NCBI GenBank assembly: GCA_977016875.1
Contig: CDRNST010000218.1
Coordinates: 1,240,001 to 1,304,000 of the forward strand
Reading direction: 5' to 3'
DNA: 64,000 nucleotides
Source of the DNA: Pavona decussata
Taxonomy: Eukaryota
Part shown: positions 1 to 64,000 of the stretch, in pieces
Layout of the letters: every line of letters begins with the position of its first letter
Numbering within the stretch: position 1 is the stretch's first letter
Program-made: the position numbers and the translations under genes
Notes under the pieces: generated by a model
Told to the model about the DNA's origin: nothing
Seen by the model: the letters and a program-made list of their open reading frames with translations, nothing else
Database searches by the model: none

Positions 1-149
1 AAGCTAAACAGCAAGCTTAGGATTCTCTTCAAAAGTTCAAATACTTCACTTATGTGGATTGAATTGAACATGCCACCCAGCATCACCGCGGTGTTGGAGG
101 ATGTTGATCAGTGTGATTTTACAACTGTGGATGACATTTCTCTTGTTGT

Positions 150-1060
150 AGAGAAAAAACGGACTGGAATTGCTGGGAAGACATCTGCTACATCTGTGTT
201 GTCTGAATGGATCCTGTTAGAGCAGATGACAGAACATCAATGCACTTTCTGGGCTGAGTTGATGATGGCCGGGAATTGTAATGTTGGAGACTGTTTGGGT
301 TTCTGTGGCCTTAAATGTGGCAAATGTGCGGATCTCCCAAGCGGCTTCTAACGTAAAGGTTATCGCTGTTACCCGAACACAATGATTTGTGAATGATGTA
401 TTATTCAAGAAAGTGACACAGGCATACTCGGAAAAAAGAAATCCGAGTGCTACTATCAGGAGTCGAACCTAAGACCTGAAGAACGGATTTATGTTGACGG
501 TGGACAGCACTGCTTTTTCGCTGATCTCTTTCATCATACTGCCCAGAGTGTTAACACTGACCGGGCGATTTTCGTACCAGAGGGTTTGCACAGCGCCGTT
601 TTCTTCAGTCCAGTCGCGTCGAGGAGGCTGTAAGAGAGCTTTTCACTTTGCATTCAACTTAGACAGATACAACCTCGGAGCTCGATAACCATCGGTATCG
701 CTGTTGGTCTCGTACTTGCTAGCTGTTTTCTAGAAGGTTGCCGTGTTGGGAAGCCCACCGGGATGATTCCTGGGCGACTCGTTGTGGGTCATGGTGATAT
801 AAGGCTTCCCTTCTTCATCCACGGCAAACTGAAAACTTGATGGTTTCAAGTTCTGCTGCCCTTCTCTTCCTCCTCGGCACCAGTCGAGAACTGCATGGAA
901 CCAAACATTCCTCAGCAAAGACCATGGATTTGTCATGCGCAAAACTAGGCCTTCCTTTAATTTCTTTAAATTGGCAACAGGAATGGCTTCTTTGTGCTGC
1001 TCCTTGCCTTGCTCCTCGAGATTCTTAATTTTGGCATTTAGCATGCGGTTGTAATTATTA
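150..1060 (-). pseudogene. Crypton-type (DUF3504-family) tyrosine recombinase, frameshifted and interrupted
   Basis: ORF 730-1044 (LLRNVWFH..WCRGGREGQQNLK..F) followed across frameshifts by WYENRPVSVNTLGSMMKEIS, TNHCVRVTAIT (HxxR box) and HICHI.GHRN..SLQHY, the catalytic boxes of Crypton/DUF3504 recombinases. Outer boundaries approximate. Confidence 0.75.
393..497 (-). mobile_element. tRNA-derived SINE fragment inserted in the recombinase pseudogene
   Basis: Minus strand reads AGGTCTTAGGTTCGACTCCTGATAG (B-box/T-arm like) with no complete cloverleaf; it separates AVLSTV from FTNHCVR of the recombinase. Confidence 0.6.
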
Positions 1061-1111
1061 AATACAGCGGAACTTATCTTTACACTTCTGTTATAAGGTT
1101 ACCAGTTTATC

Positions 1112-2308
1112 TTGGACCAAAGAAGTGTTGTCAGAGGAATGGAAGCACTATGCATACTGCTGAAGAGGCTGACATACCTGCGTACAACAACCTTAATCGG
1201 TACTGTGCCAAGCTACAAACTGTGTTGTGGACTTCGTTTACGCCCCCCATCATTGACGAATAGCCAATTGGAATCTGGCTGTATTGAATCCACCTGCCCT
1301 GCAAACTTATGCTGACAGTATACATCAACATGGAGTACCTCTTAATAACTGTTTTGGACTTATTGACAGGACAGTGCGCCCCATAGCCAGACCAGGAACA
1401 AATCAACGAATCCTATATAACAGGCACAAGACAGTACATAGCTTAAAATTCCAGGCTGTAGCCAGCCCAAATGGTCTTATTGCCTATTTATATGGTCCAG
1501 TTGGTAAGAATCTGATTTACTCTCTCGTTAAAATGTCAAACATAAATGTCTGTCACTGGATAAAATGGCTAGGAATCTCATACACTGAAACGTGGCCAAT
1601 ACCAAGGTTCCAGAGGCCCATTAAAAAAAATATAATGAAAAAAGAACCGCTGGCACCCAGGGTGTGTGTCCAATGGAATGTCTCGTGTATAATATAAAGT
1701 AGAATTATGTAAAAAAATATATCAGAAATGATAAGCCTGAAACAAACAAAAAAAAAAAACGAATTAAATTATTTCACTCAGGGAGGTTTACTGTGCTAGG
1801 CAATGTCATTCCCAATCCCTTTAGCGATAGAATTTCCCAATCAGACTGCTTGAAGGCCTTGAACATGTAGAGGGTACCTACCTTTTTTTTCCTTTTTCAG
1901 AAGGAAGAAAACATGATGCGGGGATGCCGAGAGAATGAGGATTGCTTCCCAAGTTGCAACATCATGCAATATCCCCTGCAGGCCAACCACTCTGTGTGTA
2001 TGGTAACCCCGTCTACCCTTTATGGGTACACTTCCAAGCCCCTTTTCGACAGGGTGTTGGGTTCACTCCCCAAATGCTTGCTTACAATAAAAGTATGAAT
2101 GAAGTCAAGAATGGTTATTTGGGGACATAGCCAATTATTTTAAATTCCTTGACTTTAAAAAAAGAATTTCAAAATAGAGCTAAGTAGCATTGGAAAATTA
2201 TATATGGTGTCTGGTATTTTAAGAAATGCACTTACTTGCCTCTATGGCAATCAAACCTCCCAGTTTTTGTAACTGGATCCTCCTCACATTCAGGATTATT
2301 TTGCGTGA
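1112..2308 (+). pseudogene. Harbinger (HARBI1-like DDE) transposase, two exons, intron 1504-1900, frameshifted
   Basis: EALCILLKRL, CFGLIDRTVRPIARPG, YNRHKTVHSLKFQAV..PNGLI..LYGPV|EGRKHDAG, LCVYGNPVY; a GT..AG intron joins GPV to EGRKHDA in frame. Confidence 0.85.
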
Positions 2309-3463
2309 ATTTTAAGTGAAACATAAAACCTCGGCAATGTAGTTTCTGTAAATAAGGCTTTCTGTATGCTAACTTTCCAATCAAATCATTTAAAAGGGTG
2401 GTAAAAACCATTCAGCTACAGCCTGGAAGTTTCGTTCTGGGTCATTTTTAAAAGGTGTACTGTGCCAGTATTAACCCAAACCAGTTATCTAAAGGTTCTC
2501 TCTCTTTTAGAACTGCAGAGAAGCTGGGTTTAGTAAAGCTACAATAATATTCCTCTTTTTGATTCTTATGTGTTGTACCTCTGTTTACAAAAGTTGAGTG
2601 TTCATGAAAAAATAAATAGTCCAGTTCCATCTCACTCTGTAGGTGAACCATTATCTCTTCATTTAGAAGCAATAGCCTAGCCTCCTCCATAGGCATCTTA
2701 ATTAACAAAGAAAATAGAACCAACCTGAAACATGGGTTTTCACATGCCACAGGAAGCCTGAAAGCCCAGAAAACAGAGACACCAGATGATAAGGCTAAAA
2801 ATTGTCATTGTCTTCACTACATGCAAACTGGGCTATTTTTTGCCATCCACAGAAAACAATAAATTTGTATATATAAATAAAGAAACAAACAGAAGCTCCT
2901 TATGTGTAGGATTCTCATTAATGGTTTATTTACGATTATCCCCAAATACATCATGGCCACTATCTGACTGCATCACATACATGGCCAAAGAACAAACCTG
3001 TTAACCGAGTTCCCAGTATATAGTCTTTGATGTTGACAAAAGTGATCAAACTAGACTCAAATAGCCCTTCTAGGGGACACATTATTCAATCAGCTGAAAC
3101 TTCATGCCAAGCCAAAAAGGGCCATAGCAACATTTCCTCAAATTGCTGAGCAGTCATGAGGCTCAACCCACTCATCTGTAATAAACAGCAATGCTTCCGT
3201 AGGCTCTAGGAATACAATATCAAGGCTAACTCAACTTGTTCAAACCAGTATAACTATTAAAAATCCAGCAATTGAAAATGGCATATGTTAAAATCTTGCG
3301 ATAAGTATTTTTTTTTTTCAATACATATTATGCAAGGTTTGAGACTCAAATAAACAGTATAGCTCCCTAACTTCTCATTTTAACATGACATATTTCACAC
3401 TGAATGGTATTTAAAAGCAATGATGAAAATGACAATTGGCAACATCATGGCTACTGTGGCTTT

Positions 3464-4181
3464 TCAAGAAAGCTTTGCATGAGACTCATAAACTGTTGTT
3501 GTTGTTGTTGTTGTTGTAGTTGTTGCACTAGCAAGGGCTGTCATGCTCTGACTCTGCTGTTGTTGTATTACCCTCATCATCTCCTGCATCTGGGCCTGGC
3601 CTTGTGCTGCCTGTTGTTGCTGCAGTGCCACCTGTGCCCTTTTCAGTTCTATTTCTTGGTCTCGTACCTTTCTTTCTGTCTTGCTTTTTTCTCTGAGGTA
3701 TCCTGCAGTGTCATCTCCACTTCTATGCCTTCGCTTAGTGCTCACTGTTTCTTCTCCCTCTTCTTGTCTTTTCTTAGTCTGGCTTACCCTTTCCATTGCA
3801 GTCTTTCTGATGTTTTCTGCCTTTTCCCTGTCTTGGTCATCTTTCTTGGCATTAACAGCAGTCCTACACTGTTCACTATCTTTCTTTCTCAGTTATTTCT
3901 TCCAATAACTGGTCTAATTCTGACATTTGTCTTGATGTTCCGCTACCTGCCTCATCCTTTCTGTTTATTTTTTGTACTTAGATTGTGATAGTGTAAACCT
4001 CTCCCTGACTGATCTCTGCTTTACGTTGAACTTTAACTCTGTACAGCTATTGAGTGACCTTGCCATCTTAGACCACATTTCACCCCTGTCGGGACTGCCC
4101 TTCGTAAATTGGAAAGGGTCCTTGTACAGTATCCCCCTACAAAGCACCACATCATGGTCATCACTCCACTCCATTGCAGCC
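3464..4181 (-). pseudogene. Harbinger accessory Myb/SANT(trihelix)-like DNA-binding protein with Q-rich tail, frameshifted
   Basis: MEWSDDHDVVLCR..RGEMWSKMARSLN..FNVKQRSVRERF plus coiled-coil/QQQQ C-terminus; convergent with the transposase as is typical of Harbingers. Confidence 0.75.
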
Positions 4182-4686
4182 CTACAGTGAGGCAAAATGA
4201 TCAGACATGAATATAAGCATTGCAGCTATTCTGGAATTCAAGATGCCTCGAAATAGTGTATAAATTATTAAATAATTGAAAATAATGCTTAAAATTTCAC
4301 CAGGAAAAAACAAACAGGGATGCATTTTTAATCCAATCAGGCCTAAATCAATTTTTATAATTACGTTCAAATAAAAATGAGCAGTCAAGGATTCAGAGGA
4401 CTGCATGTGGCTAATGCTGCTCTAGGTTTTTTCGGTTTCATTTCTGATGATCTTTTTAACACTTGTTTAAGGCAGTAGCCAGTAAAAGCATACAGAAAAA
4501 GGGGGATATCCTTCAATAAACACAGCCCATTTTCACGCTCAGCATCCTCAAATACTTATTTGGTTTTATTTTGTTGCTAGTTGGAGTTGACAAGCATCTG
4601 GAAGTTTTAAAAGAGATTATGAGCTTTTAAACTCTTTTAGATCTCAGGTGAATGAAAATAATCATAAACAATGGAACAATTTTTGC

Positions 4687-4817
4687 GGGTGTAGATTTTC
4701 TTATGTATTTTAATAATTTTATTTTATTTTTTCCGAAATTCTGAGGGGTCCAGAAGGGGATCCAGAAGGGGGTCCAGAAAGGGATCCAGAAGGGGGGGTC
4801 CAGATTTGTCTACACCC
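4687..4817. mobile_element. 131-bp MITE with 9-bp TSD (Mutator-like)
   Basis: TIRs GGGTGTAGA...TCTACACCC; perfect direct repeat AATTTTTGC at 4678-4686 and 4818-4826; internal 12-bp repeats GGGGTCCAGAA. Confidence 0.8.
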
Positions 4818-5292
4818 AATTTTTGCAATAAAACGTCATGAATGAAGAGCTTTCTCTCAAACATTGGGAAGTAGTTTAGATAAAGAGTGTTAACATCTAA
4901 TATCAAACGGGAATCGAAAAGAAAAGCAAAATGACGTAAACAAACTTACTTGGGACATGTTCGAGCAACGTGTCTCAAAAGTGCCTGTGGAAAAAAACGT
5001 AAATAAAGCCAAATATTACACCAATTCTTAAAAAAGCTGGCCTAAAAATATAATTAAAGATAGAAGAATTTACTTTTTTCAACGGAAACACAAAAAATCG
5101 ATTGAAATGTAAAACAAACTCGCCAAAAACTCCCGTAGTGCATACTACGTCAAACTACTCTGTTTGCCATACTAGAGAAGCCCACTACGGCGGCGGAAAA
5201 ACGAAGGTGACACTCGCGCGTGCGCAAAAGTGTTTGAATTTATTTCCGGTTCCCGTAGCCATCCACAAAACCGTTGGTGCTAAAAGTTCCTA

Positions 5293-5497
5293 TTAAGAAG
5301 CTCGAAACCGCAGTCAAACAAGGGAAATTGCTTGGCCATAATGGCGGTCTGTCGCTGAATTTCTCAGATTTTCACAGGCAAAAGATCTGACTGTGCTCTG
5401 TGCATATGTACCATTACGTATGTTTCGTGCATTGTGGAGTTACACAGAACTCAGTTTGACCAATCACAGTGCTTGCTTGACCCTGGCTGTTTTATAA
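5293..5497 (-). mobile_element. Probable 5' end of the Crypton-type element (terminus, CCAAT box, start MAKQFPLFDCGFELL)
   Basis: Minus strand TTATAAAAC...GATTGGTC terminus and an ATG at about 5339 whose frame is cut at the Harbinger end; linkage to the recombinase at 150-1060 is inference. Confidence 0.4.
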
Positions 5498-6329
5498 TCA
5501 GTTATAAAGCATGGTACAGTTATAAGGCCTATGTGATTGGGAGACCTGGTGGATCAACATCTCATGCACTAAATAGGAAAAATAAAATTGCATTTAATAA
5601 ACTTGCGCCACAAAGTGGTTTAAAAAGATGCCTTGGATACTAACTTGTACTTCTTCTTTAAAATGACAGCTACTGACATTTTCAGGTGGGCTGTCCAAGG
5701 GAATGACCACCTCAACAATCAAGAAGCGCATATACGTTGTCTGCTGTCTGTAATTTGCGCGTGGATGATCACACATTTTCATGCAGTCATTCACAAAATG
5801 ATTGGTGTTGAAACCTCTTTCTAAAAAGTGGTTGTCCACAGTTTGCTGCTTGAAGCCATCATTTTTTTAACTGAACAGAGGCAAAATCCAGAGTGCTGTA
5901 TACTTGAGTCCGCCTAAAATCTAACATGAAACGGTCTTTCTCTTTACCTGCAGTGGCATATCTGCTGACCAAAATGGTGCTCAGTCTTCCTAGTGTAAAT
6001 GAAATCCAAGATTGCTGCCAGTGTTGCTGTGATTCCACGTTTTCCCATGTTTCCTGCTCATTTTAAAAGCTAGCATTATGCATAAAAGTCGTAGGAATTA
6101 TGATGCAAAGCACTGTTGTTCTTTTTGGAATTAAATGGAGTTGAAGTTTATCAAAGAAGGTTTGTAAGTAGCAGTCACATCTTTTAAGCCTTTGTTTAAA
6201 AACACACGTCTACATTGCAGGAGACTGAAGAAAATAGTGTTAAGATGTACAAGATGTCGCAACAAACTAAATTTTGTTGTTAATAACAATTAAAGTAGAG
6301 AGATCATCACAGTCAGCGTGAGAGTCTTG

Positions 6330-6748
6330 CTGGCATGTTTATTTATTCTTAGAGCCTGTCGAGATTCTTGCTATTAAGATATGAGATCTTAATCAAGAAT
6401 TGAAATAACATCTCATTAAGAATTTTATGTTTTTGTTTTACAAGATCTTCATAAGAACTTTTTAAAAGATCTTATTTTTAATTATTTATGCTAAGACCTT
6501 ACCAAGATTATTGTAAGGCAGTGAGATCAGAATAATTGTAAGACCTTGGTACAAATTTCGATTAAGATTTTAATAAGTAAACATTAAGAAATCGGTAAAT
6601 TCTTTTCAAAATCTGTTTAAGATCTTATTTTTTATTTATAGTAAGATCTTAACAAGATTCTTGTGAGTTAATTCTTAAGATCTTAACAAGAATTCTAAAA
6701 AGATCTTGTCACAAATTTTCATGAGATCTTAATGAGAAAATATTAAGA
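6330..6748. repeat. Array of degenerate AAGATCTT/AACAAGATT motifs, probably subterminal repeats of a DNA transposon
   Basis: Many imperfect copies; the motif resumes right after the BEL element (15212-15222) and a similar run lies at 46370-46406. Confidence 0.5.
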
Positions 6749-6753
6749 AATGG

Positions 6754-7613
6754 TGTGGCGCTTGGGGCGACTGACAGGAAAGTTCAAATGATCCAAAAGT
6801 TCAAGATTTCAATTTGTGTTGCGGCGAAGCATTTAGGGACTACTTTATGGGTCGTAAAACTCAAAAGGTCAAGAACCACGGAGAACCAAAGTTTACGGTT
6901 AACGGTGATTTATTCCAACAAAAATGACCATTAGCACAGAAAGACCAAAATGCCAAATCGACCAACTAAAACGACCAAACGACCGTAAACTGAAATACAA
7001 TACAACGAAATTCTACTAATTAAGACGAAATAGATGCCCAATCAAAACTAGGTCCTAGCGACGATAATGCGGCTTTCACAATTACATAAACAATTAACTA
7101 GCATAAATTACCTTAAAACTAATCGAGTTTCAATCAACAGTCGTGCTCTAGAATAATATTAGGAACTAATTTAGGGCCTAGCACTCTCTAACTTAAAACT
7201 TAGTGGGCGTTCCTTCCTGATAAATGCGTTTCCATCCAATTGACGCCTTTTGCGACTATGAAGCAATTAATCCCTCTTGTGGTTGATTGTACAATAATCC
7301 ATTTGCGTACATTCGCCCATAATGAAATCTAACTTAACAAAAATAAAAGGTTACTCACATATCGGTCCCACTTGTGCTAATTGCAAGGATTCAAGACAAT
7401 GCAAACCAAACTTCAATACTATCGTAGGTGACTCTCTGGCAAAAAGAGACACTACAGCTGCTTTTATATGCGCGTGGGGACGCTAAAAGGTCCGATTACA
7501 AGACCAATCAAATCGAGAAAAATACGAATAAACATTGCAACTAAGGACAAGTAACTACAGTCTGATCAAAAAAGGCCAATCAAATAAATGGGAACTGGTT
7601 AGTGTCCTTAACA
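6754..7613 (-). repeat. 3' LTR of BEL/Pao element 1
   Basis: TGT...ACA ends; direct repeat of 14343-15206. Confidence 0.95.
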
Positions 7614-7789
7614 TGGCTCCCCTGAAATGATATATTTCACAAAACTAAATCATATTAAATTATCAGTGTTTGGAATGTTCATATCAAGGTTCAAGTGTTA
7701 ACTAAAATCAAGTTCTATTTACAGTTCAGTTCAAATGCTTGTTGAGGCTCCGCGGCTACCCCGGATATTGTCATTCAGTTCTTACTTGA

Positions 7790-10700
7790 CATCAGCAACA
7801 CTAGCTTGTGCACTGGTCGCTCCAGATACCGCACTGGGCCAGTCCGCTTGCCCTTGTTGTCCATGCATGCAAACAGCTGTCCGCAAGAGCTACTTGGACC
7901 TTGCGTACTTGTCCATCAGGGCTGGGGTAGACAGCTGACACATGTGCTAGCTGCCAGGCTCTTTGAGGTTGATTTTCATCCTTCACTATGACGTCGTCAT
8001 CACTCAGCAAATTACTCTGAGGGCGTATCCATTTCTGCCGTGAATGTAAGGTGAGAAGGAACTCCTTTCTCCAGCGAGTCCAAAACTCGTTTGCTAGATG
8101 CTGAACACGCCTCCGACGTTTTCTACAAAACATGTCTGCTGGCTGGAACGTACCTGGTGGAGCGAGAACGACCCTTGACTTCATGGTCAGCAAATGGTTA
8201 GGGGTCCAAGGTCTTGGTGAATCTGGATTAGCAAGCTGGTTGACTGTGAGCGGGCGACTATTGACTATCGCCTCCGCTTCACACATGAGAGTCCTAACTG
8301 CTCTCCATTATTTTGCAAAAGAGATGAGAGGACGTTGCGCACTGATTTAATTTGGCGCTCCCAAACTCCTCCCATATGGCTTGCTGCTGGAACATTCATT
8401 TTGAAGGAGAACCAATCACATTGCTCCTCCAGCAGCTTGGCTTTAATCTTTTCCTGATCCATCTCTGCTAAGGCTTGGGTGAGTTCCCTTCTAGCTCCTA
8501 CGAAGTTTGTTCCTTGGTCGCTCCTTAGCTGACGGATGGGACCTCTAGCACTGATGAATCTTCTTAAGGCATTGATAAATGCATCCGTCTCGAGGGAATT
8601 GGCGGTTTCAAGATGTATAGCTCTCGATGCCATACACGTGAAGAGGACGCCGTAGCGTTTAAGCTCCTTACGGCCGTCCTTTACAATAAAGGGGCCAAAA
8701 TAGTCTACAGCACAGTAAGTGAAGGGCGGAGTAGCTTCAAGGCGATCTTCAGGCAGGTCTGACATCCTTTGTTCCTGTAAAGCTCCACGCAGTTTCTGAC
8801 ACTTGACACTGGACGCAATCACGCTGGCGACAACTGATGATCTGTTGATCACCCAAAACCCCTTCGATTGGATCTCGTTAAGAGTCATGCCTTTGCCTTG
8901 ATGTCTCGTGCGCTCGTGAAAATATTTTACAATCAGCATCGCGATGTGGCTATCTCGTGGTAAGATAATAGGAAACTTTACGTCATCAGACAGGCTCGCA
9001 CGTTTGAGACAACCACCCACCTGTAACATTCCGTCCGCATCTATAAATGAATCAAGCTTGTAGAGCGAGCTAGATGCTTTCATGTTTGCCTTCCTCTCCT
9101 GGTCGAAGACTCTACTGCTGGGTTCTACATTTTCCTGCTTTATCTTCTTTAAGGTTGATAGCTCCTCCTTGAATGTAATTTTCTGCACTGCGCGAATGAT
9201 TTCGCACTCTGTGCTTTTCAAATCGCTGACCTTCAACGATCGTATTCCTTCATTGTCACTTTGTTTCTTGCGCACGCAATCTCGTAAGCTCTTGACGTAG
9301 CGTAGACACAGAGCGACTGCTCGTTTGGCACGGAATGTAATTTGTATGAATGAATGTAATTTTCTGCACTGCGCGAATGATTTCGCACTCTGTGCTTTTC
9401 AAATCGCTGACCTTCAACGATCATATTTCTTCATTGTCACTTTGTTTCTTGCGCACGCAATCTCGTAAGCTCTTGACGTAGCGTAGACACAGAGCGACTG
9501 CTCGTTTGGCACGATGCCAGTTAGAGAAATACTTTACTCTCTCTGCAAGGTTTGTCTTCTCTGAATCTGTCTGTTCAATCTGCGTGGTTGCCATGGCGAC
9601 AGATTTCTTAACTTCAGGATCGTCTTGCTTAAGCTCAATACTGGCCTTTGTATCCTTTCGGTTACTAGTTGGCCACTGGTTTTCCTTCTCCCACAGGAAA
9701 GCTGGTCCAGTGATCCATCGGGAATCCAACAGTTCTTGTGCCTTCCTTCCTTTGCGAAGCCTCGTCTGCTGGATTCAGTTAAGACTCGATGTAGTTACAT
9801 CGCTCAGTGGAAGTGTTGTCCTGGATGTCTTGTACTCTGTTCGCAACGAACACATGAAATCGTCTGCTCTCGTTGCTGATATAACCAAGTACCACTTGGC
9901 TGTCCGTCCAGAAATATTCTTGATCAATTTGATGTTGCAACTCCTGACGCAGCTGTTGGTTAATCTTTACTGAGCACACAGTGGCAGTTAGCTCCAACCT
10001 CGGTATGGTTACTGGTTTCAGTGGCGCCACTCTAGACTTGCCCATGACAAAGGAGCAGTGAATTCTCTGGTTTTCATCAATCAGGCGCAAGTAACTGCAT
10101 TGACCATAGCCTTTAACGCTCGCATCTGAGAAATGGTGGAGTTCTGTTCCCACTGCACAGCCAAAATTTTCTGGCTTGTAACATCTAGGGATTAAAATGC
10201 TCCGTAGTTGCAGCAACTCTGCTTTCCACTTCGTCCACCTAACCTTCACATCCTCTGGTATCGGATCATCCCATTTTACGTCAAGGCAGCACAGCTCCTG
10301 AAGGATTGAGTTCCCTTCTAACAAGAGTGGAGCAACCAATCTAAGAGGATCGAATATTGAGCTCACAGCCGAAAGTATCCCTCGTTTAGTGCATGGCTTG
10401 TCTTGCAACACGATGGTAAACTTAAAGCAGTCAGTCTCAACGCACCACTGAACACCAAGTGCACGCTCTAAGGGAGGCGAATCGAGGTCCAAGTCTAATG
10501 CTTTAACGCCATCTGCTCGGTCTGACTCAGGTTATCTTCTAATGACTTCTTTTCTATTTGAAACAAACTTGTGGAGACGAAAACCTCCTTTGCTGCACAT
10601 CTGCTTGACATTCGCAGCCAGCTCTACTGCTTCACTGACTGAGGGAACAGACTTTAGACTGTTGTCAACATAGAAGTCGTTGTGAAGGAAGTTTGCAGCA

Positions 10701-13700
10701 GCAGGACCAAACCCATTCTCGTAGTCGTTCGCAGTTGACTTCAACGCGAAGTTAGCGCAGCCCGGCGACGAGGTAGCTCCAAACAAGTGCACAGTCATCC
10801 TGTACTCGTGAGGATCTTTAGTGGTATCGCCATCCTCCAACCAGAGAAAGTGTAACAAATCCCTCTGTTCTTCGTTTACTCTGACTTGATGGAACATACC
10901 CTCTATATCACACATGAACGCAACGTACTCACGGCGGAATCTCATTAGTACGCCAGTCAGGTTGTTTGTCAAGTCAGGGCCTTGAAGCAGATGCTTGTGC
11001 AATGATTCATTTTCAAATGCTGTGGCGCAGTCAAACACAACACGGATTTTGTTTGGTTTCTTTGGGTGATAGACACCATGGTGCGGAATGTACCAAACAC
11101 TGCGCTTCCTTTCTTGTTGGACACTGCATACATCCTCTATTTTTGGCACCTTTATGGCGTATCCACTGTCTATCATCTTCATCATCTTCATAAATTCCAC
11201 ATAGTCTTTGCGGTATTTCTGGTTGTTTCTTGTTTCAAACCGTCTTTTAAGCTGATTGAGGCGGCGAAGCGCTGCATCCCTATTGTTTGGTCGTTCAATA
11301 TCTTCATTCTTCAAAGGCAGTGGAAGCTTGTAGTGCCCGTCTTCGCACTGATGGATCCTTTCCTCAGCAATTTGCAGAAACTTTCTATCTTCTTTGGATA
11401 AACCATGCCTCTGTGTGTTGTTATGTTCGATGAAATCAAGTTCAAATATTTGACTGATCGCAGATGGATTTACTATTTCCTTTGTTTTCCCGTTGAAAAC
11501 AAAACTTAGTTGACTGTCGGGTGATCCCGGAACGATTTCCTTCGCCAATATGCGATGACAAGTCGAATTTAGGGCGTGATCTCCAAGGGGGGTGTTTGAC
11601 GTCGTGACAGGTCCCATGATACTCCATCCTAGCAAGGTTTGAACTGCGTAGGGCTCTTCGCTCTTGCCCTGAATGACTTCCTTTGGTTTGATTGCCTTCG
11701 GACAGTTACAACCGATCAGCAGGGTGATTTCTAAACCTTCTTCAAATGGCGGAATCTTATCTCTTGGCTTGTGAAGGTGTGGCCACTTTTCGACTATCTC
11801 CGGTGTCGGAATTTGATCTCGTCTGGACGGAATACTTTGTCTAGCATACGCCTTTGGTAGTTCAACTTGGGCTCGTTTGTCGAGACGCTGCACTATCAAG
11901 CCTTCAACTCTTCATACGGATAATGTCTCGCGACCAAGCATGGTGCTCAAATTCAAACTAGTTTCAACACCTTCTATGCCGAGTTCATGTTGCACTTGTG
12001 TGGTGACGAATGTCGTGTCACTTGGATCATCCAGGAGTGCGTACACCTTGACTTCCTTGTCTGGATTATCCTTATGGAACAGCACAACTTGAACTATTCA
12101 ACAGTTGGTTATGATGCTAGCGGAGTCTGCGACTGAGTTGTGCGCTACGCTTGTTGCGTTAGAGTTTGCGGACTCTCTTGCAACCGGTTGGCTTTCACTT
12201 GGCGTTTCCCTGCTACTAGAGGCTTGCTGAGAAGCTTGCGGCCTGGAGTCGGACTGTGGATTGTCGCTTGACATAGGTCTCCCGCGATGCATGAGTGTGT
12301 GATGACGTCCTCCGCATTCTTTTCAGGTGAATCTATTTGGAGAGCCCGCTGACAAGTGACCCTTCTCAAAACAGCCGTAACAGAGACACTTAAGAATAAT
12401 TTCATCGCGTTCCTTTACGGAACTCTTCAAAAACTTGCTGCGCTTGGTGAGAACGTGCTGACCATTACACATATGGGAAGGACGACTGCTCTGATTGATG
12501 GATCGGCGACTTTGCAGGCATGGCCGGGCTGTGACTTAGTGTACTCCGACTTGGCGCACTGTGAGTGCGAGTGGTTGATGTGGCGAACGAACTTACGCTT
12601 GGCCTGTTGCTACCTATGTTGTTCGGTCCGAAAATCCGTCCAACCTGGTATCCTCCTACATTTTTCCTTTTCTCCCTCTTTAGCGCATCCGGAGAGAAAA
12701 TGCTGATTCCACTCTTACAAACTTCACGAAGTCGCTGAAGGTAACGATTTTCTTCAATTTTGTCTGAGCTTCATGGGCGTGTCGGGACCACTTCACACCG
12801 GAGTAGGAAGGCAGTTTGGCGCTGATCTGAAGGAGGGTTTGAGTTGAATCGAGGTCCCCCATGGACTGCATCGTTTTCATTGCTTCTTCACAACGAACGA
12901 GGAAATCTGAAACGGCCTGAATAGCACCACTGTCTCCATCATTGATCTGTGGCCAGCTTTTGAGACTAGACTTATAGGCCTCGGCTACATGGTTAGGAAT
13001 TCCAAAGCGATGGTCTAGCAACTTGCGGGCTTCTTTGTAGGGACTATCTGAACTCATGGGTAAGAAGCCTTTCACCACGTCATTCGCTTTGCCTTTGGTG
13101 TACTTGTCTAAAAAGAAGAGTCTATCTCTGTCCAGAGGTACATTAGTGGAGATAATAGCATCGAAGGCGGTCACGAAGGCTAGATACTTGAATGGATCTC
13201 CGGAGAACGCAGGCGGCTCTTTTACAGGAAGGTGGCTAATTTTCTGCTGATTGATAATTTATGAGTTTAACTCTGTTTGCTTTGCTTAAAGGTTTACGAT
13301 CTCCTGCAGAGCTGTGCTTATGTCATGACTTTGGCTTTGCGGCGCGATTACAGGCGCGACTTTCAAAGGTTTGGGAGAACAAACAGGAGAATTGTTTGGA
13401 ACGAACGGGGGGCATACGGATGAAGGGAAAAGCTTCTTTCTTGTTTGATGTTTTCCTAATTCAACTCTGACTTCATTTCCTTTTTTACACTAGTTTCCTC
13501 TTTATCGCTCGGCAGTTTTTCATCTTCGAGAATTCTTTTTATTGCCAATTCCTCCGCATTTGCAATTGCTAGATCCCTTTCGAGTTGTAATCACCTCAGT
13601 TCCTTTTCCCTTTCCAGAAATTCAATTTCGGCCTGTAACTTTGCCGATTTTGCTGCTGCATCAACCAAAGCTAGACTAAGGTGTTTTGTGGATGAGGAAC

Positions 13701-14254
13701 TTATTCTGGACCCGTCAGACAATCTGTACTTCCTACTGTGACTTGACTTCACAGATGGCGTGGGTACAGGTTTTCTTTCCAGTGCCTGGATGCATTCAGA
13801 GACTAATCCTACACTCAAAATACTCTCGATCGCGCGTGTCAAACCATCGATATGAAACCTCCCTTTCTAGTTCCGATTCCAACAAATTATCGTACTCTCT
13901 ATGAGCGTCAGTGAATTCATCTTTCAATTGATCCAAGTGATCCCTTTCTGTTTCTTACTGTTCTATTTCGGTCTCAGGCAAATCACGAATGGCATTAATA
14001 ATTTCAATCTGTTCCTTCAGTACCTTGTAGGCGGAATTCCGATTAGCAAAGTTTAGTTCCAGCTGATACGCCTTCCCCTTTCCGGTCATTTTCTTTTTTC
14101 GGCCTGAGGTTTTAGATTTCACGAAGGTGCCTGGATCGATGCCTGCTATGCTTTTCGGCGGCGGATGTGTTTGTTTTGACGCGTCAATATCCGGATCTGA
14201 TAACATTTGATTACGGAAGAATGCAAGGCTATCCGGTGAACTGACAACACTCAT
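7790..14254 (-). pseudogene. gag-pol of BEL/Pao element 1 (many stops/frameshifts)
   Basis: Pao gag (LFFLDKYTKGKA), ALLDDPSDTTF protease, YIPHHGVYHPKKPNKIRVVFD, HLFGATSSP, FYVDN, LHHFSDAS, KSRVAPLKPVTIPRLEL, VDYFGPF..LRSDQGTNF..GGVWERQI. Confidence 0.93.
9170..9513. repeat. Tandem duplication (163 bp x2) inside pol with 18-bp filler
   Basis: 9170-9332 repeated at 9351-9513; filler GAATGTAATTTGTATGAA. Confidence 0.9.
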
Positions 14255-14342
14255 TTTTTATCCACAAAACAAAGTTCAAGGGCTGTTGATAACCATTGGT
14301 GGAATGTAGCAACGATGTTTTACTCGGACATTGATATTTTAC

Positions 14343-15206
14343 TGTGGCGCTTGCGGCGACTGACAGGAAAGTTCAAATGATCCAAAAGTTCAAGATTTGA
14401 AGTCGTGTCGCGGCGAAGCATTTAGGGACTACTTTCTGGGTCGTAAAACTCAAAAGGTCAAGAACCACGGAGAACCAAAGTTGATGTCTAACGGTGATTT
14501 ACATGTATTCCAACAAAAATGACCAATAGTACAGAGAGACCAAAATGCCAAATCGACCAACTAAAACGACCAAACGACCGTAAACTGAAATAAAATACGA
14601 AACTCTACTAATTAAGACGAAATAGACGCGCAATCAAAACTAGGTCCTAGCGACGATAATGCGGCTTTCACAATTACATAAACAATTAACTAGCATAAAA
14701 GTTCCTTAAAACTAATCAAGTTTCAATCAACAGTCGTGCTCTAGAATAATATTAGGAACTAATTTAGAGCCTAGCACTCTCTAACTTAAAACTTAGTGGG
14801 CGTTTCTTCCTGATAAATGCGTTTCCATCCAATTGACGCCTTTTGCGACTATGAAGCAATTAATCCCTCTTGTGGTTGATTGTACAATAATCCATTTGCG
14901 TACATTCGCCCATAATAAAATCTAACTTAACAAAAATAAAGAATTACTCACATATCGGTCCCACTTGTGCCAATTGCAAGGATTCAAGACAACGCAAACC
15001 AAACTTCAATACTATCATAGGTGACTCTCTGGCAAAAAGAGACGCTACAGCCGCTTTTATATGCGCGTGGGGACGCTAAAAGGTCCGATTACAAGACCAA
15101 TCAAATCGAGAAAAATACGAATAAACATTGCAACTAAGGACAAGTAACTATGGTCTGATCAAAAAAGGCCAATCAAATAAATGGGAACTGGTTAGTGTCC
15201 TTAATA
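14343..15206 (-). repeat. 5' LTR of BEL/Pao element 1
   Basis: Direct repeat of 6754-7613; terminal ACA mutated to ATA. Confidence 0.95.
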
Positions 15207-15455
15207 AATGGATTAGATCTTTTAAATAGTGTTATTATATGGCTACAATAGTACGCGCACTCTGATTGGCTGCTAAGCGGGCAAGATTTTCTTGTAATGA
15301 CCGGGCATTATGAAAACTTTTCTCGGCTCAACAGCTCTTTTGAGTTGTGAGTAAAAGGTACGAGCACGTGAGCGAAAACAACAAAAAATATGGACAAAGT
15401 ACAACTATATTTTCAATAACTGAAAGAAAAACTAGCATACAGATACTTCTTTAGT

Positions 15456-15842
15456 ATGAGTGACGAAGAGAGCCATAGCGAGAGCGAGTTTTATTTTCCA
15501 AAGGACGAAGAACAGGGCAAAAGTGAGCAAAACAACACGAGGAAAGTTATCACTCACAAAGACGAAAATTTCTGTAATAGTCAAGAGAAGATACAAACGT
15601 TTGTTCAAGAACAGAAAAGTGAAAACACTGTGAAAAAAATGTCAAGTTATATGAAGTGTTTTTTCCGTTTTCTTGGCGAGATAAACAAGACAAATGTTCA
15701 GATTTTGGACTTACCATTGAAAGAACTTGACCACCTCCTGGGAAAGTTCTTTAAAGACTTACGGTAAACCTATGGGGATGAATACGAGCCACGTAGTTTG
15801 ACGGGACTGTAGAGAAGTATCCAGAGATTTCTGTCTGATTCC
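15456..15842 (+). pseudogene. N-terminal part of Crypton/QRICH1-KCTD1-like recombinase
   Basis: FVQEQKSENTVKK..F.RFL..ELDHLLGKFFKDLR*TYGDEYEPRSLTGL*RSIQRFL, truncated afterwards. Confidence 0.75.
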
Positions 15843-16646
15843 GTTATTGAATTAAACATACGCGTAAACATACCGTTAAAACACGTCTGCTGCGGACGCG
15901 TATATGCGTCTAAAAATCTGCAGACGTGCGTCTAGTCAGACTCATTAGCATGTATGACCTAGCTCATTGTTTTAAAACTTTAAAAACACGCTTGCCGTGA
16001 GGCTTGCTGTATTTTTTGAAATGAAACAAAATGAAACGAGATGATGAATAAATCTGTAGAATTGAAGATATCAAGACCACAAAAGACAGATTTCCGTGTG
16101 TGATAAGCGCGAAACGGGCTCTGTGTAGAAAGGAATTGCCATGCTGAAAACACTGGCAAGATTTTGGCCACGTGCTAGGCAACCAAATTCCATTACATGT
16201 ATCAAGTTACATTCGGCAATAACATGATGCAAGGAAAAAAATTTACAGAGGTTCTTAGAAGAGAACCTAGACGCTTTTTTATTTAATCAACACGGGAGCC
16301 ACAGTGCCTTTCCAATTATACCCAACTTGTGCCATTTTCAGCCCTTCGAAAAAAACTTCGGAACACATTAATATGTGTACCTGTAATGGCCATGGCTGAA
16401 AAATGAGAAAATCACAAGAAAAATTAAGGTGCAAGTAAAAAAAAATAACACTCAGTCTGCACGGTCTGCACAGTGTGCACAGTCTGCAGTCTGCATGGTC
16501 TGCGTTTCAACATGACCAACCTCGAATGCTCTCTTGCCCGCACAAGCGAATGTGGAAAATTACTTCCGGTGTTTTTATTGTATTCTTTTTATGAAATTTA
16601 TACAATAAAGAATTGAAAAAATGTCACTTGTGAAATGTTCGTGGCT

Positions 16647-16692
16647 AGTCTGACGCGGCGTTTCGTCTCGGCCAAGAGACTCTTCAGAGACC
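16647..16692 (-). ncRNA. Type I hammerhead ribozyme, copy 1
   Basis: GGUCU-CUGAAGA-GUCUC-UUGGCC-GAGAC-GAAA-CGCCGCG-UC-AGACU: conserved core with stems I, II and a short III; GUC cleavage triplet. Confidence 0.85.
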
Positions 16693-16864
16693 TTTAGAAT
16701 CTGTAGGCAAACTCGTTGAGCATCGCGCTCAAAGTCCCGTTCGCAAATTCAAGATGTTAGCAGTCTGGCCCTCTATCGCAGAAGGATTCCCAACCGCACG
16801 TACACGAGTTGAAATTTATACAATAAAGAATTGAAAAAATGTCACTTGTGAAATGTTCGTGGCT

Positions 16865-16910
16865 AGTCCGACGCGGCGTTTCGTCTCGGCCAAGAGACTC
16901 TTCAGAGACC
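16865..16910 (-). ncRNA. Type I hammerhead ribozyme, copy 2
   Basis: Same motif; one stem I pair changed from U-A to U-G. Confidence 0.82.
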
Positions 16911-17082
16911 TTTAGAATCTGTAGGCAAACTCGTTGAGCATCGTGCTCAAAGTCCCGTTCGCAAATTCAAGATGTTAGCAGTCTGGCCCTCTATCGCAGA
17001 AGGATTCCCAACCGCACGTACACGAGTTGAAATTTATACAATAAAGAATTAAAAAAATGTCACTTGTGAAATGTTCGTGGCT

Positions 17083-17128
17083 AGTCTGACGCGGCGTTTC
17101 GTCTCGGCCAAGAGACTCTTCAGAGACC
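17083..17128 (-). ncRNA. Type I hammerhead ribozyme, copy 3
   Basis: Same motif as copy 1. Confidence 0.85.
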
Positions 17129-17320
17129 TTTAGAATTTGTAGGCAAACTCGTTGAGCATCGTGCTCAAAGTCCCGTTCGCAAATTATTATTGTATAAATT
17201 TCAACTCGTGTACGTGCGGTTGGGAATCCTTCTGCGATAAATGGCCAGACTGCTAACATCTTGAATTTGCGAACGGGACTTTGAGCGCGATGCTCAACGA
17301 GTTTGCCTACAAATTCTTAA

Positions 17321-17366
17321 GGTCTCTGAAGAGTCTCTTGGCCAAGACGAAACGCCGCGTCAGACT
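17321..17366 (+). ncRNA. Type I hammerhead ribozyme, inverted copy 4
   Basis: GGTCT CTGAAGA GTCTC TTGGCC AAGAC GAAA CGCCGCG TC AGACT; one mismatch at the top of stem II. Confidence 0.8.
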
Positions 17367-17859
17367 AGCCACGAAAATTTCACAAGTGACATTCTTTTTA
17401 TGAAGAGTGCTAAAAAGGCAATATAATAAATAATTTATTAACCTAGTCCGTTCGGTCATTACAAGGAAATCTCAGACCTTGGCCTTGATGTTTTGACCTC
17501 ACATCAAGGCCTCGGTCTGAGATTTCCCTGTAATCACCTCACTCTTGGTTAATAAGTGGTATGTAATCAAAGATTATAGAGTGCATTTGACACCTTAAAT
17601 GGAACAAATTTGGCAAAATCGTGCACCCTTTCATGTTTGTCTCAATTTGAATATTTGTTGTTATTTTTTTATTTGGGTGTAGCATTTTCTGAAGTGTGTT
17701 AAAAGCCGAATTAAAGTAATAAGCGAAAGTGCTGACACGCAAGTGAAAACTGCTGTTCATCTAAGAGAAAAGAAAACTACATGAAGTCTCGTGTCTGTGT
17801 GAAACAATTTAATAAACAAAATTGATGTCACATGTCTCACTAATATCAATGCATGAGAA

Positions 17860-18610
17860 TAAATAAAGAAGGTGAACCTAAACTGATTTGTATTCACTTC
17901 TGTGAAGTACAAAGTGTTAACTGAAATAACAATAACATATCAATTCATTTTTTAGCAATTAAGAAACAAGATGAATCTAAAGGAATTTGTATTCACCTTT
18001 CTGAAGTACTCACTTGAATAACAGTCAGGGGGGGATCCAGGGGGAGAGTTGAGGGGGTTTTCAAGCCCCACTATGAGCAGTTGAAATGCTAGAAATGCTT
18101 TATTTTAGGATGTGCATTTTCAAATTTACATGGTGTAACACACTCCCTTACATGTAGCCCGACAGGGAGTTACGCCAACTGACAACCCCCCTTTTAAAAA
18201 TGATTGGATCCATCCATGACAATAACAAAACAATTTAAAAGCCAGATGAGTCTAAAGTGATTTGCATTCACTTTTTTGAAGTAGTTAAAACTGGAATAAC
18301 TGAATCCCCGCTTGAAACTTCTCCTTGAAGGGTTCAACCAATGTGATGGTTCATTCCCTTTTTTGTTTTGTTTTGGCGTGTTCAAACCTTTGATTTTGGA
18401 ACAACTGAATCTAAAGTGATTTGTGTCTACTTCTTTTTGTCTCAAAACTCAAATAACTGAATGTGAGCATGAAAAATTTCATTCAGCTAATGTACGGCTT
18501 GAACTTGAATAACAATAACACAACAATTAACGAAGCAAGTTTAATCTTAAGTGATTTGTGTTCACTTTTTTGAAGTATTTAAAACTGGAATAACTGAATG
18601 GCAGCTTGAC
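17860..18610. repeat. Degenerate repeats (AATCTAAAGTGATTTGT.TTCACTT) with a possible small TIR element at 18026-18218
   Basis: About five diverged copies of the motif; CAGGGGGGGATCCA...TGGATCCATCCATG imperfect TIRs, TSD unclear. Confidence 0.45.
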
Positions 18611-19136
18611 AAATTCCAGTCAGCTTACGTACTGCATTGAAAATAGCCATGCATGCTAAATGTCAATTTTTTTCTTTATCAATGAGTTTGTGAGATTGCC
18701 TGTCATAGCAAAGTTTCACAGTATTGAGCTGCAAGACAGCTTCAGTGATTTAATCTTTGGATGATGTTTCCTCTAAATAGCATATGGTTAACAGCTTTGT
18801 TGCAGTGTCAGTGTACACTGTTTGATCTCCAAATCCAACACATTAACCACACCGTTTCCTTCCGTTGTCTCACGTTTATTTCGCCCGATCTAAAACGTTT
18901 CCAGCACGAAACAAGTACAACTTTGACGGCTACTACAAACTCTAGCTCTGATGAAAACACTCTCGTCCTACAAGTACATGCTACAATTCTACTCTCGCTA
19001 GAGGGGGGAACAACAATTCATGATAATGTCAACGTCACTTCCGGTTTCCTACTCGAGACTAATAACAAAACGATTACACTAAATTGTTCAGCTTTCGACA
19101 TCCTCCACCTCGCAACTTGCGTTAGTAAGTTGCAAC

Positions 19137-22100
19137 TCAGTCTCTAAAGCGACTTGGACGGACAATCTCTCTTCCACTCCGAGTCCTTTGTGGCATGGGG
19201 ACTTCATGTTCAGCTTCTTCTTCACCGTCTGTCATATCGGCCTCACTGTCTAATATCTCGTCATCCTTATCAGTATCCTCTGGTAGCCTTGTGATGGGCG
19301 GGAGATTGTCAGATTCGGCACAAATCTCCAATTTGTAAAGTTTGCGAACTGGTCGTGTCAGCATACCCAATTTCACCTGTACAATAGCAGCACGACATCT
19401 TCCACCTCGACCAATAATGAGCTGTCGACCAACCCCCATCTTCCAATTAAGACGCTTTTCTCTGTCGTCAGCTACAAGGACAACCTCTCCGACTTTCAAA
19501 GGATTCGGTAGAGTCTTCCAAACTTCTCCTTGTGAACCTAGCACTTGATGCAAGTATTCTTTCCTCCAAAGGTCATTCATGGAGGACAGCCACTTTCTTC
19601 TTTGTCGAAATTCGTCAGAGAGGTTCAGTTCTCTTTCTTCTTCCTCGAAGTCTCCTCGGGGTGGCAACAGGAACTGTTTAGGGCACAAAGGGATAGGAAC
19701 ACCACCATCAGGATTAGCTGACTCCCACAAGTAAGTGATAGGCCGGCAGTTGATGACTTTTTCTACTTCAGTTAGAGCAGTTACTAGTTCCTCCCAGGAA
19801 AGAACGGCGTGACCTAACGAGCGACATAGGAGTCCTTTGACAATGCCCACTAACCTCTCCCAGGCTCCTCCCCACCAAGGTCCACGTTCAACCACAAACT
19901 GCCACTTCATGTCAAGATTTTTCTCTCTCACCCACTTAGCTGCCGCCACAAAGTTTGATCCATGATCACTTATGCATAACTGAGGGACACCTCGTCTGTT
20001 CATAAATCTCTGCAGTGCCTGTATCAACGCTTCTGTAGACAACGACGTCACAAGTTCTAAATGGATGGCTCTTACTGACATGCAGGTGAACAAAACGAAC
20101 CAGACCTTGCTGTTATCCTTCAAGTATAGGGGTCCTCCTAGATCCATACCAGTAGTTTCAAAGGGACGCTTCCAGGTCACACGACATAGAGGGAGCGGGG
20201 GCGTCTGTTCAGATGCCGGAGCAGCTAAAAACCTGCTGCATTTCCTACACTTCCGTATAACTGATGAGACCGACTTCTTTGAGCGCAGGATCCAAATCCT
20301 TTGGCGCCTCAGTTCCGAGATAACTGTTGCAGAACCCGCATGTTGCATTTGTTCATGAATGTGAAGTACTAACTGGTCGATGACACCACACTTCTTTACA
20401 AGGACAGGATGAAGCTCATCAAAGGTTGCGTCCACTTGTTGCAAACGGCCACCCATCCTTATTAATCCACCTTCCAAGAACGGATGTAAAGATATTAGAC
20501 AAGACTGACGCCGAACAGGTTGGCCATTTTCCAGCGACTTTAACTCCCTCGAGAAAAATTTTCTCTGCACTTGCTTCAAAATAACCGTTTTAGCACAGTT
20601 CAACTCCTCTAAGGATAGCATGGCTTGACTGTTTCCAGTAGACCTGTGCCAACGTAGCATCCATGCCACGCTTCTCAATGTTCGAAGGTACTTGCTTGTC
20701 CTGGGGGTATCAACAATGTCCTCAACATACATAGGTTCCTTATTGTCCGTTACGGCCATCATCAGCAATGCTTTCCCTGTTTCATTCTTTGAATGCTTCG
20801 GCCACTCTGTCTCAGGTCGTTTCAACCATTCGGGGCCATTCCACCAAATCTTAGAGCCAGACAACTGGGTGACTGTCATACCTCGAGTAGGTAAGTCTGC
20901 AGGATTTTCATTTGTGGGAACCCATGACCACACTCCACCAACAGCCGTAATCTCCTCCACTCGGTTAGCCACAAACACTCCACCCACACACGGTCCCTGG
21001 TTAATCCATGCAAGAGCAACACTAGAATCTGTCCAAAGGAATTCATCATCTATCTTGAGCACCTCATTGTACTCTAATCTTAGTGAATTGAGAAGTCGAG
21101 CTCCTAGTAAGGCACCAAGAAGTTCAAGACGAGGTATCGTGTCTCCATCCGGTGGAGCAAGTCGGCACTTCGAAGCCACAAGATTCACTGTTACGTTTCC
21201 TTCAATGTCTGCTACACGAAGATAGGCTGCAGCTGCATAGGCTCTGGAGGAGGCGTCAGTGAAAACGTGAAGCGACACTCTTGTGTCCTTGTACTGAGAG
21301 GGTGTGATTCCTAACCATCGGCTAACTCTCAGATGATTTCCACCAGAGAATCCTTTCAACACTTCTTCAACACGCCTTCGGAGATCGAGACTGACTTCCT
21401 CATCCCGTCCGAGCTTCTCTTTCCAACAGTCCTGGACAATTATCTTTAGGGGCGTGACAACCGGGCTCACCAGCCCGCACGGGTCGTAAATCTTAGACAG
21501 ACAGGACAATACTTCTCTCTTCGTAAGTTTCTTGGGCACAATATCTTCCACGTCAACAAGTGGGAGAAGTTCATCAGAGTTTAAGTCCCAGCTTACCCCA
21601 AGTACTTTGTGTATTTGTTGTACTTGGCTGTCTGAAAACTCACGGAGAAGATCTCCATCATTGGACCGAAATTTTTGTAGGTTGAAGCCACCATCTTTAA
21701 AGATGCGCACCGCCTCATGCCAGAATTCCCTTGCCTTTTCAGTGTTCTCCATGTAAAGATTGCGAAGAAGTTGGGAAGCCATTTCTGATTTGCTGATGAA
21801 ACTCTCGAGATGCTGTTTCAGGACTACTTGAAGCAGAAATGGTGAGGATTTGGCACCGAAGAAAACCTTCTTGTATCTATACACCTCAATCTCTCCTTGC
21901 GGGTTAAGCCACAAGAAACAACAAACATTCCGGTCTTCATCATGGAGCGACAGCTGTAGAAAAGCCTTTTCGAGATCACCCACAACGCCAACCTTGCCTA
22001 TAGGGAAACGGAGAAGTATGCCCCACAACAGTGGTAAACGGTTTGGTCCTTTCTCAAGGGCATCGTTGAGAGAAAGGCCACCCTCAGACTTAGCTGAGGC

Positions 22101-22448
22101 ATCATGTACAATGCGCAGTTTAGTTGTCTCCCGATCAAGCTTAACAACTCCTCTATGTGGAAGATATGACTGGGGAACGCAGTCGTTTGGCAATGGCTCG
22201 ATATGCCCCTCTTCGAGGAGAGTTTTTAACTGATATGCTGTGTACTCTTCAGGTGTCATCTTTTTAGCCATGCGACGAAGCCTTGTTTCACAGAGGGCCT
22301 TGTTAAGTGCTAAATTCTTTCGGGCTTGAGGTTTCCAAGGCCACGACACAACATACTTCCCAGATTCGTCGCGCTGAACAGCATTCTTCGCCTCCAGCTC
22401 TAAGTCTGGTTCCAACACCTCCTCTTGCACAACACCAAGGTGGTCCAA
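19137..22448 (-). CDS. pol (RT-RNaseH-integrase) of BEL element 2; open frame but RT catalytic DD deleted
   Basis: YLPHRGVVK..KLRIVHDAS, FFGAKSSPF, LRNLYM-ENTE (no DD), LHVFTDAS, TIPRLEL, GMDLGGP, ISDHGSNF, WWGGAWERLV. Confidence 0.9.
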   Translation of the reverse strand: MDHLGVVQEEVLEPDLELEAKNAVQRDESGKYVVSWPWKPQARKNLALNKALCETRLRRMAKKMTPEEYTAYQLKTLLEEGHIEPLPNDCVPQSYLPHRGVVKLDRETTKLRIVHDASAKSEGGLSLNDALEKGPNRLPLLWGILLRFPIGKVGVVGDLEKAFLQLSLHDEDRNVCCFLWLNPQGEIEVYRYKKVFFGAKSSPFLLQVVLKQHLESFISKSEMASQLLRNLYMENTEKAREFWHEAVRIFKDGGFNLQKFRSNDGDLLREFSDSQVQQIHKVLGVSWDLNSDELLPLVDVEDIVPKKLTKREVLSCLSKIYDPCGLVSPVVTPLKIIVQDCWKEKLGRDEEVSLDLRRRVEEVLKGFSGGNHLRVSRWLGITPSQYKDTRVSLHVFTDASSRAYAAAAYLRVADIEGNVTVNLVASKCRLAPPDGDTIPRLELLGALLGARLLNSLRLEYNEVLKIDDEFLWTDSSVALAWINQGPCVGGVFVANRVEEITAVGGVWSWVPTNENPADLPTRGMTVTQLSGSKIWWNGPEWLKRPETEWPKHSKNETGKALLMMAVTDNKEPMYVEDIVDTPRTSKYLRTLRSVAWMLRWHRSTGNSQAMLSLEELNCAKTVILKQVQRKFFSRELKSLENGQPVRRQSCLISLHPFLEGGLIRMGGRLQQVDATFDELHPVLVKKCGVIDQLVLHIHEQMQHAGSATVISELRRQRIWILRSKKSVSSVIRKCRKCSRFLAAPASEQTPPLPLCRVTWKRPFETTGMDLGGPLYLKDNSKVWFVLFTCMSVRAIHLELVTSLSTEALIQALQRFMNRRGVPQLCISDHGSNFVAAAKWVREKNLDMKWQFVVERGPWWGGAWERLVGIVKGLLCRSLGHAVLSWEELVTALTEVEKVINCRPITYLWESANPDGGVPIPLCPKQFLLPPRGDFEEEERELNLSDEFRQRRKWLSSMNDLWRKEYLHQVLGSQGEVWKTLPNPLKVGEVVLVADDREKRLNWKMGVGRQLIIGRGGRCRAAIVQVKLGMLTRPVRKLYKLEICAESDNLPPITRLPEDTDKDDEILDSEADMTDGEEEAEHEVPMPQRTRSGREIVRPSRFRD

Positions 22449-22449
22449 A

Positions 22450-24205
22450 GTCTAGAAGTTCTGCAATTGTTCATGAACAGTGGCTCTAAATGCATGGGCA
22501 TTAGCTCTCGCTACCACACCTGCAGCAGGATGAGATCCGCTGCCACCATGAAGAATCCACCCGAAGATTGTCGGTGTTCCCTTGAGACCATTTCCCAATT
22601 TCCACGTCATTCCTGTAACAATGGTATCATAGCCCTAAGCGTCTCAATCCGCAAATGACGTTTTCCAACAACTCTCTTCGGCACACTTGCAGCCAACTGA
22701 GATGACATCATCGTAAAAGTTGCCCCAGTATCACATAGAGCTCTTACAACCACATTCCCAATAACAACACACACAGTTCTCATCATAACTCCTGTTGTTT
22801 TAAAATCAGCATTCCTTGCAGATGACATCATTGCCTCTTGTGGAGGTCGGGACGAAGGTGGCACTTGACTCTGGGTACCGGTTGAGGGTACATAGGGGCA
22901 ACTGGATTCCAACTTGGGTGACTTGGTGTGTTGCTTGGTGGGGTCACTGTAGGCTGTCTCTGGGTGTCTTGAACCTTTACTCCACCAGTCTTACACAGCT
23001 GTGGGATGTGTGATCCACGTCCACACTGGCAAGGTTTTCTAAACCTACATGCACTCATTCGATGTCCACTTCTACCACAACGAAAACAGGCTCTCGCTTC
23101 TCTCAGCTTTTTGAATCGGTCCTCTACTGACATAGGTACAGTACACTGTTTAGGGGTGTGTTGACCCTTGCAGAGGGTACAAGTTACAGGTTTAGCCATT
23201 AAACCAGAAGCAGTTGAAAATACAGGTTTTTCTTTTTCCACAGGGGTGGTGATGTTTGAAAGGCAGCTCTCTCTCCACAGATGGGTCTGCACTCTCTCAA
23301 ATGTCCAATTCCCGCTCCAGAAACCCTAGCATTTTCGAGAATCCTACATTTTCCTTTGCTAAACCAGCTTTTTCTCAGGCCCACTCCAATCTCCAATCCC
23401 TGGGGAGTTTTGATTCAATCAACGGCATCAAAAGAGCTCCATATTGTTCAGTAGTCACTCCTTGAACTTCAAGTGCTCTCACAGTTGCACAAAGTTCATC
23501 CACTGCATCCCTCATAGCCTTGTTTGACTGATCAAGTGATTTCATGTCTGCCAGCTTCGTCATAAGTCGGTTTCTTTGTATTTCATCTTTGCCATAACGT
23601 GATTTCAGGCGTTCCACAGCAATTTCATAGTTCGCCTCTTCAGTCTTAATGTTTGCAACATATCCCGCTGCTTCATCAGTCAGCAGGGACTTCAAGTACA
23701 CAAACTTCTGGACAGTAGGTATTTCAGGGTTGTCATGTATGGATACCCTGAAAATGTCCCAGAATTCTGGCCAATCCAACACCTTGCCCGAGAATTTTCT
23801 GAGGTCAGTTTTCGGTAATTTCATTTTAGGCGTACATGAAGTATGTTTTGTCTCTGGCATGATGTACTCGAACTTTTCAGGCTTTTCACTTGTATTCTGC
23901 TTTTGTCTTTCTTTTAACCACAATTTTAAAACATGAATGCGATCTGTTACCATGTCGAACCAAGGTCCTTGAGCGTCAACTTCTTCCCGCACATCAGAGT
24001 CATCGTTCAAGAGTTTTTCGATCTCCATCTGAAGATCCTCTGCTTTGTGCAGTCTCGTAGTTATCGAATCGAGCTTTTCCTCCACTCTAGAGACATCAGG
24101 CGAGTCGGAGTCAATGATGTTCCTAACAGCATCCAAATCTCTGGTCATCCAACCTCTCAACCCACTGTGAGCTCTTTTCAGCTGGTCAATTTGTTTCGGC
24201 TTCAT
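22450..24205 (-). pseudogene. gag and protease of BEL element 2 (frameshifted)
   Basis: KLPKTDLRKFSGKVLDWPEFWDIF (Pao gag), three CCHC-type knuckles, RALCDTGAT. Confidence 0.9.
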
Positions 24206-24262
24206 TTTGATCCAGCGATGGCATCAAACGGCAACGAACAACACTCTAGGCGAACGGTAAGG

Positions 24263-24279
24263 TCACGTTGGGGTCACCA
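24263..24279 (-). promoter_or_regulatory. Primer-binding site, tRNA-Trp type
   Basis: TGGTGACCCCAACGTGA directly after the 5' LTR. Confidence 0.75.
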
Positions 24280-25127
24280 TGTTTGATCTCCAAATCCAAC
24301 ACATTAACCACACCGTTTCCTTCCGTTGTCTCACGTTTATTTCGCCCGATCTAAAACGTTTCCAGCACAAAACAAGTACAACTTTGACTGCTACTACAAA
24401 CTCTAGCTCTGATGAAAACACTCTCGTCCTACAAGTACATGCTACAATTCTACTCTCGCTAGAGGGGGGTACAACAATTCACGATAATGTCAACGTCACT
24501 TCCGGTTTCCTACTCGAGACTAACATCAAAACGATTACACTAAATTGTCTTTCGACAACACATATAGATGCATATAGATGGCTTGTTGCTGTTTGCAATG
24601 TACATTCTTAGGCTCCATTGTTTACGACAAGCACTCGACTTTTGAGACATTTTGCAATTTTGACAAAATGCCAGGTTTCCTTTGACGGTCACCCTTTTGG
24701 CACAAGAACAACATGATCTGTATTTGCTGATATTGCTTACTCCGAGGATTGTTGCAATTACATCATCAGTGTTAGACACCTCATCAATGGTGGGTAACAT
24801 CTCCTTGAAGGGTTCAACCAGTGTGATGTTACATTCTTTCTCTTGTTTAGGTATATGTAGATATCTTTAATTTTGTGACACCTTGACTCTCACTTGGTTA
24901 AAGAAGTAGGTAGATTGTAGTGTTGTTGCATCGGCATGGTTGCCCCAGAAGATGATCTTTATGTATCCAGTTGGATCTACAGTGTATCCTTCTTGCTTTC
25001 TCACTGGCGAGCCTTGGATGACAATTGTTTTGGTAGGACGACGATGTTGCAGGCATCGTTTAGAATGTGCAAAATTAAATTCTTTTGTTTTACTCCATCT
25101 CGTTTTATTCTAATGTAATTTTCACAC

Positions 25128-25241
25128 CTTCCTTTCTTTATGTAATGTTACCAATCTTATTATAATCTTATTATATTATGCCGAAACGTCATGTTTAAAT
25201 ATCGCTGCTTATTCTGAAATGTTTTTCCAAATCCTTAGTTA
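25128..25241 (+). mobile_element. Penelope-like terminal fragment (same family as 51833-52048), ribozyme core deleted
   Basis: Matches the reverse complement of 51829-51958 (CCTTTCTT..GTTACCAATCTTATTATAAT..GCCGAAACGTCATGTTT..CCAAATCCTTAGTTAT). Confidence 0.65.
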
Positions 25242-26099
25242 TCAACAGATCTATAATTAGTGTAAATTATTTCTTCCAAATCAGGGATATTACTGCTTGG
25301 ATTAATTTCGCTTGACCGAACTGGTCTAATCTGGCCATCATTTGGCAACTGACCGAGGTAACACCGACCAACATAGCTTGGTTCCTTTGTGTTTTTGATC
25401 ACGTCATGACCACGTGGCTCCAATAGGGCCGCTGACCTGAATAAGTTGGTGATAGTGTTTTGAGACGAAAAAAAGCATGTCTTTTGGCCATTGCCGAGCA
25501 AAAAAACTCGATGGATTATATGATTCGTGACTGCAAATCACAGTCATATGGTTCAATGGCCGCTGGGTGAAACAACTGATCAGTTTGTGACGCATCTTCA
25601 GCAAGCGGGTCAGCACATATCGCGACACAGCAATGTCGAAGTGTGGGGCGGTACACACTTTCCTTATGCTTTGATAGATACAACCTAAAAAATATTTTTT
25701 TTGGACAGTTTTTATTTATATCACTTTCAATTTCAAACTACATACACCACTACAACAGTACGCTACTTACAATGCAAACCCTTACAATACCTACTGTTTA
25801 CTTATATGAAAAAGAAAAAAAACATACGGGTAAATTCCCGTAATTACAATAAGGATTACTTACGAAAAAAAAAACACAAATATATATACTTTGGCAAGTA
25901 TATCTTCTATATAAAAGAGGGCGGGGATGTATGTTACATTCTCCTCTAAAAAAAAGGCTTCCAACTCAAAAAGAAAAATAAGATGAAAAATGTTTTCCCT
26001 GCTGATTCACTGAAATTTAGCTTTTTGTACTTTGAATATTGAAGCGAGGGAATAGAAAGGCAATGTCTGGTAGGAAGGAAAGTGTAAAAAAGAGAGAGA

Positions 26100-28506
26100 G
26101 ACTTCAAAACGGCAAAAGGTTAGTTACTAAAGAGAGAAAGGCTCAATTTCTCAATTTTCAATAGTTGGAATATTTCCTCTGCTTCTGCAAAGCCAAATGT
26201 AGAATCTTGCAAGTAACAGAACAAAGTTAATTGCAGCTTTATTTTTGGAAGTATCAGGCTTCAGACCCAAGACAACAAGATTGTTAAGAAGACAGTCCTC
26301 GGATAAAAAGTTACGATCCTTTAGAGAAGCAATAAGGTTTTTCCAGAAAAGTTCTATTTTGCCGCAGAACCAGAAAAGATGCATGAAATTTTCAGCTTCC
26401 TCATGGCAAAATGTACACCTAATGTCATCCTTGTATCCCATTTTGACTAAAGATACGTTTGTTGCCAAAGTTTGATGCAGGAATCTAAATTGAAATTCAA
26501 TCAGTTTGGTGCTTTTGGTGCATTTCATAGCAGTCATGTATGCGTTATGCCAGATTAAATCACGAGCTTCTGAGAAAACCTTACTCCATTTCTCCTGACT
26601 TGAAATTTTATGGTTACATTTTGCTTCTACCAGTTTTTGATAAGCTAGTCTGCTGGGCTTTTTTGATTTTAAAAAGGTGGTGGTGAAAGACTCTTGTTCT
26701 TAACAATTTGGTGGTAAACTATGAGGTTTTCGATTTTTTCAAAGCTCTCGGAGGGTAGATGTTATTCCATAGAGTGTCAAAGGGCAAACCTAATGGTATG
26801 ATACTTGCTTTCAAATTCTGTTGGTGATAAAAAAGTACTTGGTTGTTCCTTAACTATTTGATTTACATGAGAAATGGCCATTTGATACCATCTTTTATAG
26901 AAAACCGGTTTGTTCATGACTCTAATCAAAGAATTATACCATAAGCTTTGTTTGAAGAAGGATTCTACCGTTTCTATTGAGCCTTGATAGTTTAATTCAG
27001 ACCATATCTCGAGAATCTCTTTCAGAAAGGGGTTACGTTTGTTAGCAAGCTTTTTCGAGTCTTTGATATCAAGGTTACCCCTAAAAACAGTTTGGCCTCC
27101 AATTTTCACGAGTTCAGCGTCAAAAAAACTTTCCATTTCCCCTTATTACTTTCGTCCAGGTACTTTCTTATCCACACAGACTTCAGGGCTTTGTTAAAAG
27201 AGGCAATGTCGATCATTCTGAGTCCTCCGTTGCCATAGATTTGGATAATAACGTTTCTTTTGATTTTATCACCTTTACTGTTCCAAAGGAAGTTAAAAAA
27301 GAGGTCAGTAATTTGTTTAATAATTTGAGAATTAATTTGAAAAGGCGACAGAGAATAAATTACTTGAGAGGCAACTGTTATTTTCCCGATAAGGCTTAGT
27401 CTACGAACTGTTCAGCAGCTCAAGGAGTTCCGCATTTTTTCTATTTTTTCGGAGAAGCTAAGTTTGGTTGTAATTTCCGGGTCGGTTGATAGCCAAACTC
27501 GAGAGCTTTAACCTTTGTATTTTGCCAGTTGAAATCTTTTTCAGGGTACAGTTTTTCACTTTTGCCAGCACAAGAGCCTATCCAAAGAGCTTCAGTCTTT
27601 TTACTGTTTAGTCTGAGACCTGAAACTTTTTCGAAGCTTTCTAAGACCCTCAAGGCTTCAGAGAGTGACTTTTCTGAACCCTCAAGAATTAAAGTTGCGT
27701 CATCAGCGTAGTGACTTCATTTAATTTTCTGTGGACCGAAAAGAAGTTGCTTGCCCAGCCATTCTTCATAATACAGCTTCAGTGTTGTTATAAAAGGTTT
27801 TAAACCATTGGACAATGGAAGGACCAAATCCGAAAGAAATCAGTGTTTTTTGTATAAAAGGCCATTCCAATGTGTCAAACGCCTTCTCAAAGTCAAGAAA
27901 AAGTAGAAGTCCCGGAATTTTTTTTGCCGGGGTATAATTAATATCGCTGTCAATTAGACGTATGTTCTCTTCTATAAACCGTCCTTTCAAAAAGCCAGTC
28001 TGGTCATTGTTTATCAGTTTGTGTAGATTAGTCTTCAGGCGGTTTGCAATCGCTTTTGTAGCTATCTTGTAATCGCAGTTTAAGAGTGTAAGCGGCCTCC
28101 AGTTTTTGATGTAGTAAAGTTCTTCACTCTTCTTGGGAATAAGTTGTATTATTCCCCGTTTTTGAGATATAGACAGCCGGCCGATCTTGAAACCGTAATT
28201 TAAAGCGTCTAGCAGAGGTTTGGAAACTTCATTCCAAAACATTTGGTAAAATTTAGAAGGCAAGCCATCTGTTCCCGGGCTTTTGTCTGCTTCCATATCT
28301 TTCAAAGCATTGAGACATTCCAGTTCAGTTAACAAACCCTCAATGGAATCTCGTTCTTCGTTACTTAAAACGGTGTCGTTCTCAGAAAAAAACAATTGAG
28401 TCAGGTTTCATCTTAGAAGAATAAAGATCCTTGAAGAAAGACTTGCATTCACGAAGGATTTCTTTGTCTGTGGTTGCAAAGTCGTTTTCGCATTTCTTTA
28501 AGCGAC
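26100..28506 (-). pseudogene. L1 ORF2 RT and C-terminal zinc-knuckle region
   Basis: KSPGTDGLP, NWRPLTLLNCDYKI, QTGFLKGR, LDFEKAFD, YADDATL, SGLRLN..KT, CTFCHEEAENFMHLFWFC; internal deletions. Confidence 0.92.
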
Positions 28507-28704
28507 ATTCACAGGAAAAATTTTGGATTCCCAGTGTTGGGATAAAATAGGGGTTTTATTGGGAATTTGTTGGGTTTTGATTGGGAATTCACAAAATTGG
28601 GAAAGTGCTACCAAACCCATTTTAAGGTCAAAGAAATCCCATTAAAATCCCAATATTGGGATAAAAATGTCCCATTATTTTTCCATTCTTGGGTTTACAA
28701 ACAA

Positions 28705-28968
28705 CCCAATATTTTCCCAATCCTGGGATTCTGCTGTCCCAATATTTTCCCAATCCTGGGATTCTGCTGTCCCAATATTTTCCCAATCCTGGGATTCTGC
28801 TGTCCCAATAATCTCCCAATCCTGGGATTCTGCTGTCCCAATATTTTCCCAATCCTGGGATTCTGCTGTCCCAATAATCTCCCAATCCTGGGATTCTGTT
28901 GTCCTAATAATTTCCCAAAGCTGGGATTATCCTGTCTCAATATTTCCACAAGTATGGGATTTTCCTGT
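28705..28968. repeat. 33-bp subterminal minisatellite (6 good plus 2 decayed units)
   Basis: CCCAATATTTTCCCAATCCTGGGATTCTGCTGT repeated head to tail with no spacers. Confidence 0.9.
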
Positions 28969-29429
28969 TACAGTTTTCCCATAAATTGGGGATTTTCCAT
29001 CCCATTATTTTCACAAGAATGGGAATTATTTTCCCCAGTATTTTCACGAGAATGTATCAACAATTGATTTAATCTACCCTTTTATTTCTACAAAAAGAAG
29101 AATTATGTCTCAGTATTTTCCAAAAATGGTATGTATTTAATATTTACTCCTGTACATATTTTAACATGTTTTACATAATTAACAATTTCAACAATCATGC
29201 ACCATAGGGAAACTGAGTACCTTCATGCTTCAGATAAAGTGTCTGCAAGTTAATTAATGTCAACTCAAAACAAGGTGAAACAAACTTTAAAAAAAGTTAG
29301 TATCTTTTAACAAATAACATGAATCCTTGTGCACAATCAACAAGAAAGAAACTTTACACTGGTCAATTCCTGTGAACAGCGAGGACAGGTGACTCCTTTT
29401 TAAGTGAAACATATTAATTTTGAGACCAA

Positions 29430-32400
29430 TCATTCAAAATTTAACATGTCAATTTCTCTGTGCACATTTATGTCACTTTTTCTGATATCCCCTGAGCTGG
29501 TTCCATTTTTTAGTGAAACATATTTCAAACTAATCAGCTTTCTTGCTGTAACCTCTAGTATCTGTGATACTTTGAGTGCTGTCAAGTTCTTGGACGGAAC
29601 CTCAAACCTCCGTTTCAAAATTTTAACAAGCTCCTCCCGTTCTGGGATTTTTCCAGTCACTGCCTTTACAATCACCATTGCTGACTTTTTGGTCATCTTG
29701 TTCACAGAAGCAGGTTCAGCTGCCAATGATTCCTTGCAGGCCAATGATTCCTTGCAGGCTTCATCTTGCTCATTTTCTGACAAATCATTGTCTACGTTTA
29801 ATAGCACAGTATCAGTGGAGCTTAGTTCATCTTCATCCTAAATACAAAAAGTACAGCCTTTATTAAATGACCTTGCTTATAATGACAGATTTGCCAAATA
29901 GTTATCCTAACATCATGCAACAAGGATTCAGACCTACTTCAAAAATGTATTTGGTGTCTATGCTGACTGATAATGGAGAGGGCGGTTAAGAACTTTGAGA
30001 TCTTTGATTGTAATCAAGGTTGTGCAGAAAAGAAAATGCTAAGCAGGCTAATTAACATAATAATATAATACTTAGCAGGCAGCTTTGGTTGGAGTGTGCC
30101 CTGATTCCTTATTATTTACTGACATTTTGTAGCAGGCAGCCGGCCCTAAACTACACTTCTGGTTGTGCAGTATGGGATTATCACCTCAGTAATGTAGCAT
30201 TTTCAATGAAATGTACGCTATACCTGCCAGGTTGTTAAATTTACTAAGAGAATGGCAAGGAGAGATTTAATAGGCCAATCATTTGAGCTGCATAAAGTTG
30301 CCTTTTTCGTGAAAATCCTTAATATTTTAAATTGTGAGTATAACAGCTTGGTGCTGGAGACTTGATACTTTTAAATTTTTTTCATTAATTCTAGTTATAT
30401 ATATTTTCTGCCATAAAATGCTAAAAACAGTATTCCAGTGCATACCTCAGAATTATCAGGAGAAAGCATTTTTCCCTTGGCAGCTTTTGATTGATTTTCT
30501 TTGGGCTGTTTAAAGGATGAAAAAGAGAGAATCTTTCATAGCAACACTGTATTATTTAAGTGCAGAAATACCTCATCTTTACTTATGTTACAATAATAAT
30601 GTTAACAGAAGTTTTCATATATATCAATACCATGTTTTACTTTATAAGGTACCTCCCTTTATTACAGTGCGACTACTTCAAGCAAGGCCACCCAAGGAAA
30701 ATTTTTTGAAAATTTACCAACAGCATCTGATTATTAAAATCAATAAAAATTGATGGTTGCAAAGGTTACTTGCTGTAGCTTACCATAGATGGAAGTTTGG
30801 GTCGAGGTGTGAATTCTACCTCGCTGCTGGAGCTGGACTCTGATGGGGATGGCGATACTGCAAACTAGTAAAATAAAAACCAGTCAATAGCATGTCAAAG
30901 CAATGATGCTATATACTGCTAACTAACAACTTGAAAAAAGGTTTGGGATAGTTGTTAGTTATTCCTAAACAAACAAATTTATGCACCTGCTAAGTGCACA
31001 GCCAAAACTCCAAAATCAATTACAATCAGTCATTGGACAACTCTCATTTAAATCTTGCAATGTCTTATTAAATACCAACCAAGCAACCCTGAAATTCACA
31101 GCATTTTACTCTAATGAGATGAGTGAAGGAAATATCTACCACCAGATATATGTGCATTTGATACCTTTTCCTTGGTTTTCTGGAATCTCCGTTGCTCACT
31201 GAAGAAGCTTTTAATATGCTGAGCAATACCATCAGTTAAGAAGCCAGCATCAGGCAGCGAACATTCATCAGAGATCTTCTTAGCAAACTGTTCCAGCTCA
31301 GCTTTTTTCTCTGGTGTGTTAAATTTAGGAAACTTGTGTTTCCAGTTCTCACTTGCTAGCACTCCCACTTGTTTACGTCTGTAAATATTTACAAAAAATG
31401 TAAAGGAGTTGAAAATGCAAGAGACATTTGACCAATACTGTATAAACTGAAATAAGACTGTTGTGTAAATTATCTTTAAAAAAATTCCTCAAGGAACATT
31501 TGCTGCTAATTCAGTGATTCTTTCATGTGTTTTATTGGGATGTTAATACCAAATTGTTTCCAACTGAAACTGGCTCTGCCGTCCCTTACAACAGTGTAAT
31601 TTTAACGGTAAAACTTGGGCACAGGACTTCCCTTGTTGCAGTCAACAGATAAACATAGTTGGTTAAAATGAGTTCAATCTAGTTTGTTATTTTAATTTTG
31701 TTGTTTCTGATTTAAATGGTAATGAAATGTAATGAATCAAAAAAATTTGGTTGAAATTACTTGAACCTGAATTTCATTTACCTACAGGATAATTATGTAA
31801 TAACACTGCAGTATATTGGTAACCCCTGAAACAAAAATAGCACGAAAGTGAGCAAAACGTTCAGTCCTAGCCAGCTTAAAGGAGGGAAGGGAAGTAATGG
31901 ATACCAATTAATATACCCCATTTCTATCCCCTGGCATGGGATACTAATACAGGTGTATCTTAAAAATACAAAATCAATTATACAAATACCTAAAATTATA
32001 ATAGGCCATTTTACAGTTGTGTGCTAAGTGACCCGGCATTGGATTGGAAGCGAGCCTTGTTTTGATACAAACCTCACTACTTTTCATATGCAGATCATGC
32101 TGTTCTTATGCTAACTAGTTTGCATTTACATATGAAAAGCAGCGAGGTTTGTATCAAAACAAGGTCACCCCCAGCCTCGCTTCCAATCCAAGGCCAGGTC
32201 ACTAAACACACAACTGTAAAATGCTCTATTGAAATATAGAATGCAGAACACCTGTATTTTTGGCAAATAGAATTACCGAATATACCTTGATAAAAAAACA
32301 CCCAATAAAACCCCTGGCCTGGCCTAACAGCTAGAAGTCAAACTGTATGAGCTTACATGCCAGCACAACGAAACAAAAACTTAGCAAACACGGCCACCAT

Positions 32401-32944
32401 TGGATTACAAAAATAACTTCTTTAACATTTCCACTTGCCAATAAATCAAGGTAATCTGAGAACAAAACTTAACACTCACTTTGAAAGGTATAAACGCTTG
32501 AGCTCTGGCGAAAATGTGGCCATGTCGCCCATCGAAGGCTTAGCACTGCTTGGCGATAGCGTAGTCAGAACGTTCCTTCTCTTTCCACGTGGAGATGGCG
32601 GAATCATCTTTTCAAACTCTTGTTTGAATCGCAAGGCTTTTCCGTAAGTTAACCCCAGCTTCACGAAGATTGGGGAGTCAGCATCTCTTTGTAAGAGATC
32701 GGCAATGCCTAAAGGGCAGTTTACTTCTTCTTCTGTCATCAAATAATGGGTGATAAAGTGAAAATTAACAATTTATTCAACCTACAAAACGATCGCAGGA
32801 TTGGCATACATCTTTCGAGAAGACTTACATAAGCTTACCTTCAAATGCTTTGGCGATGTCTTTGTCGAAGAGCTGTATTAACTTTTGATTTATTTCCTCA
32901 GAACTTATTAGTGTTTTATTTTCCACGTTTATTTCCTCGTTCAT
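29430..32944 (-). CDS. Multi-exon accessory (TnpA-like) gene of the CACTA element; SAM-like N-terminus suspected
   Basis: Exons with canonical splice sites chaining in frame: 32944-32839, about 32734-32480, 31378-31165, 30865-30785, last exon 29838-29430 (small extra exons near 30070-30220 possible). Confidence 0.65.
32002..32228. mobile_element. Intronic MITE
   Basis: Long inverted repeats TAGGCCATTTTACAGTTGTGTG.. / ..CACACAACTGTAAAATGCTCTA; TSD not resolved. Confidence 0.7.
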
Positions 32945-33180
32945 CTTTGAACAACTCCTGTTAACACCCCACCAAACAACTTCTAGAAAATGGCGCCTAT
33001 TTTCTAAGCACGCAAACAAACCCTCCAGCCACGCTGGCTCCTGATTGGCCCGTTTTTGAAAGGCGTGAACGGATTGGCTAAAGTTGGCTATGGCGGGTTC
33101 CCGCCGAAAAATGGTGTCAGCACAGTGATTCTGAGCCCACTGTGTTATTAGGACAGCATATATCTTTCACAAAAAGCAAT
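32945..33180. promoter_or_regulatory. Putative bidirectional promoter of the CACTA element
   Basis: About 240-bp CpG-richer gap between head-to-head ATGs with two GATTGG (CCAAT) boxes near 33043 and 33072. Confidence 0.5.
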
Positions 33181-36100
33181 ATGGCGGATATGGCGGCAAA
33201 CTATATGGAAAGTAGCGAAAAAAGTCATCCGATTTGGACAAGAAGTAGCATCACATCGTGCTCCTGCAGTGATAAGTCATATCGTCATGTTCACTGCCCT
33301 TGTTCAAGCTGCAATGGACGAGCAGTGGATAGAGGTACCGAACTTAGGCACTGGAAAGAAAACCAAATTGTTTCCAAAACTCGGTCCGTATTGGATGAGT
33401 TTCGCGAACCTTTACCTGGATGTAGTTTCAACCCTACTGAAGATGGCCTCTCAGATGAGGAAACCCAGATCGATGAAGATATTGAAGGTATGCAATTTGA
33501 AAACAGCAATAGTGGTAGCGATGAGGAGGACAATGAAAGCTGCGCCAGCTTGCCGAGAGCAAGAATCCAGCAACATGCTTATGACAAACCTGAAGAAAGG
33601 GAGCCCAACCCTTTGAGGAAATTAGTGGTTAATGCCGTTCTAGACGCTCTTAGGATTGTCAAGGAAAGTGGATCGTCTTGCCAAACGTTTGAGGACATTT
33701 TAAATTATGGCAAAACTCTTTTATTAGCCGGCCATAATAGTGAAAATATAGATCGTGAAATTTTGCTTACCTTGTGGCCAAGAAACTGGAACTCAGTGCA
33801 GACTCTATTAAAAGAAGAGGGATACGAAGATGCCAAATCACTGTTTATTTGCATCTGTCGAAATGAAAAGGAACACACAAGAAATGGAAAAACTAGTAAG
33901 AAATTTGTTTACACTGGAAAATACAGCGTCCTGGAGAATAAGGATGACTTGTGCATTTATTGCGGAAAAAAAAGGCTATCTAAAATACTACTACCTAGGC
34001 ATCAGCACAAAAGTGAAGAATTGGTTTAAAAGTGTTGATATGTGTAGAAAAATGTTGTCCCATTGGAACGCACGTGATAACTGGCTTGGTTGCCAAAGCA
34101 GCAATCCAGAAAAATGTGAATTCTGGGATGGCGAGCGATGGATTGAACTGCAGTGGTTCTGGGACCCTAACAGCACTTGGACTTTGCCAGCACTCTGTCA
34201 TCATTGTGGATTACCAGTTTCATCTGATCAGTTAATCAATTCTCCCAATGGCATAGATGGAAGTAAAGATGTAGAATGCCAAAACTGCTTTGAAATCTTT
34301 GAACACCGTATTAAAGTCACCAATGGATCTCCTTTGAATTTGGCCCTAGTGGGACACTGGGATGGATGGCAACCCTTTGGGACAAGTTACAGAGGGTGTG
34401 GATCACTAGAAGTTAGCATTGCAAACATGACCAAAAATGACAGGAACCATGTAGAAGAGGTATATGTGGTTGGCTTTATTCCTTGCTATCAGGTTCCCAA
34501 CCTACCTGAAGCTCTTGACCCATTTCTACAGCCATTACTGCAAGACATATCTAAAGGGTTTATTGATGGTTTCAAGGTTTTCAGCTATCCAAGAGAGATA
34601 GAGGTAGAAGGCTATCAAACTAGTGAAGAGGAGACAGTACGTGTGCTACTTCTGTGCTGGACAGCAGATCACCCGGGACAGTGCGAATGCGGCAAGTTCT
34701 TGAACCAAGGAAAGTCTGGATGCAGGAGATGTAAAATGGTTGGTAAACTACTGGAGAATAGCACAAACACACATGTGTATTATGGAGAAAACCGTTACCA
34801 CTTTAGATATCCTTGGGAAGAGAAATCTATTGAATCTTCTGTTGAGGACATGTTTGACATAGACCATGAAACAAGAGTTAGCGTTCGCAAAGCAATGTCA
34901 TCAACCAAAGGCTTCACTGGTACAAGCATACTACATAAATACCTCTACCCACTGTATGGTTTTGACATCCTAAAGCACCTGGTATTTGATGTTTTTCACA
35001 CTGTCTGCCTTAATGTTGTGAAAAATCAGTTAGAGAGAATTCTAGAACTGAAGCTCCTTGATCCATCATACTTGGATGACCAAGTTGAGAATTTCCCATG
35101 GACACCAGAGCTTAAAGCTGGAAGAATTCCTCGATCACTTGCACAATGTAAAGGAGTACATGTAGGACAGTGGAAAGCTGAAGGACTGCAGAAGTTTTCC
35201 TTTCCTATGGCTGACTGTATATTTATGGGCAAACTAGCTGACAGGCATGAATTGGAAATCCAATCACTTGTTTCCAGACTTACAGAACTCCACTTTTATA
35301 GTGGCCGAACATCATGGGATGATAACATGATTGAACTGCACAGAAAGTTAGCATGGCGGCTCAACATTCAGATTGAAGAAATTCAGGGATTGCACATGTG
35401 CACGATATCAGTACATAATTTGATTCACATACATGAAGACATCATCAATTTTTCTTCCCCTGACAACTATTGGTGTGCAGTATATGAGAGGGCTGTAAAA
35501 CAATACATTAAAAAGTCAAATAACTGCAAAGGGATTGAAGCAACATTTGCTCAGTCAGAGTCCAGGCGGGAATTTTTGAAACCACTGCAAGCTTCTGATC
35601 AGAGGAAGGCTGGAAAAGTTGACTTGGCAATGGTAATGTAATGCAATAAATGTTGTTCTTTACATGTGACTCTCCATAAGAAAAGTTGGTCTTAAGCGGA
35701 TTCTTTACAAAGCATCTAAATGTAGTATTTGAAACACATTTCAAATTCATTTCAAACTGTTTCAAATACATTTAAATTGGTTACGAACAGATAATGTTTT
35801 AAACAGAAGAAACACTTGATAACATGGAGAACACCTTGAAACGCTAATGTGGTAACCCCCGTTTCCTATCCAAGGGCCACATAGTTCAGCGAAAAAGAGC
35901 TGTGTACTGGCACTTGAATGTTTAAAAATCGTGGATATTTGATATAATGTCAGTAATAACATTGCACACACAAAGATGTAGATAGTAGCTAGTAACTAAC
36001 AAAAAACCTGGCCTCCAGCTTAATGTTCCCAACCATGCATTGGAATAAAAAGGTCTGTTGATCTTTTCGGAGTCAAATTTTATAGCTTGAATACATTGCT

Positions 36101-37160
36101 GTATACATTTTTTTGCATTTTGTAGCACTGAATTTGACCCCCTTAAGAAAGTTGCAGAGCTATCCATGGCATTCCAAAATTCATTAACAGTACACGGTAG
36201 AAGTTCAAAATTTAATATCATACAACCGACTGTAATACGTTTAACCATTGGCAGAAGACATTTGTTGATGATAATATATAAAGTTGCCACTTCAGAACAT
36301 ATTAATTTTACAAATTGCACTAATCTGTTTTGTGTTCTCAGGGATTTGCCAGTTCAGCTGAAATCGCCCACATGCAATCAGAAAAGGAACCTCAAACTCG
36401 AAAACAATTTCTACTGGGTGCAATGTCAAAGGTCAAATCACTGTCACTGAGTGAGAGGGTCAAAATTGCAGACACACTGGATATTTCTGTGAGAGAGGTG
36501 CCTGCAGTTGCCTTTGTTTCAAGTAAAGCCTTCCTGTCTGATGTTGGATATCAGGGATCAGTTGTCTACAAAGGAGAGAATGTTATAGCAGACATCAATG
36601 GCCATGAGATGGTGTTACTGATATGCAACTTTTTGTCTATCAGATGTGAAGGAACAGAACGTGCTAAACTGTTGGCAGTTGGGCCAAGTTACCCTCCTCT
36701 TACTACAGAGGACGGAAGTCAAGCAAGTGATTTCTGGAGTGGATTTATTAAAGTCAAGGCTGAAACAGGTTCTGAGCAGTTGTTATTCCCACTTGACTGT
36801 GTCAAGAGAAAGGTTATACTCTACAAGTGTGATGATGGTGTAAATTCTGTTGCTGACTACCAGAGGCAAGCAAGACAGCTGCCATACACCATCATTGTTC
36901 CAGTTTATATTGAGTGCGGAGATATGCTGTCTATTCAAGGGGAACATTTGCATGATATTTGGTTTGGCCATGTCCAAAGTATTGACCACTGTCAAACAAC
37001 AGTTGATGTATTTTTCTTTGTTGAAAGTAGCAGGCACAAGAATCTGTATGTTAGGGAGACACAAGGGAGGCGTGGTAGAAACACTGTTTCTTGGCACTCT
37101 GTCATTGGAATTGCAAGTGGGGAGTGGATTTCTCACACACAGTGGAGAAAGAAGGAATGA
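33181..37160 (+). CDS. CACTA/EnSpm transposase (about 1090 aa spliced; intron 35633-36341; single +1 frameshift in the A-run at 33966-33973)
   Basis: HCPCSSC N-terminal motif; HWDGWQPF, LDPFLQPL, TADHPG..GCRRC, FDVFH, WKAE, VHNLIH..YWCAVYER; ATG|GTAATG..CTCAG|GGA joins to ORF 36342-37160 in frame. Confidence 0.85.
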
Positions 37161-38524
37161 ACAGTGTTTTCTGGACTTAATGGAATGACGTTAGGTTACC
37201 AAATCCTCATATATGGTTATTTAGTTATGGGCATCTTCAAGTTTGAAAATAACTAATCAAGAGGATCTTTGTGTCTCATTAGTAGTGACTGTCATGACAG
37301 TATCATGAGCATGTGGAACGTGATAATGAGCCATTCACAAAGCAAATTTCATAGACCTCATCGTTTGGGATATATCCTTATAAATTTCATTATAAATTCA
37401 CTATGCCCAGCTCTTGCTTTTTACCGAATAAACACATGCCATAATGAAACATTTATAATTATAATTTAATGTATAATACAAGTCAACACCATGTGTGTCT
37501 GAATTTTTTATTTACTTCTGGTTTTCTTCTCTCTTGTACTATATAAATGCACCTCTAATACCCTTGTAGCAATAGCTTCATATCAAATAACTGAAGCCGG
37601 TTAGCAACTGTTTCAAATCCAAGATTTGGGAAATAATGTCCAAATACATAACTAAGGGGAGAATTGGAATTGGTTTTTAACTTTCCCAATCTTTTTTTCA
37701 AAACAGTAACTTTGACCTTTACGGGAACTAAAAATTCCCAATTTTGTTGCCCAAGCTATGTCCCAATTCTCTCCTACATTTGGGTAAATCGATAATTTTC
37801 CAAAACTGTTTTCCCAATATTTTCCCATTTCTGGAAAATCATGTCCCAAATACAAATAAATATGGGATAAAGGTGAACTGTCTTAAGATTTCCCAAAATT
37901 TTCCCAAAATAGCAATTTTCACTTTTTATCATCTCAAAAAATTCCCAATTTTTTGTCCAATATTTTCCCAGAGAAGGAAAATCATGTTCCATTTATTTCT
38001 CAAAATTGGGTAAAATCCCATAATTTTCCCAAAGTTGAGTCGTGAAAAGATAATTTATTTTTTTTCCCCAAAAAAATCCCTAATTGTGAAGTAGAAGGTG
38101 GTACAAGGTTCCAAAATTTTCCCAAATTTGGGAAAATATTTCCCAGTTTTATCCCAATATTTTCCCAAATTTGGGAAAATTTACAGAAATTTCCCAATTT
38201 GGGAATCCAAAATTTTTCCTGTGATTTTGGTTGGTTCTAGGAAGGCCGCCCTTCTTATCCTCCTTAACATCCAAAACGAGATTGAAATCGCCTCCCAAGA
38301 TAATTTCTTCGCAGGCAAAATCGTGTAAGTGATCAAAAAACTGCTTAAAAAATGTCGGGCAGTCTTCATTAGGAGCGTAAATGTTTGCAAGGGTAAACAG
38401 TTTTTCGTCAGTTTTAATATCGCATATAATATCACGTCCGGAGGAGTCCAAAAAGGTTTTCAAAATATCAAATTTAAAATTGTTGTTGAAGAGAATGCAG
38501 ACGCCTGCTGAGCTGCTTGAAAAG

Positions 38525-41500
38525 TGTAGACTTTGTAAACACGCATTCAAGCAAATCAGTGTGATTGAACCGGATTTAATCCACAAGATCAAACTCAACA
38601 CCAACCGACATTACAGATTCTCTCAGGCTCTTATCCTGTAATAATCTTGTGAGTATCCCGGCATACACTACAACCCCTCATCCCCTAAGAAATAGAGCTT
38701 TAAATGTACAACAACGTCAAATCAATATAAACTGTCCAAATGAGTTCAGATAAATCATTCAATGTATCTGTTCAAAGCAGATTGTTCAAAATGTTCAGCA
38801 CATCTCAATAGGTTCAACTCGATAATGTTTCAAAGTGTTCAAAAGTTAAGTATAGTCCGTACATCTTGTAGTTCAACACAATGCATCAATAAGGTCAACT
38901 TGGTGACACTTCAAAGTGTTCAAAAGTTCAGCCTAGTCTGTACACCTCGTAATCATTTAAGTACTCTGGTGGCTTCCTTTCCCTGGTTGGTCTCCCTGGT
39001 GGCTCCACTACCCGTTTTGTGACACTTTCTTCTATGGCATCATGTGCAGTGGCTTGTTTCTCTGTGGTCTCAGCCTCTCTCAGGTACTTCTTCACATCAG
39101 TTACATTTCTCCTGTAGTTGACTCCTTCAGGTGACTTAACAACAACTTCGCTCTCATACCACCCGCTAACATTGTAAGGGGGGCCTTCAAACGTGGTTGA
39201 TAACTTGTTTTCTTTCTTCTGCTTCAACAGGACTTGATCTCCGAGTTCTAGGTCACTCTCTTGGGCTCTCCTCTTCTTGTCTGCATAATCAGTTGTGGAC
39301 TGTTTCATCTCTGCATCTTTGTCCCTTGCTTCGCTGTCAGTACAACCAGACTCTCTCAGCTCAGGAACCTTTGACCTGACTTCTCTGTTAAACAACAGTT
39401 TGGCTGGCGTAACACCGGTGGTACTATGTGGTGTCGTCCTGTAGGCTGTCAGGAACTTTCGCAGCTCTGTCCAGAGGTTCTTCCTTTCTGTTTTGGCAAT
39501 CTTCAGGGTTTGAGGCAGGCTTCTATTTTGTCGTTCAACCTCCCCATTCGCCTGGGGGCCATAATGGAGTAGAGGTCCTGTGCTTTATGTCATTCTCCTT
39601 TAGGAACCCCTCAAATTCTTTGGAAACGAACTGTGGACCATTGTCTGTGGTAATCCATGAGTGCAAAATATCTTCTCCAAGCTTTCAATGACTTTGGTGG
39701 ATGTTACCGACGTACCGACGTCAGGATGTCAACTTCAAAGTACCGACTATAATAGTCAACAACAACAAATACATACTCTCCCGAAGGTAAGGGCCCCATC
39801 AAATCCGCTGCTAGGTCAATCCAAGGTTGGCTAGGGAATTCTGGTGGAGTGGGCAGTCCAACTAATTGACAGCTATGACATGTCTTGCACCGATCTTCTA
39901 CTTGTTGTCAATTCCAGCCCACCAAACTTTTGTTCGTAGCCTCTGCTTTGTCTTCACCACACCCTGGTGGCCCTCGTGCGCCAAATCTAAAACCCTCTGA
40001 CATAGGCTTGTTGGGATGTTCTCCTTGGCACTAACTTGCCGAAGGTGCAAAGTTCATTTCTTATGGCTTTGTACTGTGGCGGGGCTTTGTCCCAGTCTCC
40101 CGTTGAGATGCATTCCCTTAGGCGTGACATTTCTGGATCAACAGCTGACTCTTCTTCTTCTTCTTCTTCTCTTATGGGTATTGCTACTGGTGCTGAGGCT
40201 TCTGCTACAAACCTAATAAACTCTTCTGCATCATCAGAACTAATTCTCAATTCGTCCTTTCCAGTAGGCCGTGAAAGTGAGTCAGCAATGTTCTGTTTGC
40301 CTGACACATACTGTACGCGGAACCTGTGCGGTTGAAGTCGCAGGACCCACCGCTCTTTTCTTGCCGAGTTGTGAGAACTGGTTGAGTAGATAACCTCTAA
40401 CGGCTTGTGGTCTGTTAGCAACGTAAAGTCCATCTCATATAGATAGACATGAAATCTCTCACACCCCCATACAAGACCTAGCGCCTCTCTTTCTGTCTGC
40501 GAGTATCTACGCTCGACATCCGTCAAACTTCGGCTTGCGTATGCAACCACACGCTCCTGTCCTTGCTGGACCTGGGTTAGCACCGCTCCAAGTCCTACAG
40601 GGCTCGCATCTGTGACAAGCTTTGTTTCTTCTGCATTTCTGTCAAAGTAAGCCAAGGTTTCTGCATTTCCTAGGCTACTCTTCAAGGTGTCGAAAGCAGC
40701 TTGTTGTTCTGAACCCCAAACAAAGGTTACATTCTTCCTTGTTAACTCTCGGAGGGGCTCTGTGATACTTGCTAAATTAGGGATGAACCTGGCACTTAAG
40801 TTCACTTATCCCAGGAAACTGCGCACCTCCCCAGCATTTCCAGGCTCTTTAGCTCGCAACACCGCTTCAACACGTGACTCTGTAGGGCCAATTCCTTTGC
40901 TTGACAGCAAGTATCCCATAAAAGTAAGCTGTGACATCCCGAATACACACTTCTCCCTGTTCAGAGTTAGTCCCTTCTCACAGATACATTCCAGGGTCTT
41001 TCGCAACCTACTGTCATGCTCTTCCACTGTGCGACCATGAATGATTATATCGTCATGGATGTTGTAGGCACCCTCGCAACCGGCTAGCGCTTGCTGAATA
41101 GTATACTGATACAATTCAGGGGCAGAGCTGATGCCAAACATTAGGCGTTTATATCTATACAGCCCTTTGTGAGTAATAAATGTGGTGATAGTTCTAGACT
41201 GTTGTTCCAACTCAATCTGGTGGAATCCCCATTTAAGATCCAGCTTACTAAACACCATACTCCCATTCAGTTGATACAAGATGTCGTCCACAGTGGGTAT
41301 GGGGTGACGCTCCCGTACTACAGCCTCGTTAGCCTTTCTCATATCTACGCAGAGCCTGACATCTCCTGAGAGCTTGGGGACTACTACAACTGGGCTCACC
41401 CATGGTGTCGGGCCTTCGACAGGTTCAATTATGTCGGAATTCACCAGCTCTTCCAGCTTCTGTTCGATTTTGTCTCTTAGCCCAAAAGGTGGGGGTCTCA

Positions 41501-42951
41501 ACTTCTGCGCAATGGGCTTGACTGACTCATCAATGTGGAGCTTTGCTTGGAAACCCTTTAGTTTCCCCACCCCCTGAAAACACTCGGGATATTCTTCCAG
41601 CAATGCGTCATGGCTGACAGTGTTGATTGCAATCTTTAATATCCCTAACTCCTCTGAGGTTTGGCGGCTAAGTATCGCCCTAGCTTTCTCCTCCACAACA
41701 ACAAAACATGCAGGGTAAACTTTATCTTTATAACACAGTTCAGTTTCACACTCACCAACCGTAGTAAGTGGCTCATCACTGCCATAGCAGTACAGTTTGC
41801 GGTTTGATTTCCTTGAGTCACATTTGATGTTGTTTCTCTTCAGCACCTCCCATGTACCCCTGTCAATGACATTGCTGGTGGACCCAGAATCAATAAGAAC
41901 TCCTTTCAGTTGTACTCCTCCAAGCTCGATGTCTACGGTTGGTATTTCCTTTCCCCTTGTTTGAATAGTAAACGCGAAACCGTCATCTTCGCTATCCTGA
42001 CAAATGTCTCCTTTCCTTGTTTTGTCATCAGATTTTGTCCTGCAAACTTTAGCAAAATGACCTACTTTTTTACACTTCCCGCAGGTAGCTAGTCTAGCTG
42101 TGCACTCCGGGTCTCGTGCGAAATGTCCCTCGAGTCCGCATCGATAACAGTTTCCTTTCCACGAATTCCCATGTGCTCCGTCCAACGTATTCACATTTTC
42201 ACCTTTTGAATCACCTTCAATCGATCGTGCCTGGCGTTCAGCGGCCTCCATGGATCTAGCAACATCTCGGGCCTTTTGAAGAGTAAGTTTGCCACTCACT
42301 GCCAGAAGTTTCTTGCGAAGATCATGCGACCGACACTTAGCGATTAGCTGATCGTGGATGTTTTCTTCCTTGGCTTCCCCAAAGTTGCAATTCTCGGCAA
42401 GCTGGAATAATCTGGTCACAAATTGGTCGGCAGTTTCTGATTCCTCCTGTTTTGCTTGTCGGAACTGGTGCCTTTCAAATGGGACGTTTACTTGTGGTAA
42501 GAAATGTGCATCGAGCGACCTCATGGCTTTCGCATAAAACGTATCACCTTCCGCAGGAACTGGTCCAGGATCGGTTAGGGTATCGAAGATATCTTGTACA
42601 TCTTGGCCAGCACAATGTAACAGCAAAGCCTTTTGCTGAGAGTCCTTTGTGATGCCCTTGGCCTCCAGGAAGAACTCGAACGATCGTTTCCATCATTTCC
42701 AACCCAGGCCCACGCTCGTCGGGTTGCCCGTGCAATCGAAGGCGTTTATGTTTCGAAACTCGGTACTCAATAACTTAACTTCCTAGTTTATCCTCGTCGC
42801 CATTGTAGACTTTGTAAACACGCATTCAAGCAAATCAGTGTGATTGAACCGGATTTAATCCACAAGATCAAACTCAACACGAACCGACATTACAGATTCT
42901 CTCAGGCTCTTATCCTATAATAATCTTGTGAGTATCCCGGCATACACTACA
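38525..42951 (-). mobile_element. Ty3/Gypsy LTR retrotransposon with 148-bp LTRs
   Basis: LTRs 38525-38672 and 42804-42951 nearly identical, TSD AAAAG, PBS TGGCGACGAGGAT (tRNA-Ser type), PPT AGGGGATGAGGGG. Confidence 0.95.
38928..42770 (-). pseudogene. Gypsy gag-pol (gag with two CCHC, PR, RT, RNaseH, IN), frameshifted
   Basis: CYRCGLEGH, LIDSGST, VRLCVDMR, LDLKWGFHQ, LMFGISSAP, IHDDI, VTDASPVG, TDHKPL, VVDYYSR, TDNGPQF. Confidence 0.92.
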
Positions 42952-43638
42952 AAAAGCAACTAAAGAGAGCTTTGTAGCCCCATTCAGATCTCCACGTGTT
43001 AATAGTTGCTTCCGTGCAGTGTACCTCTTGCAAAAAGATAATTGATTGTTGTTTGTTTCTGAGCCAGTTGAATGTCTCTCTTCTCTTGTTGTTGTTTCCT
43101 ATTCCCTTGACATTCATAGCCATTACTACAGTTAATTGCAGGGCATTGTTTTAAACAGTGAACCAGCAAAGATAAGGTGTTACCTGTTTGATTTGCATCT
43201 TTTGAGCAGAAGCAATATTTCGAATGCAAAATTGTCCAGGTTGATTTCCATAAAAAAACATTTGTTGGACGAATTTTCATAGCAACAAGATTAGAAGATA
43301 TTTTAAAACAACTAATTACATAACAGTAGGACACTTTTTCCCCAATTAAACAAAAAAAAAAACAAGTAAATAAAAACACCAAAAGAAATAAAAAATATCA
43401 CTGACTGAGCGTGGCATTTTTGTGGAAATCTAACTTGCTTGGTTTGTAGAGTCACAAAAGCAAGTAAGGTTGAAGAAAAGAGATGTATTCCGGCAAAAGC
43501 GTGTTTTCCGTCCCGTCCACCTTTCATTAGATCAAGTAAACACAAAACTAGTGCTTCAGATGAAATAACGAACATAGGTTGTTGAAGAGAACATACTAAA
43601 AGTTACAACTTAAATATTTGAGACTTGTATTATTAAAC

Positions 43639-44993
43639 TCACAGTTCTAATGGCATTCCAGGCGGCCATAATTTTCCTCTTATGTACAGTTTGTCAGGCT
43701 GGGCTTTGCTGAAGGCTGCAGGTATATTGTTGCGTCTTGCCTTTTTGAAGCGCTCTCCTACGTGCAACAATCTCAAAAGGAAGGTCTTGGTACATTTTGT
43801 AGTTGGTTTCCCAAAGACGATGTCCCAGCGAAAGAAGCTTTCCACAGTCCTTATATCGTAGGAATCTAGCAAGTATGGGTCTGGGGCTTTCTCCTCTTTC
43901 TTTTCCTAGGCAATGGACTCGCTGTATTTCAACATTGACAGCATCATCAAAGCCCAATTCCATTTCCAGGAAGGTGTGCAGCACAATCTCTGTGTCCTCT
44001 TTGTCCCATTCTTCTTCTGGAATGTTTTCAAACTTAACGTTTTCGCGCCTAGAATATGCTTCCAAATATATGTTCTTATCCTCGATCAGTTTAAAATTGG
44101 CAGGGAGCTCATCATTCTCTTTCTGTAGGGCTGCTAGACTCGATTTTGTGTTGTCTTCAAGCTTTTGTATTCTCTCGGTTGTCGTCTTTTTATCTGTTTT
44201 GTTTGCGTTTAAACTTTCTTTAAGATCTTCAACATCGCGCCTGGTGGTAGCATACGCGTCTTCAAGAGCGTGTATTCTTCCTTCTAACTTCTCGAAAGCC
44301 TTCCCAAGGTTATTGACTGCTTCTTCGATGGCATCCAGCTTTTCAAGCTTCTTAAGAATATCCTGGGCGGTAGGCCAATCACTTGTCCCCGGAATTAAAC
44401 AGAAGATTACCGAAACTGCAATTTCTCAAGTACTAATTAGCAATGGCGAAGCTGTGGCCGTGGACGGAGGCACAACTGGACACACCATGACGTCAATGGG
44501 TGAAAGCCTACGGGAAGCCCAGAGACCGACAAGGTCATTGGCAACGCCAAAATCAAGAATGCGTAGCAATGGGGTGGCAACCCGAGGGAAAGAGGAAAGT
44601 AGGGCGACCTAAAATCACGTGGAGGAGGACAGTGGAAAGAGAGTGCAGACAAGAAAGGTGGACCAGCTGGGCTGAAGCCAGGACTGCAGCAAAAGACAGG
44701 ACTGGTTGGAAAACGAAAGTTGCAGCCTTATGCGCCTCATGGCGCGGAGAGAACTAACTAACTAACTAACTAAGAATATCGCGCAGTGGCTTTTGAAAGG
44801 CTTCGGCCATATTCAGAGCAGATAGGATAATATCGTCACCTTCGTTGCGTTCGGCCTGGGAAGAATTAGATTTGTCACATTCCTTTAGTTTCTTTGGTTC
44901 TGGCGAGGTATCTAGAGAACTATCGGAGTAAAACTGACTTGTTCTTTTTTTAGTGAGCAGTAGCTTAAAAAAATCTTCCATTAAGTCATCCAA
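43639..44993 (-). pseudogene. L1 ORF1 (coiled coil plus RRM/CTD), interrupted by RTE fragment
   Basis: YMEAYSRRENVKFENIPE..IQRVH..PRPILARFLRY..DKLYIRG; N-terminus 44993-44781. Confidence 0.88.
44363..44770 (+). mobile_element. 5'-truncated RTE-type LINE 3' end
   Basis: WQPEGKRKVGRPKITWRRTVE..W...VAALCA* then (AACT)n tail; TSD TAAGAATATC (44353-44362, 44771-44780). Confidence 0.85.
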
Positions 44994-45699
44994 ATGGTAA
45001 TATTAGGTGGACGGTTTTCCAACACGTTTTCACTCCGCCATTGCCAGTCCCAGTCCCCCACCTAAAATATTTTGAAACAACATTACACTTCTCTTATTGG
45101 GAAGCAATATTCAATGTCACTTACTAACTGAAGGAATCCACACACACCGCAACGTGGGCAAAAGTGGCTGGAAAGAAGGCTGTGCAAGATTCCTACAGCG
45201 TCGCTGTACGTGAAAACGAGACTGTGAAATTGAGACAAGAAACTCATATTTTCTTGCTATAGTACGCCACAGAAACACCAACCAAGATTAGGATGGCATT
45301 TTGCGAACGCAATTACAATATAAATTTAATAGATGAAGTGTTTGGGACACTTTTCTTTAGAAAAAATGGAATTTTTTGTCCTGATTTTTTTTCTTCAAAA
45401 CTTAAAGAATCCTGTGAATAGGAATTCGAGAAGGTTCTCTATCCCTTGTTCTTCTCTGATTTCTTTTCAAAAGGGATTGAATTTTCTTTAAATCCCTTAC
45501 AATTAAGCCTTCTTCAACATTAAACTCACACAAGGTTGATTTCTTTACATAATCAAAGCAAAAACAATTATTCATCGAGGCCTTAAAAGGAAGTTCTGTA
45601 TGACTTGCAGTGATAACTTTTCTGCAGATATGACATAGTGAACGCCGAGAGACGAGAATCGGTATATTGGAGTCTTCATGCATACGTGCAGAACTCAGA

Positions 45700-45900
45700 A
45701 AATTTGTTTTCTGACCACATATCATGGCCGTCTTTCGAGCTGTGTTACTTGGTAAGTTAATTTTCTGACCACAAATCATGGCTGTTTTTCCAGCTACACA
45801 ACTCAGTGAGTTAATTTTCCGACCACAAATCATGGGCGTTTTCCAAGCTACACAGTTCGGTGAGTTAATTTTGTGACCACAAATTAGGCCGTTTTCCAAC
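45700..45900. repeat. 57-bp degenerate tandem repeat (about 4 units)
   Basis: TTAATTTTCTGACCACAAATCATGGC recurring at a 57-bp period. Confidence 0.7.
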
Positions 45901-46815
45901 ACCGAGCTACACAACACAGACAGTGTTCAAATCCATTTAGGACCACAAGGTCGTTTGTTGCTGAAGGCGAACGGATTGAAATCACACCGTCACCTTGCAG
46001 CTTTGTCTTCGCACCCGCAGTCATAATACTTCCCTAAGGCATCAATAAATATAACAGCAACAGTTTTTTACCGCATGATTTTCAAATCCAAGAAACAAAG
46101 GACAAATTTTACCACTTACCACGTTTTCCCCAGTCACCAATCGAAAAACAATGCCAACGCAAGACAAACAGGTCAAACAGGTCACACAAGCCCAGGCCAA
46201 TCCCGATCCCAGGCTCTCTCTCTTTGTGATGTCATCTACCCCTGCAAAAAATTCTGTGGGGGATGCCAGATGTGCGTCCCAAGATCCATTGACCCATCGA
46301 CAAGTCCAGTAAAATCTCGACTCAAATCGGTATTAGAAAGCGTGCTTCCTACGTCTAACAAAAAATTTAAATTGAGGATTTTATCAAGATTCTTACAAGT
46401 ATCTTAGGCTTAGTTCAGACGTCATGCTTCTGCCGTGCCAAACTTAGTTTCAATTGGGTTCGACCATAGCACGGCAGAAGCACGACTTTGATTCAGACGT
46501 CAGACCCGAGTCGAACTTAATTCAGAAATTACTGAAGCCACATAACAATTGATCAGCGGTATTCATTGTCAAGATAGCGCCGTATTCAAGACTAAAGTGC
46601 AAACTCCTTCTCATGAAATTTCTGCGAGACTCACGAAATCGACAGATGGAACTGCAACAGAAAATTCTTTTTCTTTTGGAACCAAGGCGAATGCTGTTAT
46701 TACCAGTTTTTATCGTTACTACACTGCTCATTTCTTCGGAGAATTCTGTAGCCGTTCGATCCTGTCGATGTCTGCCACAAAACAATGGTTGGTTTGATCA
46801 TGTATGGAACACATA

Positions 46816-49210
46816 TGTGACCTTGCACAGGAAAACGTACTTTAACGCTTATCCGTTAAACGGACAATGCCGTTAAGTATCCGTTAGTCATCCGTTAAAG
46901 AACTGTATCAAAAACGTTAGAGGCGCTAGCGTACCCATTAAACGTTCACATCAAACCGTTAGAACGGTTAGCGTAACCGTTAAAGAGAATTTGGTAGCCG
47001 TTAGAGCGGCTTAGTAAGCCGTTAGAACAGATGAAGCGCTCTCCATCCTTAACGCTATCCGCTAAACGATGTCACAAAGTTAACACAGTTAATATGAACC
47101 TTTTTTTTAATTCCCAAGTCCACTTGCTCTACAATAAGACGTCGAGAAATAACACCCGAAACTATTGTGCGGTTTTTTTTTTTCACTTCTTTCACTGTTT
47201 ATTACTGGGTTTAGTGGACAGGTATTCCAGTCATCTGTCAGAGGAAGACACAGTTACAATTTGAAATGAAGAAAACGTGACATTACCTTTTGACATTTGA
47301 TGATCTCGATAATAGTTATGCAAATTTGTAACGCTACACCGAAGATGTAAACAAAGTCTGCTCAAAGGCAAGCGAACGGCCATGTTGAAGTTTTCCCGGT
47401 TCCTTGCCGAATTCTACCGTAAACGTTGTACGTTTTTAAATAAGGAAATGCTGTTTCCGAAGATTTCATTCAAAAGATTCAAGTACAATCAAGTATAATC
47501 TTGCGTAGTGACTGCTTTTGCAGCAAAGATATTTCAGAAGTGATCGTGTTACATTCCGCAAAAAAGCCGGAATCAATCTTGTCCATGTGATCCGGCGTAA
47601 GAGTCGATCGATTGGAAGGCTGCTCTGAATCAAATTTATAAAGCCAAACATGCCAGCACTGCTAATGACTGCTACTTTTTTCAGTAACATTTTGTAAATA
47701 AAGTAGATAATTACAAAACAGCAACAATGCATGTTTACTCGTGAGGGACTCGGGCACGTGGAATCGAACATTCAAGACACGCCCTTCGAATTTGCATTAA
47801 GTTGTTTACTTTGACAGCTAACAGAAGCGCAACAACCGAGTAACGGACAATCGGTTTTCTTCTTCCTCGCTATAAGAGTTTGAAATAGTTAATACTAGGT
47901 ATTCGTAATGTGGTAATTGAAACCACAAGTTTTCTCTTGATAGCGCCTGGAATCACAGATACAATTTTTGGTTCAGAAACTGAAGCCGACTGAAGCATGC
48001 GAGGTGTCCTAGGATCCCAGACATTCTATGGATTGTGTGCGTGTATAAAACAAGGGGTGAAGAGAAATAATTTTTGTTTTCATCATTTTAGTATCTGGGT
48101 AACTTACCTTGGAAGTCAGATTCTTAGAACACTGAAAATATTTTTCTCTTCGAAAAATTCGAATTGGTGAGTCGCGACTCAAGTTCATAAGCTAACTAGA
48201 ACGAGCGACTCGATTATTTCTCGCTTGGGTTTGATCTGTTATTCGATTAAAAAAAGCCCTTTTTCAGCCTGTCGTGAATTCCACGCTTGGTTTGTGGGCA
48301 GTTTGTGAAGAGAAATAATTTTTGTTTTCATCATTTTAGTATCTGGGTAACTTACCTTGGAAGTCAGATTCTTAGAACACTGAAAATATTTTTCTCTTCG
48401 AAAAATTCGAATTGGTGAGTCGCGACTCAAGTTCATAAGCTAACTAGAACGAGCGACTCGATTATTTCTCGCTTGGGTTTGATCTGTTATTCGATTAAAA
48501 AAAGCCCTTTTTCAGCCTGTCGTGAATTCCACGCTTGGTTTGTGGGCAGTTTGTGAAGAGAAATAATTTTTGTTTTCATCATTTTAGTATCTGGGTAACT
48601 TACCTTGGAAGTCAGATTCTTAGAACACTGAAAATATTTTTCTCTTCGAAAAATTCGAATTGGTGAGTCGCGACTCAAGTTCATAAGCTAACTAGAACGA
48701 GCGACTCGATTATTTCTCGCTTGGGTTTGATCTGTTATTCGATTAAAAAAAACCCCTTTTTCAGCCTGTCGTGAATTCGACGCTTGGTTTGTGGGCAGTG
48801 TTGGGTTTAGTTTCGTTTGAGTCGCTTCACTCTTTTCCCTCAATCGTTTCGTCTCAGGTTTTCGCTTCTAACTGTACAACTGTAAATCTTTACTGTATTG
48901 TTTTCGCCATCGGCTGCGCCTTTTTTGTCATAACTCCACCGTTAAACACTTTCAGGTGGCTGTTAAGCAAACCGTTTAACACCTTTACAGCATCCGTTAG
49001 ATATTTTGCTCAACCGTTTAGCGGCTCAAGCTATCTGTTAGAGCAGATTGTTCAACTGTTCAAACGCTTTTGCAATCTGTTAGGCACTGCTTATTATCCA
49101 TTAGAATGTTAGAACAAAACGTTAAAACACTTAGAGACCGTTAGCTATCCGTCCATTTTTACCCATTTATCGGATAAGCGTTAAAGTATGTTTTCCTGTG
49201 GAAGGTCACA
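46816..49210. mobile_element. Non-autonomous TIR element (TGTGACC ends, TA or ATAT duplication)
   Basis: About 40-bp TIRs TGTGACCTT.CACAGGAAAAC.TACTTTAACGCTTATCCG; CCGTTA subterminal repeats; removing it restores the Harbinger frame. Confidence 0.88.
48057..48799. repeat. 248-bp tandem triplication
   Basis: Units start at 48057, 48305, 48553; copies 1 and 2 appear identical, copy 3 differs only near its end. Confidence 0.92.
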
Positions 49211-50452
49211 TATAGTGATATGAGATTTAATAAGACTTTCCGTGTGTCCAAGGCAACCTTCCATTTTATTCTTGGCTGAATTGAACATGACTTGCGACGG
49301 GGCACTGTCACAGAGGAGCCAATTCCACCAGCACTTAGGCTAGTAGTCTGCCTTTACCGTTTGGGAAAAGGAGACTATTTCTACACAAAAGCGGAAATGA
49401 CCGGCCTACTAGGTAACTCAACAGTTTGCGGCATAGCAAGTGAAGTTACAAAGACAATTATCAACAATCTCTGGAGTGACCAAGTCCTCTGACACTTTCC
49501 AAGGAATGAAGAGGAATTCCAGGAGAAAATTTTTGATATCGAGGAACTTCGTCAGTTCCCATGCAGTTCAAAAATTTCTATTCAATTGTCCCAATGGGCA
49601 TGGTGGATGCCAGGCGCAGATTTTTTTAGGCGAGCTGTGGATTCCCTGGGAATTCCGACGATTCAATAATTTTTCAATCAACCAACCTCTCAAGTGAAAT
49701 AACAGGTGGTCAAACAATACCTGATATAGGTAAAGACATTGGTGTCAAAGTCTCTCCACTAATGTTGGGTGATTCTGCTTTCTCTTTTCAAAGCTGGTTG
49801 ATGAAACCTTATACTAGTGCTTGGTTGACCCCCCTCACAACGGTATTTCAATTACAGGTTAAGCAGAGCAAGAATGGTCATTGAGGAGGCATATGGTGAA
49901 CTCAAAGGCAGGTGGCGAGTCCTTCAGAGGAAGTGTGAGAGTGCATAAGAAGAAGTTAGAGACAACACGCTTGCATGTATTGTGTTACATAACATTTGTA
50001 TCGAACGGGGGGAGACTTTGTTTAGACGACTGGATGCAACTGTGGATCCTGCAACAAACCAGAGAAGACCTAGAGACATCATTAGGCGCCTTCTAAACAT
50101 GATCAACTGTCACCCAAAAAGGGATAATTGTCACCAAGCAACTAGGATCAGAAATGTGCTCACACAGACGTTTTGGAGGGAAAACAAAGGATATGGTGTT
50201 ATGTGAAGGCTCAAGAAGTAGTTTGTCATGTTTTAAGCAGAAACCATTGTAAATTGAAGTTACAAATCATGCATTCATTTGACCAGAATCAAAAAACTTT
50301 TACTTGTAACATTCCAAAGGTGTTTTCCAGTTGTTTTTTGGGAAAGTAAATGGGAAATGTGTAATTTCCAATCGCTTAGCAAAACATTAGAAGTTAACAA
50401 ACAATGCAGCTTTTTTTGATGATCATTCTAGTACGTGTACCTTGTTTATTAA

Positions 50453-62703: not shown

Positions 62704-62707
62704 TTAA

Positions 62708-64000
62708 GAGCGCCTGTCTGTAAAAATCAGACAAATTCTAAATTTTGTGGCAAGGGTGGAAAATTCGGTTTCTTTCATATTTTAACGTCAGACAGGTTAG
62801 GATATAATTAAAATCACGGTATAGTTTTTTTGGTGAAATATCCTTTTATTTCAAAGAAAAACGGAAGTAACGAAAATCCGTTAAAATCGTCATTTGAGGC
62901 ACTAAATTGTTACACGGGTTTGAGAGCCTCGCGTGCGAAAACAAATCACAAAAAACAAACCACCGTCAAAACGATTAAGCTTCTGGTGGTTCAATGTTAG
63001 AAGGATGGTCTATAGATTCCTGTAAAAATTTCTTTGGGCAAATGATTAAGAGTGACGTGAGAGCCTTTCATAGTCCGTACAAAATGCAAATATTTGACCC
63101 CCTGTGGTAAACTTTGGTAAAGTTGTGGGTCAGACATAATTTTTGGTCCATGTACATGTCTTGACCCATGTTAGGTTAAAATAAGCGCATAGAAAAACAT
63201 TTTGAAATGTTCTAACCTTATAATATGCTGTAAAAGACAGGTCCAGATGCCATTTTAGCACGATTCTCTGGTCGTTCGTTGCATAAGTTTGAGCCGGCTG
63301 TTTGTATTAAACGTCCGATGTAGTCACCACGCAAACTGGTCGAATACAAATCTTTGATCAACTTTTGGAGAATTTCATCAAGACTGCATGTTCTTCGATG
63401 GCTAAGTCATTTGTCAGTATTGCTTGGTTTACAGTGCACGAAAACATTACGTCTGATCGATGTTAGAATGACAAAAAATGTCGTTGCTTTCAGTCTATCT
63501 TGCATTGCAGGGAGCCATTTGTTCGTCACACAATAGAATGTCCTGGACATTTTAGGGGGGTGGAGGAGGGTGAAAATGCGAAATGCTTGATGACTGAACA
63601 TGAACATGCTCAAGGCAACAACGACAACAACAATAAACAAAGTGATATCTTTAGTTATGTTATTTTTCCCTTGCTAAAATCCAGATTATTTATTCGCGAA
63701 TGCGCGCAGGCATGGTTGTTGGGAGCGTTGCCGTTGCAGTATCAGTACTTACTGATGAAGATCACTACACATCCTTTAGCTAATTCTTTCCATCTTTAAA
63801 TGCCATAGATCCTAGTATGAAACCAAAAATATCCCTCATTGCAGGCATCTGTTTGTCATAGTATGTCACGGGCATGGGCGAGGACTAAAATGCTTGAAAG
63901 CTGCACTCGGCACTAGTCCTGGAACTAGTACATACTCTAGCTTTGAAACACAAAACTGCAAAATTCAAAAGAAAAAAAAAACAATTAATTTAAGGAATTT
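62708..64000. mobile_element. Insertion at a TTAA site, possibly Kolobok-like non-autonomous element; right end not seen
   Basis: Tigger frame stops at TTAA (62704-62707) followed by GAGCGCCTGTCTGTAAAA and unrelated non-coding sequence. Confidence 0.4.

Follow-up and report, generated by a model that had tools for sequence, protein, structure and literature searches.

How did a block of tandem and inverted 218-bp repeats come to lie in the window, i.e., the whole 64,000-nt stretch of Pavona decussata DNA analyzed here, and what kind of element does it represent? The first-pass annotation had described a tandem 218-bp array with a hammerhead in every unit, consisting of three head-to-tail units on the minus strand and an inverted fourth. 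Both statements were borne out. TRF returned a 218-bp period (2.7 copies, 98% matches) at 16592–17185 on the minus strand, and a repeat search of the window revealed three direct copies, the third of them partial, plus an inverted arm that is 95–96% complementary. Furthermore, the hammerhead model RF00163 matched in all four units (Table 1). The annotated boundaries, 16582 and 17404, turned out to be the outer edges of a 14-bp target-site duplication (TSD) found on both sides of the whole block. The inverted arm differs from the family consensus at 6 of 194 positions and stops near unit position 187 (window position 17390), at the 'short' site, one of two discrete end positions of the family. 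An AT-rich 'tail' is found at the outer end of the minus arm and is absent from the opposite end of the block. The first-pass annotation had called the array invisible in the ORF track; the longest open frame in a multimer of the unit spans 69 codons. The GC content of the unit is 45.9%. The block is one young insertion of a non-coding 218-bp coral repeat that carries a hammerhead ribozyme in each unit.

Entry as one insertion is also indicated by the surroundings. Both flanks are part of an older repeat, and in at least 10 paralogs of this repeat the flanks lie 39 nt apart, compared to 848 nt here; the extra spacing equals the 795-nt insert plus the 14-nt TSD. Judged by these paralogous empty sites, the 795-bp block entered as one insertion. 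The miRNA-like Rfam hits at 17454–17538 scored far under their gathering scores and were assigned to the hairpin of the host repeat.

Table 1. Features of the 218-bp repeat block and its surroundings (window positions; cut positions and reverse-transcription start sites are predicted).
Feature	Position	Strand	Remarks
Older host repeat, left part (context)	16519–16591	+	
TSD, left copy, 14 bp	16582–16595	.	ATTCTTTTTATGAA; final 4 nt ambiguous with unit end
Outermost minus-arm unit, full 218 bp (unit positions 1–218)	16592–16809	-	Ends at 'long' site, unit position 214–218
Tail, AT-rich (unit positions about 188–214)	16596–16622	-	Between the two inferred reverse-transcription start sites
Hammerhead 1 (stems I–III and core)	16647–16692	-	Predicted cut after C17 at 16652; RF00163 match 16648–16691
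Second minus-arm unit, full 218 bp	16810–17027	-	99% identity to outermost unit
Hammerhead 2	16865–16910	-	Predicted cut after 16870; RF00163 match 16866–16909
Minus-arm inner-end unit, 5'-truncated (unit positions 61–218)	17028–17185	-	
Hammerhead 3	17083–17128	-	Predicted cut after 17088; RF00163 match 17084–17127
Inverted arm	17180–17397	+	Weak 24-nt match to unit 195–218, then unit 1–194
Hammerhead 4, in inverted arm	17321–17366	+	Predicted cut after 17361; RF00163 match 17322–17365
TSD, right copy, 14 bp	17391–17404	.	
Older host repeat, right part (context)	17440–17560	+	Hairpin with 38-nt arms at 17454–17538

The motif reported for each unit, i.e., the core CUGAAGA..GAAA..GUC, stems I and II, and a very short stem III, could be read directly from the sequence as claimed. 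All conserved core bases are present in the four units (CUGAAGA, GAAA, and GUC↓A), and the core is complete in hammerhead numbering (C3 U4 G5 A6 N7 G8 A9, G12 A13 A14, A15.1-U16.1, and C17 before the cleavage site). Stem I (GGUCU/AGACU) and stem II (GUCUC/GAGAC, with a 6-nt loop) comprise 5 bp each, and the marginal stem III has 3 bp with a 3-nt loop; helix I is open, and helices II and III are closed by loops. The predicted fold of the hammerhead amounts to −8.7 kcal/mol. Two units deviate slightly: the second minus-arm unit, which carries 84A, has a G at position 159 in place of A1.1, so that stem I contains a U-G wobble, and in hammerhead 4 the top pair of stem II is disrupted by 141A. With regard to a possible tertiary contact between loops 1 and 2, loop 2 (UUGGCC) is 95% conserved. 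One subfamily clearly extends stem I distally, with a 10-nt bulge; in the subfamily of the window, support for such an extension is weak and inconsistent, and it was rejected.

A check against Rfam Hammerhead_1, proposed by the first-pass annotation, succeeded in part: all four units match, but with 27.1–27.7 bits (E-values of 2.5e-4 to 4e-4 in a 1.2-kb search) they stay under the gathering score of 34. For this reason, a default Rfam scan of the window yielded no match at gathering scores, and the hammerheads emerge only with an E-value threshold. The low scores are due to a stem I of only 4–5 bp and to loop 3 being one base longer. In the same genome, 39–54 bits are reached by other families of hammerheads. 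Since stem III comprises only 3 bp, the ribozyme probably needs a double-hammerhead formed between two units. According to thermodynamic prediction, two ribozyme copies cofold in this manner at −30.4 kcal/mol, compared to 2 × −9.5 kcal/mol for the monomers, with an extended stem III of 8 bp around a C-C mismatch and stems I swapped in trans. The predicted circular monomer is not unusually self-paired (MFE −47.2 kcal/mol, z = +0.46 against shuffles); in contrast to published retrozyme circles, which are highly self-paired, the 218-nt unit circle is thus no more stable than its shuffles.

Conservation of the ribozyme is visible between corals. Homologues at 80–96% identity were identified in 82 coral-holobiont metagenome contigs, and they keep the full ribozyme core, with the core and stem III being fixed by the search pattern itself. 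Stem II and loop 2 reach 95–97% identity versus 79–90% elsewhere in the unit. Across 51 homologues, helix cells are paired in 93% of cases versus 23–41% in slid controls. Pair 2.2-1.2 of stem I has switched from C-G to A-U in 16 of these sequences, probably in a single event; the remaining helix pairs are invariant or changed on one side only. Within the genome, the copies have accumulated too few private changes (about 0.5%), owing to their young age, for selection on the ribozyme to become visible. Over 46 nt, the ribozyme is identical in 82 of 107 genomic copies, the others having single uncompensated changes, and the number of variant loci per site is only mildly lower in the ribozyme (0.54) than elsewhere (0.77–1.55).

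In the 602-Mb assembly of the host, the 36-nt ribozyme occurs in about 358 copies at ≤3 mismatches. This settles the copy-number check suggested for the locus and, as the reversed control gave none, excludes a chance origin of the motif. The family has at least 336 candidate places in the genome, and we read the anatomy of its insertions from 40 sampled loci. The insertions are complete TSD-to-TSD blocks of 0.3–1.8 kb that are built only from the 218-bp unit, with arrays of 1–9 units at a head-to-tail period fixed at 218 or 222 bp. The 222-bp subfamily has a 4-nt insertion after unit position 183, and its short end reads ...AAGUAUUUGACA. Divergent arms (minus, then plus, with 3' ends outward) were found at 27 of the 40 loci, and in the genome-wide listing all 16 adjacent opposite-strand pairs have this order, with none in the reverse order. 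TSDs of 11–14 bp (mode 12) were identified at 19 loci; their AT content is 78.5% compared to 58.7% for the window, and (ATT)n microsatellites host about 5 of the 40 loci. In 15 of 19 cases, the last base before the nick on the strand priming at the short site is a T.

The outer ends of the arms fall into two classes. Each of the 21 TSD-flanked inverted insertions has one short end (unit positions 170–191, mode about 185–188) and one long end (201–214, mode about 212), with a median difference of 27 nt. Relative to the predicted cut (unit position 158), one arm stops about 30 nt downstream and its partner about 55 nt downstream; the cut itself does not form the end of any arm in these 21 insertions. 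Arms with short and long ends showed no difference in length or in the density of private mutations. The inner junctions of the arms lie at unrelated unit positions, e.g., 61 versus 195 in the window, and overlap by 1–4 nt. The junction is therefore not a palindrome center, and a snap-back (foldback) origin of the inverted arm was rejected on these grounds. Ordinary satellite DNA, spread via recombination or extrachromosomal DNA circles and bearing an incidental hammerhead-like motif, would likewise be tandem, AT-leaning, and highly identical between copies. We nevertheless regard such an origin as highly improbable in view of hundreds of dispersed short loci that each have their own 11–14-bp TSD, fixed outer and variable inner ends, an exact empty site, and the retention of the full ribozyme core in homologues from other corals.

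The first-pass annotation had proposed a candidate retrozyme, and this designation suits a tandem repeat that is non-coding and dispersed, is flanked by TSDs, and has a type I hammerhead in each unit. Non-LTR retrozymes are characterized by tandem units of 150–450 bp with a type I hammerhead each, the lack of an LTR, PBS, PPT, and coding capacity, a GC content of <50%, and TSDs of >4 bp (PMC7229834); the family described here is dispersed and non-coding, with 218-bp units, hammerheads in all four units of the window, and TSDs of 11–14 bp. Taken together, the block probably represents a single recent insertion of a non-autonomous metazoan retroelement of the non-LTR retrozyme type, whose life cycle we infer to be driven by Penelope-like elements (PLEs). 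What was observed directly comprises the structure of the insertions, the number of copies, the TSDs, the empty site, the two discrete end positions, and the occurrence of the family in RNA libraries.

Regarding the latter, the unit was found in RNA-library contigs from three studies at k-mer depths of 1,300–22,000; the evidence consists of assembled contigs, which carry no end, strand, or circle information. Unique flank depth was 0 in X12 and about 12 in X5, and the head-to-tail joint (16809→16592) is present in the contigs. This presence applies to the family, as the dominant RNA variant differs from the window copy at 5 positions, and DNA carry-over may contribute to the signal. Contigs that diverge at window position 16626 were considered as a sister family or parent element; they correspond to the 222-bp subfamily and include no parent PLE.

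Which machinery inserts the unit? PLE insertions are known to combine tandem copies, an inverted 5'-truncated copy, and a one-sided tail (PMC8557442). The PLE protein cleaves and extends both strands, prefers AT-rich or ATT sites, and initiates reverse transcription at two internal sites downstream of the hammerhead, the tail being the stretch between them (PMC11167929). Divergent arms, AT-rich TSDs, and paired short and long ends match these hallmarks, and by this analogy mobilization by Penelope-like machinery is strongly indicated. The earlier suggestion of such machinery thus gains support from the arms, TSDs, and one-sided tail of the insertions (PMC11167929, PMC8557442). The genome contains at least 933 GIY-YIG candidate loci. 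One of these elements, L099, has an intact 1026-aa ORF with RT and GIY-YIG domains; it also bears a minimal hammerhead and is accompanied by a truncated copy in inverted orientation. EN+ PLEs of this type are potentially active in the same genome. The arrays might instead be detached pseudo-LTR (pLTR) fragments of an autonomous PLE, i.e., solo pLTR tandems without any dedicated non-autonomous family, given that PLE pLTRs bear hammerheads and form partial tandems with inverted copies (PMC8557442) and that vertebrate retrozymes are sister to PLE pLTRs (10.64898/2026.07.22.740005). This appears improbable, as an RT/EN ORF adjoins none of the 40 sampled loci, and the insertions are complete TSD-to-TSD blocks of the unit alone with head-to-tail repetition at a fixed period. 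Moreover, no autonomous PLE sharing the unit sequence was found when the unit was compared to the L099 PLE, and the PLE protein had no similarity to 150 other loci except for a fragment in L153.

For a dedicated family that borrows PLE proteins, we propose the following model; cleavage, circularization, and the identity of the enzyme are its inferred parts. Arrays would be transcribed in the ribozyme-sense orientation, and the hammerheads of neighboring units would pair as double-hammerheads and cut after GUC (unit position 158), releasing unit-length RNAs that a host ligase may circularize. A PLE protein with RT and GIY-YIG domains, supplied in trans, would recognize the region just 3' of the ribozyme, where the GCCACGAA motif is conserved and a small stem-loop of AC-rich sequence is located. 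It would cut AT-rich DNA with a stagger of about 12 bp, and both 3'-OH ends of the target would prime reverse transcription inside the RNA, with start sites about 30 nt beyond the ribozyme cut for one strand and about 55 nt beyond it for the other. From there, the two cDNAs would be extended toward the 5' end of the RNA, covering one to eight units of a template that is multimeric or circular, and would then be joined at an arbitrary point via short microhomology. The expected product has two divergent arms with outward 3' ends, a 25–27-nt tail on one side, and a 12-bp TSD. Unit positions 159–214 include both the GCCACGAA motif and ...CACAAGUGACA. A weak AU-rich hairpin across the tail, predicted at −7.8 kcal/mol over 60 nt, is regarded as speculative.

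The nature of the template can be narrowed down by sequence variants. In the window array, 84A occurs in two of the three minus units and the inverted arm has its 6 differences over 194 positions, and another array of the family shows an ABABAB pattern. These patterns point to a template of at least two units and not to a simple monomer circle, as the mixed units of the window array do not fit rolling-circle copying of a monomer circle. Private variants common to both arms (187G in locus L036 and 19A in L052) imply one template species per event. It is conceivable that the template is an uncleaved linear multimeric read-through transcript, with a hammerhead inherited from PLEs that acts without circular intermediates and that either need not cleave or cleaves with the help of protein. 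In favor of this reading, the cleavage site does not form the end of any insertion, the mixed units and the ABABAB array call for templates of two or more units, and the monomer circle has no special structure. In addition, hammerhead mutants of an Anolis PLE still insert in vitro, and cleavage of this PLE needed protein, with no RNA-seq reads ending at the cut (PMC11167929). We consider such a linear template rather unlikely, since related retrozymes of corals, mussel, and axolotl accumulate as circles according to northern blot and RT-PCR (PMC7229834), and since arrays of up to 8–9 units with both arms 5'-truncated would shrink in each generation. Furthermore, an ABAB pattern is equally expected from rolling-circle copying of a dimeric circle, and coral homologues are most strongly conserved in the ribozyme, loop 2 included.

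Going beyond the retrozyme model as such, we tentatively suggest that the 218-nt unit could be a natural minimal substrate of a PLE RT/endonuclease. Integration would then be obligately asymmetric, with two primers sharing one RNA module: one target strand would always begin about 30 nt beyond the ribozyme cut, and its counterpart about 55 nt beyond it. The module would consist of the conserved GCCACGAA motif and a small hairpin, the base of which would bring the two sites together. If true, the enzyme would be expected to act as a dimer on a single RNA, and hammerhead-cleaved linear monomers would never serve as template, leaving only circles or uncleaved multimers.

Hammerhead tandem repeats in corals are, as a bare observation, already known. 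The significance of the family lies in its integration events. That PLEs mobilize retrozymes has been suggested chiefly on the grounds of their co-occurrence and, for vertebrates, of related sequences; the Pavona family supports this proposal at the level of individual events and provides unusually clean genomic support. The TSDs and the empty site, both exact, together with two discrete start positions inside the unit and the invariant pairing of short and long ends, mirror the only in vitro study of a PLE enzyme (PMC11167929). With the ribozyme and the 55 nt that follow it, the family also provides a naturally defined template of about 100 nt on which reverse transcription by PLEs could be tested, and it bears on the question of whether ribozyme cleavage or circularization is needed for transposition.

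Among known systems, one of the closest counterparts is the 220–245-bp retrozyme of Acropora millepora (PMC7229834), which likewise consists of non-coding tandem units of about 220 bp with type I hammerheads in a coral. Like metazoan non-LTR retrozymes in general (PMC7229834), the Pavona family has a GC content of <50%, is dispersed with TSDs, is abundant in RNA libraries, and coexists with PLEs. The occurrence of retrozymes in metazoans including corals, as stated in the first-pass annotation, has been established since 2020 (PMC7229834), and the host examined here is indeed a coral. The further suggestion that the family itself may be undescribed is plausible, although its kind has been known for that long: the Pavona ribozyme reads CUGAAGAG, with stem II GUCUC/GAGAC and stem III CG-CCG-CG, and differs from that of Acropora, CUGAUGAG/GGCC.../ACAGUACUGU (PMC7229834 supplement). 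On this sequence comparison, the 218-bp family is plausibly new within the known non-LTR retrozyme kind. Its stem III is shorter than that of Acropora, and its GACGAAACGC(C)GCGUC resembles a mussel retrozyme. In contrast to published retrozymes, no strong self-paired rod is predicted, and the arrays are short (1–9 units).

Canonical EN+ PLEs share partial tandems, an adjacent inverted 5'-truncated copy, and a tail at one end with the coral family, as well as AT-rich/ATT and microsatellite targets, two nearby internal RT starts past the hammerhead, and priming of both strands. However, the coral unit lacks an ORF, its tail is about 25–27 nt long compared to the published 30–40 bp, and reverse transcription would begin about 30 and 55 nt beyond the cut, compared to about 85–92 nt in the Anolis PLE. 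The coral insertions use one site of each kind (21/21), whereas in vitro work on a PLE gave no strand difference. The minimal hammerheads of newt satellite 2, ASBVd(+), and PLEs act as dimers. The Pavona ribozyme resembles them in having a stem III too short to be stable; unlike in the most minimal PLE variants, stems I and II are of normal length, and the Pavona dimer is a thermodynamic prediction. The double-hammerhead was reportedly described by Forster et al. in 1988 and Lunse et al. in 2017. Finally, the anatomy recalls L1 twin priming, reportedly described by Ostertag and Kazazian in 2001, in which the RNA also serves as template for priming from the second target strand, so that an inverted 5' segment arises and is joined via microhomology within one TSD. 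Twin priming is the exception in L1, whereas inverted arms are the rule in the Pavona family (about two thirds of insertions); here, both primers would use defined internal sites, and both arms copy the same repeated sequence.

The first-pass annotation had read 16582-17404 as three minus-strand 218-bp units followed by an inverted fourth, and this was right in all details, its limits being the edges of the flanking target-site duplication (TSD). The truncated minus-strand unit spans unit positions 61-218 (BLAST mapping; numbering in the ribozyme sense), and the minus-strand units are 98-100% identical to one another (TRF, repeat search, and BLAST mapping). Together, the array and the inverted unit form an insert of 795 bp. 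The unit has a GC content of 45.9% and lacks coding capacity.

Features of the insertion in the window
Feature	Position	Strand	Method
5'-truncated unit and two full 218-bp units, head-to-tail	17185-16592	-	TRF, repeat search, BLAST mapping
One inverted unit, directly upstream of the minus-strand array	17180/17204-17397	+	repeat search, BLAST mapping
Perfect 14-bp direct duplication flanking the 795-bp block	16582-16595 and 17391-17404		

The sequences at 16519-16591 and 17440-17560 are two parts of an older repeat (~30-40 copies, 73-95% identity). The gap between these parts measures 39 nt in at least 10 paralogs versus 848 nt in the window. The excess of 809 nt corresponds to the 795-nt insert together with a single 14-nt TSD copy, and the 39-nt paralog gap is exactly matched by 16592-16595 plus 17405-17439. 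The paralogous empty sites therefore show that the inverted unit entered together with the tandem units, proving that the whole block is a single insertion. The host repeat itself bears a hairpin with 38-nt arms (17454-17538) with sub-threshold miRNA-like Rfam matches (mir-561, 45.7 bits versus a gathering score of 90), and its left part reached a depth of 1,000-4,000 in coral RNA libraries. Just beyond it lies a 9-bp tandem repeat, CAGTCTGCA, with 5.9 copies (16453-16503).

A search of the 602-Mb assembly yielded 358 occurrences of the 36-nt ribozyme at ≤3 mismatches (reversed control: 0) and at least 336 candidate places for the 218-bp unit. Forty loci were fetched and the unit was mapped onto each; 27 share the layout of the window, i.e., a minus arm followed by a plus arm, both with outward-facing 3' ends. 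Of the adjacent opposite-strand ribozyme pairs listed across the genome, all 16 were (-,+) and none had the reverse order. Nineteen divergent insertions had clean TSDs, 11-14 bp in length (mode 12), and two further ones lay in (ATT)n microsatellites. Private mutations amounted to ~0.5% per arm in the sampled insertions, which are therefore young. The 218-bp repeat is a mobile family and not a local oddity.

A ~10-unit retrozyme array of the 222-bp subfamily (L045 1999-3452; G000:C56:5968400-5974000) is broken by another element of 1.45 kb, bordered by a duplication of 8 bp (unit positions 95-102). A second, more abundant hammerhead family of the same genome (loci L080-L098, including L082 1324-2671, L084 1322-2047, and L091 1417-2107) has a unit of ~505 bp and the ribozyme CUGACGAG...CGAAACAGCUGUC (39.4 bits on RF00163). 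Its tandem arrays likewise have divergent (-,+) arms, and this layout is thus not unique to the 218-bp family. A whole-genome Rfam hammerhead search returned ~83,000 rough first-look candidates, with many matches above threshold; hammerhead motifs of several families are very common in the Pavona decussata genome.

The outer arm ends of the 218-bp family are non-random and form two clusters, a short end directly after ...CACAAGUGACA (unit position ~185-188) and a long end at ~212-214; none coincides with the site of ribozyme cleavage (unit position 158). All 21 TSD-flanked divergent insertions combine one short with one long end, expected about once in two million under independent end choice, and the resulting tail of ~25-27 nt occurs at similar frequency on both sides (9 left, 12 right). 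Since the fixed ends are ribozyme-sense 3' ends, and the 5' ends are the variable ones, the RNA template had the polarity of the ribozyme. The inner junctions join unrelated unit positions of both arms, with an overlap of 1-4 nt or a few filler bases, which rules out that the inverted arm arose as a snap-back palindrome and is consistent with the joining of two separately made cDNAs. TSDs have an A+T content of 78.5%, compared to 58.7% in the window. In 15 of 19 cases, the target strand priming at the short site had a terminal T, mostly as TTT, and it showed no homology to the element. In several single-orientation insertions (L037, L051, L056, and L060), the 5' end also lies at the short (~187-190) or long (~205-207) site, and the insert is then an integral multiple of the unit with 9-27 nt of terminal redundancy added.

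A simple monomer circle is disfavoured as integration template because no arm ends at the cut, because the units of the window array are not all the same, and because of the pattern in the longest sampled array. In the window, 84A occurs in two of the three array units and the inverted arm carries 6 differences in 194 nt. In the longest array (L036 1035-2860; G000:C177), which has eight units and an inverted arm, each unit of either arm bears a locus-private 187G, whereas 150A, a second change, appears strictly in every other unit (ABABAB, dimer-periodic). These variant patterns are consistent with a template comprising two or more units, which could be a linear multimer or a dimeric circle undergoing rolling-circle copying. 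No unusual self-pairing is predicted for the monomer circle (z = +0.46).

A hammerhead with the claimed core and stems was recovered in every unit: Rfam Hammerhead_1 matched all four across the full model at 27.1-27.7 bits, below the curated threshold of 34, so that a default Rfam scan is blank. Direct reading finds all conserved core bases, a stem I of 5 bp (GGUCU/AGACU), a stem II of 5 bp with a 6-nt loop, and a stem III of just three pairs closed by three bases. The 46-nt ribozyme is identical in 82 of 107 copies of this genome, the remainder having single uncompensated changes, and it varies only slightly less than other parts of the unit; the youth of the family precludes testing selection on the ribozyme within this genome. 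Metagenome contigs were scanned with a pattern that fixed the core and stem III and left stem II and loop 2 free. Homologous units (80-96% identity, three subfamilies) were found in 82 contigs, which we take from their names to be coral-holobiont assemblies; divergent arms and short/long ends recur in many of them. Among 51 distinct homologues, the three stems are 93% paired (slid controls: 23-41%). Stem II and loop 2 are 95-97% conserved versus 79-90% in the remaining unit. An AC-rich GCCACGAA motif immediately 3' of stem I is ≥90% conserved. A single stem I pair is changed from C-G to A-U in 16 of the 51 sequences. This cross-species evidence gives the ribozyme supportive but thin backing: it comes down to one compensatory change, with core and stem III set by the search pattern. 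Ten further contigs (Ga0314...; L109, L118, L120, L122, L130, L133, L147, L150, L167, and L170) hold an unrelated hammerhead family with the GAAACGCCGCGUC half in common and a long stem II (UAAUGCGGG-UGAC-UCCCGCA), whose variants look compensatory (GCGGG/CCCGC versus GAGGG/CCCUC).

Folding prediction rates the monomer hammerhead as thermodynamically marginal. Two copies cofold as a classical double hammerhead (-30.4 kcal/mol versus 2 x -9.5 for monomers), in which stem III is predicted to form between the two molecules (8 bp around a C-C mismatch) and the stems I to be swapped in trans; this would make the tandem transcript the likely active form.

RNA evidence stems from assembled contigs mapped to one unit and its flank, in which ends, strand, size, and circularity are not readable; the public runs that contain the sequence are labelled coral or coral metatranscriptomes. 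The k-mer depth over the unit was ~1,300-22,000 in contigs from two host-species runs and two coral metatranscriptomes, and the head-to-tail joint 16809->16592 was found in three runs. For DNA carry-over alone to account for this with ~358 copies in the genome, the single-copy depth would have to be 4-60, which the unique flank 16440-16478 (depth 0 in one metatranscriptome, ~12 in the other) does not show. The dominant RNA variant is unlike the window copy at five positions and matches another subfamily. The family thus appears to be transcribed, the transcripts being assigned to the family and not to the window locus. By analogy with the experimentally tested retrozymes of coral, mussel, and axolotl (PMC7229834), we infer that they would self-cleave and form circRNAs.

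Penelope-like elements (PLEs) leave partial tandems next to an inverted 5'-truncated copy, together with a tail of 30-40 bp that is often one-ended (PMC8557442). In one biochemical study, a PLE protein cleaved and extended both target strands, preferred AT-rich DNA (ATT), and started reverse transcription (RT) internally at two adjacent sites in an AC-rich stem-loop downstream of the hammerhead, without target homology; the genomic tail corresponds to the stretch between both start sites (PMC11167929). PLEs are abundant in this genome (at least 933 GIY-YIG candidate loci, many as (-,+) pairs). One of them (L099 872-5686; G000:C179:253000-262000) has an uninterrupted 1026-aa RT and GIY-YIG ORF, preceded by a 1.38-kb inverted 5'-truncated copy (99% complementary); both arms carry a minimal hammerhead (CUGAAGA...GAAA) ~150 nt past the stop codon and differ by indels in the last ~40 nt. 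The 3' module of the 218-bp unit is not shared by this single PLE examined. 

The proposed Penelope-like machinery was right in kind, the insertion anatomy being the published PLE signature (PMC8557442, PMC11167929), and so was the assignment as a coral retrozyme: the units are TSD-flanked, dispersed, non-coding hammerhead tandems, and the element is a new family of the kind described in 2020. A literature search of incomplete coverage found dual-strand, dual-site priming described for PLEs and not for retrozymes; the 218-bp family adds integration-level evidence for such PLE-type internal priming of a retrozyme. Its ribozyme differs from that of the published Acropora retrozyme and resembles the mussel type with short stem III, and this 218-nt non-coding family reproduces the PLE features of tandem/inverted layout, tail, AT-rich targets, and dual-strand, dual-site internal priming.
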